64,000 nucleotides of DNA from an uncultured Methanoregulaceae archaeon. GTDB taxonomy: Archaea; Halobacteriota; Methanomicrobia; Methanomicrobiales; Methanospirillaceae. A program made the position numbers and the translations under genes. The stretch is from NCBI GenBank assembly GCA_963841015.1, contig CAWJAX010000003.1:736001-800000 (forward strand). The letters run 5' to 3'. This document shows positions 1 to 64,000 of this stretch, one piece after another (the stretch's first letter is position 1; the number at the start of each line of letters is the position of its first letter). The notes under the pieces were generated by a model. That model saw only the letters and a list, made by a program, of their open reading frames with translations, was not told the DNA's origin and ran no database searches.

Positions 1-6
1 CCCCAC

Positions 7-1353
7 ATGGGATATCTTGACCAGGAAAAGATTACAAGGATCAAGCAAATCCTTAAATGGCGCCCGCGGGGAATGACAATCTCGGATCTCTCTTCACAGA
101 TGAAGCTGAACAGGAACCTGGTAGCAAAATATCTTGAGATACTCCTCATCTCCGGCCAGGTAGAGATGCAGGAAATTGGTCCGGCAAAAGTCTATTTCCT
201 GACCCAGAGGGTGCCTATCTCAACCATGCTTGAATTTTCTTCTGACCTTGTGATCGTGGTCGATAGCGAGGGTAAAATTCTCCAGGTAAATGAACATGTC
301 TTGGAACTGCTTACCATGAAACGGGAGGCTTTGACCGGGCTGTGTCTTCAGGAGATCGATAATCCGTTTATCCAGAATACCTGGAGTAGTGTAAAAAAAC
401 ACAATTCAGACGCAAAAAACGGGGATACTACTCCATTCTCAAGCACGGTACAGGGAGAACTGCGGCATTTCCGGATAAAACAAGTGCCAACCGTCTTTGA
501 GAACGGAAGTGAAGGATATACGTACATTATAGAGGATACAACAACCCAGAAAAAATCCCAGGAGATGCTGGAGATCAGTGAGGCAAAATACCGGGGGTTG
601 GTCCAGTCCTCCGGGGAGGCCATTATTGGCATGACCATTGACGGAGGCCTGGTCAGCTGGAACCCTGCGGCCGGGCTGCTCTTCGGATATACTGAAGAGG
701 AGGTACTGCAAAAACCGGTCAACATCCTTGTGCCCCCGGATCTTCAGGGGGTTTTGGAAGTATTTCTCACGAGACTCAAACAGGGACAGTGTATCCGAAG
801 ATATGACATGAACATGATCCGCAAGGATGGCACAACTATCAATACCCTGATGACGATCTGTCCAATCCGGGGAGAGAACGATCAAATAGTCGGGGCTTCA
901 TCGATAGTACGGGACATCACCAGCGAAAAGCGCGAGCAGCATCTGCGTGAATATGAGGACCGGTACCGCACCCTTGTCGAAGACCTCAATGTAGGCATCT
1001 ACCGGAGTACAGCCGAACCTGGGGGCAGATTTGTCTGGGGGAATACGGCACTTCTCGATATTCTCGGGTATAACACTATGCAGGATCTCGGTGCAGTCAA
1101 TGTCATCGACATCTTCTCAAAACCGAATGGCAGGCTGGAGTTAATTGAAGAGCTGCAGAGAAACGGGTTTGTAAAAAACAGGATCCTGCAACTGAAACGA
1201 AGGGACAACTCGTCAATAACGGTCAGCGTTACAGCACTCGCAGAATTCGACCAAAAGAAAAACCTTGTTTTTATCAATGGAATTGTGCAGGATATCACTA
1301 CCTTTCAAGATTCCCTGCAGGAATTTGGCTGTCGACAAGGATTGCTGAAATAA
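7..1353 (+). CDS. PAS-domain S-box protein with N-terminal winged-HTH (three PAS domains, no kinase domain)
   Basis: N-terminal 'GMTISDLSSQMKLNRNLVAKYLEILLISGQV' is HTH-like; PAS motifs follow (QVNEH, SWNPAA...FGYTEEEV, WGNTA...GY) with RDIT/QDIT/EDTT PAC ends. Confidence 0.85.
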   Translation: MGYLDQEKITRIKQILKWRPRGMTISDLSSQMKLNRNLVAKYLEILLISGQVEMQEIGPAKVYFLTQRVPISTMLEFSSDLVIVVDSEGKILQVNEHVLELLTMKREALTGLCLQEIDNPFIQNTWSSVKKHNSDAKNGDTTPFSSTVQGELRHFRIKQVPTVFENGSEGYTYIIEDTTTQKKSQEMLEISEAKYRGLVQSSGEAIIGMTIDGGLVSWNPAAGLLFGYTEEEVLQKPVNILVPPDLQGVLEVFLTRLKQGQCIRRYDMNMIRKDGTTINTLMTICPIRGENDQIVGASSIVRDITSEKREQHLREYEDRYRTLVEDLNVGIYRSTAEPGGRFVWGNTALLDILGYNTMQDLGAVNVIDIFSKPNGRLELIEELQRNGFVKNRILQLKRRDNSSITVSVTALAEFDQKKNLVFINGIVQDITTFQDSLQEFGCRQGLLK

Positions 1354-1416
1354 AATTTCAGGAACCCCACCAAACAACACAAATTCCCTCAGGATTAATC
1401 TGATATCGACCGTGAT

Positions 1417-2184
1417 TTACGCTATATTGCTGATAGTCGCGAAATCCTCAAGATATAATTCCTCCGGCCTGCTCTTAAGGATCTCCTGGGGCAATGCGAC
1501 AATTACCCGCTTCACCCATGAAGGATCCAGCATGCCCCCGGATTCTCTCAGGCAGTTTCGAATAGTTTTACGCCGGTGTGAAAAGAGTGCACGCACAACA
1601 TCAGCATACCTGTGCCGGTTGTTGATGGGAAAGATCGGCTGCTGCCGGGGGACTATCTTCACAACAGTCGAATGAACCTGAGGTTTGGGTGTGAAACAAT
1701 TTGGAGAGAGTTTAAAGCACTGTTGCACAACTGCATAGGTCTGCACCATAATCGACAGCCTCCCACAATTCTTGGTGCCTGCAGGTGCAACCATCCGTTC
1801 CGCAAACTCACTCTGATACATCAGGATTGCTTCCCAGAATCCAATATCAAGAAGGCGGAAGGTGATCTTGGACGATACTGAATAGGGAAGATTTGAAACA
1901 ACCATCTCAAATGAGGGAAGTTCACATCTTGTTGCATCACCGTGTTGCACCAGGAGTTGCCCGGTAGAGATTTCTTCAGAAAAACGTTCGGTGAGTTCCT
2001 CACAGAGATGACTGTCAAGTTCCACGGCGTGCACAACCGCCCCGCGGTCGAGCAGCGCACGGGTAAGAGCCCCGTTACCCGGCCCGACCTCAAGCACACG
2101 TTTGCCTTTTACATCAGCAAGGTCTGCTATACGATCTACCGCATGCGGATCGGTAAGAAAATGCTGATCATGATGCGCTTTCAT
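1417..2184 (-). CDS. rsmA: 16S rRNA dimethyladenosine transferase RsmA/KsgA (Dim1)
   Basis: QHFL, EVGPGNG, VSNLPY, GRLSIMVQ and FTPKPQVHS motifs. Confidence 0.95.
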   Translation of the reverse strand: MKAHHDQHFLTDPHAVDRIADLADVKGKRVLEVGPGNGALTRALLDRGAVVHAVELDSHLCEELTERFSEEISTGQLLVQHGDATRCELPSFEMVVSNLPYSVSSKITFRLLDIGFWEAILMYQSEFAERMVAPAGTKNCGRLSIMVQTYAVVQQCFKLSPNCFTPKPQVHSTVVKIVPRQQPIFPINNRHRYADVVRALFSHRRKTIRNCLRESGGMLDPSWVKRVIVALPQEILKSRPEELYLEDFATISNIA

Positions 2185-2744
2185 CGTGTCGTGAATACGT
2201 GATACTTGACATCGGGGTCCTGAAGTTCTTCGAGAATCCGGGACTGGATCATTCGCTCCGGGTGCGGGATCGCTTTTATCCGGGCGGAGATATCAGCAAG
2301 GGAAACAAACGGCTTTTTATTGCGCTCCTCTAAAATCTCCCACATCAGCTTCTTACCAATGCCCGGAAGAAGGTGGAGCATGTGGAGTTTTGGCGTAATC
2401 GAGATCGCCTTGTTGAAGAAGGCAACAAAGTCAGGTTCGCGTTCTTTTATCACTTTCTCTATGATAAAAGGGAGTTCCCCCCGTGCAGTCTGGGTCAGGT
2501 CATTGTACCCAATCCGACGCTTTACCCGCTCTATCTTATCGCGCTCAGCGTCGCCAATATAGACTTTGTCATGGAGTTCGATTGCTACATTGTTCTTGGG
2601 CACAAGCTCAAGGAGTTTGAACTGCTCAAGCCCCATCGCCTGTATGATCGGTTCTCTCTTAAAAGGAGGGCGTTGATCCTCAGGGTGTCCTTTCATTAAC
2701 ACATCCAGTACGATCGCATTAACCTCTTTTTTTTCCGCCTTCAT
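2181..2744 (-). CDS. DUF655 predicted RNA-binding protein
   Basis: FFNKAISITPKLHMLHLLPGIGKK HhH motif; conserved position between rpo4 and rsmA. Confidence 0.9.
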   Translation of the reverse strand: MKAEKKEVNAIVLDVLMKGHPEDQRPPFKREPIIQAMGLEQFKLLELVPKNNVAIELHDKVYIGDAERDKIERVKRRIGYNDLTQTARGELPFIIEKVIKEREPDFVAFFNKAISITPKLHMLHLLPGIGKKLMWEILEERNKKPFVSLADISARIKAIPHPERMIQSRILEELQDPDVKYHVFTTR

Positions 2745-2754
2745 GTTTCACACC

Positions 2755-3105
2755 TCAAAAGTGTGCCATTACGTGTTCGATGATTTTATCAAGTTCTTCA
2801 GGAGACAGCGTATACCGCTCTTTTGCAAAGATCGCCCGAACTTCATCACGGGTTTTTGGCATGATGTTTGCAATCCTGTAAGCGATCTCAGGCTTCATCT
2901 TTTCCATTTTTACAAGTTCCGCTACCAATGCATGTGATTTTTCAGGAGCAGTTTTTGCTAATTTATTGGCATGCTCGATACTTCGCCGGAACTCATAGGA
3001 CATCTCCTTTTCTGCTGCAATCCGTTCAGATTCCACTCCTAACAGGACTCCGCGCATCTCAGGGAGTGTGACCCTTTCTTCGCTAATGATACCCTTCACT
3101 TTCAT
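2755..3105 (-). CDS. rpo4: RNA polymerase subunit Rpo4 (RpoF, Rpb4 family)
   Basis: IANIMPKTRDEVRAIFAKE motif; position after rpl21e. Confidence 0.93.
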   Translation of the reverse strand: MKVKGIISEERVTLPEMRGVLLGVESERIAAEKEMSYEFRRSIEHANKLAKTAPEKSHALVAELVKMEKMKPEIAYRIANIMPKTRDEVRAIFAKERYTLSPEELDKIIEHVMAHF

Positions 3106-3126
3106 GCCACTAACCTGACAGAGAAT

Positions 3127-3417
3127 TTACTTTTGTGCTTTTAGATGTTGTGGTCGTGCAATGACGATTTTATCTGCATTGCCGTCACGGATGGTAAGCA
3201 TCCAGGCCCGCCCACGCTGCCCGAGAACCGTTCCCGTCAATCCATGGAAGCGGCGGTGAGGCATTCCTTTCTGAACACTGGGGTTACAGACAATGTGCAC
3301 CCGGTCGCCGATCTCGTATTTCTGTATAACGCAGGTTACCGGGGGAAGTCCGCGCTCTCGTAAATCCTTCTTGAATTTATACCGTGTTTTCTTTCGTGGT
3401 CCGTTATGATGTGCCAT
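3127..3417 (-). CDS. rpl21e: 50S ribosomal protein L21e
   Basis: KGMPHRRFHGLTG and RPQHLK motifs. Confidence 0.97.
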   Translation of the reverse strand: MAHHNGPRKKTRYKFKKDLRERGLPPVTCVIQKYEIGDRVHIVCNPSVQKGMPHRRFHGLTGTVLGQRGRAWMLTIRDGNADKIVIARPQHLKAQK

Positions 3418-3420
3418 TAT

Positions 3421-4653
3421 CTAATCTCCCTCTTTTGCTCCTTCTACCTGCACGACATCGAGGCTGAATACGTGCGCCGGTCTATCCAGGATCTCGGCTA
3501 GACTCGGACGGGTTCTTCCTCCATCCCCTGATACGAGTTCTTTGATGTAGAGACCGGCTTCACCAAGAACTTCGACGACAAATTTGCCGTCCTGTTCCCC
3601 TACATACTCAATATCGAGGACGATGCGCTCACGGATCTTATCTGCTCTGCGATGAGCGACCCTCTCGGGTGTGCGCTGGTGTATTGTGGCGCCCTGTAAG
3701 GTTTTTAAGGCATTTGCGAACTCATTCGCAGATAATGCACCGTCAACCTCGACCAGGATCCTGTATTTTTTATGCGCTTTGTTTGATTTAAGGGTTTCCA
3801 CTTCCGCACGTTCGCTCCAGCGTTTGATCGAAACAGAAACCCGACCATCTGAAACCCGGTTGATCTCCTGTTCAAGTGCGGTAAGATCCAGAGAACGCTT
3901 TTTAGGTTCGACCACTTCAAGAATGAACGGCCTGCCCGTACCAATCATCCGTGCGTCAATATCCTCCCTTCCCGCACCATGAAGAACCGCGTTTTGTGCG
4001 TCGAACGCAGTAATGACCGGTCTCCCGATAAGTTGCTCCACCGAGTCAAGGTATTGTGCACCCGTGAAATTGCATTTTTCGCAGCCTGCACCCCTGCATG
4101 CACGGCAGTCCCAATGGGTCTGCGGGATACCCCGCTCGAACTTCTGGTACCTCCCGTAAAAGAATACAGAATTTATCTGCACTTCCACCTGGCCTGATGC
4201 GGGATCGAGGATAGCAACGATATCCGGTTTTTTGAAGTCCACGTTCTTTCCCGTGAGTACAGATACTGCCTTTCCCACTTCGCGGTTGACCTCAGATTTG
4301 AATGGTTCTGGTTCAGTGAGTGAGAGATCGCTCCAGACCATCTCCTCATTTTCAGCTATAAGCGGGGGTACCCTGCATCCTACAAGAAATGTTGAAAACT
4401 CGATCCCCCGGACTGATGCTGTTACGCGATCTGCCCACTCCGGAATCGCATCAAAGAAATTGCTGCAGACCCAGCAGGTGCCGGAGAATTTCGTATACGG
4501 CAGGTTCTCCCCAATAGCAAGAGCAATCTTAAGACTGCGCCCGCGTTCATCATTGGTGAGCCCGTGAGAGCGTTTCCCAAAAAACCGCCCGAGGCAATGG
4601 TCGCAGCATTCCCCATACCCGAGTATCGATTTTACCTGTTCATTTATTTCCAT
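3421..4653 (-). CDS. pus10: tRNA pseudouridine(54/55) synthase Pus10
   Basis: CDHCLGR Zn motif, catalytic HGAGREDIDARM, QRTPERVAHRRAD, GLYIKEL; start taken at MEINEQ (ATG 4653). Confidence 0.95.
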   Translation of the reverse strand: MEINEQVKSILGYGECCDHCLGRFFGKRSHGLTNDERGRSLKIALAIGENLPYTKFSGTCWVCSNFFDAIPEWADRVTASVRGIEFSTFLVGCRVPPLIAENEEMVWSDLSLTEPEPFKSEVNREVGKAVSVLTGKNVDFKKPDIVAILDPASGQVEVQINSVFFYGRYQKFERGIPQTHWDCRACRGAGCEKCNFTGAQYLDSVEQLIGRPVITAFDAQNAVLHGAGREDIDARMIGTGRPFILEVVEPKKRSLDLTALEQEINRVSDGRVSVSIKRWSERAEVETLKSNKAHKKYRILVEVDGALSANEFANALKTLQGATIHQRTPERVAHRRADKIRERIVLDIEYVGEQDGKFVVEVLGEAGLYIKELVSGDGGRTRPSLAEILDRPAHVFSLDVVQVEGAKEGD

Positions 4654-5222
4654 CCGCACTTCCTCCTGTCCAGCTCGTTGTGTACTACGGTTATCGTGTG
4701 ATCGGCATGCAGGCACGCCGGTCCGACGGAATACCGGGGGCAGTTCCTTATCAGGGATTTTTCATCATCCGTGAAATTCAGGTGATCAGAGAGGATAAAT
4801 GCATCCGGGAGCGTCTCACTGGATCGTATATCGCCACCCTTTTCGTCAAGCACAGCGAATGCCTCTTCTTCGATAAGGCGTGCAAGCCCGCCTTTCCGTA
4901 CAGACACTCCCGACGCAGCGTCGCGAAATTCACTTCCGACGGGGAGTTCCAGTGCCTTTTTGATCAGTGCTGCGGCACTCCTTTCATCAGGAGAAAGGGA
5001 ACGCACGTCTGTCCCGGAAAATCTGATTGTTTTTGGTCCTGCCGGTTCACCGCAGAGGACGAGGTAACACACCGTATCCCGGCGCAGGTCATGCGAAAGA
5101 AAGAGCGAGGAGTTCACGCACCGGCAGAGCACATCCATGCGTCCGCCAGTCCCAGGCAGGTCATTTAAGGAAAAAGCCCCGTCAGTCCGGGCAATGTGCC
5201 CGATAACAGCAAACGAGGTCAT
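4644..5222 (-). CDS. trmY: tRNA (pseudouridine54-N1)-methyltransferase TrmY
   Basis: SLNDLPG..GRMDVLCRC, PDERS, FILSDH and LHADH motifs; adjacent to pus10. Confidence 0.93.
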   Translation of the reverse strand: MTSFAVIGHIARTDGAFSLNDLPGTGGRMDVLCRCVNSSLFLSHDLRRDTVCYLVLCGEPAGPKTIRFSGTDVRSLSPDERSAAALIKKALELPVGSEFRDAASGVSVRKGGLARLIEEEAFAVLDEKGGDIRSSETLPDAFILSDHLNFTDDEKSLIRNCPRYSVGPACLHADHTITVVHNELDRRKCGWK

Positions 5223-5223
5223 T

Positions 5224-6546
5224 TCACTGCATTCCAGAAAAGCGTTTCATTAAGCGCTGCATATTGAATTTTCCGCCGCCACCCCGTAGTCCTTTAAGAG
5301 TGCGCTGCATCATTTTATAGTACTTGAGGAGTTCACGTACCTCGTCCAGGGTTGCACCGGCACCGCGGGCAATCCGCTGCATGCGGGAACTGCTGATCAG
5401 GGCCGGGTCATCAAGTTCTCCGGGGGTCATCGAATCCATAATGATGCGGTAGCGCACCATCTTGGTGCTGGTGACATCGTAAACCCCGTCAGGAAGTTGC
5501 ATGTTTCCCATCGGGAGCATGCCCATGATCTGTTTGAGCGGGCCCATCTTGTTGAGCGCTTCAAGCTGCGTGTACATATCACGGAGGGTAAACTTCCCCT
5601 TCATCATCGCATTGACATCAACATTTTCTGCTTTGATAGCTTCTTCTGCCCGCTCGGCCAGTGCTTTTAAATCGCCCATTCCCAGAAGGCGGGAGATGAA
5701 ACCGTCGGGATCAAAACGTTCGAGATCCTCGATAGTCTCCCCGCTTCCGATAAAAACGATCCCGCTTTTCGTCTCTGCAACCGCGGAAAGTGCGCCCCCG
5801 CCTTTTGCAGTCCCGTCCATTTTGGTGATTATCACCCCATCGATATCGATCGCTTCATGGAAACGCCGGGCCTGTTCACTTGCCTGCTGCCCGAGTGCTG
5901 CATCGATCACGAGCCAGCGGTGGGTTGCTTTCGTGAGCGTATTGAGCTCGATGATCTCTTTGATCAGGTCTGCCTCGAGCGCGTGTCTTCCCTGGGTATC
6001 AACAATGACGAGTTCGAGATCTTTTTGGCTTTCGAGCCCTTCACGGGTGATTTTTATGGCATTTTTTTCCTGGGGATTGCCAAAACAGGGTACGTTGATC
6101 TTAGCGCAGAGCGTGGATATCTGGTCATAGGCGCCCGGGCGGAATGTATCTGCACAGATTACCCCGACTTTCATCCCTCTCTTCTGGAAGTAGCGGGCGA
6201 GTTTTGCCGTTGTTGTGGTCTTACCGCTTCCCTGCAGTCCGGCCATGAGGATGGTCTGGGGTTCAAGTTTTACATCCGTTGATGCCCAGACGAGGCGTAC
6301 AAGCTCCTGGTAAACGATCCGAAGAACATGCTCCCTCACGTTTGTACCTTTTGGTAATTGTTCGTCAAGGGAGCGGGTGCGAATCGCTTTACTGAGCTCC
6401 ATGACGAGTTTCACGTTCACATCGGACGATATGAGTGCCCGCTGAAGATCCTTAACCAGCTCATCGACCGCTGCACGATCGATCACCGTTTTTCCGGCAA
6501 GTTTTTTTAATGCGTCCTTAAGCGACGTTGAGAGGTTATCAAGCAT
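5224..6546 (-). CDS. srp54: Signal recognition particle protein SRP54
   Basis: [22 protein letters not shown] and TKMDG motifs; Met-rich M domain. Confidence 0.97.
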
Positions 6547-7595
6547 CAGGTATCACTTCCAAGGAGGTCTTCTACAATCTGCGCAGGATCAAACGGTATG
6601 ATATCATCATATCCCTGGCCGGTGCCAAGGAACATGAGCGGTTTTCCGATAGTGTGTGCAATCGAAATAGCAGCTCCACCCCGGGAATCCATATCTGCCT
6701 TGGTGAGTACTACTGCATCTGCACCTACGGTCCTGTCAAATTCAGCAGCCCGTACAATTGCATCGTTGCCGGCCACTGCCTCATCGACATAGACGATAAG
6801 GTCAGGTTTCATCACGCGTCGGATCTTTTCAAGCTGGTTCATCAGGTTGGATTTGGTATGAAACCTTCCTGCGGTGTCAGCGAGTACTACATCGATCTTG
6901 TGCGAGACCGCATACTGGACCGCATCAAAGATCACCGCCGATGGATCAGCACCTTCCTGGTGCTGGATAATTTTTATGCCGATTCGTTCGGCATGCACGC
7001 CGATCTGTTCAATCGCACCGGCACGATAGGTATCCCCTGCGCCGATGACAACCGTATATCCCTGTTTTTTCAGGTATGCCCCAATCTTTGCCACCGTGGT
7101 GGTTTTACCGGTCCCGTTGACTCCCGTGAAAAGGATCTTTACCGGGTGAGCGTGAGTTTTTACGTATTCCGCAAGGTTGAACCCTTTTCCGAGGACTTCG
7201 AGCAGTGCACTTTTTAATGCTCCCACGACAAGTGCATCTACTGATTCCCCGATCTTCCGGTGCTTTCCGACAAGGTTGGTTCTGACATGGGCGATTATCG
7301 CATCAGTGACCGGCAGCGCCACATCACTCTCAAGCAGCGTCATTTCAAGTTCAGAGAGTGCTTCTGATATATCTTTTTCCGAGACTATCAGTTCCCGCTC
7401 GATAATTAAAACTTTAACTTTGTCAACAAATGTCGGAGCTGCTGAAGGTGGGGTTTTTTGTTGTAGCAGGGGGGTGTCTGGCTCAGCTGTCCGGGTTTCT
7501 GGAAAAGCAGGTTCCTGCTTTGCTGCAGCTCCCTGGATACTGGTTCCCAGCCTGTTCCTGGCCGCCTGCAGCTTTTCTTTCAGTCCCCCGAACAT
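6546..7595 (-). CDS. ftsY: SRP receptor FtsY
   Basis: [19 protein letters not shown] and GTGQGY motifs; start taken at MFGGLKEK (ATG 7595). Confidence 0.96.
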
Positions 7596-7611
7596 ACGAA
7601 AAAAAGCCCCG

Positions 7612-8058
7612 TTAATCCTGGTCGGCTGCTGCTGACTGCTGGTACCCGCTCTCAAGTCGCTTGTTTATCTCATTCATCTGCGAACGCAGACGATCGAGTG
7701 TTTCGGCAACCTTCTTTTGCGAGGCTTCCATCTCCATGATCCGTTCTTTTAAAAATTCAACAGCATCTTTATTCGAACGCTCGACAACGACTTCTGCGCC
7801 GATACTCAGGAGAATTTTTTCTGGTTCGAGAACCTTTGCCCTGACGCTTGCTCCTCCGCCAATCTGGAGGAGAACAATCCCGTCTTCTGTAGCGAGCATC
7901 CCTTCGAGCGCTTCGATAGCAGCGTGTGCCTCCATCCTTCCATTCTCCAGCATTTCCAGCTGGCTGACAAAAAGTTCAGCCTGCTGCCCGTATTCTTTCA
8001 GGTAATGCTGGAGTGTCATGAGTTCACGCTGGTCAATCTGTTGCATTGTATCTGCCAA
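7612..8058 (-). CDS. pfdA: Prefoldin subunit alpha
   Basis: Coiled coils flank LLQIGGG...LSIGAEVVVE hairpins; lies upstream of ftsY. Confidence 0.93.
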   Translation of the reverse strand: MADTMQQIDQRELMTLQHYLKEYGQQAELFVSQLEMLENGRMEAHAAIEALEGMLATEDGIVLLQIGGGASVRAKVLEPEKILLSIGAEVVVERSNKDAVEFLKERIMEMEASQKKVAETLDRLRSQMNEINKRLESGYQQSAAADQD

Positions 8059-8207
8059 AATCCACCACTCCTTATATCGAAATTCAGATAATCCTGACTC
8101 CTGATATGTATGTCCTTCATGAGCATAAATACATCATTGCAATTTTTGTGAGAGAGGAGAAGATTTTTAAACTTCAGCTGCACTGACAAGGAACTTGTGA
8201 GAACCCT

Positions 8208-8985
8208 ATGAAACGGTTACTTCTCTTTCTCCTTCTATCAGGGATCCTCGTTATCACACTATGCATAGCAGGATGTACTACTGCCCCGCAGGGGAACCAG
8301 ACCCTGGTGCCTGCTCCTGCCCGGGGAAGTATGATCTCGATTGTTGCCGACGGGAAGACCTACCCGGCTTACTTTGCGGCACCGGCTGATACCGGGAAGG
8401 CATCCCGCAATTGTGCTCATCCACTCGTTCAATGGACTCGAACCCGGGTATAAAGAAATGGTCAACCAAATGGCTGATGACGGATTTGTGGTGATAGCGC
8501 CGGAATGGCAGACCTATGGCCAGAGGGCTGGTGACCCCGAAGTTGAAGCGGTGATCCGATCATCCGTTGATACGCTGAAAGCCCGGCAGGATGTAGATGC
8601 ATCAAAGATCGGGCTTACCGGCTTTTGCGCCGGGGGACGGTATACGATGCTTTTCCTCCCGCAGGTAACAGACTTAAAAGCCGGGGTTGCTTTCTATGGC
8701 TTTCCCTATTCACGGGGTAACACAAACAACACCATGCCGGTCGAACACATAGGGGAACTGACAGATCCCATGCTCATCATCCATGGATCCCGCGACCAGC
8801 CAAGCCCGATTGATGGCATATACAACTATACAAAGCAACTCGATGCAGCCGGCAAGTACTTTGAGCTCAAAGTCTATCAGGGCGAACCCCATGGTTTCAT
8901 GATCACAAACGGGACCCTCGCCACCGATACTTCCGCAAATGATGCGTACGATCAGATGATCACGTTCTTTCAACGGATGCTTTGA
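8208..8985 (+). CDS. Dienelactone hydrolase family lipoprotein (split by a one-base frameshift near 8400)
   Basis: 8208-8453 gives a signal peptide with lipobox-like IAGC; 8341-8985 gives nucleophile GFCAGG, HGSRD and PHGF; removing one G at ~8400 joins them (GKHPAIVLIH). Confidence 0.85.
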
Positions 8986-9313
8986 TCCAACTTTTTTCTT
9001 TTTTATTAAACTACCTTTCCGGTTCAAAGCCAGCGTAAAACTGGCATATGATCACGACCATGCCGCGCCCGCTTTGTGTCAGACAAACAAACCGTTCTGC
9101 GTGTTCCGTTTCCATTGAAATTCCCAGAATATCTCCTGTTCTTCATTTCGACCACTCGCCTTAATATCCCGGAAATCCTTGGTTGATTACTACAATGGAA
9201 TCACTCCAAAAGGACCTCAGAATACAGAACAAAAAGATCCTGCCACCCGGAGATAACGCTGAAAACCGCCATGATGACCTGGATCGGGATAGTAGCTCCG
9301 GAGGCGTTATTGT

Positions 9314-9745
9314 ATGACGAGGGGACGGCCCCCCCGGCAGGGACTGGATGATGCACACCGCGTCGCCACTGCGAGGGGGACAGTGATGAGTTTTGTGAAG
9401 AACAGGGGGAACCGTTGTGACTTCATGATCGTAGGGAATGGAAATCTCGTTTTTGTCCTGGTCCGGAAAGCCCGGCGAGTTGGCGGAACCCGGGAGGAGA
9501 TGGAAAGAGAGTTCTGTGAACCGGTCATGCGGCTCCGGTCCTTCCCCTCATCAGGTCCCGTCACCAGGGAACTCTGGACGTATACCCGGTACGGTATCTG
9601 GAGGTTTTTCCGGATTGATGATACCACTATCGTAGAGATTTGCCAGGACGGGAAGCCGCTGAAGAACCCATTTGTCGAGGTTGTCCGGACGGTCAGAGCG
9701 GTGAGAAGGAAGAAACCGGGGTCTGCTTTGATGAAGGTGTCCTGA
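9314..9745 (+). CDS. Hypothetical basic protein, possible degenerate PD-(D/E)XK/Hjc-like fold
   Basis: 143-aa ORF preceded by GGAGG RBS; CDFMIVG..LVFVLVRK and RELWTY...WRFFRI segments. Confidence 0.6.
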   Translation: MTRGRPPRQGLDDAHRVATARGTVMSFVKNRGNRCDFMIVGNGNLVFVLVRKARRVGGTREEMEREFCEPVMRLRSFPSSGPVTRELWTYTRYGIWRFFRIDDTTIVEICQDGKPLKNPFVEVVRTVRAVRRKKPGSALMKVS

Positions 9746-9799
9746 TCTCCCCTTTTTCCCTTTTCCCCTATCCGAGCAGCACGGGAAATACACCCTGAA

Positions 9800-10326
9800 A
9801 GACATACATTTTCCCCAACCTGTTTCTCCGTCGGAGACTTTTCCACACGAGGGGGTTACTGTACCGGAAATAGCACTAATTCGCGAAATAACAGCACTAT
9901 TGTTTTGGGAATCCCGTGATTACTTGCCCGTTTGACTGTCTGAGGCTGAAACGAAGCTAAAAATCACCGCTAATAGCACCTATCGGGAGGTAAATCTCCG
10001 TTCAAATGGGCTGGAGTAGGGGGGAAATGAAAGAAAGCCTGTTTTGAGCTTGCCGGAATTTCCATGATCCGCCTTCAGAGACATACATTTTCCTCAACCT
10101 GTTTCTCCGTCGGAGATTATTCCACACGAGGGGTTCCTGAGCCGGAAATAGCACTAATTCGTGAAATAACAGAACTATTGTTTTGGGAATCCCACGATTC
10201 TTTGCCCATTCGGCTGTCGGGGGCTGAACCGAAGCTGAAAATCACTGCTAATAGCACCTATTGGGAGGCGAATCTAAGGGGGGCTGGGGGGTAACACGGT
10301 CAAGGGAAAAAGAACACCTGTTTTGG
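9800..10326. repeat. Tandem imperfect direct repeat, two ~250-bp copies with 279-bp period (9800-~10047 and 10079-~10326)
   Basis: Both copies begin AGACATACATTTTCC..AACCTGTTTCTCCGTCGGAGA and share CCGGAAATAGCACTAATTCG, CTATTGTTTTGGGAATCCC, GCTAATAGCACCTAT and CCTGTTTTG. Confidence 0.95.
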
Positions 10327-10447
10327 GGGGGAAATCTGGATCGCAAACCAGTCAGGAAAGTTATTACCTGGTTGTGAATCCCGGACGTTGGTATTCCATG
10401 GGACATACCAGAATATTCCGTAGTAAAAGGAAAGATGAAATAAAGGA

Positions 10448-10654
10448 TTAGTCACCCTTAACCGTAGTGACGCCATCGACCTTGATATAGCGTCTCTTCA
10501 AATTGTGTTTGCTGCCGATAACCGCAAAGGTGCGTTCCTCTGCCTGCTTTGCATTGGGGGCCTCGATTACTTTTGTGTAATGCGCCCACTCTTCACCGTT
10601 CAAAAATGTGCCTTTAACCTCAAACTTCTGATTTTCCGTAACCATATTACTCAC
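10448..10654 (-). CDS. rplX: 50S ribosomal protein L18Ae/LX
   Basis: FEVKG...TKVIEA...[13 protein letters not shown]; follows eIF6; start could be 10645. Confidence 0.92.
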
Positions 10655-11313
10655 TCCAGAAACCCGAATATATCCTCTATTCTGCCCAGTTCAAACCCGC
10701 TTGTCGCATTGCCGGCAATGTAGCCTGTTTCGTTGACTAAAAGACCCGTACCCACAAGCCCGCTGCCCATGTTGATAGTGCCAGTACCGATGGGGATCTT
10801 TGCAACCTCTTCAAGCCGGGCGATCTGGTGGGGAGTAGCCCTCGGGTGAACAATAACTCCCTTGTTGGTTGCAACACCGGCCATACCGACAGTTTTTACG
10901 CCGCCTAATGTCAGGTGGATCACTTCTACTTCCAGAAACTCGCCAATCTCACGTGCAGGCTCCAGGGGCATGTCCTCGTGGACTGCGGCAAAAGTGTCGT
11001 TTGCCATGATCACGTTCCCTGCAGCGTTCATTGAATCCCTTAAAAGCAGGATTTTCCTGTGCTTTTCGAGGCATGCAATTTCTGCTTCAGTAGCAAGTCC
11101 GCTCATGACGATCCCCCTGCTGTTACCGGCAACAAGCGAACCGATAATAGCACTTCCCTGGATTGTTGTTTCCACAAGGTCAACGCCAAGTGCATTGACA
11201 AGTGCCTGTTTGTAGTCATCCGGAGATTCGGGGGGGATGATGGCGATATTTCCCAGAACCCGGGAAAAAACCCCGATGTTCGGATCTCCTGCCAGCGTGA
11301 TCGTTCGTTCCAT
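10651..11313 (-). CDS. eif6: Translation initiation factor 6 (aIF6)
   Basis: [28 protein letters not shown] and [10 protein letters not shown] motifs; start taken at MERTIT. Confidence 0.96.
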
Positions 11314-11314
11314 C

Positions 11315-11581
11315 TTACGATTCCGGTGCAAGTTCAGCCTGAACCTGCCCGTCCTCCATCTTCATGGCGCGAACCCGGATCTTTGAAGGCGGTTTTGTGC
11401 TGCCCCGGCTCCATACCTTCTCATTGATACCTTTGTCAAGCTTCACATCAGCGCTTTTCATGTGCTTTGCGAGATATTTCCTGATGTCCTTTATGGCGCC
11501 ATTGCTCCGCTTCCAGCGGGGCATCCTGCGTGCATCCCTGAGGGGGATGACATATATATGCTCCTGCAATTTTTCTGCCAT
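11315..11581 (-). CDS. rpl31e: 50S ribosomal protein L31e
   Basis: YVIPLR...RWKRS..AIK...KHMK...[17 protein letters not shown]. Confidence 0.97.
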
Positions 11582-11586
11582 GGTTC

Positions 11587-11739
11587 CTACACCTTCAGGT
11601 TACTCTTTCGCCAGTTGCGCCGTTTCGGGTGCGCAACTACTGATCGCTTCGTTCTTACCATTACCCACTGAGGCACACGCCGGTTCTGGTCGCATGCTTT
11701 GGCCAGACGAATCTTTCTGCCTTTGCTTAATTTGCTCAT
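11587..11739 (-). CDS. rpl39e: 50S ribosomal protein L39e (absent from the ORF track, 50 aa)
   Basis: Manual translation [50 protein letters not shown]; GAGGTG RBS; canonical position before rpl31e. Confidence 0.96.
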
Positions 11740-11755
11740 ATTCCTTCACCTCAGC

Positions 11756-12349
11756 TACTGATTGTATTTTTTTTCCAATGACCAGCGACTGGTCATGATG
11801 CGCCGGGAACAGGCAGGCGGGATCAATACCCCTGGCAGCAACCGCCTCCCGGATCTCGGTTTCGTAATCGCCATTGCTGATCGTTCCTGTTTCTCCGTAT
11901 TTCACGATGAAAAAATGGTCGACCAGCCGGTCAACTTCCGGCTTGACATACCCCAGCAGGGGTCGCACATAGGAACAGCCGGTCCGGTTGCCCAGGCTCT
12001 GCACCTCAGCTCTCGACAGCATCGGCACGCGGTCATTAAACCGGGTGCCATCGCCAACCACGAGGTACTCTGAGGAAAGGGTTTCAACGGCGATCTGGTG
12101 TACGGTATTAATCGCATCATTCGGATATCCGCACGTTTTCACGAGATCCACCATGTCGTCCAGCAATCCTTTGTCAAACACTCTTTTTTTTAAGGGAAAT
12201 CCAAGCACTTGTGCCGCAGTATCCACCGACGGGACCTGGCGGGACGGGTCGAACACGAACATGTTTAGTTCAACCTCGTAATACGTACCCAGCATTATCG
12301 CTGCAAGGGAACTGTCCTTTCCGCCGCTGAAGAGCACTCCTGCCTTCAT
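11756..12349 (-). CDS. PP-loop (adenine nucleotide alpha hydrolase) family protein
   Basis: LFSGGKDSS motif, DGTRFND, DYE; the ORF track reads through rpl39e to 11600, but an A7 in place of the A8 run at 11767-11774 gives GKKYNQ* ending at ~11756. Confidence 0.8.
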
Positions 12350-12688
12350 TACCTTCGCGTAATTGAATAATCACGTTTTTTTGGCGCAAGCTGCCTGAGC
12401 AGTTCCTTGAGCTGCGAATCCGTGATCTTGTTCTTGAGTCGCCCGCTTTGGGCAAGCTGGACGAGCTGCTGTTCTACAGCACCGGCAAAATCCGGTTTCG
12501 TCAGCTTGATGGTGTTCAGGCGTTCCCGGGCATCTGGCTCGAGAATCGACATAAGCATCATCTGCATCTGAGACTTAATACGCTCCTGGCGTTCGAGCCT
12601 CTGCCTGCATTGCCTGTTGATCGCCAGACTGCTGTTGCAGCTGCGCCATCCTGCGTTTGCGGAGTTCATTAAGCTCGTCGTCTCCCAT
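12349..12688 (-). CDS. PDCD5-family DNA-binding protein (frameshift near 12598)
   Basis: MGDDELNELRKRRMAQLQQQ from ATG 12688 joins ILEPDARERLNTIKLTKPDFA after removing one G. Confidence 0.9.
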
Positions 12689-12697
12689 GGGGTTACC

Positions 12698-13307
12698 TCA
12701 CTTCGGTACTTCAGCCTTTTCCGGCTTCTTACCTTCAGCTTTCTTTGCTGCAGGTTTCTTTTCGGCCTTCTCACCTTTTGCGCTCTCAGACTTTCTCGCC
12801 TTTCTCCTTTTTTGCATCGGACTTCTTGCCCTCTGCTTTCTTGGGTTCAGGTTCGGCTGCTGCCTTTGCGCGCTTAGGTACCGGTGCCGGCGGGTTGTTC
12901 TTCACTTCATGAGCCATATTGTCGAGGAACGCCATCCCTGCCGGGGATACTTTACGACCGGTCTTGTCATGGATAACAAGTCCTGCGGCCTCAAGCTGCT
13001 GGAGGGATTTTCGCAGGATGGACCCACTGCCCTTCCTGAATGCATTGGGCTTTGAACCCCGGTTCTTTTTCCCGCCGTAAAAACTCCGCATCCTCTCGAC
13101 GCCCAGGGGACCATCGACATAGACACGCCTCAACACTGCCGCAACCCGGACATACCACCAGTCCGGATCTTCGGGCGGCATTTCTTTGTGTGCCCCGGTC
13201 TTTGCAAAAGCGGCCCAGGGTGGGGGAGTAATTTCCTTATGTTTCCTGAGCTCCTCTGCGACCTTCCTGATAAGGTGGTCAGCCGAAGCATCGAATACTG
13301 TTGTCAT
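12698..13307 (-). CDS. rps19e: 30S ribosomal protein S19e with Lys/Ala/Glu-rich C-terminal tail
   Basis: PPWAAFAKTG.HKE.PP..PDWWYVR and GSGSILRKSLQQLE motifs; ORF stops at 12786, but the tail continues in another frame to TGA 12698 (probable extra A near 12792). Confidence 0.95.
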
Positions 13308-13420
13308 CTAGAGACCTCACTGTTGAATTATTCAATAACAGTCTTTACTTATTTGTGGATAAGGTTTTTATATATTTCGAGAAGCGGAACTCCTCAGGGG
13401 ATTTTTAAGAAAAAAACGTA

Positions 13421-13672
13421 TTATTTTTTGCCTGTTTTATTTTTTTCCTCCAGCACCATGGTCCTTCCCCGCACCTCAACGAGCCGTGCCCGTGCCTGTG
13501 AAGCCACCTCTTCCGGGTCAACCTCGATATTCTGCAGCCATTTGACTTTGATCATCTTTCGTTTTTTGAGCTGTTCCACGATCTCATCGATCATGGTTGC
13601 GGTACAGCCCTGTTTGCCGATCCAGACGGTCGGTTTGAGGTCCTGCATTGATCGGTCAGGTTGACGGGACAT
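13421..13672 (-). CDS. YhbY/CRM RNA-binding protein
   Basis: LKPTVWIGKQG, MIKVK and VRGRTMVL motifs. Confidence 0.92.
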   Translation of the reverse strand: MSRQPDRSMQDLKPTVWIGKQGCTATMIDEIVEQLKKRKMIKVKWLQNIEVDPEEVASQARARLVEVRGRTMVLEEKNKTGKK

Positions 13673-13982
13673 TCGTTCTCACCACACGGATTCGTGTTTT
13701 TTTATTACAGGCATGACAGGTTATCACGACAGTGCCGCGGTGCACCCGCACCCGCATATTCTTTCCTGGTACCAGGAACGTATAGCAGTGATGGCAGAAC
13801 TGGCGGCGGAATTGCCGTTCAATCCTGATCCGCTGTCGCATGGCGATTTTCCGTGCCAGATCGACATAGCGGTTACTCCGTTCCGGGTGGGTACCGAACG
13901 CATCCTTCGCCTGCCCGAACAGGATCTCGATACGTTCCCGGGCAATCTTTTTTGTGACGGGGTTGCGGGATCGTTCTTTCAT
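13656..13982 (-). CDS. rnp4: RNase P protein component 4 (Rpr2/Rpp21)
   Basis: IARERIEIL, RYVDLARKIAMR, CHHC..LVPG...CHAC. Confidence 0.95.
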   Translation of the reverse strand: MKERSRNPVTKKIARERIEILFGQAKDAFGTHPERSNRYVDLARKIAMRQRIRIERQFRRQFCHHCYTFLVPGKNMRVRVHRGTVVITCHACNKKTRIRVVRTNVPST

Positions 13983-14087
13983 GGTCTCGTGATATTCCCT
14001 GATAGTTGTGCTAAACTATCAGCGTGTAGGATAAAAAAGGAACGGTGAGTGGCCTTATACCTGGATCTGCCGTTTGAAAAGTAAATT

Positions 14088-14702
14088 TCATCGGATTCTG
14101 ACCGTTCTTCCGACAATTTCCAGCCGGTCCTCACAAAACAGCCTGATTGCCTCCGGAAAACACTCATGCTCGTGTTGTAAGATCCGGTCGGCGAGGGAAT
14201 CTTCATCATCACCATCCATAACCACCACAGCCTGCTGGAGGATGATGGGGCCCCCGTCAAGACTTTCATCCACGAAATGCACCGTGCACCCGGACACTTT
14301 CACGCCATAATGTACTGCCTGTCGCTGGGCATGCAGCCCGGTGAAGCTGGGAAGGAGGGCCGGGTGGATATTCATCATTTTTCCCGGAAACGCCCGTACA
14401 ATTCCTGCACCAAGGATCCGCATGTAGCCTGCCAGCACGTAAAGATCAGCATCGACCTCCTGCATTGCAGAGAGGAGTGCCCGTTCGTACACATCCCGCG
14501 AGGAGAATGTGGCGTAATCGATAATTCTGACCGGAATGCCGGCTTTTTTTGCCCGCTCAATCGCATATGCTTTCGGATTATCGGTAATAAGCGCAACACA
14601 GGTTGCAGGGATTTTTTCATCTTTTATTGCATCGACCACCGCCTGGAAATTCGAACCCCTGCCTGATGCCAGCACCGCAATGCGTTTTTTCATTCTGTCC
14701 AT
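14088..14702 (-). CDS. purN: Phosphoribosylglycinamide formyltransferase
   Basis: ASGRGSN, LAGYMRIL, NIHPALLP and HFVDESLDGGPII motifs. Confidence 0.96.
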   Translation of the reverse strand: MDRMKKRIAVLASGRGSNFQAVVDAIKDEKIPATCVALITDNPKAYAIERAKKAGIPVRIIDYATFSSRDVYERALLSAMQEVDADLYVLAGYMRILGAGIVRAFPGKMMNIHPALLPSFTGLHAQRQAVHYGVKVSGCTVHFVDESLDGGPIILQQAVVVMDGDDEDSLADRILQHEHECFPEAIRLFCEDRLEIVGRTVRIR

Positions 14703-14733
14703 CCTCTGAAAATACGAATAACCATGAATTGCC

Positions 14734-16005
14734 CTAAACGATCTCTTTACCGGCGGATGGATGAATCACAACCTTCACTTTCACGATCCGCCGGCCGTGC
14801 ATCTGCATAACAACCAGGGTAATCTTCCCGTCATTAATTTCAACCTTTTCCCCGGGGTGCAGGGGAATATGTCCCAAACGGTCGATAATAAGGCCCCCGA
14901 CTGTCTCGTAAGACTCATCGACGGGAAGATCTATCTCTATTCGCTCGTTGATGTCCTCAACCCACATCTGAGCATCGACAACAAAGACACCATCGGAAAG
15001 ATTCTGAATTTCCGGTTCCTCCTTGTCATATTCGTCCATAATATCCCCGACGATTTCTTCAAGAATATCCTCGACAGTAACAATCCCGACAAAACTGCTG
15101 TACTCATCGATTACAATTGCCATCTGAACACGGTGCACCTGGAGTTCTTTTAATAAATCATCGATCTTTTTTGTTTCAGGGACAAACATGGGGTCATACA
15201 TGATCTCTTTTATGGTAGAATCCCTGCGATGCGAGACCATTGCTGAAAATACATCCTTTACGTTCAGAATCCCGGTGATGTTGTCTATATGATCATGGTA
15301 AACCGGAATCCGTGAAAACCCGGTTTCATTAAAGATCCGGATCGCCTCTTCAAAAGTAACGGTATCCTCCATGAGGGTGACATCAACCCTGGGGGTCATG
15401 ATCTCACGGGCAGTGGTGTCAGAAAACTCGAGCACTGAGTACAGCATTTCCTGCTCCCCCTGTTCAATGGTGCCATCTTCCTTGCCGACATCAATCCATT
15501 CCTTGATCTCCTCTTCAGTCACTGACGCTTCACCCACCTCCTTGCCAATGCCAAACGTCGGGCTTACCTTTTCAACGAGCCATATCAGGGGGGAGAAAAT
15601 TCGGGAGAGGAACAGGATAACAGGTGCAACCGTGAGTGCAAACGAATCCGATGCCCTGGCTGCATAAATCTTGGGTCCGATCTCACCAAAGACCAGAAGA
15701 ACAATGACTACAAAAAAGGTCGCGATTCCAACACCAATATCTCCGAATGCCTTTATCGCGATGGAAGTTGCAAGGGTTGCAGCCGCAACATTGACAATAT
15801 TGTTCCCAATCAGAATCGTGATAAGCAGGTGTTCAGGGGATTCTTTTAATTCCGCAACAGCCTTTGAACCCGGCTTCCCTTCATTGACGAGAGTTCTCAC
15901 CTTTGCCCGGGTAATAGATATGAGGGCAACTTCCGAGCTGGAAAAAAACGCTGAAAGAATGACGCAGAGAACGAAGAGCAGGATTTCAACAGCGTCCTGG
16001 ATCAT
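14734..16005 (-). CDS. HlyC/CorC (CNNM) family protein: DUF21-CBS-CBS-CorC
   Basis: SAFFSSSEVAL, ILIGNNIVN, GEIGPK, FSRIPVY, VIDEY and TVEDILEEIVGDI motifs. Confidence 0.93.
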   Translation of the reverse strand: MIQDAVEILLFVLCVILSAFFSSSEVALISITRAKVRTLVNEGKPGSKAVAELKESPEHLLITILIGNNIVNVAAATLATSIAIKAFGDIGVGIATFFVVIVLLVFGEIGPKIYAARASDSFALTVAPVILFLSRIFSPLIWLVEKVSPTFGIGKEVGEASVTEEEIKEWIDVGKEDGTIEQGEQEMLYSVLEFSDTTAREIMTPRVDVTLMEDTVTFEEAIRIFNETGFSRIPVYHDHIDNITGILNVKDVFSAMVSHRRDSTIKEIMYDPMFVPETKKIDDLLKELQVHRVQMAIVIDEYSSFVGIVTVEDILEEIVGDIMDEYDKEEPEIQNLSDGVFVVDAQMWVEDINERIEIDLPVDESYETVGGLIIDRLGHIPLHPGEKVEINDGKITLVVMQMHGRRIVKVKVVIHPSAGKEIV

Positions 16006-16100
16006 CGCATTTCACGCTGTGCTGGTGCACGCAGATTATTTCGGATCATAAATAAAAATACACTATCCTATTCGGAATGGAATTTAATAAAACCAGCGCT

Positions 16101-16922
16101 TCATTCCATGCATTCCCGCATAAAAACACAATCACGTGCCAGCAGTTCTATCTTTTTCTCCGCTGAAAGAGGATGGTCGAGATTTAAATCCTCGATCTCA
16201 AGAGTCAGGCTGCCGTGATAATGGTGGTCTTTTAAACATTCCATCACGGTTACCATGGAAGCATGACGGTCAAGAGGGAAATGTGCTTTACCATGATCAA
16301 AACGGCTGAGGTGCACGTTCACAAGCCGGTCGTGACAGAGTTCGATATACCGGACCACCTCGCTATCGGATTTGGAAAGCGCATGCGCAACGTCAAGTGT
16401 GAAGAACAGCCACGGTTCCTCATCAAGGAGTACCCGCATGCGTTCCGGGGTGCAGAGAAGTGAGTTGACTATCGGTTCCATATTCTCCATACCGATTTTT
16501 ATTGAATTCCGGGTCGCTGCCTCACGGAGTGCCGAAACATAGTGATCGAACCGGGCAAAGTCCGCAGAACTGGGCGGCCGCTTTGCAGTCCGCCTGCCCG
16601 GGTGCACGGTCAGGATATGGGCCCCCATCTGTTCGGCAATCGAAATGGACCTGACTGCATATTCAACAGACACTTTTGCCACATCCGGATTAATGGAACA
16701 GGGATTCAGATCTAAAATCGGGGAATGAACCGTCAGTGCAGAAATTTCAGGGTGCTCGTTCCTGCACGCGATCACCTCGTCCACGGGCAGGTCACGAAGC
16801 CAGAAATGCGGGGTCTCTAACCAGAACTCCAGCGCATTTAAACCCGCTCGGGACACAAACGTGAATATCTCGTTTACGGTGTACTCGTGAAAGAACATGC
16901 TCGAGACGGAAAACGACACCAT
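16101..16922 (-). CDS. Sugar phosphate isomerase/epimerase (AP endonuclease 2 TIM-barrel) family
   Basis: HPG, MENM, LDVAH, HLS and TLE metal-binding pattern. Confidence 0.85.
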   Translation of the reverse strand: MVSFSVSSMFFHEYTVNEIFTFVSRAGLNALEFWLETPHFWLRDLPVDEVIACRNEHPEISALTVHSPILDLNPCSINPDVAKVSVEYAVRSISIAEQMGAHILTVHPGRRTAKRPPSSADFARFDHYVSALREAATRNSIKIGMENMEPIVNSLLCTPERMRVLLDEEPWLFFTLDVAHALSKSDSEVVRYIELCHDRLVNVHLSRFDHGKAHFPLDRHASMVTVMECLKDHHYHGSLTLEIEDLNLDHPLSAEKKIELLARDCVFMRECME

Positions 16923-16960
16923 GGCAGTACATTTGATATGCGGTTTTAGCCTAATAATGG

Positions 16961-18214
16961 TTGATGGACTGGTTCAACCGCCCCGATGCCGCTGCTATTG
17001 TTGAAACGGAACCGTTACGGGTTTCCGAGCTGTCAGCGATTATCGAGGGCCTCCTTGATAATCCGCTCCTGCAGGACATCCGTGTCCGTGGAGAAGTGAC
17101 CAATTATACCCATCATGCACGGGGACATCGTTACTTCTCGCTATCGGAAAAAGGCGGGGGAAATACGGCAGCGGTGATAAAATGTGTCATGTGGCGGTCA
17201 GATGCGGATCGGCTGTCTTTTAATCCCGTTGAGGGGATGGAGATAATCGTCGCCGGGACGGTAAGGGCTTATGCTCCGCATGGGTCGTACCAGCTGCAGG
17301 TCAAAGAGATGAGAAAAGCCGGGCTGGGGGAGAAATTCCTGCTTGTCGAACAGTGGAAAAAGCAGCTTGAAGCCGAGGGTTGTTTTTCTCTGGAACGGAA
17401 ACGCTGCCTCCCCACGTTCCCGGCACGAATCGGTGTGGTTACTTCAGAAACGGGGGCAGTAATCCACGATATAAGGACCGTTGTTGGAAGACGGTACCCT
17501 CTGGAAATTATCATTTCACCCACGGCAGTTCAGGGTGAGCAGGCACACCGGGAGATAGCCGGTGCGATTACCCGCCTTGCGGGGATGGTGGAGGTGGTCA
17601 TCGTTGCCCGGGGTGGGGGGACCTTTGAGGATTTATTCCCCTTCAACCATCCGGATGTAGTGCGGGCTATTGTTGCGTGCCCTGTTCCGGTCGTCAGCGC
17701 AATCGGGCATGAAGTGGATGTAACGCTCAGCGATCTCGCTGCAGACCTCCGGGCAGCTACCCCGTCTGCCGCAGCAGAACTGGTGGTACCGGACCGTATT
17801 GTGCTGACAACCCGGTTACAGGAACTCAAATCCCTGCTGAATACTTCGTTGCAGGCCCGGGTTGCATGGGCACGGGATGAAGTTGCCGATATGCGGGACC
17901 GGCTCCGCCCGCAGCGGTTCAGTCGGAAACTCGAAGAGAGAACACAAAACATGGCAGACCTTTCGGACAGGCTCGAACGGGCTTTTTCAAACCGGCTCGG
18001 TCGCGAACACCTGCTTCTTGCGGAGATGAAAACTGCACTCGACAGCAGGAACCCGCTCGCCGTCCTTGCCCGGGGTTACTGTGTTGCAGAGAAGCAGGGC
18101 GAGGTTGTACGGAGCTCAGACGCCATAACAACGGGAGATCGCATGAAAATCAGGTTTTATAATGGCAGTAGCCAGGTATTCGTGGAGCGTGTGGATCATG
18201 AAAGAAACCTATGA
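16961..18214 (+). CDS. xseA: Exodeoxyribonuclease VII large subunit
   Basis: GEVTN..HRYFSL OB fold, IGVVTSETGAVIHD, ARGGG, SAIGHEVD and TPSAAAE motifs. Confidence 0.95.
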   Translation: MMDWFNRPDAAAIVETEPLRVSELSAIIEGLLDNPLLQDIRVRGEVTNYTHHARGHRYFSLSEKGGGNTAAVIKCVMWRSDADRLSFNPVEGMEIIVAGTVRAYAPHGSYQLQVKEMRKAGLGEKFLLVEQWKKQLEAEGCFSLERKRCLPTFPARIGVVTSETGAVIHDIRTVVGRRYPLEIIISPTAVQGEQAHREIAGAITRLAGMVEVVIVARGGGTFEDLFPFNHPDVVRAIVACPVPVVSAIGHEVDVTLSDLAADLRAATPSAAAELVVPDRIVLTTRLQELKSLLNTSLQARVAWARDEVADMRDRLRPQRFSRKLEERTQNMADLSDRLERAFSNRLGREHLLLAEMKTALDSRNPLAVLARGYCVAEKQGEVVRSSDAITTGDRMKIRFYNGSSQVFVERVDHERNL

Positions 18215-18383
18215 AACAAAGATAGAACACTTACGGCAGATCATTGAAAAAATCGATGACGGTAACACCAGTCTTGATGAGAGTATGAAGCTGTATGAAC
18301 AGGGTGCAGCGCTGGTAAAACAGTGTGAGATACTGCTTACCGAAGCTGAATTAAAAATTACCACGCTCAGCCGGGACGTATAG
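18198..18383 (+). CDS. xseB: Exodeoxyribonuclease VII small subunit
   Basis: TYE..IEHL..IIEKID.G..SLDESMKLYEQG..LVKQC...L..AE; overlaps the xseA stop. Confidence 0.93.
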   Translation: MKETYETKIEHLRQIIEKIDDGNTSLDESMKLYEQGAALVKQCEILLTEAELKITTLSRDV

Positions 18384-18795
18384 CGGTCAGGGTAACAAGC
18401 ATTTCGTTTCCCGCGGCAAGGTGTTCGATGAGTGATTTTGGCAGGGTTGCCGCTACGTGATCGGACATAATGCCGATTGTCCGCCCGCAGACAAAGGAGC
18501 TCCGTCGCCAGACTATGTCGGTCGGATGATCCAGGGCGAATTTAAAAGAACCTCGTGATTTCACCTCGATGGTCACCCCCTCACACGAGAGCAGGGTAAT
18601 AAGAACCGCATCATCATGGGAAAGCACCCGTTTGAATTCCGGTGAAAGCCCGTTGCAGCCTTTGTCCGCCGAAATACCGATAATGCAGTTACCATTTTTC
18701 GTGAGATGATCCTCGCGGGTCACCTCAAATGTTGTCGGATGGGTACCAAGAACGATTGGGTGCCCCCGGCAATGGATGATCTCCTGAGCCTCCAT
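18367..18795 (-). CDS. DUF371 domain protein
   Basis: GHPIVLGTHPTTFEVTRE.HLT..GNCIIG.ADK motif. Confidence 0.88.
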   Translation of the reverse strand: MEAQEIIHCRGHPIVLGTHPTTFEVTREDHLTKNGNCIIGISADKGCNGLSPEFKRVLSHDDAVLITLLSCEGVTIEVKSRGSFKFALDHPTDIVWRRSSFVCGRTIGIMSDHVAATLPKSLIEHLAAGNEMLVTLTAIRPG

Positions 18796-18827
18796 GTTTA
18801 TCATGTGAGGGTTGCCATTGATATTCA

Positions 18828-19404
18828 ATGTTTATAACCGTCTACTGCCCTGAGTGCACTGATGAGACCGAACATGACGTGGTCACTGAATCCCGCGATC
18901 TGCTCGTCCGCTGCACCACCTGCGGCCACCACCAGCGCATCAAAAAGGATAAAGAACCCCAGTCGATCGTGGTCAAAACGATTGTCTCAAAAGAGGGAAC
19001 ATCGCTTGTCTGCGGGATTGAACTTGCCGAGGATGAGGAATGCAGCGTTGGTGACCATCTTGTAGCAGAGTGTGGGGAAGACGCGTTTGGCGTTGAAGTA
19101 TCCTCAATTGAGTCCGGGGAGAAACGGGTAAACCGGGCAAAAGCACCCGATATCACAACGCTGTGGACCCGGACAATTGAACAGGTGGTTGTAAAAATCT
19201 CCATTCATGACGGCAGAAAAACAGACTCCTGTCTATATGGAATGCGACGGGGAGCAGCCGTTTGTGGTGGGGGAGATGTATGTCGCATCAGGAAAGAGGT
19301 TCAAAGTCTCGCACCTTAAACTGCGTGACGGTCCTCTGATGAGAAAGGAAGGGTGGAAAACCGTCGCCCACCGTATCAAGCGGATCTACGGTTACCGGTT
19401 ATAG
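18828..19404 (+). CDS. Archaeal Zn-finger protein, HVO_0476-like (frameshift near 19224)
   Basis: CPEC..ETEH...VRCTTCGH and EVSSIE...LWTR; second ORF 19207-19404 supplies the IKRIYG C-terminus. Confidence 0.8.
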
Positions 19405-19664
19405 ATTTTTTTTAATGCTGCCGTGAGTTGTTCTGCGTGAACAACCCCTTCGAAACGCTCCAGAAGGATTCCCTCTTCAAGAATCACTATTGTAGGGGTT
19501 ACCTTCAACAGAAATTCCTTGATGTACTGAGGATTTTTTGTCGCATCGATCTCCTCAATAGTGATATTGAGAGAGTTTCCTACTTCTGTATTGATCGGGG
19601 TCTGCTCCATGCATCCCATGCACCCCGGCTGGTAAAAACAGATCACACGCACTACCATGAACAT
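19392..19664 (-). CDS. Thioredoxin family protein
   Basis: CMGC active site and VTPT cis-Pro motif; start at 19664 or 19658. Confidence 0.88.
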   Translation of the reverse strand: MFMVVRVICFYQPGCMGCMEQTPINTEVGNSLNITIEEIDATKNPQYIKEFLLKVTPTIVILEEGILLERFEGVVHAEQLTAALKKIYNR

Positions 19665-19704
19665 GAGTAGACTGCGATACTTAAAAAAAGAGTTTGTGTA
19701 ATTT

Positions 19705-20394
19705 TTACTGTTTGTTGATACTGACAACCCGGACATCAATCACGGGAAAGCTGAAATCAACAACAATACCTTCGGGAGACTTGTTTGCCACGTCACCGAT
19801 TCTTAAGTAAGAGTTTGCCGAGGTAATATTTGCTGCAGCTTCCGGATTATCAGAAACGCCCATAAAGAAACTGTCTCCTATAGTGATATCACTGAGGTTG
19901 ATCTTGTTGAGAGCGAGCCGTTCGGCTGACCAGTCATAGGTCATCGGTACATTTGAGGAAATTGGAATCCGTTTCTGCTCATTGACCCTCATTCCGATAA
20001 TCCCCGAGCTTAACGCATTATATTCCGAGGAAAATAGCGCGAGCTGCTGAACTTTCCCCCCATTTGAAGGATACACCATGATAGAGTAAATTGGCTTTTC
20101 CATTGTCTGGTTAGCAGTGATAGTAATCTGCTTAGACCCAAAAACTCCACTGCCTTGCGCCACTGCCTGAGCATAGGTTGATTGTTCCGTAGTAACAATG
20201 GGTTTTCCGGCAGCATCAAAAAGTGTATAGTCAATGACAACCGTATCCCCGGCTTTTACTGAGGTAAAAATAGTCAGCCAGCTGGAACCCATACCGGAAA
20301 GTATCATGAGCCCGACAAAAAGCACACAGACACACACAATAAGTATCTTACTCACCAGTTTCGTCGTTTCCTCTTTTTTTTTCTTTGTTCCCAT
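19705..20394 (-). CDS. Membrane-anchored FKBP-like protein
   Basis: N-terminal TM helix; GDTVVIDYTL, GIIGM.VNEQK and VVDF resemble long FKBP/SlyD. Confidence 0.6.
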   Translation of the reverse strand: MGTKKKKEETTKLVSKILIVCVCVLFVGLMILSGMGSSWLTIFTSVKAGDTVVIDYTLFDAAGKPIVTTEQSTYAQAVAQGSGVFGSKQITITANQTMEKPIYSIMVYPSNGGKVQQLALFSSEYNALSSGIIGMRVNEQKRIPISSNVPMTYDWSAERLALNKINLSDITIGDSFFMGVSDNPEAAANITSANSYLRIGDVANKSPEGIVVDFSFPVIDVRVVSINKQ

Positions 20395-20547
20395 GCTTTT
20401 TAGTTCCTCCTTACTACATCATTGTCCAACCGACATAAACTATTCCGCTCCTTTTTGGCTCGATGAAAAAGTTTATCAGAAATAAACACTACCATAAAGT
20501 TAACCCATCTTTTGGAATGATGGGCAACCAGAAAGAGAGGAATGCAT

Positions 20548-21021
20548 ATGGTGTGGAAAAGATATCCATACAACTCAATATGGAGCGAAATGGAGGATAT
20601 GAGAGCGGAGCTGGACGCTCTGTTCCAGCTGGGACCTTACCGGGGCAGATTACTCCCGCCCGGGGGAGTTACTGACAGGATGCTTCCTGCGATACGAGGA
20701 GAATTTCGTGTTGATGTCAGGGAACATGATGATGAAATGATCGTGGTTGCAGATCTGCCCGGTGTGGAAAAGGACGATGTATCACTTCAGATTCTCAACC
20801 CGAGAACCCTGGAGATCTCCTGTGAACGCAAAGGTGAGACAGAGGAAAAATCTGAAGGCTATTATGTGCGGGAAAGGGTGTATGGATCGATGCAAAGGCT
20901 TGTTACCCTGCCCGCAGATGTGACGGAAAAGGACGCCAAAGCCAGTTTTAAAAACGGTGTCCTCGAAGTCAGGCTGAACAAGACAAAAATTTCCCCGAAA
21001 TCGCGTATAGAGATAGAATAA
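20548..21021 (+). CDS. Small heat-shock protein Hsp20
   Basis: VDVRE..VVADLPGV, ERVYG and ASFKNGVLEV motifs; C-terminal IEIE. Confidence 0.95.
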   Translation: MVWKRYPYNSIWSEMEDMRAELDALFQLGPYRGRLLPPGGVTDRMLPAIRGEFRVDVREHDDEMIVVADLPGVEKDDVSLQILNPRTLEISCERKGETEEKSEGYYVRERVYGSMQRLVTLPADVTEKDAKASFKNGVLEVRLNKTKISPKSRIEIE

Positions 21022-21080
21022 CTCTTTTTTCCTGCTGCTTTTTCCGATGACTTTTAGTATTCTTTTCGCTAAAAGCTGTA

Positions 21081-21869
21081 GTGATGGATAAAAAAAAGGT
21101 CAAGGACTATATGACCTATGATGTCGTCAGTGTTGATGTCCATGGCACGGTTAAAGACGTTATCGAAAAAATCCAAAAAACTCATCATGACGGATTTCCG
21201 GTTGTTGATGGCGATGAGGTGGTTGGTTATATCTCGGCCAGGGATCTGCTCTTTGTTCAGCTGACAACACCGGTTAACGATGTGGTATCCAAAAATCTGA
21301 TCGTTGCTGACCCGGAGATGGATATCAATGATGCTGCACGGGTAATCTTCCGAAGCGGAATCCAGAAACTTCCGGTCGTTGATGAGAAAAACCATCTGCT
21401 GGGTATCATCTCCAATTCAGATGTAATTCGCTCCCAGATTGAGCATGTTTCACCAGAAAAGGTCTTCAATTTTATTACCACATTAAAAAAGCTCTATGGA
21501 GTCGATCCTACCCTGGACCGTGGGACAGTACCGGTCAGAGATCTCCTGCCAACCCAGTCAAAAATCTATGAAGATGAACTCGAAGGTCGCATATACGAAA
21601 TCAAAAAAGGACTTGCAGAACCTATCATTGTCGTGAAACGTCCCGGAAAGATAATTCTTGTAGACGGCCATCATCGTGCCATTGCGGCAAAACGTCTTGG
21701 AATAACAGCAATCGATGCATATGTTATCGAAATAAAGGAAGATATTGAACTGGGTATGGAGCGGACTGCTCACGCGATGAACTTAAAATCACTCGATGAT
21801 GTCCAGGTACTCGACTATGCCCGTCACCCGCTTGTAGCGATAACGCATAGACTGGTCAAAAGAGTATAA
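21081..21869 (+). CDS. CBS-pair plus ParB/Srx-like domain protein
   Basis: Two CBS domains (GFPVVD, LPVVD), then LLPTQ...PIIVV...LVDGHHR. Confidence 0.9.
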   Translation: MMDKKKVKDYMTYDVVSVDVHGTVKDVIEKIQKTHHDGFPVVDGDEVVGYISARDLLFVQLTTPVNDVVSKNLIVADPEMDINDAARVIFRSGIQKLPVVDEKNHLLGIISNSDVIRSQIEHVSPEKVFNFITTLKKLYGVDPTLDRGTVPVRDLLPTQSKIYEDELEGRIYEIKKGLAEPIIVVKRPGKIILVDGHHRAIAAKRLGITAIDAYVIEIKEDIELGMERTAHAMNLKSLDDVQVLDYARHPLVAITHRLVKRV

Positions 21870-21970
21870 TACATTTTTCTCATAAAAAAAATAATTTTAG
21901 CATACCTTTTTATGGGGATTTTTCGGGTTTAAGAATCACGTAATCGTGTTCTGTTGCCCATCAACTTCTC

Positions 21971-23149
21971 TTAAGAACCTTCATACCGAAGGTCATACTT
22001 TTCATTCAGTACGTGCTCCTTAACAACGGTTCCATCAGGTATAACGACTTCAGGCCAGAGACGGGTCTTGGAATGAACGACCACCCTGTCCCGCAGGACC
22101 ACACGGGGTCCTATGACAGTATCATTTTCGACACTGCAATGTTCGCCGATGTGCGTATCATTATCCATGATGCAACCCGAGATCGTGCTGTTCGTCCCCA
22201 CAATTACCCGGTTGTAAAGAGACGAGGAAAATACCTTCACATTATTCCTGAGAATACATTTTTCACCTATACTCGTATAGGGCCCAATCAACACATTATC
22301 ACCGATAGTTGTTCCCGGGCCGATAGCAACAGGGCCAATGACCTTGGTGTTCTTACCCAGGGTAATTGAATCCCCCAGCTGAACCGGCCCCTGAATCTGT
22401 GCTCCATGCATCGACAGGTTCCCGATGATGTCAGTAAAGGCAATTTCCTGGAGCTTCCAGCGCTCAGCCTGACGGAGGGAATGGGGACTACCCACATCAG
22501 TCCAGTTACCCCGTGCAAGCCAGCCTTTCAGCACAAACTCTTCCTCCATCATCCGAGGGAAAAGATCGCGGGCAAAATCATATTTTGTTGCAGGCGGAAT
22601 ATGATCAAAAATTGCCGGGCTGCAGATGTACATTCCGGTGCTTGCGAGATTGGAGAAGATCTCGCCGGGCGCCGGCTTTTCCTTGAAACGTTTAATTTCA
22701 TAACCAACATCGATCTCAGCAATACCGTACTCACCGGGATCGTCTATGGATATCAGGCCTATTGTTGTGGTTGCTTTCTCTTTCTGGTGAGCACGGTAAA
22801 ACTCAAGAACATTTAAATCAGTAACATGGTCTCCCCCGACGACAAGAAAATCATGCCCGTCAAGATATCGCTGGGCGTTTTTCACGCTTCCGGCAGTTCC
22901 AAGCTTGGTTTTCTCATGAACGTAGGTGATCTCAACACCGAATAAAGAACCATCACCGAGAGCTTCCTCAATTGAATTCCCCATATACCCTAACGTGAGC
23001 ACAACTTCCCGAAATCCCAGATTCGAGAGGTGTGAGACCAGGTGCTGGATTGAGGGGCGGTTGACAATGGGAATGCAGGGTTTTGGCCGTTCAAAAGTGA
23101 GCGGACGGAGACGCGTCCCCTCCCCCCCGCACATTATACACACCTTCAT
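21971..23149 (-). CDS. NDP-sugar synthase (sugar-phosphate nucleotidyltransferase with left-handed beta-helix)
   Basis: GGEGTRLRPLT..RPKP, GTAG and FKEKP motifs; hexapeptide repeats. Confidence 0.92.
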   Translation of the reverse strand: MKVCIMCGGEGTRLRPLTFERPKPCIPIVNRPSIQHLVSHLSNLGFREVVLTLGYMGNSIEEALGDGSLFGVEITYVHEKTKLGTAGSVKNAQRYLDGHDFLVVGGDHVTDLNVLEFYRAHQKEKATTTIGLISIDDPGEYGIAEIDVGYEIKRFKEKPAPGEIFSNLASTGMYICSPAIFDHIPPATKYDFARDLFPRMMEEEFVLKGWLARGNWTDVGSPHSLRQAERWKLQEIAFTDIIGNLSMHGAQIQGPVQLGDSITLGKNTKVIGPVAIGPGTTIGDNVLIGPYTSIGEKCILRNNVKVFSSSLYNRVIVGTNSTISGCIMDNDTHIGEHCSVENDTVIGPRVVLRDRVVVHSKTRLWPEVVIPDGTVVKEHVLNEKYDLRYEGS

Positions 23150-23371
23150 AGCACAAATTTGGTGCTGAACCGTTTTAAGTATAGTGCTGGGCTAAAAGAT
23201 TTTTCCTGTTCTCTAAAAAAGGTGAATAAAGTTTGTCGGGCCAGAACACTGTTGTAGTCCATGGATAGGGTAGAAAAAAATAAGAGTGTCCCTTCATTTG
23301 CCCGATAATTGAAAATCATTCACGGGTATTATATCAAACCAGGACAAAAGATTACACCAGGAGACGTATGC

Positions 23372-23638
23372 ATGAATGAAGAAGAGTACCGGATCTTACC
23401 GGCGGTGAAAGGCAGGGTGCAGTGCCTGGCTGAAAAAAAAGAGCCGGTTGAGAACTGCGGGTTCTGTATCCATTGCCGGGAGTTTGGTATTGGAGGAACA
23501 TTTGTGAAATCCCCGTCTCTTGCTTACTGCACGAAATGCCGGGTAACCGAACGGGTGGATATGGCGAAAGTAACCTCAGTGAAATGCGCCGATCGCCAGG
23601 GAGGGGGATTCCACAGCATTACAAATCTTATCAGCTGA
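23372..23638 (+). CDS. Small Cys-rich hypothetical protein
   Basis: ATG 23372 after GGAG; CGFCIHC and CTKC motifs. Confidence 0.6.
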   Translation: MNEEEYRILPAVKGRVQCLAEKKEPVENCGFCIHCREFGIGGTFVKSPSLAYCTKCRVTERVDMAKVTSVKCADRQGGGFHSITNLIS

Positions 23639-23675
23639 ACTTTTTTTTACATTAAATACCGAATGAGATTGTGAT

Positions 23676-25118
23676 TCACGAAGTCAATTGCGTCACTATC
23701 GCATCCATATCGACATGTTCTTCGAAAAGATCTGCCAGGAGATCATAGGGATCGGACTGATCAACTGGTATCGGAGAAAAAGACAATCCTTTTTTCGCAG
23801 AAATGTAGGAGAGCAGGGCGTTTACTGCTGACGGGTTCAGAAACATTCCGTGCAGGTAGGTACCAAAGACCAGACCATCGTCACTAACCCTCCCATCACC
23901 TTCAAGGGCTTCGCGGTTCCTGCCGGATTCAGTTATTCCCATATGGATCTCGTAACCGCAGACCTCCCCCATTGCTGAAAGGATAGGAGGTATTAAACAG
24001 GCAGTTCGCTTGATCTGGAGGGTGTTTTTTTCATACGATGCAAATCTGGTGACGCAGTCAAGCAACCCAAGCCCGTTGTACGTGCCGGCAGCAGACTCAT
24101 AACCGGAATCGATAAGTGTTTTTCCGAGCATCTGGTACCCCCCGCAGATCCCTATGATCGGTATACCCCGGTCTCTTCCCAATCGGATTTCGCGATCTGT
24201 ACCTGTCCGGAACATAACGGCGAGATCATCAATAGTGTTCTTTGTCCCGGGAATAATTACACAGTCATAATTATCCAGCGATGCGCCGGGGGATACATAT
24301 TCCACAGCAGCATGCTGTTCCAGCAGTTCAAAATCAGTGAAATTAGAAATTTTTGGGAGCCTGATCACCGCAACCCTGATTTGTGCATTTTTTGTTTTTT
24401 TATCACTGATTGAAAGCGAATCCTCACTTGGCAGCGGGATAGTGAAAAACGGAACAACTCCCAGTACCGGAATACCCGTGAGTTCCTCCAGTTTTTTCAC
24501 TCCGGGAGCAAAGATGGCGGGATCTCCCCGGAATTTGTTGATAATAATACCTTTGATAAGCGGCCGGATATCTTCTGGCAGGAGCTCAATCGTCCCATAA
24601 ATTTGAGCAAATACCCCTCCCCGTTCAATATCAGCAACAAGGATCATCGGTATCCGAAGGATTTTTGCCAGCTGCGTGTTGGCAATATCCCGGTCGTAAA
24701 GGTTCAGTTCCGCAGCACCCCCCGCACCCTCCACCACGACCTGACCATACCTTGATTTCAACCGTTCAAATGATTCCAGCGCCTTTATGAGAAGGGCTGG
24801 CGTTTCTTTGTAATAATCCCCGATATGAATATCTTTGTACGGATGCCCGTTGAGCACAACCTGAGATATGCAATCCCCTTTTGGTTTGAGAAGTATTGGG
24901 TTCATATCCGTGTCAGGGATAACTTTTGCAGCAATAGCCTGCATTGCCTGTGCCATCCCAATCTCTCCTCCATCCTGCGTTACGTAGGAGTTCAGGCTCA
25001 TATTCTGGGACTTGAAGGGTGCAACTGCTATTCCACGTCGAATCAGGCATCGACAGATTGCTGCAACAGTCACACTTTTTCCAACATGGGATGCTGATCC
25101 CACAACAAACAGGGACAT
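23676..25118 (-). CDS. cobQ: Cobyric acid synthase
   Basis: PFKSQNMSLNS, NPILLKP, ISNFTDF, GICGGYQMLG and GTYLHG motifs. Confidence 0.96.
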   Translation of the reverse strand: MSLFVVGSASHVGKSVTVAAICRCLIRRGIAVAPFKSQNMSLNSYVTQDGGEIGMAQAMQAIAAKVIPDTDMNPILLKPKGDCISQVVLNGHPYKDIHIGDYYKETPALLIKALESFERLKSRYGQVVVEGAGGAAELNLYDRDIANTQLAKILRIPMILVADIERGGVFAQIYGTIELLPEDIRPLIKGIIINKFRGDPAIFAPGVKKLEELTGIPVLGVVPFFTIPLPSEDSLSISDKKTKNAQIRVAVIRLPKISNFTDFELLEQHAAVEYVSPGASLDNYDCVIIPGTKNTIDDLAVMFRTGTDREIRLGRDRGIPIIGICGGYQMLGKTLIDSGYESAAGTYNGLGLLDCVTRFASYEKNTLQIKRTACLIPPILSAMGEVCGYEIHMGITESGRNREALEGDGRVSDDGLVFGTYLHGMFLNPSAVNALLSYISAKKGLSFSPIPVDQSDPYDLLADLFEEHVDMDAIVTQLTS

Positions 25119-25281
25119 ACCTTATTTACACGTGGATTTTCGGATCATAAAAAACAGATTCTCATTGTTTTCGCGGGATCAGTTCAGGTCTCCCCAAAAA
25201 TACCTTTATTTTGGCTGAAAACGTCAATATTCCTTCGGGCAATGCCAAGTAATAAATAACCAGAAACGTAAAATACATGTA

Positions 25282-25587
25282 ATGATTGGTGGGATTTGCC
25301 CGACGTGTGGACTACCGAAAGAACTATGTATCTGTGAAGAGGTAGCAAAGGAACAACAGAGGATCAATGTCAAAGTGAACAAACGCCGTTACGGAAAAGA
25401 AGTAACCGTTATTGAAGGACTGGATCCAACTGATATCGATCTTGAAGATCTTTCCAAATATATGAAAAGCAAACTCGCCTGTGGCGGTACGGTGAAAGGA
25501 AACTCAATCGAGTTACAGGGTAATCATCGCGACAGGGTTAAAGAACTGCTTTCGCTGAAAGGGTACAGCACGGAAAATATTTCCTGA
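25282..25587 (+). CDS. Translation initiation factor aIF1 (SUI1/YciH)
   Basis: [26 protein letters not shown] and IELQGNH motifs. Confidence 0.95.
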
Positions 25588-25657
25588 TAATTTTTTTTTT
25601 GAAAGTTTTTAAAAATTGGCTTTTGGAGAATTCCTTTTCCATTGATATGAATTTCAG

Positions 25658-25793
25658 GATGCTGGTACGATGAAGGAGGGGACGGTGCCGGTCCCCCCAT
25701 ACCGCCCCTGCACTGATCGATACTGACAGAGCACCTGGGGGGGTTATCGCATTAGGGGAGCCACAGCAGCGGGGGTGAAACCCCCTTGAGCGT
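25658..25793 (+). ncRNA. Candidate structured small RNA (K-turn / C-D-box-like)
   Basis: GC-rich island in an AT-rich intergenic region; ACGATGA near the 5' end, CTGA at 25713 and 25723, TTGA near the 3' end, several hairpins; strand inferred. Confidence 0.45.
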
Positions 25794-25868
25794 AGAGAAT
25801 GTAATTGAGCATTTCTCAAGAGTCAAAAAATTGTGTTTTTTCATTCTCTCTTGTTCAATAAAAAAAGA

Positions 25869-26904
25869 TCAGATAAAGAACCTGAAGGTAACCCAGGCAA
25901 TAATCACCATTATAGCGGAATACTTCAGCCCTGCAATAAGTCGCCCTTCCCCCATCTGGCCGGCAACAAGTCCTGAGAAGAATCCCTGGAGCAGTGCCGC
26001 ATGGGTGAATAACCGTTTGTAGAGAAAAAGGTCCACCATTCCCATGAACCCACGGGCACCAGCTGCTGATGCTGATGCACCGGCGGTAGCCATTGTGGTC
26101 AGGAATGTTGATACCAGAATTGCAATGACAAACAGGAAAACGGCAAATGAAACGAGCACGATAATCACATAGATCAGCATGTTGTTGCTTCGTTCCTGAG
26201 CAAGGTTTACAACTTCGAAGGTATCTTTCGCTGCCGCCCGAAGCACCTCACTGATATCCCCGCCGGCTTTGCTTGCTTTTGCTATCAGGTCAACACTCCG
26301 GTCAGCAAGCGGAGTGCCGAGCTCTTTTCCGAAACGGTACATTGCTTCAACAAAGCCGGCACCCCATGACATATCCTGATCGAGCTTCCTGATATGGGGG
26401 GTAAGCGTCGAATACTCCGCACCGGCTGACAATGTGCACAGCATTTGGCAGGGTCATGCCGGAATCGTTCATGCCCGCAAGATCCCGGAAGAAATTCGGG
26501 AGGGCATTTTCCAGGTTCTTTACACGCCGTTGTTCTTTAAAGTCAAGGATCGCTACCGGAATAATCGCAACCAGAACTGCAAGAACCAGAAAATCATCAA
26601 TAATTGTTGAGGTAAAAAGGACCTGGATCCCGTATGACATCACCATCGACACAAAACCACCGATGAAAATGATAATGGCGAGGGGTATGGTGACGATGAA
26701 TATGTTGACGGGTTTTTCTGTAAGCACCCTGAAAGGGTGTTTTAGGAATTTTCCCAATCCTTCCCGGGTCTGTCGATCACGCTCAAGATTCCTGGTGATC
26801 TCATCGAGTTCGGGTTCGATTGCACTCAGTTCGGCTGATTTGAGCGGAGTCGGGGTTTCACTTCCACGGTTGAAGATATTTCTGAAGGTTTCTTTGACGT
26901 TCAT
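25869..26904 (-). CDS. Type II secretion F-family (PilC/TadC/FlaJ-like) membrane platform protein (frameshift near 26430)
   Basis: LPNFFRDLAGMNDSGMTL joins AEYSTL...KASKAGGDISEVL...GQMGEG across one extra base. Confidence 0.88.
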
Positions 26905-26905
26905 T

Positions 26906-27829
26906 TCAGGTCTCCGGAGTCATGGAACTGATCATTACAACGAACGCAATACTGCCTAACGGGATCATGACATAAATGACCATATAGAGAAACATCGGAT
27001 TGTTGTCGCCATTGAGCACCGACATGATTGACTGGAGAATAATCAGAAACAGCGTTCCTGCAACCATGGCGGTCACATAGGACTCAGAGACGAGTGCCAG
27101 GGTTTCCAGGAACATTTTCTGTGTCTGCCGGTTTTCGAGTGCATACTGCTCGGCTTTTGTCCGGAAATAATCAGTGATGTTACCACCACTCGCAACACTT
27201 GCCATTGTTCCCTGTAAAAATTCCTTCATGCGCCTGCTTGGAGTACTTGCCGATACAAGGCGGAGGGAATCGATCAGGTCCCTGCCAAAAATATCAATCT
27301 CACGCGCAATATAACGGGCCTCCACTGCACTCTCACCATATATCTTGCTTCCGCCAAGGAGCCGGAACACTTCTGCCGGGGTTATACCCGCAGTGGACAT
27401 CGAAGTGATGTAGTTAATCGCATACGGCAGGGTCGCATCAATATTCCTGCGACGGTTCCCTGCTTCAAGACCAGGATACAGGATAAATGCAAGGTAGGTA
27501 AGTCCGCCGAACACCAGAAGTGAGAAGATTGTTATAACGACGGTTCCGATAATAAGAGTATATGGTGAAAGTCCCAGAACTACCTCAGGCACCTCTCCCT
27601 TGTATTGAATGAGATTGGGAACTTGTAAAATCCAGCTGATGATGCCAATTACAAATGCCATCAAGAACCCGACAATAATTGCAGAGACGTATGCTGTGGA
27701 GAGATAGACTTCAAACGGAGTCCTGAACCGTGCAGAGACCAGGTCGTTTCTGAGAGCCGCATAGTCATCCCTTTTTGCCTTCATCCGTTTACCAAGGAGG
27801 TTGAAACAGAATCGCTCATAACTATTCAT
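26906..27829 (-). CDS. Type II secretion F-family (PilC/TadC/FlaJ-like) membrane platform protein
   Basis: IDATLPYAINY, IFGRDLIDSL, TPSRRMKEFL and SGG motifs; TM helices. Confidence 0.92.
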   Translation of the reverse strand: MNSYERFCFNLLGKRMKAKRDDYAALRNDLVSARFRTPFEVYLSTAYVSAIIVGFLMAFVIGIISWILQVPNLIQYKGEVPEVVLGLSPYTLIIGTVVITIFSLLVFGGLTYLAFILYPGLEAGNRRRNIDATLPYAINYITSMSTAGITPAEVFRLLGGSKIYGESAVEARYIAREIDIFGRDLIDSLRLVSASTPSRRMKEFLQGTMASVASGGNITDYFRTKAEQYALENRQTQKMFLETLALVSESYVTAMVAGTLFLIILQSIMSVLNGDNNPMFLYMVIYVMIPLGSIAFVVMISSMTPET

Positions 27830-30233
27830 AAAGGTCCTTCCTCACTTTTTCGATAACTGCTTCGGGATCACGATGATAGGAGATAAGGATCTTAGCAACA
27901 TCCTTGTAATGCCGGATCTTCTTGATCCGCATCCATTCAAGCACTTCCTGGCGACGCTTTAACTCCTCGCGCATCCGGTTCTCGCTCCACCCTTTCGCCT
28001 CCATGATCTCTTCGAGAAGATAGGACTTTCCTGAGTAGGTGATCTCATCGGTCGCTGAGCGCCACTTAAAGACCTCGTTGGTGATAAGTTCGTTGGTCCT
28101 TGGATCTATATCCAGGATCTCAACAATCTGCTTGTTCCTCCTGATACGTTTACCTCCAACCCGTCCCTGTACCTGGACACAGATAAAATCAAGCGCAGAA
28201 AGCATGTTCCGGGGGACATCCATAGGAGGGTTCTCGATACGGTGGACGACACTTGCCACTGAATCTGCGTGGGTTGTAGAGTAGGTGGTGTGACCGGTGC
28301 TCATTGCCTGGAAGAGGGTCTGGCATTCTTTGCCACGTACTTCTCCCACGAGGATGTATTCTGGACGCTGTCGCATCGCAGCCCGCAGAAGCTCGTACAT
28401 ATTAATCTCACCCCTGCCGGATGTGTCGAACGAATCGCGGGTAACACTGGGGATCCAGTTCGGGTGAGGGAGCTTCAGTTCGCGGGTATCTTCCAGGGAT
28501 ACTATCTTTGACAACGGGGGAATAAACAAAGAAATGGCATTGAGAGCCGTGGTTTTTCCGGATGCAGTTCCACCGGCAAAAATCGCAGATTTGCCATTTT
28601 CAACGCACAGCCAGATATATGCAATCGAAAGCGGAGCGAAAGTACGCCATTCAATAAGATCGGTCGGGGTAATCGGCTCATCCTTGAATTTACGGATGGT
28701 GAAGGTGGAACCGTGTGCAGTTACTTCCTGGCCAAGTGTCATCTGGATACGCGAACCGTCCTGCATAGTTGAGTCAAGAATGGGCTGTGCGATTGAGATG
28801 TATTTTCCCGATCGCTGGGCAAGCTTGGTAACAAACGAGTCAAGATCCTCAGCATTGGTATAGCTGAGGGTAGTCTTCATCGACTCGTAGTTGGCATGAT
28901 ATACAAAGAGTGAAGTATGGACTCCATCACAGGAGATATCCTCAATATATTTATCATGCATTATCGCATCGATAAGCCCGTCCCCAAGGAATTCCTTGTG
29001 CATGTTGTAGAGGATAACCTCACGCTGCACGGGGGTAAGCTTGATACCAAAATCAAGAATAACATCGGTCGCGGCAGCCCGCAACTTTATTCCGGCTTCC
29101 TCTTTAGAGATATCTTTTGTGTTGATATCGAGTGTTTCAAAAAGCCGTTCCTTCAACTCTTTTAACAGCTCTTTCTCCGGATCAGTCAGGATGGGTTCGA
29201 GCACCAGGTAGGTGTACTCATGAGTAGTGTGATCATAGATAATCTGGATGTAAGCGTAGGGGGGATTGACCGGATAAATCTCAACTTCTTCAATACCTGG
29301 CTGAGCCCTGAAGGAGATATCAACCAGGGGACCATGTTTCTTGGGATCATATTCTTCAAGCGTTGAATGAACCGCTTTGAAAAGTGTGCGCAGCCCGAAT
29401 CTTTTTTGTTCAGCCTTGGGTTTTTTCGTGTCAATTCCAATGTCTGACCCAATGTCGAGATCCTTAAAACCAGCGGTGGAGAAGTTTTTCTTCCAGATCT
29501 CATCAAAATCCGGGGGCAGTGTTCCCGTACCTTCAAATGCACTGATACGACCGTGGAGTTTGAGTTCATCTATCTTAAAGGATACACCCTTGGGAAGGAT
29601 AAGACCGGAGATATCGGAGATCTGGTCAACATTGATAATTTTCTGATCGGCATCAGTTACCTGCTCGACTGCTGCCTCCGGTGATGACGTAACTTTTTTT
29701 ATGGATTTTGCCCTGACGGCTGCCTTGGGGTCTTCATCAATTATCTCGATCACGGTATCTTCTTTGATTTTTTTGTTGCCGGGAGGTGAACCGGGGGGCT
29801 GGCTGGTTCCGCTGTTTGCCAATAATACACCCAGGGACTCCCTGACATCAGATCTGCCAATAACATCACCAGGTTCGGCAGGAGGTTTTTGTGGCTGCTC
29901 AACGGATTGACGGGTTTTTTCCTGCAGATCATCTGCATCGGAAAACTCAAGATCGTTCTGAACCGGTATGGATGCTCGCGTGCGTACAGGTTCTGCGGGT
30001 TGCCTGACAGGAAGGGCAGGCCCCTCATTGTTTGACGCTTCCATCTTTTTTCGGAGAGCATCGAAATCACCAATTTGAGAGGTAGATCTATCACCAGCTG
30101 TGGGGGTTTGAAGGAGATCTGCAGTTTCTTTAGGTTTCTGCACTACCTCATTTTTTTTGTCTCCTTTGATCTTACTGATAAGGAAATCTACATTATCCAG
30201 TGCATCATCATCATCATTATTCAATCCAGACAT
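27822..30233 (-). CDS. Type IV pilus/archaellum-type assembly ATPase (PilB/FlaI family) with long N-terminal extension
   Basis: EDISCDG, FTIRKF, Walker A GGTASGKTT, RQRPEYILVGEVRG and TGH...THA motifs. Confidence 0.94.
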   Translation of the reverse strand: MSGLNNDDDDALDNVDFLISKIKGDKKNEVVQKPKETADLLQTPTAGDRSTSQIGDFDALRKKMEASNNEGPALPVRQPAEPVRTRASIPVQNDLEFSDADDLQEKTRQSVEQPQKPPAEPGDVIGRSDVRESLGVLLANSGTSQPPGSPPGNKKIKEDTVIEIIDEDPKAAVRAKSIKKVTSSPEAAVEQVTDADQKIINVDQISDISGLILPKGVSFKIDELKLHGRISAFEGTGTLPPDFDEIWKKNFSTAGFKDLDIGSDIGIDTKKPKAEQKRFGLRTLFKAVHSTLEEYDPKKHGPLVDISFRAQPGIEEVEIYPVNPPYAYIQIIYDHTTHEYTYLVLEPILTDPEKELLKELKERLFETLDINTKDISKEEAGIKLRAAATDVILDFGIKLTPVQREVILYNMHKEFLGDGLIDAIMHDKYIEDISCDGVHTSLFVYHANYESMKTTLSYTNAEDLDSFVTKLAQRSGKYISIAQPILDSTMQDGSRIQMTLGQEVTAHGSTFTIRKFKDEPITPTDLIEWRTFAPLSIAYIWLCVENGKSAIFAGGTASGKTTALNAISLFIPPLSKIVSLEDTRELKLPHPNWIPSVTRDSFDTSGRGEINMYELLRAAMRQRPEYILVGEVRGKECQTLFQAMSTGHTTYSTTHADSVASVVHRIENPPMDVPRNMLSALDFICVQVQGRVGGKRIRRNKQIVEILDIDPRTNELITNEVFKWRSATDEITYSGKSYLLEEIMEAKGWSENRMREELKRRQEVLEWMRIKKIRHYKDVAKILISYHRDPEAVIEKVRKDLYE

Positions 30234-30376
30234 CACCCTTTAACCCAGATTTAGGCGTCATTTTTTATTAATTTATTTTTTTTACATTTAATACTATATA
30301 AAATGTTGCTATTGTCATTGTAAACATTCTGAACGATTTTTATTAAAAAAATCATTTCAACACGTGAATAATCCAA

Positions 30377-31108
30377 TTATTCACCGGAAATCTCTGACTG
30401 AATATTTTTTAAAACCACGCGTATCAGTCCAAGATGTGCATCTGCGGTGGTAAAAACACACAGGAATAGATCCCCGCAGGGGGCTACAATAAATTTGTTC
30501 TCATTCGTTTCAAGGATCATCTGATCAAGGGAACCGATGTTCAGGTCCCGGGCAATTTTGGCCCCTGCCCGCACAAGATCTTCAGCAGAGGCTGCAACAT
30601 GCTCAAAGTCCACATCACCTATACATTGGATGGAAAAACCTTCGAAAACTGCAGCAACTGCAATAACCCCGGCAAGATTTTTTATCTTTTTTAATGTGTT
30701 CTCATCGAGAATCTCGGAGATTTCTGAAATATCATCAGTCTTGTCATCGGGATCGTCAGAATCCAAAAGGGGGACACTCTCGTTAATGACAAGGCCTTCT
30801 TCAACGCAAAGCTGAACAGCACGGGTGAATTCTGCCTCGGTGTATTTTCTGATATTGAATGTCTGCGGGGAATCAAAGCTGCCGGTTGATTCCATAACCA
30901 TGTGTAAAAGAGCAGACTTTCCCCGAAAAAATCCTTCACTATCTTTAAAATATGCACCTACCATCTTCCCATTGTCATTGAGAATAAAACCATGACCGGA
31001 TAGTGTTTCTGCCTCCACTAAACCACGGAAGGTCAACAGATACTGGCGCAACCCTTCCTTGTGTGGATTGGTAATTATTCCCTCAACAGTTCCTGCGGGT
31101 AATCTCAT
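30377..31108 (-). CDS. DUF2226-like N-terminal domain fused to a roadblock/LC7 domain
   Basis: Starts MRLPAGT; C-terminal LAGVIAVAAVFEG...IGSLDQMILE...AHLGLIR is a roadblock pattern. Confidence 0.75.
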   Translation of the reverse strand: MRLPAGTVEGIITNPHKEGLRQYLLTFRGLVEAETLSGHGFILNDNGKMVGAYFKDSEGFFRGKSALLHMVMESTGSFDSPQTFNIRKYTEAEFTRAVQLCVEEGLVINESVPLLDSDDPDDKTDDISEISEILDENTLKKIKNLAGVIAVAAVFEGFSIQCIGDVDFEHVAASAEDLVRAGAKIARDLNIGSLDQMILETNENKFIVAPCGDLFLCVFTTADAHLGLIRVVLKNIQSEISGE

Positions 31109-31125
31109 AAAATGAGGACGGGAAA

Positions 31126-31473
31126 TCAGAGTGCAGCGATAAGCCGTTCCTTATTCTTCTTTAATTCGTATCTGATTCTTCCAATGTTGGCGGTAGTATC
31201 TGCAACTATGGCGATCAGTTCATCGGCGGAAAGCGGGGAGAGAATGATGGGGCCTTTCTCAAGTTCAACGAGCATTTGGGATAGTTCGCCTTTTCCCAGC
31301 GTAATTCCCATCGCTTCAGAGGTTCCAAGACCAGTTGAAGCCATAGCACCCAGTGCTTCAATATCCACTTTACCGGAAACCGCACTTTCAATTACAAATC
31401 CATCTCTTCCTATCACGACCGCAGCTGATACCCCTTCAATTTTGAGAAATTCCTCTAATAATGGCTTCAGCAT
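31126..31473 (-). CDS. Roadblock/LC7 (MglB-like) domain protein
   Basis: IEGVSAAVVIGRDGFVIES...GELSQMLVELEKG...ANIGRIRYEL. Confidence 0.92.
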   Translation of the reverse strand: MLKPLLEEFLKIEGVSAAVVIGRDGFVIESAVSGKVDIEALGAMASTGLGTSEAMGITLGKGELSQMLVELEKGPIILSPLSADELIAIVADTTANIGRIRYELKKNKERLIAAL

Positions 31474-31716
31474 TCACTTTTCCTCAGATAAATGTTTCTC
31501 TCTTGTTTTTTTTCTATTAAAATGTTGGTCTTTCTTTTTCTTTTAACAGGAAAGAGAGATAATTGCACAAAAATGAAAAAAAAAAGCTTTTTTTCCGATC
31601 TCATAATGCGGAACCCTCCGATTTCTTTGAATATCAGAGTATTTTATAATCGCGCACTTTCTATCAATCAGTAACAAAGGAAACTATATTGTAGGATATC
31701 GCAACAATACAACATA

Positions 31717-32484
31717 ATGCAACTCCCGAGGGGAACATTCCTCAACATTAAAAGGAGCACAAAGGTTGGGGATCTTCTTGCTGAACTCCAGGACATGAAA
31801 TTCAGCGGGATCTGTAGTATCTCTTCTGGGCAGGCCATCGGGACAGTTGTTTTTAAATCCGGAAAACGCATTCTCGCGCAGTACAAGGATATTATCGGCG
31901 ATGCTGCATCGGAAGAACTACAAAAAATTATGGGGGAGAAAGTGGATGCTTCTCTTTCCACGCTTAACGAAGCTCAGATTCAGCTGGCCCTTGAATTCAA
32001 TAAAACATGCCTGATTATTAAAGGCGGAAAAGCAGAAAATATTTCACCCCATGAAATCCCTGTACCCATTCAGCATACGATAAAAAAATCCGTTCTGACT
32101 CCACCAAAACAGGGACAGATATTAACGAGTAAAACCCCCGAGAAACCAGGTCTACCACAAACAACCACCGCAAAGAAACCAGTTACCGTCGAACCAGTGC
32201 GTGCTTCAGAGCTACCAAAGATAATCAGTGACGCACATCTGAAAAAAGCAGCCCATAACCCACTGGCAGCAATCCAGCAAAAATCACAGGTTTATCCCCA
32301 AATATCGGAGGAAAAAAAATCTGAAGATACGGCCTTTCTCCAGGAAGATTCAGATGCCAGCAGCTTTGAAAAGGATATTGAGACCTTTGAGACCATGGAT
32401 GTAGATAGCATCACCAACAAAATCCGCGGTGAATGTAAGACCTTAATCAAACAACTTCACCTTGAACATCTGACAGAGGACTAA
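31717..32484 (+). CDS. DUF2226-like protein with Pro/Thr/Lys linker and helical C-terminus
   Basis: Starts MQLPRGT; FSGICSI..G.VVFKSGK..LAQY; QIQLALEFN; low-complexity middle. Confidence 0.65.
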   Translation: MQLPRGTFLNIKRSTKVGDLLAELQDMKFSGICSISSGQAIGTVVFKSGKRILAQYKDIIGDAASEELQKIMGEKVDASLSTLNEAQIQLALEFNKTCLIIKGGKAENISPHEIPVPIQHTIKKSVLTPPKQGQILTSKTPEKPGLPQTTTAKKPVTVEPVRASELPKIISDAHLKKAAHNPLAAIQQKSQVYPQISEEKKSEDTAFLQEDSDASSFEKDIETFETMDVDSITNKIRGECKTLIKQLHLEHLTED

Positions 32485-32785
32485 TAAGGATAAGCAGGGG
32501 AGTGATATTCAAGGGGATTGTTGCAGCCCTGAACAGACAATACTAAAATTTTACGAGATCAGACATCGATTTACCAGGTATCTTGCAAAGAACCATAAAA
32601 ATTTCGGGCTGTTTTCTGGAGTGTACCTGATATAAAATTCAAAATCCGGTATCAAAGGTTTTTTTTAAAAGAGAATCGCAACAGTTACACAAGCAATAAT
32701 AATCTTGTGAGTTTAGTTGAATAATCAGAAAAATTGGGTAATCTTATATAAATCAAATAGAAATATTCACACAACAGGGTGTTCA

Positions 32786-33574
32786 ATGGTTAAGGTTTAC
32801 ACAATCGCATCCGGAAAAGGTGGGACGGGAAAGACAACCGTTTCTGTTAATCTCGGAACGATGCTTGCCCAACTCGGAAAAGAGACCTTTCTTATGGATG
32901 CTGATATCGGTATGGCAAATGTTGGACTGCTCCTCGGTCTGCAGGATGCACCGGTCACCCTCCATGAAGTTCTTGCTGGAAAGGCCAATGTCAATGATGC
33001 TATTTATGAGTGCCCGGCGGGATTAAAAGTGATTCCAGCGGGCATCTCCCTCCAGGGTTTCCAGGCTGCAGATCCGGAAAAGATCCGCGATGTCATGAAT
33101 GAGATTGTCACACGGTGCGACTTTTTGTTGATTGACGCCCCTGCCGGGATCAGCAAGGATGGTATCGTCCCTCTTGCTGTTGCCGATGAAGTTATCCTTG
33201 TCGTAAATCCTGAACTCTCGTCTATCGTTGACGCCCTCAAGACACGGATCCTGACAGAACTCGTCGGGGGTCACGTATTAGGCTCAATTATAAATCGCGT
33301 CGATCTGGAAAAACCAGAGACCATGATAAAAAAGATGGAGAAAGTGCTCGGGGTAAAGGTAATCGGAATTATCCCCGAAGATCCCAATGTCCGTCGTGCA
33401 GGTTCTGCAAGAACTCCCCTCGTGATCAAGTATCCGACATCCCCTGCATCTAAAGCTTTTCGCCGAATTGGTTCTTCCCTTATTGGTGTTGCTTACAAAG
33501 ATGATGGGGCCGGGGAGCAGAAAGAAAAATTCATTGAAAGATTTACCAAAGCCCTTTTTTCAAAAAAATCATAA
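32786..33574 (+). CDS. minD: Archaeal MinD-family ATPase
   Basis: Deviant Walker A SGKGGTGKTT, DADIGMAN, IDAPAG and IPED motifs; C-terminal amphipathic KFIERFTKALF. Confidence 0.93.
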   Translation: MVKVYTIASGKGGTGKTTVSVNLGTMLAQLGKETFLMDADIGMANVGLLLGLQDAPVTLHEVLAGKANVNDAIYECPAGLKVIPAGISLQGFQAADPEKIRDVMNEIVTRCDFLLIDAPAGISKDGIVPLAVADEVILVVNPELSSIVDALKTRILTELVGGHVLGSIINRVDLEKPETMIKKMEKVLGVKVIGIIPEDPNVRRAGSARTPLVIKYPTSPASKAFRRIGSSLIGVAYKDDGAGEQKEKFIERFTKALFSKKS

Positions 33575-33840
33575 ATGCAGCAGAGATTTAACGATTTCTG
33601 CTCATTAATTTTTACTGTTTTTCTCATGCAAAAACAGGAGACTTTGGAGGATTAGGGGCCAATAGACCATTCCTGATTCATGACAGATTCCTTCCCCCGT
33701 TTGGTGACCTTTGATTAAAAAAAAGCTGAAAAATATGCACCCGGATGTGCATGAAAACCTGCGCGAGGTTAATTCTTTAGCAGCATCACAGGAAGAATTG
33801 AAGAAAAAATGGAATATGTCCAGGTACATTCACAGAAGGT

Positions 33841-35025
33841 TTATTCAGGTTTATTGGTTATGGTGAAAACACAATATTCGTCACCTTTTGACCGGCACTT
33901 AACTTCACGACCCTGCACCTTTATTCCAAACGATCCTTCAACTATCCCTGCAAGGAGACCTGCTGTACAGTAACAGACATTTTTTCCGGTATTCCCAAAA
34001 GCTTCTGATTCAATAGTATGTTCAAGGGTGATGGTTTTTTCTTTCTTTGCTTCGTTCCATTCCATACTGATGATCTTGAACCAGCCCATCTGGGAAAAAA
34101 ATGCAAACGCCATATCAGAGAGGAGGTTTGGCCTGGTTATTCCCATTTTCTTATAGTGCTCAACATTTTCCCTGCCCATATCCATATAGGCACGATAGTT
34201 GACTCCACCGGCAGGCATCTCACCCATGGTCTTTTTTAATGAATTCATCATGGAGGTGAAGATAAAACGTGGCATAATAACGACTGGATCATCAATCAGC
34301 TTGATCCTTCCTTCAAGAGGTTTATGCTCGAAATATTCCGTAATGGCGGAATCACCTTTAACGATAGCCTCTGCCTTCCATTTCCAGCTGGATTCCCGTT
34401 GATCGGCAACAAATTCACAAAAATCATCACCGTTTGCATGGCACTTTATTTCGATGCAGAACCAGTTCTTACCCGTTACAGCGATCAGGACCCCCTCAAT
34501 CCACCCTCTGTGGATACCACAGACTGGCATCTTCCAGTCCTTAAGAACGTCAGATTCAAAGGTTTGTTTGGTCCGAAGTACAATCCTTGTATCGCTGGAT
34601 TCAACGAGTTCAAAAGGAGCACCCCAGCCCTGCTGGTGCTGGAGCTGGAAAACCAGCATAAGAAATTCTGCGGGTGTGAGATCCATACCAAACTTTTTTA
34701 GCAGGTTATTTAGTCCTACCGAACCCTTACCAACGGAGTGGAAGAGCTTGCGAACCGCCTGTACTGCAAGTTTTTTATCGAGATTTGCTTCATACATCTC
34801 GTAGATGGCTTTCACGAGATAGTTCGGGTTGCTTGCTGTTTTTACTCCAAAAACCGAATACGAACCGGCTAGAGGGTCCATCTCGATATACGGGGCGATA
34901 CTTTTCTCCCCTTTGATGAGCGCCTCGAAGTCTTCACGTCCGATCTTCATGGATGACAAATCTGTTATTATCTGATTAAAGGATTTCGTCTTTTTTTTAT
35001 AAAAAATTCTGTCATGAATGGCCAA
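33841..35025 (-). CDS. Protein with two V4R domains
   Basis: GWG...PVCGIHRGWIEG...EIKCHANGDDFCEF and MGW...CYCTAGLLAG...EVKCRSKGDEYCVF. Confidence 0.85.
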   Translation of the reverse strand: MAIHDRIFYKKKTKSFNQIITDLSSMKIGREDFEALIKGEKSIAPYIEMDPLAGSYSVFGVKTASNPNYLVKAIYEMYEANLDKKLAVQAVRKLFHSVGKGSVGLNNLLKKFGMDLTPAEFLMLVFQLQHQQGWGAPFELVESSDTRIVLRTKQTFESDVLKDWKMPVCGIHRGWIEGVLIAVTGKNWFCIEIKCHANGDDFCEFVADQRESSWKWKAEAIVKGDSAITEYFEHKPLEGRIKLIDDPVVIMPRFIFTSMMNSLKKTMGEMPAGGVNYRAYMDMGRENVEHYKKMGITRPNLLSDMAFAFFSQMGWFKIISMEWNEAKKEKTITLEHTIESEAFGNTGKNVCYCTAGLLAGIVEGSFGIKVQGREVKCRSKGDEYCVFTITNKPE

Positions 35026-35054
35026 TTCAAAAAGGAAGAAAGGATTGAAGTGAA

Positions 35055-36029
35055 TTAAATTTCCAGGAGATTTTTTGCATTAAGATCCAGCAGAATTTTT
35101 GGGTGTGATACATCAAACGATATATAAAACGTGGTAATATTCTGGGAGCGATCCATGACAATGCAACTGTATTTCCCATGTGCCAATTTAAAACTGACAG
35201 TTCCTTCATCTGTGGTTATATCGTTGCCATAAATTCTGCCCTCACTACGGATTGATACACTGAGACCATTTTGAGGAATGGAGTCTCTTTTTATGGTAAG
35301 CGTGAGAACTCCCATACCTTCACTTTTTTTACCGATCTCCGGTATCAAAGACGGAAGGCTCTTTTTCAGGTGCATCTTTTCAAAAATACGCGACCCCATG
35401 ACTACAGCATCAACAATATCCGGTTTCACATCATAGAACTCGAATTTTTCGTTTCCTGAAATCATCATTACCGCTTTATCACTGTACAGAGATCCCTTAT
35501 CATCGATGTAGATAGCACCTTCAGCCTCACCATCGATAAATGCAAGATAATTTTCCCTTTCGTTTACTTTTGCCACAGCTATCCCGTTGGATCTTCGTGA
35601 TGAGGTTACATCGAACAGTTCATGAAGGGTAAATATTCCGATGTATTTTGAGCCTTTTACGATATTATCCAGCAGATCATGAATCACACTGGGGATGCTC
35701 TTTTTTAAGTGTGTCTTTTCAAAAATCCGGCACCGCATGACAATAGTCTCAATAATATCCGGTGTTATTTCATAGAACTCGAATTGTTCGTGACCGGAGA
35801 TCATCTTCGCTGCCTTATCACTGTATTCTGTTCCCTTGTCATCGATATAGATAGCGCCTTCGGCTTCACCGGCAAGAAAAGCAAGATAATATTCCCTTCC
35901 GTTCTCTTTTGCTACCGCAATTCCGTTGAAACCCCGGGATGAGGCAAACTGGAAGAGTTCATGAAGGGTAAAAGTCCCCAGATGCTTTGAGCCCTTGTGG
36001 ATATTTTTTATCAGATCCTGTATTTTCAT
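35055..36029 (-). CDS. Hypothetical protein: tandemly duplicated ~113-aa DUF2226-like domain plus C-terminal beta-sandwich (carboxypeptidase-regulatory/prealbumin-like)
   Basis: Two copies of KGSK..G.FTLHELF...NGIAVAK...YLAF..GEAEGAIYIDDKG..YSDKA; C-terminal TTDEGTVSFKL..GKY. Confidence 0.75.
   Translation of the reverse strand: MKIQDLIKNIHKGSKHLGTFTLHELFQFASSRGFNGIAVAKENGREYYLAFLAGEAEGAIYIDDKGTEYSDKAAKMISGHEQFEFYEITPDIIETIVMRCRIFEKTHLKKSIPSVIHDLLDNIVKGSKYIGIFTLHELFDVTSSRRSNGIAVAKVNERENYLAFIDGEAEGAIYIDDKGSLYSDKAVMMISGNEKFEFYDVKPDIVDAVVMGSRIFEKMHLKKSLPSLIPEIGKKSEGMGVLTLTIKRDSIPQNGLSVSIRSEGRIYGNDITTDEGTVSFKLAHGKYSCIVMDRSQNITTFYISFDVSHPKILLDLNAKNLLEI
35343..36020. repeat. Intragenic tandem duplication, 339-bp period
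   Basis: GTTCATGAAGGGTA at 35618 and 35957; TTTGAGCC at 35647 and 35986. Confidence 0.92.
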
Positions 36030-36204
36030 CAAAACTCATCTCAATGGGAGTACTACCTGCCAAGAAAATTACACGAACTTTTTCCCTAGATATATGGTTG
36101 AGTTATTTGCAACATGTGTATTTTACATTTGCGGAACTATCTTTTCTTTTTCGCACACTATCGCCATGCATAAGTGTTCATAAAAAAAATGATATTTTTG
36201 ATTT

Positions 36205-37396
36205 ATGGAAATACTCTACCCAATGGTTATTTCAGCGGTGGCGGTAATTGCCACCCTGATTTATGCATCATATCTCGATTTAAAGGACCGTCGGGTTCCG
36301 TTTATTTACTGGTTACCGATGCTCGGAGTGGGCATTATCTGTACCGGGTACCTCCTGTGGCAGACAACGGCAAACCTCAGCCTGATTCTCGGCTACCTTT
36401 CCCTTGTCGCAAGTTTTCTCTTTGTGGACTACCTTGATAACCGGGGCAGGACAGACTCCCCGGGTCTCACGTTTTATTACAAAAAGAACTCAATTTTTTA
36501 TTATCTTGCCCTTGTCTTGATCCTCCCGGTTTTGTCATGGTTTGTCCTTGCACCATCCATCAATAACCAGCTGATCCCGTGGTACGCGATGTTTGCCGGT
36601 ATTTTTTCCTATATTTCGTATGGGGAATACAAGGGGATTTCTGATGAAAATACCCGGCAAAAACACCGGAAAAAGGAGCCGAATATCTCAGAGTCTTTCA
36701 ACCGTTGGTATTTCGTACCGGTTGTGATGATATTTGCGATAACAGCTGTAATCATGCTCATCAGTCCGGATGGCTGGGGAACTCAATCTTTCGTAATTCT
36801 GCTCATGGCAGTCTTTTCCGGGATTTTCTATATTTTTGCACGAATGCACCTGTTCGGAGGTGCCGACGCATGGGCGCTGATATTTATCTCATTCTGCCTG
36901 CCAACGTTCCCGTTCACACCACTTCTCGGTAACCCGCCACTTGGATTCCTGTCCTTCTCGGTTCTTATCAATGCCCTGCTCCTGAACCTAGCGGCACCGA
37001 TCGGAATCTTCATAACAAATATTATCCGGAAAAACCGGGCTCCGCTGATGTATATGTTCTTTGGTTTCCCGGTAAAAGGCGAAAAAATACAGAATGAATG
37101 GGGTTTTGTGATGGAGGATTTTGAAGAGAGTAAAGGAATCGTCAGCAGGAAATTTGTCGGCTTTTGGGATTCCATAAAGCGTATGTACAGCGGTGAAGGC
37201 AGGATATACACAAAGGATCTTCGGGAGCATCCTGAAGATTACCAAAAAGAACTGTCGCTCTACAGGAAAGCAGGAACCGTATGGATTTCATATGCTGTAC
37301 CATTCATCATCCCCATTACAGACCGGTTTGATTATTGCAATCATCTTTGGTGATCTTCTCTTCGCATTTATGGAAATAATTGCAGGAGCGATATAA
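36205..37396 (+). CDS. A24 prepilin/prearchaellin peptidase (PibD/FlaK-like), frameshift near 37321
   Basis: [11 protein letters not shown] and FGGAD catalytic aspartates; [14 protein letters not shown] continues as [11 protein letters not shown] in another frame. Confidence 0.9.
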
Positions 37397-37397
37397 G

Positions 37398-37766
37398 ATG
37401 CTTAACCTGAAATTTGTGGACGGCCTGATTCCGGTCATAGTACAGGATACAAAAAATCGTGAAGTGCTGATGATGGCATATGCAAATGATGAAGCCATCC
37501 GTCTCACAAAAGCGACCGGATATGCCCATTACTACAGCCGAAGCAGGAAAAAACTCTGGAAAAAAGGCGAAGAGAGCGGGCACTTCCAGAAGGTAGTTAC
37601 TATCCTTACCGATTGCGATGAGGATTGTCTTATTTACCTCGTTGAGCAACAGGGTGCTGCCTGCCACACGGGATATGTCTCCTGCTTCTACCGGACACTT
37701 GACGGTACGGTAGTTGGAATAAAAGGGTTTGACCCGGAAAAAGTATACGGAAAAAAGGGAAACTGA
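37398..37766 (+). CDS. hisI: Phosphoribosyl-AMP cyclohydrolase
   Basis: [20 protein letters not shown] and ACHTG..SCF motifs. Confidence 0.96.
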
Positions 37767-37869
37767 TTCTTTTTATAAGTAAATTCCGTACTCACTTCAG
37801 GAAAAATCTCCATATTTCTTGTTTTAATTTTCTGACTTTGGCACGGGAAGCAAAAACGGGGAGATGCCT

Positions 37870-38091
37870 TTAGCAGACATGAATGATTTGTACCGGGCAG
37901 AGATCCGCGGCTTCCTGTGCACAACAACCGAGATACTCCGGTACAATCCCTTCTGACCGATCGCCATTGAACCGGTAGTTATCGATAACTTCCGAGTATG
38001 AATCACAGGGATTCTGGCTAAACAGTTCAGGGCAGATATTCCAGCATGCCCCACAGCTGACACATGCTCCGCGATCAATAGAGACGTTCAT
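37870..38091 (-). CDS. Single-cluster ferredoxin
   Basis: CVSCGACWNICP...AADLCPVQII; start taken at MNVSID. Confidence 0.88.
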   Translation of the reverse strand: MNVSIDRGACVSCGACWNICPELFSQNPCDSYSEVIDNYRFNGDRSEGIVPEYLGCCAQEAADLCPVQIIHVC

Positions 38092-38375
38092 CGGGAAATT
38101 CCGTTCAATGGTAAAGACACCTTGGAGATATTGGGATAAAGGAGTTTGTAACGATTTTTTTAAGGAACAGGAGAAACACTTACTGCAAATCTCAAAAACA
38201 AGGTGGGGTAAAGGGAATGGGATTATACCCTTTATATAGATAACAGGGATAACCATTTTCGGGTTCTCATCATGAATAAGTTGTTTAATCAATGGTTTAC
38301 ACTTGTTTTTTTGGTGGGACACGATACTACGAAATTCTCATCTACTATGTGATTGCATGTTTTTATGAGAGAAGC

Positions 38376-38975
38376 ATGGAAAGTCACCGAGTACAGGATA
38401 TGATGCGGCTGATGGCATCAAACATCCGGGCAATCGCTAATACAATTTCAGACAAAGATGTCGAAAAATTTATTGCAGAACTGCTCAAAGCAAAGCGTGT
38501 CTACGTAATGGGGGCGGGACGATCCGGACTTGTTGCAAAAGCATTTGCCATGCGACTCATGCATCTTGGGTTACAGGCATTTGTTGTCGGGGAAACGATC
38601 ACCCCCTCGTTGAATAAAGGGGATATCATGGTTGTCTTCTCAGGTTCTGGCCGAACCAAGACCGTTGCCGATATTGCGGAAACAGCAAAAGAGATTGGCG
38701 CGAAAATCTGCCTGATAACTTCAAATGCCGAATCGAGAATCGGAAAGATATCAGATTGCATCGTGATTATCAAACATCACCGGGACAAGGTGGGGGATGA
38801 TGCCGTTGAATTTGAAATTCGTCAGATGATGGGGGATCACAAGTCGTTTGCACCGCTGGGCACTCTCTTTGAAACAACTTCGATGATCTTTGCCGATGCA
38901 GTTATTTCCCGGCTGATGGAGATCACCCAGGTCGATGAGATTGCATTAAAGAAGCGTCATACAAATATCGAATAG
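38376..38975 (+). CDS. hxlB: 6-phospho-3-hexuloisomerase
   Basis: GAGRSG, FAMRLMHLG, SGSGRT, APLGTLFE and RHTNIE motifs. Confidence 0.94.
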   Translation: MESHRVQDMMRLMASNIRAIANTISDKDVEKFIAELLKAKRVYVMGAGRSGLVAKAFAMRLMHLGLQAFVVGETITPSLNKGDIMVVFSGSGRTKTVADIAETAKEIGAKICLITSNAESRIGKISDCIVIIKHHRDKVGDDAVEFEIRQMMGDHKSFAPLGTLFETTSMIFADAVISRLMEITQVDEIALKKRHTNIE

Positions 38976-38992
38976 ATGAGGAGGACGATGAT

Positions 38993-40099
38993 ATGAAATT
39001 GAGATTTGCTGAACGGGTACAAAGTATTGAAATATCCGGGATCAGGAAAATATTTGAAGCTGCGGGTCCTGATTCAATCAATCTGGGTCTTGGACAGCCG
39101 GATTTTGATACCCCGCAACACATAAAGGATGCAGCGATTGAAGCGATTTTAGAGGGGAAAACCGGCTATACAAACAATACAGGAATTCCTGAACTACGGA
39201 GTGCAATCTGTAAAAAATTAAAAAAAGAGAACGGCCTCTCCTATGATACGGATCAACTGATTGTAACTGCAGGTGCAAGTGAAGCACTCCACATCGTAAT
39301 GCAGGCGCTGGTTGGTGAAGGGGACCGGGTCCTCTGCCCGGACCCGGGATTTGTCTCGTATGCTGCTCTTGCCACCCTTGCGGGGGGGCGCCCGGTAAGT
39401 GTCCCACTCATCCCGAACCTTCATGTAGATGTGGAGAGGGCAAAAGCACTTATGGACGGTGCACGGATCATTGTCCTGAATTCCCCGGCCAATCCTACCG
39501 GTGCTGTTGAAAATAAAGATTCTGTCAGGGCGCTTGTTGAATATGCAGATGATGCAGGAGTCACGGTAGTTTCCGATGAAGTGTATGAACATTTCATCTA
39601 TGGTAAACAGCACTGGAGTGCCGCCCTTTTTGGGGAAAATGTGATTACTATTAATGCAACAAGCAAGACCTATGCGATGACCGGCTGGCGGTTGGGATAT
39701 CTCGCAGCTCCTGCAGAGATAGTGGCACAGTGCGTGAAGGTACACCAGTATTGCCAGGCATGTGCTACCTCGATTTCCCAGTATGCGGCTCTTGCAGCAT
39801 ATGAAGGGGATCAGAGCCCGGTCACCATGATGTGCGACGAATACAAGATGCGGCGGGATCTCTTCTGCAAAGGACTGGCAGATTTGGGATTTTCATTCCC
39901 GGTTCCTGAAGGTGCATTCTATGCATTTGTACCGATGAAACCAGATCTCATTCGGAGAATTATCGAAAATGGCATTATTATTGTCCCGGGAACAGCGTTT
40001 GGCGTAAATTCCCCGGAATATGCCCGTTTCAGTTACGCAACTTCCCGGCAAAACCTGAACCGGGCTCTTGACAGGATACAAAAAGTAATGAGTGAGTAA
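38993..40099 (+). CDS. PLP-dependent aminotransferase class I/II
   Basis: GQPDF, NSPANPTG, DEVYE and SKTYAMTGWRLG motifs. Confidence 0.95.
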   Translation: MKLRFAERVQSIEISGIRKIFEAAGPDSINLGLGQPDFDTPQHIKDAAIEAILEGKTGYTNNTGIPELRSAICKKLKKENGLSYDTDQLIVTAGASEALHIVMQALVGEGDRVLCPDPGFVSYAALATLAGGRPVSVPLIPNLHVDVERAKALMDGARIIVLNSPANPTGAVENKDSVRALVEYADDAGVTVVSDEVYEHFIYGKQHWSAALFGENVITINATSKTYAMTGWRLGYLAAPAEIVAQCVKVHQYCQACATSISQYAALAAYEGDQSPVTMMCDEYKMRRDLFCKGLADLGFSFPVPEGAFYAFVPMKPDLIRRIIENGIIIVPGTAFGVNSPEYARFSYATSRQNLNRALDRIQKVMSE

Positions 40100-40100
40100 T

Positions 40101-41159
40101 ATGGTCAAAGAACTTTTAAAAAAATTATCCAATGCACATGGTGTATCGGGCAGTGAAAGCAGTGTATTTGCGGTTATAAAAAAGGAGCTCAAAGGGCATG
40201 TTGACGAGATACATGAAGATCCCCTTGGTAACCTGATAGCAATCAAACGCGGTAATAAATTCAAAGTAATGCTCGCTGCTCACATGGATGAGATAGGGCT
40301 TATGGTCAAGTATGTCGATGAAAAGGGATTTATCCGGTTTGTCGCTCTGGGGGGTTGGTACGGCCCGACACTCTATAACCAGCGCGTTATCCTGCATGGA
40401 TTAAAAGGTAAGTACCTTGGGGTCATCGGAGGGAAACCCCCTCACATGATGGACGAGGAAGAACGCAAAAAAGGCGTTAAAATCGATGATATGTTTATCG
40501 ACATCGGGGCTAAGAACCGCGAAGAAGTGGAATATCTCGGTATTGAAGTTGGAACACCAGTGACGGTAGACCGCGAGTTTGCCGAACTTGCCTTTAACCG
40601 GGTATCGGGAAAGGCGTTTGATAACCGGGCTGGTGTTGCCATGCTGATAAAAGCCTTAAAAGAGATGGATTCGCCTCTTACCATTTTTGGGGTTTTTACG
40701 GTTCAGGAAGAGGTCGGACTCAAAGGGGCACGGACAAGCGCTTACGCGCTCGATCCTGATTGTGCAATAGCAACAGATGTCACCATCCCGGGTGACCATC
40801 CTGGAATAGATATGAAAGATGCTCCGGTGGAGATGGGAAAAGGCCCGGTGATAACTATTGTGGACAGTAGTGGTCGTGGACTCATCGCAAGTCGGAAAGT
40901 AGTGAAGTGGCTCAAGGACACAGCCGATACTCATGGAATTCCGGTACAGATGGAAGTCGGGAGCGGAGGAACGACGGATGCAACAGCAATCCATCTGACC
41001 AAAGGCGGGATCCCCAGTACAACCGTAAGTATCCCCACCCGGTATATTCATTCACCTGTTGAAGTTCTGGATACCGAAGATATTGAAGCCGGTGTAAAAT
41101 TACTGGTGGCAGTCTTTGAAACAAAAACCTGCACTTTAAAATCGATCTCTCTTTTTTAA
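40101..41159 (+). CDS. M42 family (TET-like) aminopeptidase
   Basis: AAHMDEIG, KAFDNRAG, QEEVG, GTTDA and RYIHS motifs; the last codons may be frameshifted. Confidence 0.94.
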   Translation: MVKELLKKLSNAHGVSGSESSVFAVIKKELKGHVDEIHEDPLGNLIAIKRGNKFKVMLAAHMDEIGLMVKYVDEKGFIRFVALGGWYGPTLYNQRVILHGLKGKYLGVIGGKPPHMMDEEERKKGVKIDDMFIDIGAKNREEVEYLGIEVGTPVTVDREFAELAFNRVSGKAFDNRAGVAMLIKALKEMDSPLTIFGVFTVQEEVGLKGARTSAYALDPDCAIATDVTIPGDHPGIDMKDAPVEMGKGPVITIVDSSGRGLIASRKVVKWLKDTADTHGIPVQMEVGSGGTTDATAIHLTKGGIPSTTVSIPTRYIHSPVEVLDTEDIEAGVKLLVAVFETKTCTLKSISLF

Positions 41160-41642
41160 GACAGGACACCTTCTCCTCATAAAAAACAGGATACAGAATT
41201 AAAGATAGTTTATATCGCGCCGGCCGGGTTATTGCCTTAATTCAAATCTATGAGTTATTTCCCCATCGACCGGAATGCTGACGGCAGGACCGCGATTGGC
41301 AACCCTTCATATTCGCGTTCTGTTGGCAGGTTATGATTGGGGGGACATTTCCTCTATGGCAAATGGAAGGAGGGGCTGTTTTGTGCGTAAAATATTTGGT
41401 AAAATTATGAAAGAAGAAAATTATTTCATCAATCGTAAAATCTCGCTCAATTCTGTATTTAAAAAGTTGAAATCAAGAACAAACAGGAAAATGAGTCAGA
41501 CATTGCCTATTAAAATATTTGCATGGCAGACTGTAATGCAGACTTCGTCTGCAGTGATGAATACTAATTCTATATGGCAAATTAATATAAATAACTAAAT
41601 ATTATTCAGATTTAGTCACGGCATGTGGCTTGGAGGGAAAAA

Positions 41643-41873
41643 ATGCAATTGGTAGAAGTAATGCGGGAACGGATGTGGGTGAAAGATGGTGATCTTCTTG
41701 AAAGTGAAGGTCAGTATGAAAAAGCAATAGCTGCTTATGATCATGCTCTTCAGATTGATCCAAGTGATGCAGATGCCTGGTTCAATAAAGGAACAGCCCT
41801 GAAAAAAATGGGAAAAATCTCTGAATCAACGAAATGCGTTGAAACTGCAATAAATCTGTATTGCGGCAGATAA
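41643..41873 (+). CDS. Small TPR protein
   Basis: GQYEKAIAAYDHALQIDPSDADAWFNKG; GGAGG RBS before ATG 41643. Confidence 0.85.
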   Translation: MQLVEVMRERMWVKDGDLLESEGQYEKAIAAYDHALQIDPSDADAWFNKGTALKKMGKISESTKCVETAINLYCGR

Positions 41874-41915
41874 GATATTACGGAATATTTCGGGAAACGT
41901 GGTCTGGAGGAAAAA

Positions 41916-42260
41916 ATGGAAGCTATAGGAGTACCAAGCGCTAAAACAGAATCAGATTATCTTGTCAAACTTGCGCAGGAGAAAGCGATGGCAGGAGATC
42001 ATTTTTTAGCGGTAAAATATCTTAAAGAAGCAATCGATCTATATCCAAGAAATGCCAATGCACACCTTCTCCTGGGAAATTGTCAGGATTGTCTTGAGAA
42101 AGTTGATGATGCAATCATATCCTATGACAAAGCACTAGCGATAGACCCTGAGAACGCAGAAACCTGGTTTAATAAAGGAATGACCCTGAAGAAAATCGGG
42201 AATCTTAAAGAAGCAACGCTGTGCATTGAGAATTGTATTGATCTTTACTGTGGCAGATGA
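41916..42260 (+). CDS. Small TPR protein
   Basis: AHLLLG..., AIISYDKALAIDPENAETWFNKG; GGAGG RBS. Confidence 0.88.
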   Translation: MEAIGVPSAKTESDYLVKLAQEKAMAGDHFLAVKYLKEAIDLYPRNANAHLLLGNCQDCLEKVDDAIISYDKALAIDPENAETWFNKGMTLKKIGNLKEATLCIENCIDLYCGR

Positions 42261-42593
42261 GTATAAATCATTTTTTCGGTTGCAGAGTGTCAATGCCCTG
42301 CCAGATTTTATTATTTTATCCGAACAGTTAATACATCAAGGAAGATCCGGACAGAGCTCACACCCGATACATATTTTTCATGGGGCCTTATGCTCCCTAC
42401 TTTTTAGTGTAGGGAAAAATGGATTTCGGACCTTTCAACATTATCGTAAATTACAACAAGTTATGCATTATGACCAGGAGCATAATAATTCGGTATGGGG
42501 GCATACAGGAGAATCAGAGTTTAAAATTATTACTCTGTAGAAAATTTATTAAAAAATAATATTTGAAAAGAGGTTTTGACGTAGAAAAAGGTA

Positions 42594-42663
42594 CGCCCGG
42601 CCGGGACTTGAACCGGGTCAAAAGATCCGCAATCTTCTAGGATGTCCACTACCCCACCGGGAC
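42594..42663 (-). tRNA. tRNA-Arg (anticodon GCG)
   Basis: Reverse complement GTCCCGGTGGGGTAGTGGACATCCTAGAAGATT-GCG-GATCTTTTGACCCGGTTCAAGTCCCGGCCGGGCG; T-stem and acceptor each appear one G short. Confidence 0.88.
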
Positions 42664-42848
42664 ACTGAATTTAAGGCTGTCTGCCTTACTAAAATTGCTT
42701 TCATCGCATAAATAACTCACCGTTTAGGGATACAGAGGAAAAATTATCAGAATCTCAAAAGACGAAACGTATGGGCATAAACAGAAAAATCACATAAAAA
42801 AAACAAATCAACACAAAAAAAAATAAAATTTATTGATTATTCACCCGA

Positions 42849-43613
42849 TCATCCAGTCCAAGTTACTCTGGGTGTTGCCGTAGTTTCAACCTTCACAAAA
42901 TCCCGGGGATTGGGATCGAAGTTGGCGCAGTCTGTCGTCATATTAAATAATATTGTATCATTTATATTCCCCGCAGGCTTTACCCAAACCATTGCAGTCG
43001 CAGTAATATTATTTCGCTTGAATTCGATTTGCAAATTATCACGTTTCAGTACTTTGAGGGTCCGATTCAGATATTGATTATATCCCTTCGCCGTTCCGAA
43101 TCCATCCTGGAGATAAATTTCCCCGGTTGATTTGCTCCGGACGGTGACTTCAAACCAGGAAACGGGACTGTAAGTATCATACGATATTACTTTTTCACCC
43201 TCTCCCGTTATCTTGGAATCAACGACTTTTTTACCGGTTATATTAGAGGGTTTGACGGTATAATTAATATACATCGGGGGGCTCTTCAGATCGAACGTTA
43301 TCGCGGTTGTATTATATTCATACGTGTTTTTCGGTGATGTATAAATGCGGCAGTATTTATCCTCGGGGAGTTGGGTTGTGGGGGGTATAGTCCGATATCC
43401 ATTACCTGAAGTTATAGTTACAAAAGGTGTTACTTCCGTAACAAAGATGGGAGTTGGTGTTGCTGTTGTCGCAACGCTGGTTTGAGCGGGATTAAAAAAA
43501 TTTCCGGTTGTTGAAGATGATTTACTGTCTTTTGGCGGTGCGACACAGCCGGTTGCGGCAACAATAAGGATAATAGTAATACAGCAAATAATGCTTACTA
43601 ATTTTTCTTTCAT
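42849..43613 (-). CDS. Predicted lipoprotein with Thr/Pro-rich linker
   Basis: Hydrophobic signal ending ATGC; T/P-rich segment; beta-rich domain. Confidence 0.75.
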   Translation of the reverse strand: MKEKLVSIICCITIILIVAATGCVAPPKDSKSSSTTGNFFNPAQTSVATTATPTPIFVTEVTPFVTITSGNGYRTIPPTTQLPEDKYCRIYTSPKNTYEYNTTAITFDLKSPPMYINYTVKPSNITGKKVVDSKITGEGEKVISYDTYSPVSWFEVTVRSKSTGEIYLQDGFGTAKGYNQYLNRTLKVLKRDNLQIEFKRNNITATAMVWVKPAGNINDTILFNMTTDCANFDPNPRDFVKVETTATPRVTWTG

Positions 43614-43925
43614 ATTTTAATAGTACCAGCTATTCATAGTAATTAAGTATTTTCACATTGATGTGTCCCTACTATTAAAAATTGTTTATCCAAAAAAAAG
43701 ATTTTCAACCTTTATCATGTTTTTCATAAGAAATTTTACCTGTATTACGATACATTTGGAACAGTGTCAAAAAACTATTAATTTTTTTAAGTTGACGCCC
43801 CATCTGCCCAAAAGATTACTCAGGAATTCTCTCTCTTTTTAAAAATTTTTAAAATTAATTGAATGCATCATAGATTATCAATACGGATGCAATTTTCCTT
43901 CCTTAAAAAACAACCAGCAAAATAA

Positions 43926-44010
43926 TGCGAGGGATGGGATTCGAACCCAAGAACTCCTGCGAGATCAGGCCCTGAACCTGACGCCGTTGACCTGGCTTGG
44001 CTACCCTCGC
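43926..44010 (-). tRNA. tRNA-Leu (anticodon CAG)
   Basis: Reverse complement GCGAGGGTAGCCAAGCCAGGTCAACGGCGTCAGGTT-CAG-GGCCTGA...GGGTTCGAATCCCATCCCTCGCA; long variable arm. Confidence 0.96.
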
Positions 44011-44051
44011 GCTTGTATACATTATGTATGAAATTAAATAAAGATAGGGGG

Positions 44052-45914
44052 TCACTCCCCCTTTCCGGCGGTGTTCCCGTTCAGGGATTTCTTCATCTCC
44101 CGGTCACGAAGCTCATTGCGCTTAATCTTTCCTGATATGGTTTTCGGGAGGGAGTCCACGAATTCGATTGCACGCGGGTATTTGTATGGTGCAGTAACCT
44201 TTTTCACATGGTTCTGGATCTCACGAACAAGTGGCTCAGAGGGTTTAATTCCGGGTTTGAGAATCACGAACGCTTTGACAATGAGCCCCCTGATATCATC
44301 CGGCGACCCAACAACAGCTGCTTCCTGAACTGCCGGGTGCTCGATCAATGCACTCTCCACTTCAAAAGGCCCGATGCGGTAGCCTGAAGCTTTAATCACG
44401 TCATCGTCCCTGCCGATGAACCAGTAATAACCATCCTCGTCCTTATACGCCTTATCTCCGGTATAATAGAAACCGTTTACAAATGATTTCTTATTTTCTT
44501 CATCGTTGTACAGGTATTCCCGGAATAATCCAACCGGGTGTGGATCGAGCCTGATGGCAATTTTACCTTCCTCATGGAGACCAACCTGTTTCCCATTGTC
44601 ATCATGCAGCTCAATGTGCCAGCCGGGCGATGGTTTCCCCATTGACCCGAATTTCGGAATCATACCGGGAAACGTACCGATACAAAGCACAGTCTCTGTC
44701 TGCCCGTACCCTTCGTAGATTGTGAGCCCGGTTGCATCCTTCCATGCCTTTATAACCTCAGGATTGAGCGGCTCACCGGCACTCACACAATGCCGGAGTT
44801 CGGTAAAATCGAACTTGTCCAGGTCAGCAAGAATGAGCATGCGATAAATTGTGGGGGGACAGCAGAACGTTGTTATGCCATATTTCTCGATGAGGGGAAG
44901 AATCTCGGTCGGATTGAATTTATTTCGAATATCGTACACAAAAATCGCCGCACCTTCGATCCATTGCCCATAAAACTTCCCCCACGCACTTTTTGCCCAA
45001 CCCGTATCAGAGAGAGTAAAGTGAAGATCGTTGATGCGTATATCATGCCAGAACCGTGCGGTAACAATATGCCCGAGTGCATAACTCTGGTCGTGCACCG
45101 CCATCTTAGGTTCACCCGTCGTTCCCGATGTGAAAAAAATCACGAGTGGATCAGTACTCTTGGTTTTTTTCATACCAGGAAGTGAGACTATTTTCGTTGA
45201 CACCGGAGCTGGAAAATCGAGTTCGACAGGGTAGCTGATCCAGCCCTGCCGTTTACCATCGATTACTATCTTGCAGGACAGTGATGGACACTCCTTTGCA
45301 ATCTGATCGATTTTTTCAGCGTGCTCCTGGCTTGTTATGACCATCTTGATATCAGCAATATTTATCCGGTATTTCAGATCATGGGGGGTTAACATGGTTG
45401 GCGCGGGACAATAAACTGCACCACGTTTGATCAATGCAAGAGTAAATGTCCACCATTCAGGGACACGGGGCAGCATAATCAGGACCCGGTCGCCTTTGTT
45501 GACGCCATACTTGATCATGATGTTCACTATCTGGTTGGAAAGACGCATCAAATCCCAGAAAGTAAATTTCTCCTCTACACCATCCTGGTTCACCCAGATC
45601 ATCGCGAGTTTGTTCCGATCCTTATTCGCCCATCCATCGATCACATCAAAACCGAAGTTAAAGTACTCGGGCACATCTATCCGGAAGTTATTGCACGTTT
45701 CATCGTAACTGACCATGTTATGATCATTATGACCAAATACCGGGCCGGCAGATGGCAACGCAGCTGCACCAGCTGGGCCTGTTCCTGAACTTCCCGCAAG
45801 GTTCTTGTGGCATGCCTCGCTAATCCAGTCAGACCGCGAGATTTTTCGCTTTTCACACGATTTATCGATAGTGTCTGTAAGCGTATCGTCCATTGTAACA
45901 GAATACCGCACCAT
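44052..45914 (-). CDS. AMP-forming acyl-CoA synthetase (medium-chain ACSM-like) with N-terminal ribbon-helix-helix domain
   Basis: FTSGTTGEPK, EGYGQTET, TGD, GRDDDVIK and PKTISGKI motifs; the first ~40 aa are RHH-like. Confidence 0.92.
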   Translation of the reverse strand: MVRYSVTMDDTLTDTIDKSCEKRKISRSDWISEACHKNLAGSSGTGPAGAAALPSAGPVFGHNDHNMVSYDETCNNFRIDVPEYFNFGFDVIDGWANKDRNKLAMIWVNQDGVEEKFTFWDLMRLSNQIVNIMIKYGVNKGDRVLIMLPRVPEWWTFTLALIKRGAVYCPAPTMLTPHDLKYRINIADIKMVITSQEHAEKIDQIAKECPSLSCKIVIDGKRQGWISYPVELDFPAPVSTKIVSLPGMKKTKSTDPLVIFFTSGTTGEPKMAVHDQSYALGHIVTARFWHDIRINDLHFTLSDTGWAKSAWGKFYGQWIEGAAIFVYDIRNKFNPTEILPLIEKYGITTFCCPPTIYRMLILADLDKFDFTELRHCVSAGEPLNPEVIKAWKDATGLTIYEGYGQTETVLCIGTFPGMIPKFGSMGKPSPGWHIELHDDNGKQVGLHEEGKIAIRLDPHPVGLFREYLYNDEENKKSFVNGFYYTGDKAYKDEDGYYWFIGRDDDVIKASGYRIGPFEVESALIEHPAVQEAAVVGSPDDIRGLIVKAFVILKPGIKPSEPLVREIQNHVKKVTAPYKYPRAIEFVDSLPKTISGKIKRNELRDREMKKSLNGNTAGKGE

Positions 45915-45925
45915 TCTAGATCGGT

Positions 45926-45975
45926 TTGATGGTGCACTTTATGAGCATTTCGATTATAATATGCACCACCATCAA
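45926..45975. promoter_or_regulatory. Inverted repeat upstream of the RHH-ACS gene (candidate operator)
   Basis: TTGATGGTG (45926-45934) / CACCATCAA (45967-45975); GGTGCA 45931-45936 / TGCACC 45962-45967. Confidence 0.45.
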
Positions 45976-46326
45976 GAAAATCCCCAAGAACTTAATATCT
46001 CCATCAAGGGTTCATTCAAGAATTGAGTTACTGATCGGCTCCGCAATTCTTTTATAAAAAATTCTGGTGCAGTTCTTTTAATCCTCAGGCAGATGTATTC
46101 AGGTACACCAGGGAAAGATTCCTTTAAGGAGTGCTCTTGGGGGGGGTGCCAGGCTTCATTAATATCATGAATTTTTTTTATACGGACTGGCAGGGATACG
46201 TTATGGATGAAGGAAAGTCGCTTCTTTCGTATCACGGAAATGAGATCCCGAGGATGTGATCTCTACCGAGGGGACATAAAGATTGTCCATTAGTATTATG
46301 ATTCAGAGAAAAGCATAGTATAGTGG

Positions 46327-46881
46327 ATGGCAGATAAAAAGTACGAATCATTAAAAATTGAGAATATCGTAGCATCGGGTGTTATTGCCGATTCAATTGA
46401 TCTTGTTGATGTTTCCAGTAAGATTAAAAGCTGCGAACTCAACACGAAGCGATTTCCCGGCGCAGTCTACCGGATCGAGAACCCGAAGATTGCGTCACTG
46501 ATTTTTTCATCCGGTAAGGTCGTGCTGACCGGTATCCGGGACAAAAAAGCGCTTACTGAAGGGCTCAGAATAATCATGAAGTCTCTTAAGGAGGCAGGTG
46601 TCGATACTTACAAAGAACCAAAAGTGGCAATAACGAATATTGTCTGTTCGTATGATATCGGGAAATACATCAATCTCAACAAAGTGGTCATCACCCTCAA
46701 TCTGGAAAACATCGAATATGAGCCCGAACAGTTCCCCGGGCTTGTGTACCGGATTAAGGATCCCAAGATCGTTGCTCTTCTCTTCTCTTCAGGAAAGATC
46801 ATCCTTACAGGCGGCAAGAACCTTGAGGATATCAAGAAGGGTCTGGATTTCCTCGAACAGAAACTCGAAAGTATTATGTAA
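46327..46881 (+). CDS. tbp: TATA-box-binding protein
   Basis: Two repeats: IENIVAS...FPGAVYR...IFSSGKVVLTG and NIVCS...YEPEQFPGLVYR...LFSSGKIILTG. Confidence 0.98.
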   Translation: MADKKYESLKIENIVASGVIADSIDLVDVSSKIKSCELNTKRFPGAVYRIENPKIASLIFSSGKVVLTGIRDKKALTEGLRIIMKSLKEAGVDTYKEPKVAITNIVCSYDIGKYINLNKVVITLNLENIEYEPEQFPGLVYRIKDPKIVALLFSSGKIILTGGKNLEDIKKGLDFLEQKLESIM

Positions 46882-46912
46882 TTTTTTTTTAAAATTGCCC
46901 TTTTTTATTCAG

Positions 46913-49610
46913 TTATGACCAGTACCGGTGTGTCTGGATAAAATTTCGTTCCGCTTTCATTATCTCCCGGTAAAAGGCGTCACCATCAGTCAGGGTTGCA
47001 AGAATGCGGGACGCGTTCTCCGGTCCGACACCCCGAGCTGAAAGGGCGATCACTGCTTTCTTTCCACTGGACAGCACAATATTGGCATTTTTTAAGAGAC
47101 GCTGCTCTATCGCACGCTCACCCTGGGTCTTCCGGGATTTCCGGATATCTGAGTACAATTCATCTTCATAGGGTTTGAGTGCTGCAATGAGACGCGCCCC
47201 GCATTTCGGACATTGCGGTTGATCGGGAACGCGGGAGACAACGGTCCGGCTCTTCCAGTCCCTGCAGTTCATGCATACGAGGAGCACATCATCCTGGTCA
47301 AGCCTGCGTTTCAGCGTTGCGAGGACCGCTTGATCAGCCGTAGGGGGAGGGATTTGATCACGGGATGAAAGGAGTCCACCGGCACCGATCAATGAATGAG
47401 GGCCCAGCGCAACACAGATTTCACCCTGTTTCACCTGACGGATAATTCCAACAGCGGTATCGATATCCATATATTCTGAGAGTAGTTCCCGGTATGCTTC
47501 CTGTTGAACAACCGTGCCATCAAAGTATTCTAAAAGACGCTGGATACTGATCTTTTCATAATCGGCATCCGGATCGATTGCACCAAATTTCTTTGCAATC
47601 TGAACCAGTTTCCACTTGAAAAGTGCAGTGCGTTTCAGGGCAAGCCGGAGAATTCCCGGCATGTGTGAAGCGTCAAGGGAGAGCAGCAAATCCCGAACAT
47701 CTGCAGCCCTGACAGAGGAGGGGAGTCGCAGAAGCATGCGATATGCGTCAAGTTCAAGACCGACAGTCGTTCCGTACCGTGCAGATATGAGAATCGAAAG
47801 AACACGTCCCAGAGCTTCATTTGTCTTGTGACCGGCACAGACATTACATACTACCCCGTCATCGGTATTTTCCAGCGTGATGAGGATATCAGTGGGTATC
47901 AGGGACCGGTTTTTATCCATTTCATACAGGAACTTTTCTGCATAGGTGATGCAATCCGGCTCTGAGGTATATTCTGAAATGTCCCGCCTTCTCCGTACGC
48001 TTCCGACTTCGCAAGCAACCGAGTATGGTACCGGAATCTGCTCGCCTTCCCAGGAGGGTAGCTCTCCCAGTGCTTTTTTTGCAGGTTCTACCGTCAGTTT
48101 TCCGTCGGCGATCTCAATTACACGCCAGAGCTGCCCTTTGGTGATGAAAACCACACCCGTGTGTACCCATCCGACCACAAAGGATTCATCGAGGGAACCA
48201 ACCGTTCTTCGGGAGACCATATCAAAGATCGGCACCTTTCGCTCATCGTGTATCATGGAAAGGTTGCCGGCAAGGTAGCGCCGGGCGCGTGCCGTTGTGA
48301 CAATCCGGCTCTTATCGATCCGGATTCAGCCGGTGCTCCTCCATCTGCCGGCACACGTCATCCAGGAGCGTTCCGCAATCGGTAAAGATAGCAGTGCGTT
48401 CAAGGATCTCACGGATTTTTGCCCGTTCTATCTCACCATATTCCACAGCAATGGCAGCAATCTGGTTTGCAAGAACATCAGCGGCATTCCTGTGGGGCAC
48501 AACCCGTTCGATCTCGTTTGCTTTGGCTTTTTTTGCGATGACCAGGGACTCAAGCAGATCGTCAAAACCGGTTGCAAAAATTGTTCCCCTCGATATGGTG
48601 TTCAACCGGTGACCGGCACGACCTATACGTTGCACGAGCCGGGCAACTTCCCGGGGGGATCCAAACTGGATCACATGGTCAACCCGACCGATATCGATTC
48701 CCAGCTCCATCGATGAAGTGCAGATGAGTGTCCGGATCTCACCGCGTTTGAACCGTTCCTCGGCATCGATTCTTACCTCTTTTGAAAGTGATCCGTGGTG
48801 CACCTCAACATTCCCGTGTTCATACAGGGCATGCCCCAGTGCTTCGGCAGTCACCCTTGTGTTCACAAAGACAAGGGTTGATCCTTCCCTTTTCAGGGCT
48901 TTTAAAAGAGCCTCAGTCTGCCGCTGGAAATTGTCGCCAACAAACCTGACAGTGATATCCAGCTGTTTTGCGACGGGAACCGAAACTACTGAAAACACAC
49001 GTTCACCGCAGAGAAAACGTGCAATATCCTCAGGGTTTCCGACGGTTGCTGACAAACCAATGCGCTGGAATTCACCTGCATATACCTGGAGCCGTTCAAG
49101 CGCAACAGCAAGCTGGGCACCGCGTTTGCTTCCTGCAAGTTCATGTATCTCATCGATTATCACGAACTTTACCTGAGCAAGATGCTTTCGGAGCCGTTTT
49201 CCCATAAAAAGTGCCTGGAGCGTCTCCGGGGTAGTAATCAGGAGATCGGGAGGGGACAGTGCCTGTTTACGTCGTTCTCCCATAGGAGTGTCCCCATGAC
49301 GCACACCGACAGACAGCCCGAGCTCACTGCACCACCATTGCATGCGCGCAAGGATATCGCGATTGAGTGAACGTAAAGGTGTAATGTAAAGCGCTTTAAT
49401 GCCACCACCTGCAGGCAGAGAAAGGAGGGCATTAAAGACCGGAAACATCGCACTCTCAGTCTTACCAGTACCGGTTGGTGCAATCAGGACAACGTGATTG
49501 CCTTTAAGGATAAGCGGTATCGCCTGTTTCTGGGCATCAGAAAGCACGGAAAACCCGCGCTTTTTTATACATGCCTGAACCTTCGGATCCAGCACTTCAA
49601 TCGCTTTCAT
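46913..49610 (-). CDS. Lhr-family DEAD/DEAH helicase (frameshift near 48325)
   Basis: APTGTGKT, DEIHE, SAT, HHGSLS and QRIGRAGH motifs; C-terminal part with PSWEGE and CxxC Zn ribbon. Confidence 0.92.
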
Positions 49611-50352
49611 CTGATTGCAGCGAACTGACGGGGCCGATATATGTCCCATCGGCAAGGATAATCTCTGCTTCCTCTTTTTTCATGCATCTCGACAGCGGCG
49701 AGAACGGGTTTTTGATAATCTGAAGGATATCATACCCTGCAATTTCGTTAAAAGATGGCACGAACAACATTCGGGTGGTGGGGGAATTTTCCAGAGTTGT
49801 ATCCATCCCCAGCCTTTCCAGGTCAAGTCCGACCCGCAGGTATGCCGGGGTCTGAAGGGCGCACCCCACTTCATCTTTCAGCAGGAACAGGGGATGATGG
49901 TGCCCGATAACAATCAGATGTCCTGCAAGCTCAGGGGAGGGGTACATATGCCCGTGAAGATATCCGACTCCATCAATGATTGTTCCATTTCTTGGCTGGA
50001 GCTCAGTATCAAGAAGATAACGTTCTATACCGATGTCGTGGTTACCGGGAAATACCTTCAGGGGGATTCGACTGCGAATAGCATCAAGAATTCCCGGCAT
50101 CTCAAAATACTCCTGACGGGTAAGTGAAGGGATACTGTGTTTAATATCCCCCAGAAGTATGAGCATATCGGGATCTGCTGCATCGATAGTTTTCAACAAA
50201 TGTTCAAGCCTATCAGCACTTCGGCTCCTGAAATGCAGGCCATGGGCGGCGAGATCAGCCTCTATACCGAAATGGAGATCCGCAACAATCAATAGTCGCT
50301 GTGAACTGTCGATTACCAGCGCAGGGCCATCACCAAAAAATTCCAGGTTCAT
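49597..50352 (-). CDS. Metallophosphoesterase (Lhr-associated)
   Basis: ADLH, LGD, GNHD, HGH and GHHHP motifs; start taken at MNLEFF. Confidence 0.92.
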   Translation of the reverse strand: MNLEFFGDGPALVIDSSQRLLIVADLHFGIEADLAAHGLHFRSRSADRLEHLLKTIDAADPDMLILLGDIKHSIPSLTRQEYFEMPGILDAIRSRIPLKVFPGNHDIGIERYLLDTELQPRNGTIIDGVGYLHGHMYPSPELAGHLIVIGHHHPLFLLKDEVGCALQTPAYLRVGLDLERLGMDTTLENSPTTRMLFVPSFNEIAGYDILQIIKNPFSPLSRCMKKEEAEIILADGTYIGPVSSLQSDESD

Positions 50353-51120
50353 AACGTTTTGACAAATCCTTTCTGAGGCTGGTAACATTCGTCATCAAGG
50401 ATAAGCGATTCAATCGCCGACAAGATAACCTCCTGAGCTATACCACGGATCGCAGCCTGCTTTATAATTTCATCCACAGCAATTCCCCGCGACCCGCTTC
50501 CCGCCTGGATGATCTCCATCACCTGGGTGCGAACATCGCGGGATGCAGGAGCATCACTTTCGGTGAGACGAACGGTCTGTACTGCACTTTCAACCATACC
50601 TGCCAGGTCATGGAGGCGGTTTTTCGTCATTGAATAATGGCGAACCACAGCAAGGTAGCGCTCATCCGTAAAGGTGCCCTGAATAGCGAGGTGCATATGG
50701 TGGAGACGTGCAAGGGTTGATTTTGCTGTTGTCAGCACCCACTGATCACGCACCAGCCGATCCACAACACGAACATTATCAGGGCGAACGGAGAGCATAA
50801 CTTCCCCATTCTTCAGGTACATCTGGGCTCGCCCGGTGACCGTAACAAATGCGGGCACGGGAAGTTTGCAGAAAGTTTCAGCAAGAGCGGTATTACGGCC
50901 ACCTATCACCAGATTGAATACACCTGTTGGATCAGCAATGCGGGTGCGCACCATATCGCCGATATCTGCAACTTCGGTCAGGGCACCGGAAAGGAACATA
51001 TACCGGCACCACGCCCCGCCAGGAGTCACTACCCATGCCGGATTCCCGGAATCCTCATCCTGTACCTGAGAGTGTTGAACCCCCATACTCCCCGGCAAAT
51101 ACCCGTGCTGCACCTTCCAT
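50349..51120 (-). CDS. RPA-associated OB-fold protein with C-terminal winged helix (frameshift near 51066)
   Basis: MEGAARVFAGEY from ATG 51120 joins VTPGGA..R.FLSGALTE...ADPTG; C-terminal CYQP. Confidence 0.82.
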
Positions 51121-51319
51121 AAAGTCGTATAAGAATTGGTCTGGTAACCGTATTCAAGATATAGTCAGTGCCATACATCGTGTGTGATTACAATGAACAG
51201 ATAAAATCAACTAATTCGCGCAGCAGTATCGGGAAGACAAAAAGCTACGTCACCGACCACTTGTACAGCACACACAAGAAAGAGGAGCGCCGTCAGACAT
51301 AGAGGTACGGGAACTGAAT

Positions 51320-51775
51320 TCATATTGGAGGAATAAGACTTTTATCAAGTTCCTGCGCTTTTGCATAAGCAGCTTTTGCCTCATCAATCTGCCCGAGATT
51401 TTTAAGAGCATTGCCTTTGTTAAAATAGGCAACCGAAAAGACCGTTGTGAGATTCTCATTGGATGAAAGTGCCACATCAGCTGCAGAAATCGCTTCTCTG
51501 TTTCTCCCAAGCATTACAAGAATACCTGCCCGGTTTGACTGAATCAGAGGTTCAAGTGAAGTCACATTAAGGGCAAGAGCATCGTCGGCAGCTGTAAGGG
51601 CTTCTGCATATTTACCTTCATTTGCGAGATCAACGCTTTTAGTGTAGAGGGCACCGGCCTCGTTGAATTTCTTTGCGGGATTCGAAGAGATTGTGGGTAA
51701 GATGACGAGAAGGGCAAGGGCAATAATCAGTATGGTGATAAGAGATCCAGCTATAATGTACTCCCGGGATTTCAT
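51320..51775 (-). CDS. Membrane-anchored TPR protein
   Basis: N-terminal TM; AYFNKGNALKNLGQIDEAKAAYAKAQELD. Confidence 0.85.
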   Translation of the reverse strand: MKSREYIIAGSLITILIIALALLVILPTISSNPAKKFNEAGALYTKSVDLANEGKYAEALTAADDALALNVTSLEPLIQSNRAGILVMLGRNREAISAADVALSSNENLTTVFSVAYFNKGNALKNLGQIDEAKAAYAKAQELDKSLIPPI

Positions 51776-51833
51776 TTTAGATCACTTCTTCAACAGTATA
51801 CACATTGCTTGTATTAAAAATACAGAGGGAATA

Positions 51834-52860
51834 TCAGATCCGTTTTCGGATAATAAACAATCCCGCAATAACAATCCCGAGCAGCGTAATCCATTCTGGC
51901 AGGGGTGTGTAGGTTGTCTTCTTTGCAATTGGTGCTGATGTCGGAACCATAGTTATAGGTGAAATTGTTGATGAACCGGCTGCAATAACGGGTAATGTTG
52001 TAAGCACTGGAGTATTCACCGGAATAGCAGGAGATGGAATCTCTTTCACAAAGGTAATTGTTTTTGTCTGAGTTATCTTTCCTTCAAGGTCAGTAATGCC
52101 GCTGCTCTTATAGGTTTCCTGCAGGTGATTGAGATTCTGCTTTATCGTGAAAGTATATGTCCCTGCAGGATAGAGCTGTTCCCCTCTCACATTCCGCGCG
52201 CTACGGTTCCAGTCTTTGCCGTTTTTCCAGTAAAAGGGGGATTCTGTGATAAAGGGCTGGTTATCAAAGGGTAAGATCACCGTTTGAGAATTTCCGGCAC
52301 TTCCGGTAAATATATTGCTGATCCTCTGGCCATAGGAATCAGTCAATTCAACAGTAAAAAATGAATCTGCGGGGGTGCTATCAGGACGGTGTAATGGTTG
52401 AAGTGCCTGATACAGGTTTGTATCAACACGATAGGTAATGTTCGTTGAAACCGGCACAGATTTCCCGCTCACGTCCTGGTTGTTATCCAGATCCCAGACT
52501 TTGATGTTGAGTTGTGGCTCAAGAACTTCAAAAACAACATTCCGGGGTTTTTTATCGACACAATACCATGCACCCGGATAACGGGCAAAACTTTCCGGAC
52601 TGATAGTATAATGATATATTGTTTCCGAGACCGTATTTATTTCATACAGGGTAATGGTTTTCTCAGGAGGCGCGCTTGCGTTCGTACCGTTTTGCCACCA
52701 TGCTATTGTATGACATCCATTCAATGCTGTGGAGATATCCAGGTTGCTTTCACCGATAAAGACCGGAGCACCTGGAGCTGATTTTCCCGGTACTACCCGC
52801 TACAGGAGCTGCACACAATAAAAAGACGACAAGAGCGATTATACAATATTTTCCTTGCAT
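51834..52860 (-). CDS. Secreted/surface protein, DUF3821-like with C-terminal sorting-type tail (frameshift near 52780)
   Basis: Signal peptide from ATG 52860; GAPVFIGE.NLDI; T/P-rich linker; TYTPLP, TM, RKRI. Confidence 0.72.
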
Positions 52861-53002
52861 GGAAAGTAATTTCAAAACCCTTATGATAAACATTATGACA
52901 TCATTAAAAAGAGCGCGTGATTTCCTCTGTCAGCAGTGTTCCAAAGGAAAGACCACCCATACTATCCGTTCCCGAGCTTAAATGTAATACCAGGAAAAGA
53001 GG

Positions 53003-53978
53003 ATGCCTATGGAAGACAACCATACTATCTGGATTGAAAAATACCGGCCACAAAAACTCGCGGATATCGTAGGGCAGGATGAGATTGTGGAGCGATTGTC
53101 ATCCTATGTGAAAAGCGGTAACCTCCCCCATCTCCTTTTTACAGGGAGTGCCGGTGTTGGAAAAACGACTGCTGCTGTGACCCTGGCCCGTGAGTTTTTT
53201 AAGGATTCGTGGCAGACAAATTTCCGTGAACTGAACGCTTCGGATGAACGCGGGATAGATGTGGTGCGTAACCAGATCAAACAATTCGCAAGAACAACAC
53301 CCCTTGGAGAAGCGACTTTCAAAATACTCTTTTTGGATGAGGCCGATGCACTGACCACCGATGCGCAGGCAGCCCTGCGCCGGACTATGGAGAGCTGATG
53401 CACAGACATGCAGGTTTATTCTTTCCTGCAATTATTCTTCCAAGATAATTGATCCAATCCAGAGCAGGTGTGCAATTTACCGGTTCAAACCTCTGGGACC
53501 TGATGCTGTAAAAGAAGAAGCGTGCCGAATCGCCATCCGCGAGGGGCTCACCATAACAAAGGATGCAATGGAAGCAATTGTCTATATTGCACAGGGAGAT
53601 ATGCGCAAGGCAATCAATGCCCTTCAGGGAGCAGCAATTCTCTGTTCCACTATAGACGAAAAGATGGTGTATGCAATCACTTCCACTGCCCGTCCGGATG
53701 AAATTGAAGATCTTCTGAAGCTCTCTCTTGGAGGAGACTTTGATGGTGCCGAATCGCTTCTTGCAAGTCTTCTCCACGAACGGGGGATTGCTCCTAATGA
53801 ACTGATCAACCAGTGTTACCGTGCAATTGTCAAACGGGATATGGATCGCGGATTAAAAGTGGAGCTGATCGACCATCTCGGTGAAACGGACTATCGGCTC
53901 TCTGAGGGGTCAAGCAGCGATATCCAGATGGAGGCACTGATCGCCCGGTTCGTACTCTCTTCACAGAAGCTCAGGTGA
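53003..53978 (+). CDS. rfcS: Replication factor C small subunit (one extra base at ~53397)
   Basis: [32 protein letters not shown][Y] and SRC motifs. Confidence 0.95.
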
Positions 53979-53987
53979 GGTAAAAAT

Positions 53988-56098
53988 ATGGATAAAAACC
54001 CGGACCTGCACGATAATGATACGACAGAAAACTGGAGCAGATTATTAAAAAGCAAATATAAAAAAGAGATTGGAGAGATCTCCCGTGAATATCCCCACAA
54101 ACGTTCCCTTTACATAGACTACCGTGACGTGGAACGGTTTGGAAAAGCCGGGATAGCACTCGCCGACGAACTTCTGGAAAATCCCGGTAAGGTTCTTGAA
54201 GACGTCTGGGACGCAATAAAAAGCGGCCAGCTGATACGAATCAAGGATGGAAAAGAACCCAGGGGTATCAATATCAGGTTCACCAATCTCCCAAAAAAAG
54301 TTGGTATCCGTAATATCAGATCCGATGACATCAACAAATTCCTCTCAGTCGAAGGTATCCTTCGCAAGACCACAGAAGTCAGGCCGCGGGTCATTGAAGC
54401 AGCATTCAAATGCCCTGCAGGACATTTCACCATTAAAAAGCAGAAATACGGGAAATTCATTGAGCCGGAGGGGTGTGCAACTGACGGGTGTTCATTCAAG
54501 AAACTGGAGTTATTACCCAAACGCTCGAAGTTTGTCGATTCCCAGAAACTGCGGATACAGGAGTCTCCCGAGGGGCTCCGGGGGGAGAGCAACCCCAGAC
54601 ACTTGATGTGGATGTAACTGATGACCTGTCCGGCAAGGTCGCACCCGGAGACCGGGTGGTGATCAACGGTATTCTCCGTTCAATGCAGCGGATAGTAAGG
54701 GGTGAAAAGAGCACCGTCTTTGACATTTTTCTGGAGTGCAATTCCATCGAAATCGCCGAGAAGGAGTTTGAAGAGGTGGAGATCGACGAGAAAGATGAGG
54801 ATGAGATCAAAACGCTGAGCAGCGATCCCATGATCTACCGGAAGATCACCCACTCAATTGCACCCACCATTTACGGAAGCGAGGATGTCAAAGAGGCAAT
54901 CGCCCTCCAGCTTTTCGGGGGCATTGCAAAAGAGATGCCGGATGGCAGCCACCTTCGTGGCGATATCCACGTATTGCTTATAGGGGACCCGGGTATTGCA
55001 AAAAGTCAGCTGCTCCGGTATGTTGTGAAGCTGTCACCCCGGGCAATCTATACCAGCGGTCAGTCCTCGACCTCGGCCGGTTTAACAGCCACCGCTGTCA
55101 AGGATGAATTTGGTGAAGGGCGCTGGACCCTGGAAGCAGGTGCCCTCGTTCTGGCAGATATGGGAGTTTGTGCGGTTGATGAAATGGATAAAATGCAGAA
55201 AGAAGACCGGTCTGCTCTGCATGAGGCAATGGAGCAACAATCCATCAGTGTCGCGAAGGCCGGGATAACTGCCACGCTCAAATCGCGCTGCGCCCTGCTC
55301 GGTGCAGCAAATCCCAAATACGGGAGGTTCGACATGTATGGAGATATTTCCGACCAGATCAATATGCCCCCCTCCCTGCTTTCCCGTTTTGATCTCATAT
55401 TCATCATGACTGACCAGCCCGAACAGAAGCGTGACCTTGCTATTGCTGAACATATCCTCAAATCGCATGGAATCGGGGAACTGATTGCCCAGCACAGGAA
55501 GACACCGATCCCGGGTATTACTGATGAATACATCCAGCAACAGCTCAAACCGGTCATGCCGGATATCGATCCCCCGCTCTTCCGCAAGTATGTCGCGTAT
55601 TCAAAACGATCCTGTTTCCCCATACTTTCCCTGGAGGCAAAGGAAGCACTTGTCAGTTATTACCTTAAGCTCAGGGGGATTGCCGAGCCAAACAAGCCGG
55701 TCCCGGTAACAGCCCGGCAACTTGAGGCGCTTGTCAGGCTTGCAGAGGCAAGCGCACGGATACGTCTCTCGGATTCCATCGAAAAACATGATGCTGAACG
55801 GGTAATCCATATCGTTGACGCCTGTCTGCGCCAGATTGCCTATGATGCAAGGACCGGCAGCTTTGATATTGATAAGATAGCCACAGGTATTTCCAAGGAA
55901 AAACGCGATATTGTCCGTGTGATAAAAGACGCCATCCGTGACATTGGCGGGGAAGGAAGACGTGCTTCAAAGGATCAGGTAGTGGATCTCGTAGTGTCAA
56001 AAGGGTTTTCGCGGGATAAAGTTGAATCGGGAATCGATATGCTCGTGCGATCTGGAGAGGCAATGGAACCCAAACTGGGTATCCTGCAGCTGATTTGA
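53988..56098 (+). CDS. mcm: MCM replicative helicase (frameshift in G-run at ~54580-54585)
   Basis: QESPE.LRG[G][22 protein letters not shown] and TARQLE motifs; no intein. Confidence 0.96.
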
Positions 56099-56110
56099 GA
56101 GTGTAAGACC

Positions 56111-56464
56111 ATGATGACTGATCGGGATCGGGCAATTTTCGAAGCCGGAATAAAGCTGGGTGCACTCTACCACCAGTGGGTAGGCACACCCATTTCTCGG
56201 AAATCTGCAGCAGGTGTTGAGAGCGCTATTGAACAGGCAGTGATCCTCCAGCCATATGTAGAAGTGATCACGGTCAGGCTTGATCGTAACCTTATGACAG
56301 AAAATACATTCGGGTACAGTGAACTGACCGGACTCATGTTCGATGTGGAAATCGTAACACGTGTCGGGTTTACCTATTGCAGGGCACGACTTGCTCCTCT
56401 GGATGGTTATCCCCTCATGCAGATTGTGGAGTGTTATGCAATTACCGAAATTTCCCGTCACTGA
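56111..56464 (+). CDS. mptD: Archaeal dihydroneopterin aldolase (MptD family)
   Basis: RAIFEAGIKLGALYHQWVGTP, QPYV, GYSEL and YPLM motifs. Confidence 0.85.
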   Translation: MMTDRDRAIFEAGIKLGALYHQWVGTPISRKSAAGVESAIEQAVILQPYVEVITVRLDRNLMTENTFGYSELTGLMFDVEIVTRVGFTYCRARLAPLDGYPLMQIVECYAITEISRH

Positions 56465-57263
56465 TGATCATATCCACATTGACCCGGTGAACGGAAGAGG
56501 GATAGAGGCTGCAAAAGATTTTTTACGGGCTGGGGGGACACATATCTTTCTTGTCTCAAAACCTTCATGGTCACTTTCCCTGTATCCCTCGTGCGGTGCT
56601 GACTATACAACAGTTTTTGATGAAACACTCCGCGTTGCAGGGCTGATTGAAGAGATTGGTGTTGTCGTTTATCCGGTCCTTGGAGTTCATCCTGCTGAAG
56701 TCAGCAGGCTTTCTGAACGTATGACATTACCAGAAGCTGCTGATATTATGAAAGCCGGTATTGACTGTGCGGCAGCATACATAAAGGCAGGAAAAGCAGT
56801 TGCCCTGAAGAGCGGTAGACCCCACTATGAAGTGAGCCCGGAAGTCTGGACTGCATCCAATGACATTCTTACCCATGCCCTGAACTGTGCTGCCGAATGC
56901 AGGTGTGCATTACAAATCCATGCTGAAAGTGGTCCATGCACCGATGTTTCAGGGATGGCACGAAATGCAGGTTTCCCGGTAGAACGTGTGGTAAAGCACT
57001 ACGGTTCACCCGATACTCCTCTCCATCCTTCGCTCATCGCAAAACACGAAGCCATACCTCAGCTGACACGCGAACGCCGGCCATTTACCATGGAGAGTGA
57101 TTTTATGGATGAGAACTCAAGACCCGGGGCGGTAATCGGCCCAAAATCGGTACCAAGGTATACGTACCAGCTGCTCCGGGATGGCCTGATAACCGAAGAG
57201 GACTGCTTCCGGATCCATGCCGAAACAGTCGGAAGAGTATATGGCGTGAGGATCACACTGTAA
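56436..57263 (+). CDS. TatD-family metal-dependent hydrolase
   Basis: DDHIH, GVHPAE, SGRPHY, QIHAE, KH and ESD motifs. Confidence 0.88.
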   Translation: MQLPKFPVTDDHIHIDPVNGRGIEAAKDFLRAGGTHIFLVSKPSWSLSLYPSCGADYTTVFDETLRVAGLIEEIGVVVYPVLGVHPAEVSRLSERMTLPEAADIMKAGIDCAAAYIKAGKAVALKSGRPHYEVSPEVWTASNDILTHALNCAAECRCALQIHAESGPCTDVSGMARNAGFPVERVVKHYGSPDTPLHPSLIAKHEAIPQLTRERRPFTMESDFMDENSRPGAVIGPKSVPRYTYQLLRDGLITEEDCFRIHAETVGRVYGVRITL

Positions 57264-57312
57264 AAAGTGTTCCAACTCACCTTTTTTATTCCCCACCACC
57301 AATAAGTATTCA

Positions 57313-57606
57313 ATGTTTTTGAAAGTTCATTGTTCACCGGGTACGGGTGATATCGTAGCCGTGTGCGATCGCGAATTGCTGAACACCACCATCAGTAACG
57401 GCGAGCTTTCTGTTCAAATAACTGAAGGGTTCTACGGCAACACACCTGCCACTGAAGAAATGGTGCGAACCGCATTAAAAAAAGCAGGTAACATCAACCT
57501 GATGGGTAAACGTTCGGTGAGTATTGCGATTGAGATGGGGCTGGTAACTCCCTCAGGTTGTATAATGATCGGGGATATCCCCCATGCACAGGTCTACTCG
57601 CTATGA
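57313..57606 (+). CDS. DUF424 family protein
   Basis: VAVCDRELL, FYG, NLMG and IPHAQ motifs. Confidence 0.88.
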   Translation: MFLKVHCSPGTGDIVAVCDRELLNTTISNGELSVQITEGFYGNTPATEEMVRTALKKAGNINLMGKRSVSIAIEMGLVTPSGCIMIGDIPHAQVYSL

Positions 57607-58643
57607 GTATCCAGGATTGTTTCTGCCCGAAATGCGGAAAATCGTCGGAACATGAGGGGCTCTGCAACCTTTGCAGGATCGGAAATACTCCCTGGTTTAC
57701 CTGTGACCGGCGTGTGAAGAGCACCCATTGTCCGAGCTGTGGTGCACTAAAACAGGTAAACACCTGGACAGACACCACACGGGAACGGGGTGGATTGGCA
57801 CCTGAGCTCGCAAAGGCTGCCGTCCACTTCCACCCGGATGTCCGGAAACCATCAATGGTTGTGAAGGTAGAGGATAATACCCTTAACCGCTCAACGGCAA
57901 CAATTGACGTGAAGGGATTGCTCTACAATACGCCCGTTGAAGGCACCTGCAGCGTTGAACTCATATGGCATAAAGAACAATGCGACCGCTGTAACAGGAT
58001 CAGCGGGAGTTATTATGAGGGGATTGTTCAGGTCCGTGCTTATGGGCGACTCCCCAGTACTTTTGAACTGCAGATGTCAGCAGGAATCGCGCAACAGGTA
58101 GAAGATTCCCTGCAGGCAGGGGGGGAACGGCTTTCATTTATCGTAGATATGAACGAAACCCGGGAAGGTCTGGATATAACCGTTGGATCACAGCATATCG
58201 GGACGCTTATCTCTCAGGGAATAATCGCACAGCTCGGAGGCAGGTTCACCACCCATCCAAAACTGGTAGGGGAAAAAAACGGGAGGCAGCTGTTCCGTAT
58301 CACCTACTCGGTCCGCCTCCCACGGTTCCAGAAGCAGGATGTGGTACTGAGCCATGGCCGGTATTTTGAAGTGGTTCGGGTTGAGTCAAACCATCTTAAA
58401 GTTCTTGATCTTACTGAGGGTATACCACGTGCGGTACGTGAAGAGGATGTTGAACGCCTCGTAGGAAATTTACGGGATGCTGAGTCCGCACTGGTGGCAT
58501 TTGCTGATGCCGGTATCATGGGCATTCTTGATCCTGAAACATGTCAGACAAAAGAGTTCAGGAAACTGAAATGGCTTGATGTCAAAGCCGGGCAACACGT
58601 TCTTGTCCTTCGTGATGGTGATCATCTCGTTGTGGTAGGGTAA
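57603..58643 (+). CDS. NMD3-family protein
   Basis: Four CxxC pairs; YYEGIVQVR, GLD and LFRITYSVRL motifs. Confidence 0.9.
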   Translation: MSIQDCFCPKCGKSSEHEGLCNLCRIGNTPWFTCDRRVKSTHCPSCGALKQVNTWTDTTRERGGLAPELAKAAVHFHPDVRKPSMVVKVEDNTLNRSTATIDVKGLLYNTPVEGTCSVELIWHKEQCDRCNRISGSYYEGIVQVRAYGRLPSTFELQMSAGIAQQVEDSLQAGGERLSFIVDMNETREGLDITVGSQHIGTLISQGIIAQLGGRFTTHPKLVGEKNGRQLFRITYSVRLPRFQKQDVVLSHGRYFEVVRVESNHLKVLDLTEGIPRAVREEDVERLVGNLRDAESALVAFADAGIMGILDPETCQTKEFRKLKWLDVKAGQHVLVLRDGDHLVVVG

Positions 58644-58647
58644 AAAA

Positions 58648-59526
58648 ATGCGGGTAAGAGCAGTCCCAAAGGATAAACTCAGAGAGATCTGCAATGAGAG
58701 ATGGGTAGACCTCACGCGGAGACCATATACCGAGGGGAATATTGCGTGGGTACCTGTAAGGGATGAAGATACCTGCGAACGCGAGATTCCCCCGCGAATC
58801 CGGTACAAGGGTAAAGGTTTTTTTATGATCGGTGACGTTGCAGTCATCCGTGGTAAAAAACCCCTCGGGGAAGAAGTTGATGAAATCGTAGGTTTCCGTC
58901 ACCCTAGGGGGGTCCTCTGGATTGAATCCCTTCAAGATGCAACACGAACCCCCAGAACTCAAATTCTCTGGGGAGATGCCGGAGAAGTTGAACATCACGA
59001 GAACGGATATACCTATTTTCTTGATCCCGGTAAAGTGATGTTTTCACCGGGAAACCGAAGCGAAAAAATGCGGATTGCACAGATTGTGCGTAGAAGTGAG
59101 AAAGATGAAAAAGTAGCTGATATGTTTGCCGGTATCGGATATTTTACCATACCAATAGCTGGCAGCGGCGCCACGGTTCATGCGATGGAGGTCAATCCGG
59201 TCGCATTCGAATACCTGAAAAGGAATGTTCGCGAGAATCACCTTGTTGGTCGGGTTAAATGTTCATTGGGAGATTGCAGGAATCTTTTAACCGGAACCTA
59301 TGACCGGATCGTGATGGGGCATTTTGATGCCATTTCAATGCTTCAGTCAGCACTTTTACACGTGCATGAAGGGAGCATCATTCACCTTCATAGTATCGGC
59401 ACGGTAGAGGACCGCATAAAAGAGCAGGTTAAGGGCACAGGTTTTTCTGCATCCATTCACGTACATAAAGTCAAGAAGTACCGCCCACATGCCTGGCACG
59501 TGGTGCAGGACGTGACAATTTCATGA
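58648..59526 (+). CDS. Trm5/TYW2-family SAM-dependent tRNA-modifying transferase
   Basis: ENGY, VMFSPGN..E, DMFAGIGYF, EVNP and VKKY motifs. Confidence 0.88.
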   Translation: MRVRAVPKDKLREICNERWVDLTRRPYTEGNIAWVPVRDEDTCEREIPPRIRYKGKGFFMIGDVAVIRGKKPLGEEVDEIVGFRHPRGVLWIESLQDATRTPRTQILWGDAGEVEHHENGYTYFLDPGKVMFSPGNRSEKMRIAQIVRRSEKDEKVADMFAGIGYFTIPIAGSGATVHAMEVNPVAFEYLKRNVRENHLVGRVKCSLGDCRNLLTGTYDRIVMGHFDAISMLQSALLHVHEGSIIHLHSIGTVEDRIKEQVKGTGFSASIHVHKVKKYRPHAWHVVQDVTIS

Positions 59527-60671
59527 CCGGAGTCCAAACGCTTGCCGGAAAACAGATAGTAGTCGCTGTGACCGGAAGTATCGCTGCTGTCGAAGTGGTT
59601 AAACTGATACATTCACTTCGCAGGTGTGGAGCGGTAGTTCAGCCGGTAATGAGTCACGCAGCGTCATGTATAATCCAGCCGGATGCGCTGACATATGCCA
59701 GCGGAAGAGAAACCATCACCAGGTTGTCCGGCTGGGTCGAGCACATAACCTATTGCGGGGAGGGGGGGAGTGCCGATCTTTTACTGATTGCTCCCTGCAC
59801 AGCAAACACGATCAGTAAAATCGCCTGTGGAATTGATGATACTCCGGTGACAACCTTTACCACAACAGCACTTGGCAGCCAAATCCCCATCATCGTAGTA
59901 CCTGCAATGCACTACAGCATGTATCGCCACCCCGCAGTTATCGAAAACATCTCAAAACTAAAAACATGGGGTGTGGAGATCGTTGATCCCCGGATTGAAG
60001 AAGGCAAAGCAAAGATTGCAGACAACGAAGAGATTGTCCTCCGCTGCGAGCGTGCAGTCCTTGGAACAGCACTTTCAGGAAAAAAAGTACTTATTACCAG
60101 CGGGCCATGCCGGGAACCGGTTGATGACATCCGCATACTGACAACACGGTCCAGCGGACAGATGGGAAAAGCCCTTGCACTCCAGGCTTTCCGGCTGGGT
60201 GCTGAGGTTACCGTAATACACCGGGATGCCTTTCCCTGCGTGAACAATATTTTTGTGGAAACCGCAGATGAAATGCGATGTGCGGTGCACCGCTGTTTCT
60301 CAGAGAGTGGTGCAGATATCTACATCAGTGCTGCGGCAATTTCTGATTTTGCACCGAAAAGAGTGAAAGGGAAAATCCCGAGCGGTAAACCGGTGAATCT
60401 TTTCCTGGAACAGCTACCAAAAGTACTTTTGGAAGTAATAGAGCAATACGATTCTCTGATCATTGCATTCAAACTGGGCAGGACACCGAAAAAGATGGCA
60501 AAAAAAATGATAAGCCAGGGTATTGCAATGGTGCTGATGAACGCACCGGAAAGCATGGGAAGCGATCACGGTGAATATATGCTCATGACCCAAAACGGAG
60601 AATTTCCGTTGAATGGTACAAAGGAAGAGATCGCCAATGCGATATGGAATGCCGTTATTTTAGTAATTTAA
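59523..60671 (+). CDS. coaBC: Phosphopantothenoylcysteine decarboxylase/ligase
   Basis: VTGSIAA, APCTANT, PAMH, EPVDDIR...SSGQMG and AAISDF motifs. Confidence 0.95.
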   Translation: MTGVQTLAGKQIVVAVTGSIAAVEVVKLIHSLRRCGAVVQPVMSHAASCIIQPDALTYASGRETITRLSGWVEHITYCGEGGSADLLLIAPCTANTISKIACGIDDTPVTTFTTTALGSQIPIIVVPAMHYSMYRHPAVIENISKLKTWGVEIVDPRIEEGKAKIADNEEIVLRCERAVLGTALSGKKVLITSGPCREPVDDIRILTTRSSGQMGKALALQAFRLGAEVTVIHRDAFPCVNNIFVETADEMRCAVHRCFSESGADIYISAAAISDFAPKRVKGKIPSGKPVNLFLEQLPKVLLEVIEQYDSLIIAFKLGRTPKKMAKKMISQGIAMVLMNAPESMGSDHGEYMLMTQNGEFPLNGTKEEIANAIWNAVILVI

Positions 60672-60881
60672 GCAAAATTAAAAGTCTCATCCTGATTCCA
60701 TGTAAGAGAAAAAATAATCCCCTTATTATCACTTGCGTGATAGTTTGGATCCTTTTTACAGGAAAATGTTCAGGGTTGTTTTCATCGCTTAAAAAATTTA
60801 TTGAACTGATACAGGAATCCACACCGGGATTCTTTAAAGAGGAAAAACGCCCTATCTTCATATTAAATCGTGCACATACCC

Positions 60882-61749
60882 ATGAAGCCAGATCCTGTTG
60901 TTGCATTCTGTCCGGGTCATATTTCCGGTTATTTCAAGAAAATTTTAGGAGATACTATCACAACCACGGGGAGTATCGGCGCCGGGATTGTCATCAGCGA
61001 AGGAGTTACGGCAACTGTTGAACCCTCCGACAGAATATCGATTTGTATACGACGGAAAAGTTCCCCGAAAACATCATTTGAGGTTTCTTCTGGATCACCA
61101 TTGCTGGAGCATGTCTTGGAACATCTTAACCTGACTGCATCTGTTACCACGGAATGTGCCCTGCCGATTGGTGCCGGATTCGGGCTTTCTGCTGCAGCAC
61201 TGCTTGCCACACTCACTGCCCTTAACCATCTTTTTGATCGGGGAATGAATGCTGAGGAAATCGCACAGTGTGCCCACGCAGCAGAGGTAACCCACAGGAC
61301 CGGGCTTGGCGATGTTGCAGCATGCCAGGGGGGAGGTAGAGTCGTACCGATCCGGCCCGGGGATCCATGGATTGATTGAACGGAGATATGACATGCCTGA
61401 ACCATTGTATGCAGTAAGTTTTGGACCAATTCATACTCCGACAGTCCTGGGATCATCAGCACAAATGGAACTCGCATCCTCCGCTTTTCCTACAACAACT
61501 CCGGGAAATCTCGAGGATTTTTTTCTTCTCTCGCGGCTTTTTGCCCAGCAGAGCGGCCTTATGACACCAGAGGCCCTAAATGTTATCAGGAAGTGTGATG
61601 CAGCAGGGATACCATCGAGTATGACAATGCTTGGCAATGGTGTTTTTGCATATGGCCGGAAAGCAAGGGAAATACTTCTGGCCTTTGGTCATGTATATGA
61701 ATTTCATGTTTCGGCGACAGGTGCACATATTGTGGAGGACCTGCCATGA
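60882..61749 (+). CDS. pok: Pantoate kinase (GHMP family), frameshift near 61346
   Basis: PGHISGYF, GSIGAG, PIGAGFGLS, TGLGDV and MTMLG motifs. Confidence 0.92.
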
Positions 61750-62477
61750 TACCTGTTGATCACCCCCGCTATCGCTCGCTTGTTACCCGTGAACGTTTGG
61801 CGGATTGTGCAAAAAAGGGAATTGTTGCATGGGAGGGGCTCACCGCCCATGGGCGTGGGGAAGCATTTGATTATATCATTGGAGAGAGGACTACCGGAAG
61901 TGCCCTGATGGCCGAGAGGACGGCCGCCGCAATGCTCCTGATGGCAAACCACCCGGTCATCTCGGTGAACGGCAATACTGCGGCACTTGCAGCGCATGAA
62001 ATTTCTGCATTGCAAAAGGCATGCGGAGCCTGCGTTGAGGTGAACCTTTTCCACCGGACAGAGGCACGTGTGATCATGATAGAGGACCTTCTCCGTGAAG
62101 CAGGAGTCGATGTGTTCTCTGGCGACGCGGAGCAGTTACTGCCACTTTCCCATGACCGGGCCTGGTGCCGGCGTGAGGGCATGTTCTCTGCGGATGTCGT
62201 ACTGGTACCTCTTGAGGATGGAGACCGATGTGAAGCTCTTGTCGCCATGGGAAAGACGGTGATTGCTATTGATCTCAACCCTCTCTCACGTACCGCTCGA
62301 TCTGCAACCCTGACTATCGTTGACGAACTCACTCGTGCACTTCCCCAGATAACCTACGCCTGCAGAGAGATTTCTGAGCCGGAAAAAAAGAGTCTCATCA
62401 GTTCGGTTGACAATCATTATCTTTTGTCAGAAGCAATACGTGAGATGACTGATAGGTTGTCCCATGCTCTGGATTGA
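61746..62477 (+). CDS. pps: 4-phosphopantoate--beta-alanine ligase
   Basis: HPRYRSL, AHGRGEAFDY, VPLEDGDR and IDLNPLSRT motifs. Confidence 0.95.
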   Translation: MIPVDHPRYRSLVTRERLADCAKKGIVAWEGLTAHGRGEAFDYIIGERTTGSALMAERTAAAMLLMANHPVISVNGNTAALAAHEISALQKACGACVEVNLFHRTEARVIMIEDLLREAGVDVFSGDAEQLLPLSHDRAWCRREGMFSADVVLVPLEDGDRCEALVAMGKTVIAIDLNPLSRTARSATLTIVDELTRALPQITYACREISEPEKKSLISSVDNHYLLSEAIREMTDRLSHALD

Positions 62478-63459
62478 GAAATACCACCCAAAAAAACTTA
62501 CCGACATCCTCGGGCAGGATCCGGCAATCCGGCACCTTTCCTCCTTTGCTGCATCCAAAAGCGTTCCCCACCTGATTCTTTCCGGACCGCATGGGACCGG
62601 GAAAAGTGCGGCGATTGAATGCTTCGCCAGGATGCTGTATGAGGAAAACTGGGAATTAAATACCTCGGTTTTCCAGACAGCTGACCTCTTTTTACAGGGA
62701 AAAGCGTACCTTGAACAGGACGATCGATATGCCCATCTCTACCAGAAAAACCAGTCCCTGATTACCAATTTTAAGTATATTGTAAAGTGGTATGCTTCAC
62801 TCCGTCCGCTTGATACGGAATTCAAACTGATGGTTTTTGAAGATGCCCATGCACTTACCAAGGACGCCCAGCAGGCGTTGCGGAGGATTATGGAGCGTAC
62901 AAGCACAACCTCCCGGTTTATCTTTTCAACAACGAACCAGAGTGCTCTCATCCCTCCTGTCACATCCCGCTGCCTTCCACTCTTCTTTTTGCCTGTGGAC
63001 GAGAATGTCCTGCTCAGCCATCTGCGAACGATCAGAGAAAGGGAAAATTCAGGAAGGCATTCCTGTTCTGATGATGATCTTGACCTGATCGCACAGGTAG
63101 CCCGTGGAGATATGCGCCGGGCAATCCTGCTTCTTCAGGTTGCTCTTGAAGCAGGACGTTGCCAGGATCTCTTTGCAATTGCCCAGTCAGAAACAGCAAA
63201 CGTAACCGCATCTGCCATTGAGGCTCTCAAAAAAGGAGATGTTCGTAATGCAATCCGCCGATTTGAGGCCCTGATGATTGACTACGGACTTACCGGCAGT
63301 GAAGTCTTCTCTGAAATTCGTACCATAATGCAGCGGGAGTATAATGATCCCGCTCTTGCTATAGCGCTTGCTGATGCCGAGTTCCGTATACATCATGGAA
63401 ATAACGAATTTGTCCATGTTGGAGCATTTGTCTCCGGAATCCGTGAGGTCTTCACATGA
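62464..63459 (+). CDS. Second RFC small-subunit paralogue
   Basis: WIEKYHP, GPHGTGKS, AQQALRRIME, SRC and GDMRRA motifs; divergent Walker B EDAH. Confidence 0.9.
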   Translation: MLWIEKYHPKKLTDILGQDPAIRHLSSFAASKSVPHLILSGPHGTGKSAAIECFARMLYEENWELNTSVFQTADLFLQGKAYLEQDDRYAHLYQKNQSLITNFKYIVKWYASLRPLDTEFKLMVFEDAHALTKDAQQALRRIMERTSTTSRFIFSTTNQSALIPPVTSRCLPLFFLPVDENVLLSHLRTIRERENSGRHSCSDDDLDLIAQVARGDMRRAILLLQVALEAGRCQDLFAIAQSETANVTASAIEALKKGDVRNAIRRFEALMIDYGLTGSEVFSEIRTIMQREYNDPALAIALADAEFRIHHGNNEFVHVGAFVSGIREVFT

Positions 63460-64000
63460 GGGGTTCCGGGCAGAAGAAAATCCAGGAGCATTACGATAAC
63501 GTTGCCGATACCTATGATCACCATTATGACAAGCCACGGGGACGATGCTATCATACCCATATAAGCTCCTCTATCATGAGTGCACTCCCAAAAGGCGGAA
63601 AACTCCTTGATATCGGGTGTGGGACAGGCCTCTTTGTTGAGAGATATCTTGATTCCGGTGGTAGTGCCATAGGACTTGATATCAGCAGCAAAATGATCGA
63701 AAAGGCACGATACCGGTGCACAGCGTGTGATTACGCCCTCGGGACCGGTGAAAGAATCCCATTTTGTGATAATTCATTTGATGCGGTTTCCAGTCTGCTT
63801 GTATTCAGTTATATTAAAGATCCCGAAACGATGTTGAACGAATCATACCGGGTCTTAAAGCCCGGGGGTAAAATCGCAATCTGCACGCTCGGAAAGAAAC
63901 TCCTTACCCGGGGAATCCCGGCCATTTACCAGATCAGCGAAAAAATGAACGTAAACCATGTCGTTATGAAGGATTTCGGGGAGCACTATTATGACCGGAA
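63456..64000 (+). CDS. Class I SAM-dependent methyltransferase (runs off the window end)
   Basis: Manual translation MRGSGQKKIQEHYDNVADTYD...LLDIGCGTG...GLDISSKMI...RVLKPGG. Confidence 0.88.
   Translation, partial: MRGSGQKKIQEHYDNVADTYDHHYDKPRGRCYHTHISSSIMSALPKGGKLLDIGCGTGLFVERYLDSGGSAIGLDISSKMIEKARYRCTACDYALGTGERIPFCDNSFDAVSSLLVFSYIKDPETMLNESYRVLKPGGKIAICTLGKKLLTRGIPAIYQISEKMNVNHVVMKDFGEHYYDR

Follow-up and report, generated by a model that had tools for sequence, protein, structure and literature searches.

Among the closest described counterparts of the locus considered here are the PatA-type regulators of Synechocystis (PixE, PixG and LsiR). The PATAN domain of PixE (DUF4388/PF14332) is reported to bind the N-terminal domains of PilB1 and PilC and to suffice on its own for phototaxis reversal, and homologues of MglA and MglB are often encoded near PATAN genes (bioRxiv 10.1101/2021.06.11.447907). 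In archaea, FleN/MinD (arCOG00589) has been catalogued as a frequent type IV pilus (T4P)-associated regulator (Makarova 2016), and the accompanying supplement (Makarova et al. 2016) gives for M. boonei the order CobQ-SUI1-TadC-TadC-(TadC)-FlaI-arCOG02605-arCOG02603-arCOG09603-arCOG03412-FleN-(REC/PAS)-arCOG01688-arCOG09604-A24-HisI, in which arCOG02605 is labelled 'Roadblock/LC7', arCOG09603 'uncharacterized' and arCOG09604 'surface protein'. We regard this as the orthologous locus, matched to ours by gene order and gene lengths and not by sequence, and the first-pass annotation of our DNA was thus right that such genes had been noted near archaeal pilus loci before.

Our locus lies in a 64,000-nucleotide stretch of DNA from an uncultured Methanoregulaceae archaeon (hereafter the window, whose coordinates are used throughout), and every gene of the first-pass annotation was recovered at its position from ORFs and Pfam matches. 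On the minus strand are two TadC/T2SSF platform proteins, PilC2 (25869..26904; T2SSF, E 9e-12) and the 307-residue PilC1 (26906..27829; T2SSF, E 3e-13), and an 804-residue PilB-type assembly ATPase (27822..30236; T2SSE, E 2e-29; PilB3_C, E 5.5e-7). In 19 of 20 loci this position holds a PilC1 orthologue of 62-80 % identity. The PilB N-terminal region of about 270 residues is variable and of low complexity, relatives being alignable only from residue ~150-294 onward; the conserved core begins at about residue 275 and has a mean column identity of 79 % (alignment A8). At the other end, on the plus strand, is a class III signal (prepilin) peptidase of family A24 (36205..37393; Arc_PepC_II, E 1e-18), whose translation contains DLKDRRVP and GGAD motifs and scores 25.4 bits against Peptidase_A24, slightly below the cut-off of 26.5. 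Both outermost genes are disrupted as assembled. A single additional base near 26428 divides PilC2 into ORFs at 26347-26904, which matches T2SSF profile positions 1-27, and 25869-26444, which carries the E 9e-12 match; the gene is a single ORF of 345-347 residues in four of five close relatives, and the extra base is missing in all public contigs that cover the site (five contigs from three runs, X1, X2 and X15). In the A24 gene, a single additional base near 37322 shifts the last ~25 residues to another frame and ends the ORF at 37353; the C-terminal 25-27 residues of its relatives match frame 2 up to ~37393, the base is missing in all four runs, and in a relative of 97 % identity the ORF is intact, with 396 residues. 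The two frameshifts are private to this assembly. No pilin gene is present within the window. The first-pass statement that pilin, archaellin, Che and small GTPase genes are not visible is correct within the locus, but archaellins, Che genes and a small GTPase are encoded elsewhere in the genome.

Between the pilus genes are three proteins with related N-terminal domains: a fusion of such a domain to Roadblock/LC7 (PATAN-Robl, 243 residues; 30377..31108, minus strand; Robl_LC7, E 4.5e-9, residues 135-218), a 255-residue protein (PATAN; 31717..32484, plus strand; DUF4388, E 0.067) in which a domain of residues ~1-110 is followed by a low-complexity tail, and a 325-residue protein (PATbeta; 35055..36032, minus strand) in which two such domains, 67 % identical to one another, stand in tandem. 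These had been described as DUF2226-like, a label that is sub-threshold for the single proteins, none from the window reaching the Pfam threshold of DUF2226 or DUF4388 (E 0.057-0.076, the lowest value being for DUF2226 at residues 29-71 of PATAN-Robl), but is supported at the level of profiles. The three domain families are joined by hhalign (E 1.3e-5 and 8.6e-7), the 255-residue protein matching the PATAN-Robl N-domain with a probability of 80 % (E 1.3e-5), and the closest Atlas cluster to the former is DUF2226 (score 0.90). A profile built from 33 such N-domains retrieved 525 cluster representatives at E<=1e-3; among the best 148 of these, which were scanned, DUF2226 was found in 6 (best 4e-26), DUF4388 in 7 (best 9e-9) and Robl_LC7 in 11, the DUF2226 and DUF4388 matches mostly lying within the profile-matched stretch or a neighbouring repeat. 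A PATAN-Robl orthologue from another family matches both DUF2226 (E 2e-6) and Robl_LC7, and the model of the PATAN-Robl N-domain has a pLDDT of 90.9. As in Synechocystis, a PATAN-family domain is encoded with a PilB extension ATPase and PilC, and as in bacterial PATAN loci more widely, Roadblock genes (there MglB-like) are nearby (bioRxiv 10.1101/2021.06.11.447907). The archaeal proteins differ from their cyanobacterial counterparts in having no REC domain, in that the PATAN-like domain stands alone or has Roadblock or a transthyretin-like sandwich as its fusion partner, in falling below the PF14332 threshold, and in that docking on PilB or PilC is a prediction made here.

PATbeta had been taken for a tandem DUF2226-like protein, which accounts for its two N-domains; it also carries a C-terminal beta-sandwich resembling transthyretin and CarboxypepD_reg (model pLDDT 87.7; against 3e8v, VIA Z 11.6, rmsd 2.0, 77 residues aligned). 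A homologue is encoded in all 41 genomes of the order sample, and in all 16 Methanomicrobiales loci examined outside the genus (families f2-f6) the gene is directly upstream of pilB on the same strand, the start of the longest pilB ORF ranging from 124 nt ahead of the PATbeta stop to 19 nt past it. PATbeta is therefore a constant operon partner of pilB across the sampled order. When the PilB core and PATbeta were submitted to complex prediction the score was 0.46 (runs 0.46, 0.25 and 0.55), against 0.00 for the best of three controls, with at least 88 % of contacts common to the runs and a partner pLDDT of at least 80. Of 157 solved complexes, 116 attain the mark used for such predictions, as do 2 of 215 mismatched pairs, but both of these mismatches, and 18 of the 157 complexes, reach it with scores of 0.60 or less, and the model lends weak support to a PilB-PATbeta contact.

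The remaining genes encode a stand-alone Roadblock/LC7 protein (Robl, 115 residues; 31126..31473, minus strand; E 1.7e-14), a MinD (32786..33574, plus strand) and a double V4R-domain protein (33841..34950, minus strand). Robl retains 74-94 % identity between three families of the order, and PATAN-Robl adjoins it in 79 of 80 loci. Roadblock proteins encoded with type IV pilus machinery recall the MglA/MglB(/RomR-RomX) system of Myxococcus xanthus, as does the spatial control of PilB proposed below; our locus differs in that it has no MglA-type GTPase, the neighbouring NTPase being MinD, of the SIMIBI class, and in that a PATAN-like domain is joined to one of the Roadblocks. MinD (262 residues from ATG 32786, where the orthologues also begin, the longest ORF starting at TTG 32717) has CbiA, ParA and MipZ matches, and among relatives of solved structure A. 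fulgidus MinD-1 (1HYQ, E 4e-73) matches it best. Together with nine others of the 11 sequences compared it has a KGGTGKT Walker A motif and a C-terminal GF[IV][DE]R..(x)LF, the one exception (from locus L141) having a different C-terminal tail. The Walker A, the C-terminal amphipathic motif and an adjoining type IV filament (T4F) machine are shared with known archaeal MinD systems, in which the Roadblock and PATAN-like partners proposed here are not described. A search of the genome (94 % complete) for MinE and MinC found neither, and this MinD therefore lacks the bacterial partners. The V4R protein (369 residues from ATG 34950, again the orthologous start, the longest ORF reaching 35025) matches V4R in two stretches (E 6e-28) and has four cysteines per half, and we note that the kinship of V4R with Bet3 and a four-cysteine zinc site have been described (PMC2253512, PMC10933270). 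The company of V4R-fold and Roadblock-fold genes beside an NTPase is reminiscent of the eukaryotic TRAPP and Ragulator cores (Bet3/TRAPPC3, with a V4R-like fold, and longin/Roadblock subunits), but the locus has no Rab or Rag GTPase, and V4R is confined to Methanoregulaceae-type loci. Of 24 same-genus genomes 21 have the gene, as against none of 16 from other families; at this locus it was found only in genomes of the Methanoregula and Methanolinea types, and it is missing from most other lineages. Since V4R is a lineage-specific addition, the ligand response suggested in the first-pass annotation cannot be the core mechanism.

Dozens of Methanoregulaceae records show the same order, HisI-A24-PATbeta-V4R-MinD-PATAN-Robl-PATANRobl-PilB-PilC1-PilC2, and the arrangement in the window is therefore not due to chance; the flanking housekeeping genes CobQ, SUI1 and HisI are equally syntenic, so that conservation within the order partly reflects descent. 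With euryarchaeal 'clade 2 / system 2' T4P loci (for example H. volcanii PilB3-PilC3) and that of M. boonei, the locus shares a PilB with a long extension at its N terminus, a pair of tadC genes, pilin genes located elsewhere and the gene order, although it has neither the membrane 'Roadblock/LC7 family' gene (arCOG03412) nor the REC/PAS gene of M. boonei. A neighbourhood comparison confirmed the co-location of the Roadblock, PATAN (DUF2226) and MinD genes as a conserved unit; Robl, PATAN-Robl, PATAN and MinD constitute an older module, separate from PATbeta-PilB. The description of this module as enclosed by pilus machinery applies to Methanoregulaceae-type genomes but does not extend to other families, in some of which a hydrogenase operon is its neighbour or roughly 1 Mb separates it from PilB. 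Apart from Methanoregulaceae, two families have it next to PilB. Of 80 related loci, 66 have PilB no more than 10 kb from Robl, and contig ends cut six of the remaining 14; in the eight with enough sequence, seven of them from Methanoculleus/Methanomicrobiaceae, PilB was not found within this distance.

These observations bear on whether the module serves the pilus at all. It may instead be a general polarity system, in which MinD, Roadblock, PATAN-Roadblock and PATAN act together as a positioning switch throughout the cell, for example for the archaellum, chemosensory arrays or other cargo, with only PATbeta specific to the pilus and the adjacency in Methanoregulaceae an incidental product of descent, as the equally syntenic flanks would allow. 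The module is kept whole away from PilB in families f4 and f5 (about 1 Mb distant) and Methanoculleus-type loci, and likewise in two further families sampled from the phylum (L141, L142, L143), where the MinD/Roadblock/DUF2226 association recurs and PilB was not found nearby. Archaellins, an ArlI-like ATPase and CheA/CheW are encoded ~340-380 kb upstream on the same contig, and the MinD of the window is the only close one in the genome (other matches 24-27 % identity), so that it need not be pilus-specific; archaellum positioning by MinD has been reported in H. volcanii (PMC13705601). Against this, the PATAN-like domain is common to the module proteins and PilB-coupled PATbeta, and cyanobacterial PATAN binds PilB1 and PilC (bioRxiv 10.1101/2021.06.11.447907). 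Moreover, in families f2/f3 the eight genes from Robl to PilC2 are all co-directional, and in the window Robl, PATAN-Robl, PilB, PilC1 and PilC2 form one co-directional string (successive gaps of 17 and 140 nt, an overlap of 8 nt and a gap of 1 nt). We consider the general polarity role rather unlikely.

That both Roadblock proteins act in trans on the single small GTPase of the genome, in the manner of MglB and MglA, with MinD separate and parallel, seems to us improbable. Roadblock proteins are known GTPase regulators, MglB being the GAP of MglA (PMC9481161); arCOG02603 Roadblock adjoins a 'Srp102' GTPase in a Methanobacterium T4P neighbourhood (Makarova 2016 supplement); and a 170-residue P-loop protein with matches to GTP_EFTU, ATP_bind_1, Ras, Roc and Arf is indeed encoded (C5:456037-456549). 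Its gene, however, is on another contig, directly after a 731-residue ORF judged EF-2-like from its N-terminal sequence and with no Roadblock gene nearby, and the NTPase that stays beside the Robl and PATAN genes in several families is MinD. Still harder to credit is a role of the Roadblock/PATAN/MinD set in the assembly or placement of a NiFe hydrogenase, or in H2-dependent signalling, with adjacency to the pilus devoid of functional meaning. Robl begins a few bases after the hydrogenase large-subunit gene in f2/f3, Methanoculleus-type loci and L142 (in the order Fd - 184-188-aa protein - small subunit - large subunit - Robl - PATAN-Robl), and a hydrogenase gene is upstream of MinD-Robl-DUF2226 in L141. 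Yet the hydrogenase operon is not at the locus in Methanoregulaceae-type records, and the genome of the window keeps the module with no close copy of this hydrogenase (best match 26 % identity).

The likeliest reading, to which as a whole we would give an even chance, is that the locus is the core of a euryarchaeal T4F assembly machine in which PATAN adaptors dock on PilB and a MinD/Roadblock switch is coupled to them. That the genes are functionally tied to the pilus motor, as first suggested, is plausible, given the binding of Synechocystis PATAN to PilB1 and PilC and the operon coupling of a PATAN-like gene to PilB across the order. Besides the looser tie of the module to pilB elsewhere and its hydrogenase neighbours, the sub-threshold Pfam matches, the lack of a pilin gene in the window, the weakness of the complex prediction and the narrow distribution of V4R speak against this reading. 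While the gene identities, domain homologies and gene order are observed, we infer every physical interaction and the direction of control. Because cyanobacterial PATAN domains bind PilB1 and PilC, the PATAN-like domains may likewise dock on PilB at its N-terminal region, on the cytoplasmic portion of PilC, or on both. Robl and PATAN-Robl would pair as a Roadblock dimer controlling the nucleotide state of an NTPase, the candidates being MinD, which the first-pass annotation put in place of a Ras-like GTPase, and the unlinked small GTPase. MinD-ATP at the membrane would mark where the PATAN proteins, and hence PilB, are recruited or released. In Methanoregulaceae the older, self-standing module has come to sit between pilB and PATbeta, as has the lineage-specific double V4R protein, which may provide a small-molecule or redox input limited to this group. 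Beyond the 2016 catalogue we propose the PATAN/DUF2226 kinship and a cytoplasmic role for these proteins. A conserved MinD/Roadblock/PATAN-like set beside pilus genes thus offers a testable guess as to how archaea determine where or when a pilus is assembled.

The type IV pilus (T4P) locus at window positions 25869-37396 begins with two minus-strand genes for T2SSF platform proteins, pilC2 (25869-26904), which is broken by one extra base private to this assembly, and pilC1 (26906-27829). Beyond them on the same strand lie pilB (27822-30236), whose product matches T2SSE (E 2e-29) and PilB3_C (E 5.5e-7) and has the Walker A motif GGTASGKTT in translation, a gene for a 243-aa fusion protein, PATAN-Robl (30377-31108; Robl_LC7 at residues 135-218, E 4.5e-9), and a gene for a stand-alone 115-aa Roadblock protein, Robl (31126-31473; Robl_LC7 E 1.7e-14). 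The plus strand, divergent from Robl, encodes a 255-aa PATAN-like protein (31717-32484), which matches no Pfam family, and MinD, whose true start is probably the ATG at 32786, the start in all orthologues. MinD converges on a minus-strand gene whose product, the double V4R protein (33841-34950/35025), matches V4R twice along its length (E 6e-28). On the same strand, separated from this gene by 29 nt on its upstream side, is the gene for PATbeta (35055-36032), a 325-aa protein again lacking a Pfam family. The A24 peptidase gene runs from 36205 on the plus strand, divergent from PATbeta and with hisI after it; its product matches Arc_PepC_II (E 1e-18), scores 25.4 bits against Peptidase_A24 (cut-off 26.5), and shows in translation DLKDRRVP and GGAD, which we take to be the motifs holding the two catalytic Asp residues of A24 peptidases. 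ORF listing and Pfam scans confirmed every gene that the first-pass annotation had named, and the flanks are housekeeping genes (CobQ, SUI1, HisI, ferredoxin, SIS protein, aminotransferase and M42 peptidase). Judged by what its homologues are called, the window belongs to a Methanoregula-type methanogen of the Methanomicrobiales.

The locus holds the elements by which archaeal T4P assembly systems are recognized, namely a T2SSE ATPase with a Walker A motif, a T2SSF/TadC platform and an A24 class III signal peptidase. PMC4858521 describes two tadC genes in many clade 2 T4P systems, and pilins of such systems that are encoded apart. The annotation had seen no pilin, archaellin or Che gene; this holds for pilins within the window and for the other two at the locus, but the genome contains four PF07790 pilin matches, all outside the window, and an archaellum/Che region about 340-380 kb upstream on the same contig. 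Four T2SSE ATPases are encoded in the genome, and a second pilus locus on another contig (C4:51099-63452) encodes PilB (a 411-aa ORF), a fused 643-aa PilC, two KaiC-like ATPases and a DUF7504 protein, together with three pilin-like genes, among which one carries a malectin domain.

PilC2 is represented by two overlapping ORFs, the result of one extra base near 26428. At this place the gene is one uninterrupted ORF (345-347 aa) in four of five close relatives, and the fifth has a different indel; the base at 26428 is missing from all five public contigs covering that position (sequencing runs X1, X2 and X15). A private one-base insertion is also present in the A24 gene, near 37322 (within 37300-37400), and is missing in all four public runs; the last 25-27 A24 residues of relatives, with a final hydrophobic stretch, match another frame of the window to about 37393, overlapping the start of hisI, and in a relative of 97 % identity the A24 ORF is intact (396 aa). 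Since both changes are private single-base insertions, they look more like errors in the assembly than like a system in decay, though the strain may really differ here. RNA-library contigs (runs X15 and X16, from one study) cover parts of most genes, X15 being without cover at, for example, 30077-30483, and they span the pilC2-pilC1 and pilC1-pilB junctions; we do not treat them as evidence of expression, since a contig is no proof of a transcript and DNA may be present in libraries of this kind.

In PATbeta, a tandem pair of PATAN-like domains sharing 67 % identity precedes a seven-stranded sandwich. When residues 117-325 were modelled (pLDDT 87.7), the sandwich came out close to transthyretin/carboxypeptidase-regulatory-like domains (VIA Z 11.6, rmsd 2.0, 77 aligned, 3e8v), with many similar VIA rows and with agreement from Foldseek; CarboxypepD_reg is found at E<=0.1 in 7 of 28 PATbeta relatives. 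Most relatives have one N-domain and are about 205 aa long; five of the 24 same-genus genomes have the duplication, as do many proteins from metagenomes. The translation of PATbeta has no obvious signal peptide or membrane segment, and we therefore read the protein as cytoplasmic.

Across Methanomicrobiales, pilB has the gene for this protein as its constant partner in the operon. A PATbeta homologue is present in all 41 genomes of the order sample, and among the twenty order-sample loci examined PATbeta is the gene immediately before pilB, in the same orientation, in all 16 that belong to the other five families of the sample (f2-f6). In these loci the start of the longest pilB ORF ranges from 124 nt ahead of the PATbeta stop to 19 nt beyond it, with overlaps of 4 nt in four loci and 8 nt in three, and all six families share the block CobQ/SUI1-PilC2-PilC1-PilB-PATbeta-A24-HisI. 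One pair, the PilB core (residues 275-804) with PATbeta, was submitted to complex prediction and scored 0.46 (runs 0.46, 0.25 and 0.55; best of three controls 0.00), which lies in the weak range at or below 0.60 that holds 18 of 157 solved complexes and both of the mismatched pairs that pass; the mark itself is reached by 116 of the 157 solved complexes and 2 of 215 mismatched pairs. Contacts agree between runs to at least 88 %, and the pLDDT of the partner is 80 or higher.

The annotation had called the N-domains of the 243-aa, 255-aa and 325-aa proteins DUF2226-like. The window proteins miss the Pfam thresholds (DUF2226, PF09987, E 0.057, DUF4388 E 0.067 and 0.076; 13-14 bits), and DUF4388 appears at E<=0.1 in only 2 of 28 PATbeta relatives, but homology to true DUF2226 and DUF4388 members is found at the level of profiles. 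When the three families, aligned over their N-terminal ~110 residues, were compared by hhalign, the PATAN-Robl family matched both the 255-aa family (80 % probability, E 1.3e-5) and the PATbeta family (91.5 % probability, E 8.6e-7); the direct comparison of the PATbeta N-domains with the 255-aa N-domain is weak alone (8 % probability, E 0.004), and the kinship of these two runs via PATAN-Robl. Searched against 1.84 billion proteins, a profile of 33 PATAN-like domains matched 525 cluster representatives at E<=1e-3. Pfam scans of the best 148 of these 525 gave 11 Robl_LC7, 7 DUF4388 (best 9e-9), 6 DUF2226 (best 4e-26), 2 CarboxypepD_reg, 1 REC and 1 TIR domain, the DUF2226 and DUF4388 matches lying mostly inside the profile-matched stretch or in an adjacent repeat. 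An Atlas lead points likewise toward PATAN/DUF2226 kinship. In another family, a PATAN-Robl orthologue carries DUF2226 at residues 17-113 (E 2e-6) and Robl_LC7 at 135-221, which makes the 243-aa protein a DUF2226-type protein as a whole. DUF4388 (PF14332, PatA_N) is the PATAN domain according to bioRxiv 10.1101/2021.06.11.447907.

The PATAN-like domain encoded at 30779-31108 is modelled with confidence (pLDDT 90.9, pTM 0.82). None of 48,161 chains reached Z>=5 in the wide VIA search (best Z 4.7, rmsd 3.0, 76 aligned, 4bt2), and Foldseek gave no PDB match at E<=1e-3. TBP, the best row when the profile was searched against PDB sequences, has an E-value of 0.021, which is chance level, and we do not regard it as a relative. 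No experimental structure of the fold seems to be available, and a confident model that lacks a solved relative makes the domain a target for structure determination. Some PATbeta relatives of 363-364 aa (P0091, P0092, P0099, P0102 and P0105) have TIR domains in precomputed Pfam assignments, and the PATAN-like protein P0251 has a TIR_2 domain at its C-terminus; the joining of TIR to a PilB-linked adaptor domain is an unexpected fusion.

A conserved module, often directly adjoining PATbeta-pilB, is made up of the other two PATAN-family proteins, the two Roadblock domains and MinD. It lies beside pilB in Methanoregulaceae-type genomes and in families f2 and f3, but about 1 Mb from pilB in f4 and f5. 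The f2 and f3 loci have the order Robl, PATAN-Robl, PATAN, MinD and then PATbeta-PilB-PilC1-PilC2, all eight genes being co-directional and downstream of a NiFe-hydrogenase operon; the order in f4 and f5 is PATAN, MinD and, after 3.4 kb, Robl and PATAN-Robl; f6 has only a weak Robl match, in one of three genomes. Genome records were also scanned with a Roadblock alignment and the window proteins mapped onto the best 80 of 137 relatives, which lean towards Methanoregula and come, in all but two cases, from records named as Methanomicrobiales taxa. Among these best 80 loci Robl is found in 80, PATAN-Robl in 79, PATAN in 71, MinD in 67, PilB in 66, PilC1 in 61, PATbeta in 58, A24 in 55 and V4R in 47. 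Fourteen of the 80 have no PilB; six of these end within 1.8 kb downstream, and the remaining eight extend at least 3.2 kb downstream, seven of them being Methanoculleus/Methanomicrobiaceae records.

DUF2226 occurs in 14 of the 151 phylum-sample genomes (11/24 in family f8 and 3/10 in family f14), and PilB was not seen near the matches at any of the 11 loci studied around them. In four of the five loci that were scanned with Pfam (L136, L139, L140 and L141) a Roadblock gene is directly upstream of the DUF2226 gene, and L141 has Roadblock, DUF2226 and MinD together. An f14 locus, L142, has hydrogenase, Robl, PATAN-Robl, PATAN, a further gene and MinD in that order, and by tblastn a second f14 locus (L143) has the same order of Robl, PATAN-Robl and MinD. 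The Roadblock/DUF2226(/MinD) association is thus older and wider than the link to pilB, and we see in the module an older unit that the pilus locus of Methanoregulaceae has taken up.

At eight relatives' loci (L004, L005, L007, L008, L010, L102, L106 and L142) a four-gene NiFe-hydrogenase operon ends a few bases before the Roadblock gene. It comprises ferredoxin, a 184-188-aa protein, small subunit and large subunit, and is found in several families, one of them outside the order; the window genome has no close copy of it. The 184-188-aa protein matches ATC_hydrolase in Pfam (E 0.0018) and has faint V4R/ATC_hydrolase-like motifs; kinship with V4R was considered (BLASTP E 0.001-0.05) and is not established, hhalign giving only 2.6 % probability.

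The MinD identity is borne out by the deviant Walker A motif KGGTGKT in translation and by the closest solved structure, 1HYQ (E 4e-73), after which the PDB matches are other archaeal and bacterial MinD, FleN and FlhG entries. A C-terminal motif GF[IV][DE]R..(x)LF is present in the window protein and nine further of 11 sequences, the tail of the L141 protein being different; it may form an amphipathic helix that binds the membrane, and presumably resembles the tail of E. coli MinD. Searches of the 94 %-complete genome found neither the partners MinE and MinC (PF03776 and PF03775) nor another close MinD, and we know of no partners of archaeal MinD proteins.

Of the features of MglB-type proteins, the Roadblock/LC7 domain is present and an MglA-like GTPase alongside is absent from the window. 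That no small GTPase was visible is correct for the window, but there is one PF00071 match genome-wide (C5:456058-456423, on another contig). It falls in a 170-aa protein (C5:456037-456549) with GTP_EFTU, ATP_bind_1, Ras, Roc and Arf matches, the genome's only Ras-family match, encoded directly after a 731-aa ORF that is EF-2-like by its N-terminal sequence; it is a possible trans partner of the Roadblock proteins. A paralogous trio at C2:60261-62293, on a further contig, encodes a 141-aa membrane HAMP protein, a 115-aa Roadblock protein and a 372-aa protein with a PATAN-like N-terminus and a Roadblock-like C-terminus, with a 678-aa HTH/PAS protein on the opposite strand. In another family (L136 and L139), Robl-DUF2226 pairs likewise have HAMP proteins at their flanks.

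The double V4R protein has four Cys per half in translation and no PDB match by sequence. V4R/TRAPPC3 proteins have a Zn site of four Cys and ligand cavities, as described in PMC10933270. Within the best 80 of 137 relatives only Methanoregula- and Methanolinea-type records have V4R at the locus, and a search with the protein found it in 21 of 24 same-genus genomes and in none of 16 genomes of other families. In six same-genus genomes (G007, G008, G011, G013, G014 and G021) the match is interrupted after about residue 297 by about 440 bp; in four of these six the interruption is inside one open frame of 557-572 aa and may be an extra inserted domain.

These components can be arranged in a mechanism. 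The preprint bioRxiv 10.1101/2021.06.11.447907 reports that the PATAN domain of PixE alone binds the N-terminal half of PilB1 and reverses phototaxis, and that MglA/MglB genes lie near PATAN genes in bacteria. By analogy, the PATAN-like domains would dock on PilB/PilC; Robl and PATAN-Robl would dimerise via their Roadblock domains, and the dimer would tune an NTPase, either MinD or the lone small GTPase; the GF[IV][DE]R..LF motif of MinD would provide membrane attachment and a spatial cue; and V4R, with its four Cys per half, would add an input in Methanoregulaceae. The annotation had proposed that a ligand-responsive Roadblock/DUF2226/MinD/V4R module decides where or when the pilus is assembled, with MinD in place of a Ras-like GTPase. 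The results support that proposal in part. The coupling of a PATAN-family gene to pilB speaks for it, but the module is unlinked from pilB in several lineages, which speaks against a module dedicated to pili; the main rival is a general polarity module. The hydrogenase operon is the module's tightest neighbour in many of the pilB-unlinked lineages, gene order is conserved just as well in the housekeeping flanks as among the genes of interest, and the organism, which has an archaellum and a Che system as well, encodes no other close MinD. On these grounds we give the pilus mechanism as a whole an even chance, and consider the general polarity module rather unlikely.

We would rate as improbable a GTPase-independent polarity switch, in archaea and some bacteria, in which a Roadblock dimer with one PATAN/DUF2226-fused subunit replaces MinE/MglB and sets the ATP state of a membrane-binding MinD, the PATAN output docks on PilB, and in Methanoregulaceae a Zn-binding double V4R protein of the Bet3 fold feeds in a small-molecule signal. 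If true, it would constitute a prokaryotic V4R-plus-Roadblock assembly, alike in parts to TRAPP/Ragulator but acting on a SIMIBI ATPase rather than a Ras-like GTPase.

That such genes occur near archaeal pilus loci had been noted before, as the annotation said: PMC4858521 states that T4P loci often contain FleN/MinD (arCOG00589) and Roadblock (arCOG02603). A supplement to that paper gives a Methanoregula boonei neighbourhood with the same order as the window locus, the arCOG names being matched to window genes by order and length only, but with a membrane 'Roadblock/LC7 family' gene (arCOG03412) and a REC/PAS gene, both of which the window locus lacks. An arCOG03412-like gene is also seen between PATAN and MinD at L001:6001-6645 (~190-214 aa, one membrane segment); such a gene is present in 50 of the best 80 related loci and absent from the window genome, and the sub-clade of the window has lost it. 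Some relatives have a REC/PAS gene between MinD and V4R, which is absent from the window locus. A 2026 survey (PMC13705601) mentions MinD for systems 2 and 4G, and neither 'roadblock' nor 'V4R' occurs in its main text. Among the papers searched in full text none mentions DUF2226, and none of those listed joins 'PATAN domain' with archaea or roadblock. As far as these sources show, new here are the PATAN/DUF2226 identity proposed for three accessory proteins, the PilB-coupled one included, the mechanistic link that this would give to known bacterial control of PilB, and the view of the module as an older unit captured into the Methanoregulaceae pilus locus.

The locus names candidates for the control of where and when T4P are assembled in archaea, in a PATAN-like protein operon-coupled to PilB across a whole methanogen order and in the Roadblock/PATAN-Roadblock/PATAN/MinD module, and ties them to an experimentally shown bacterial mechanism, the binding of PATAN to PilB1 and PilC. 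If confirmed, PATAN-to-PilB control would span both prokaryotic domains, and Roadblock proteins would have a MinD-type ATPase, in place of a small GTPase, as their working partner.
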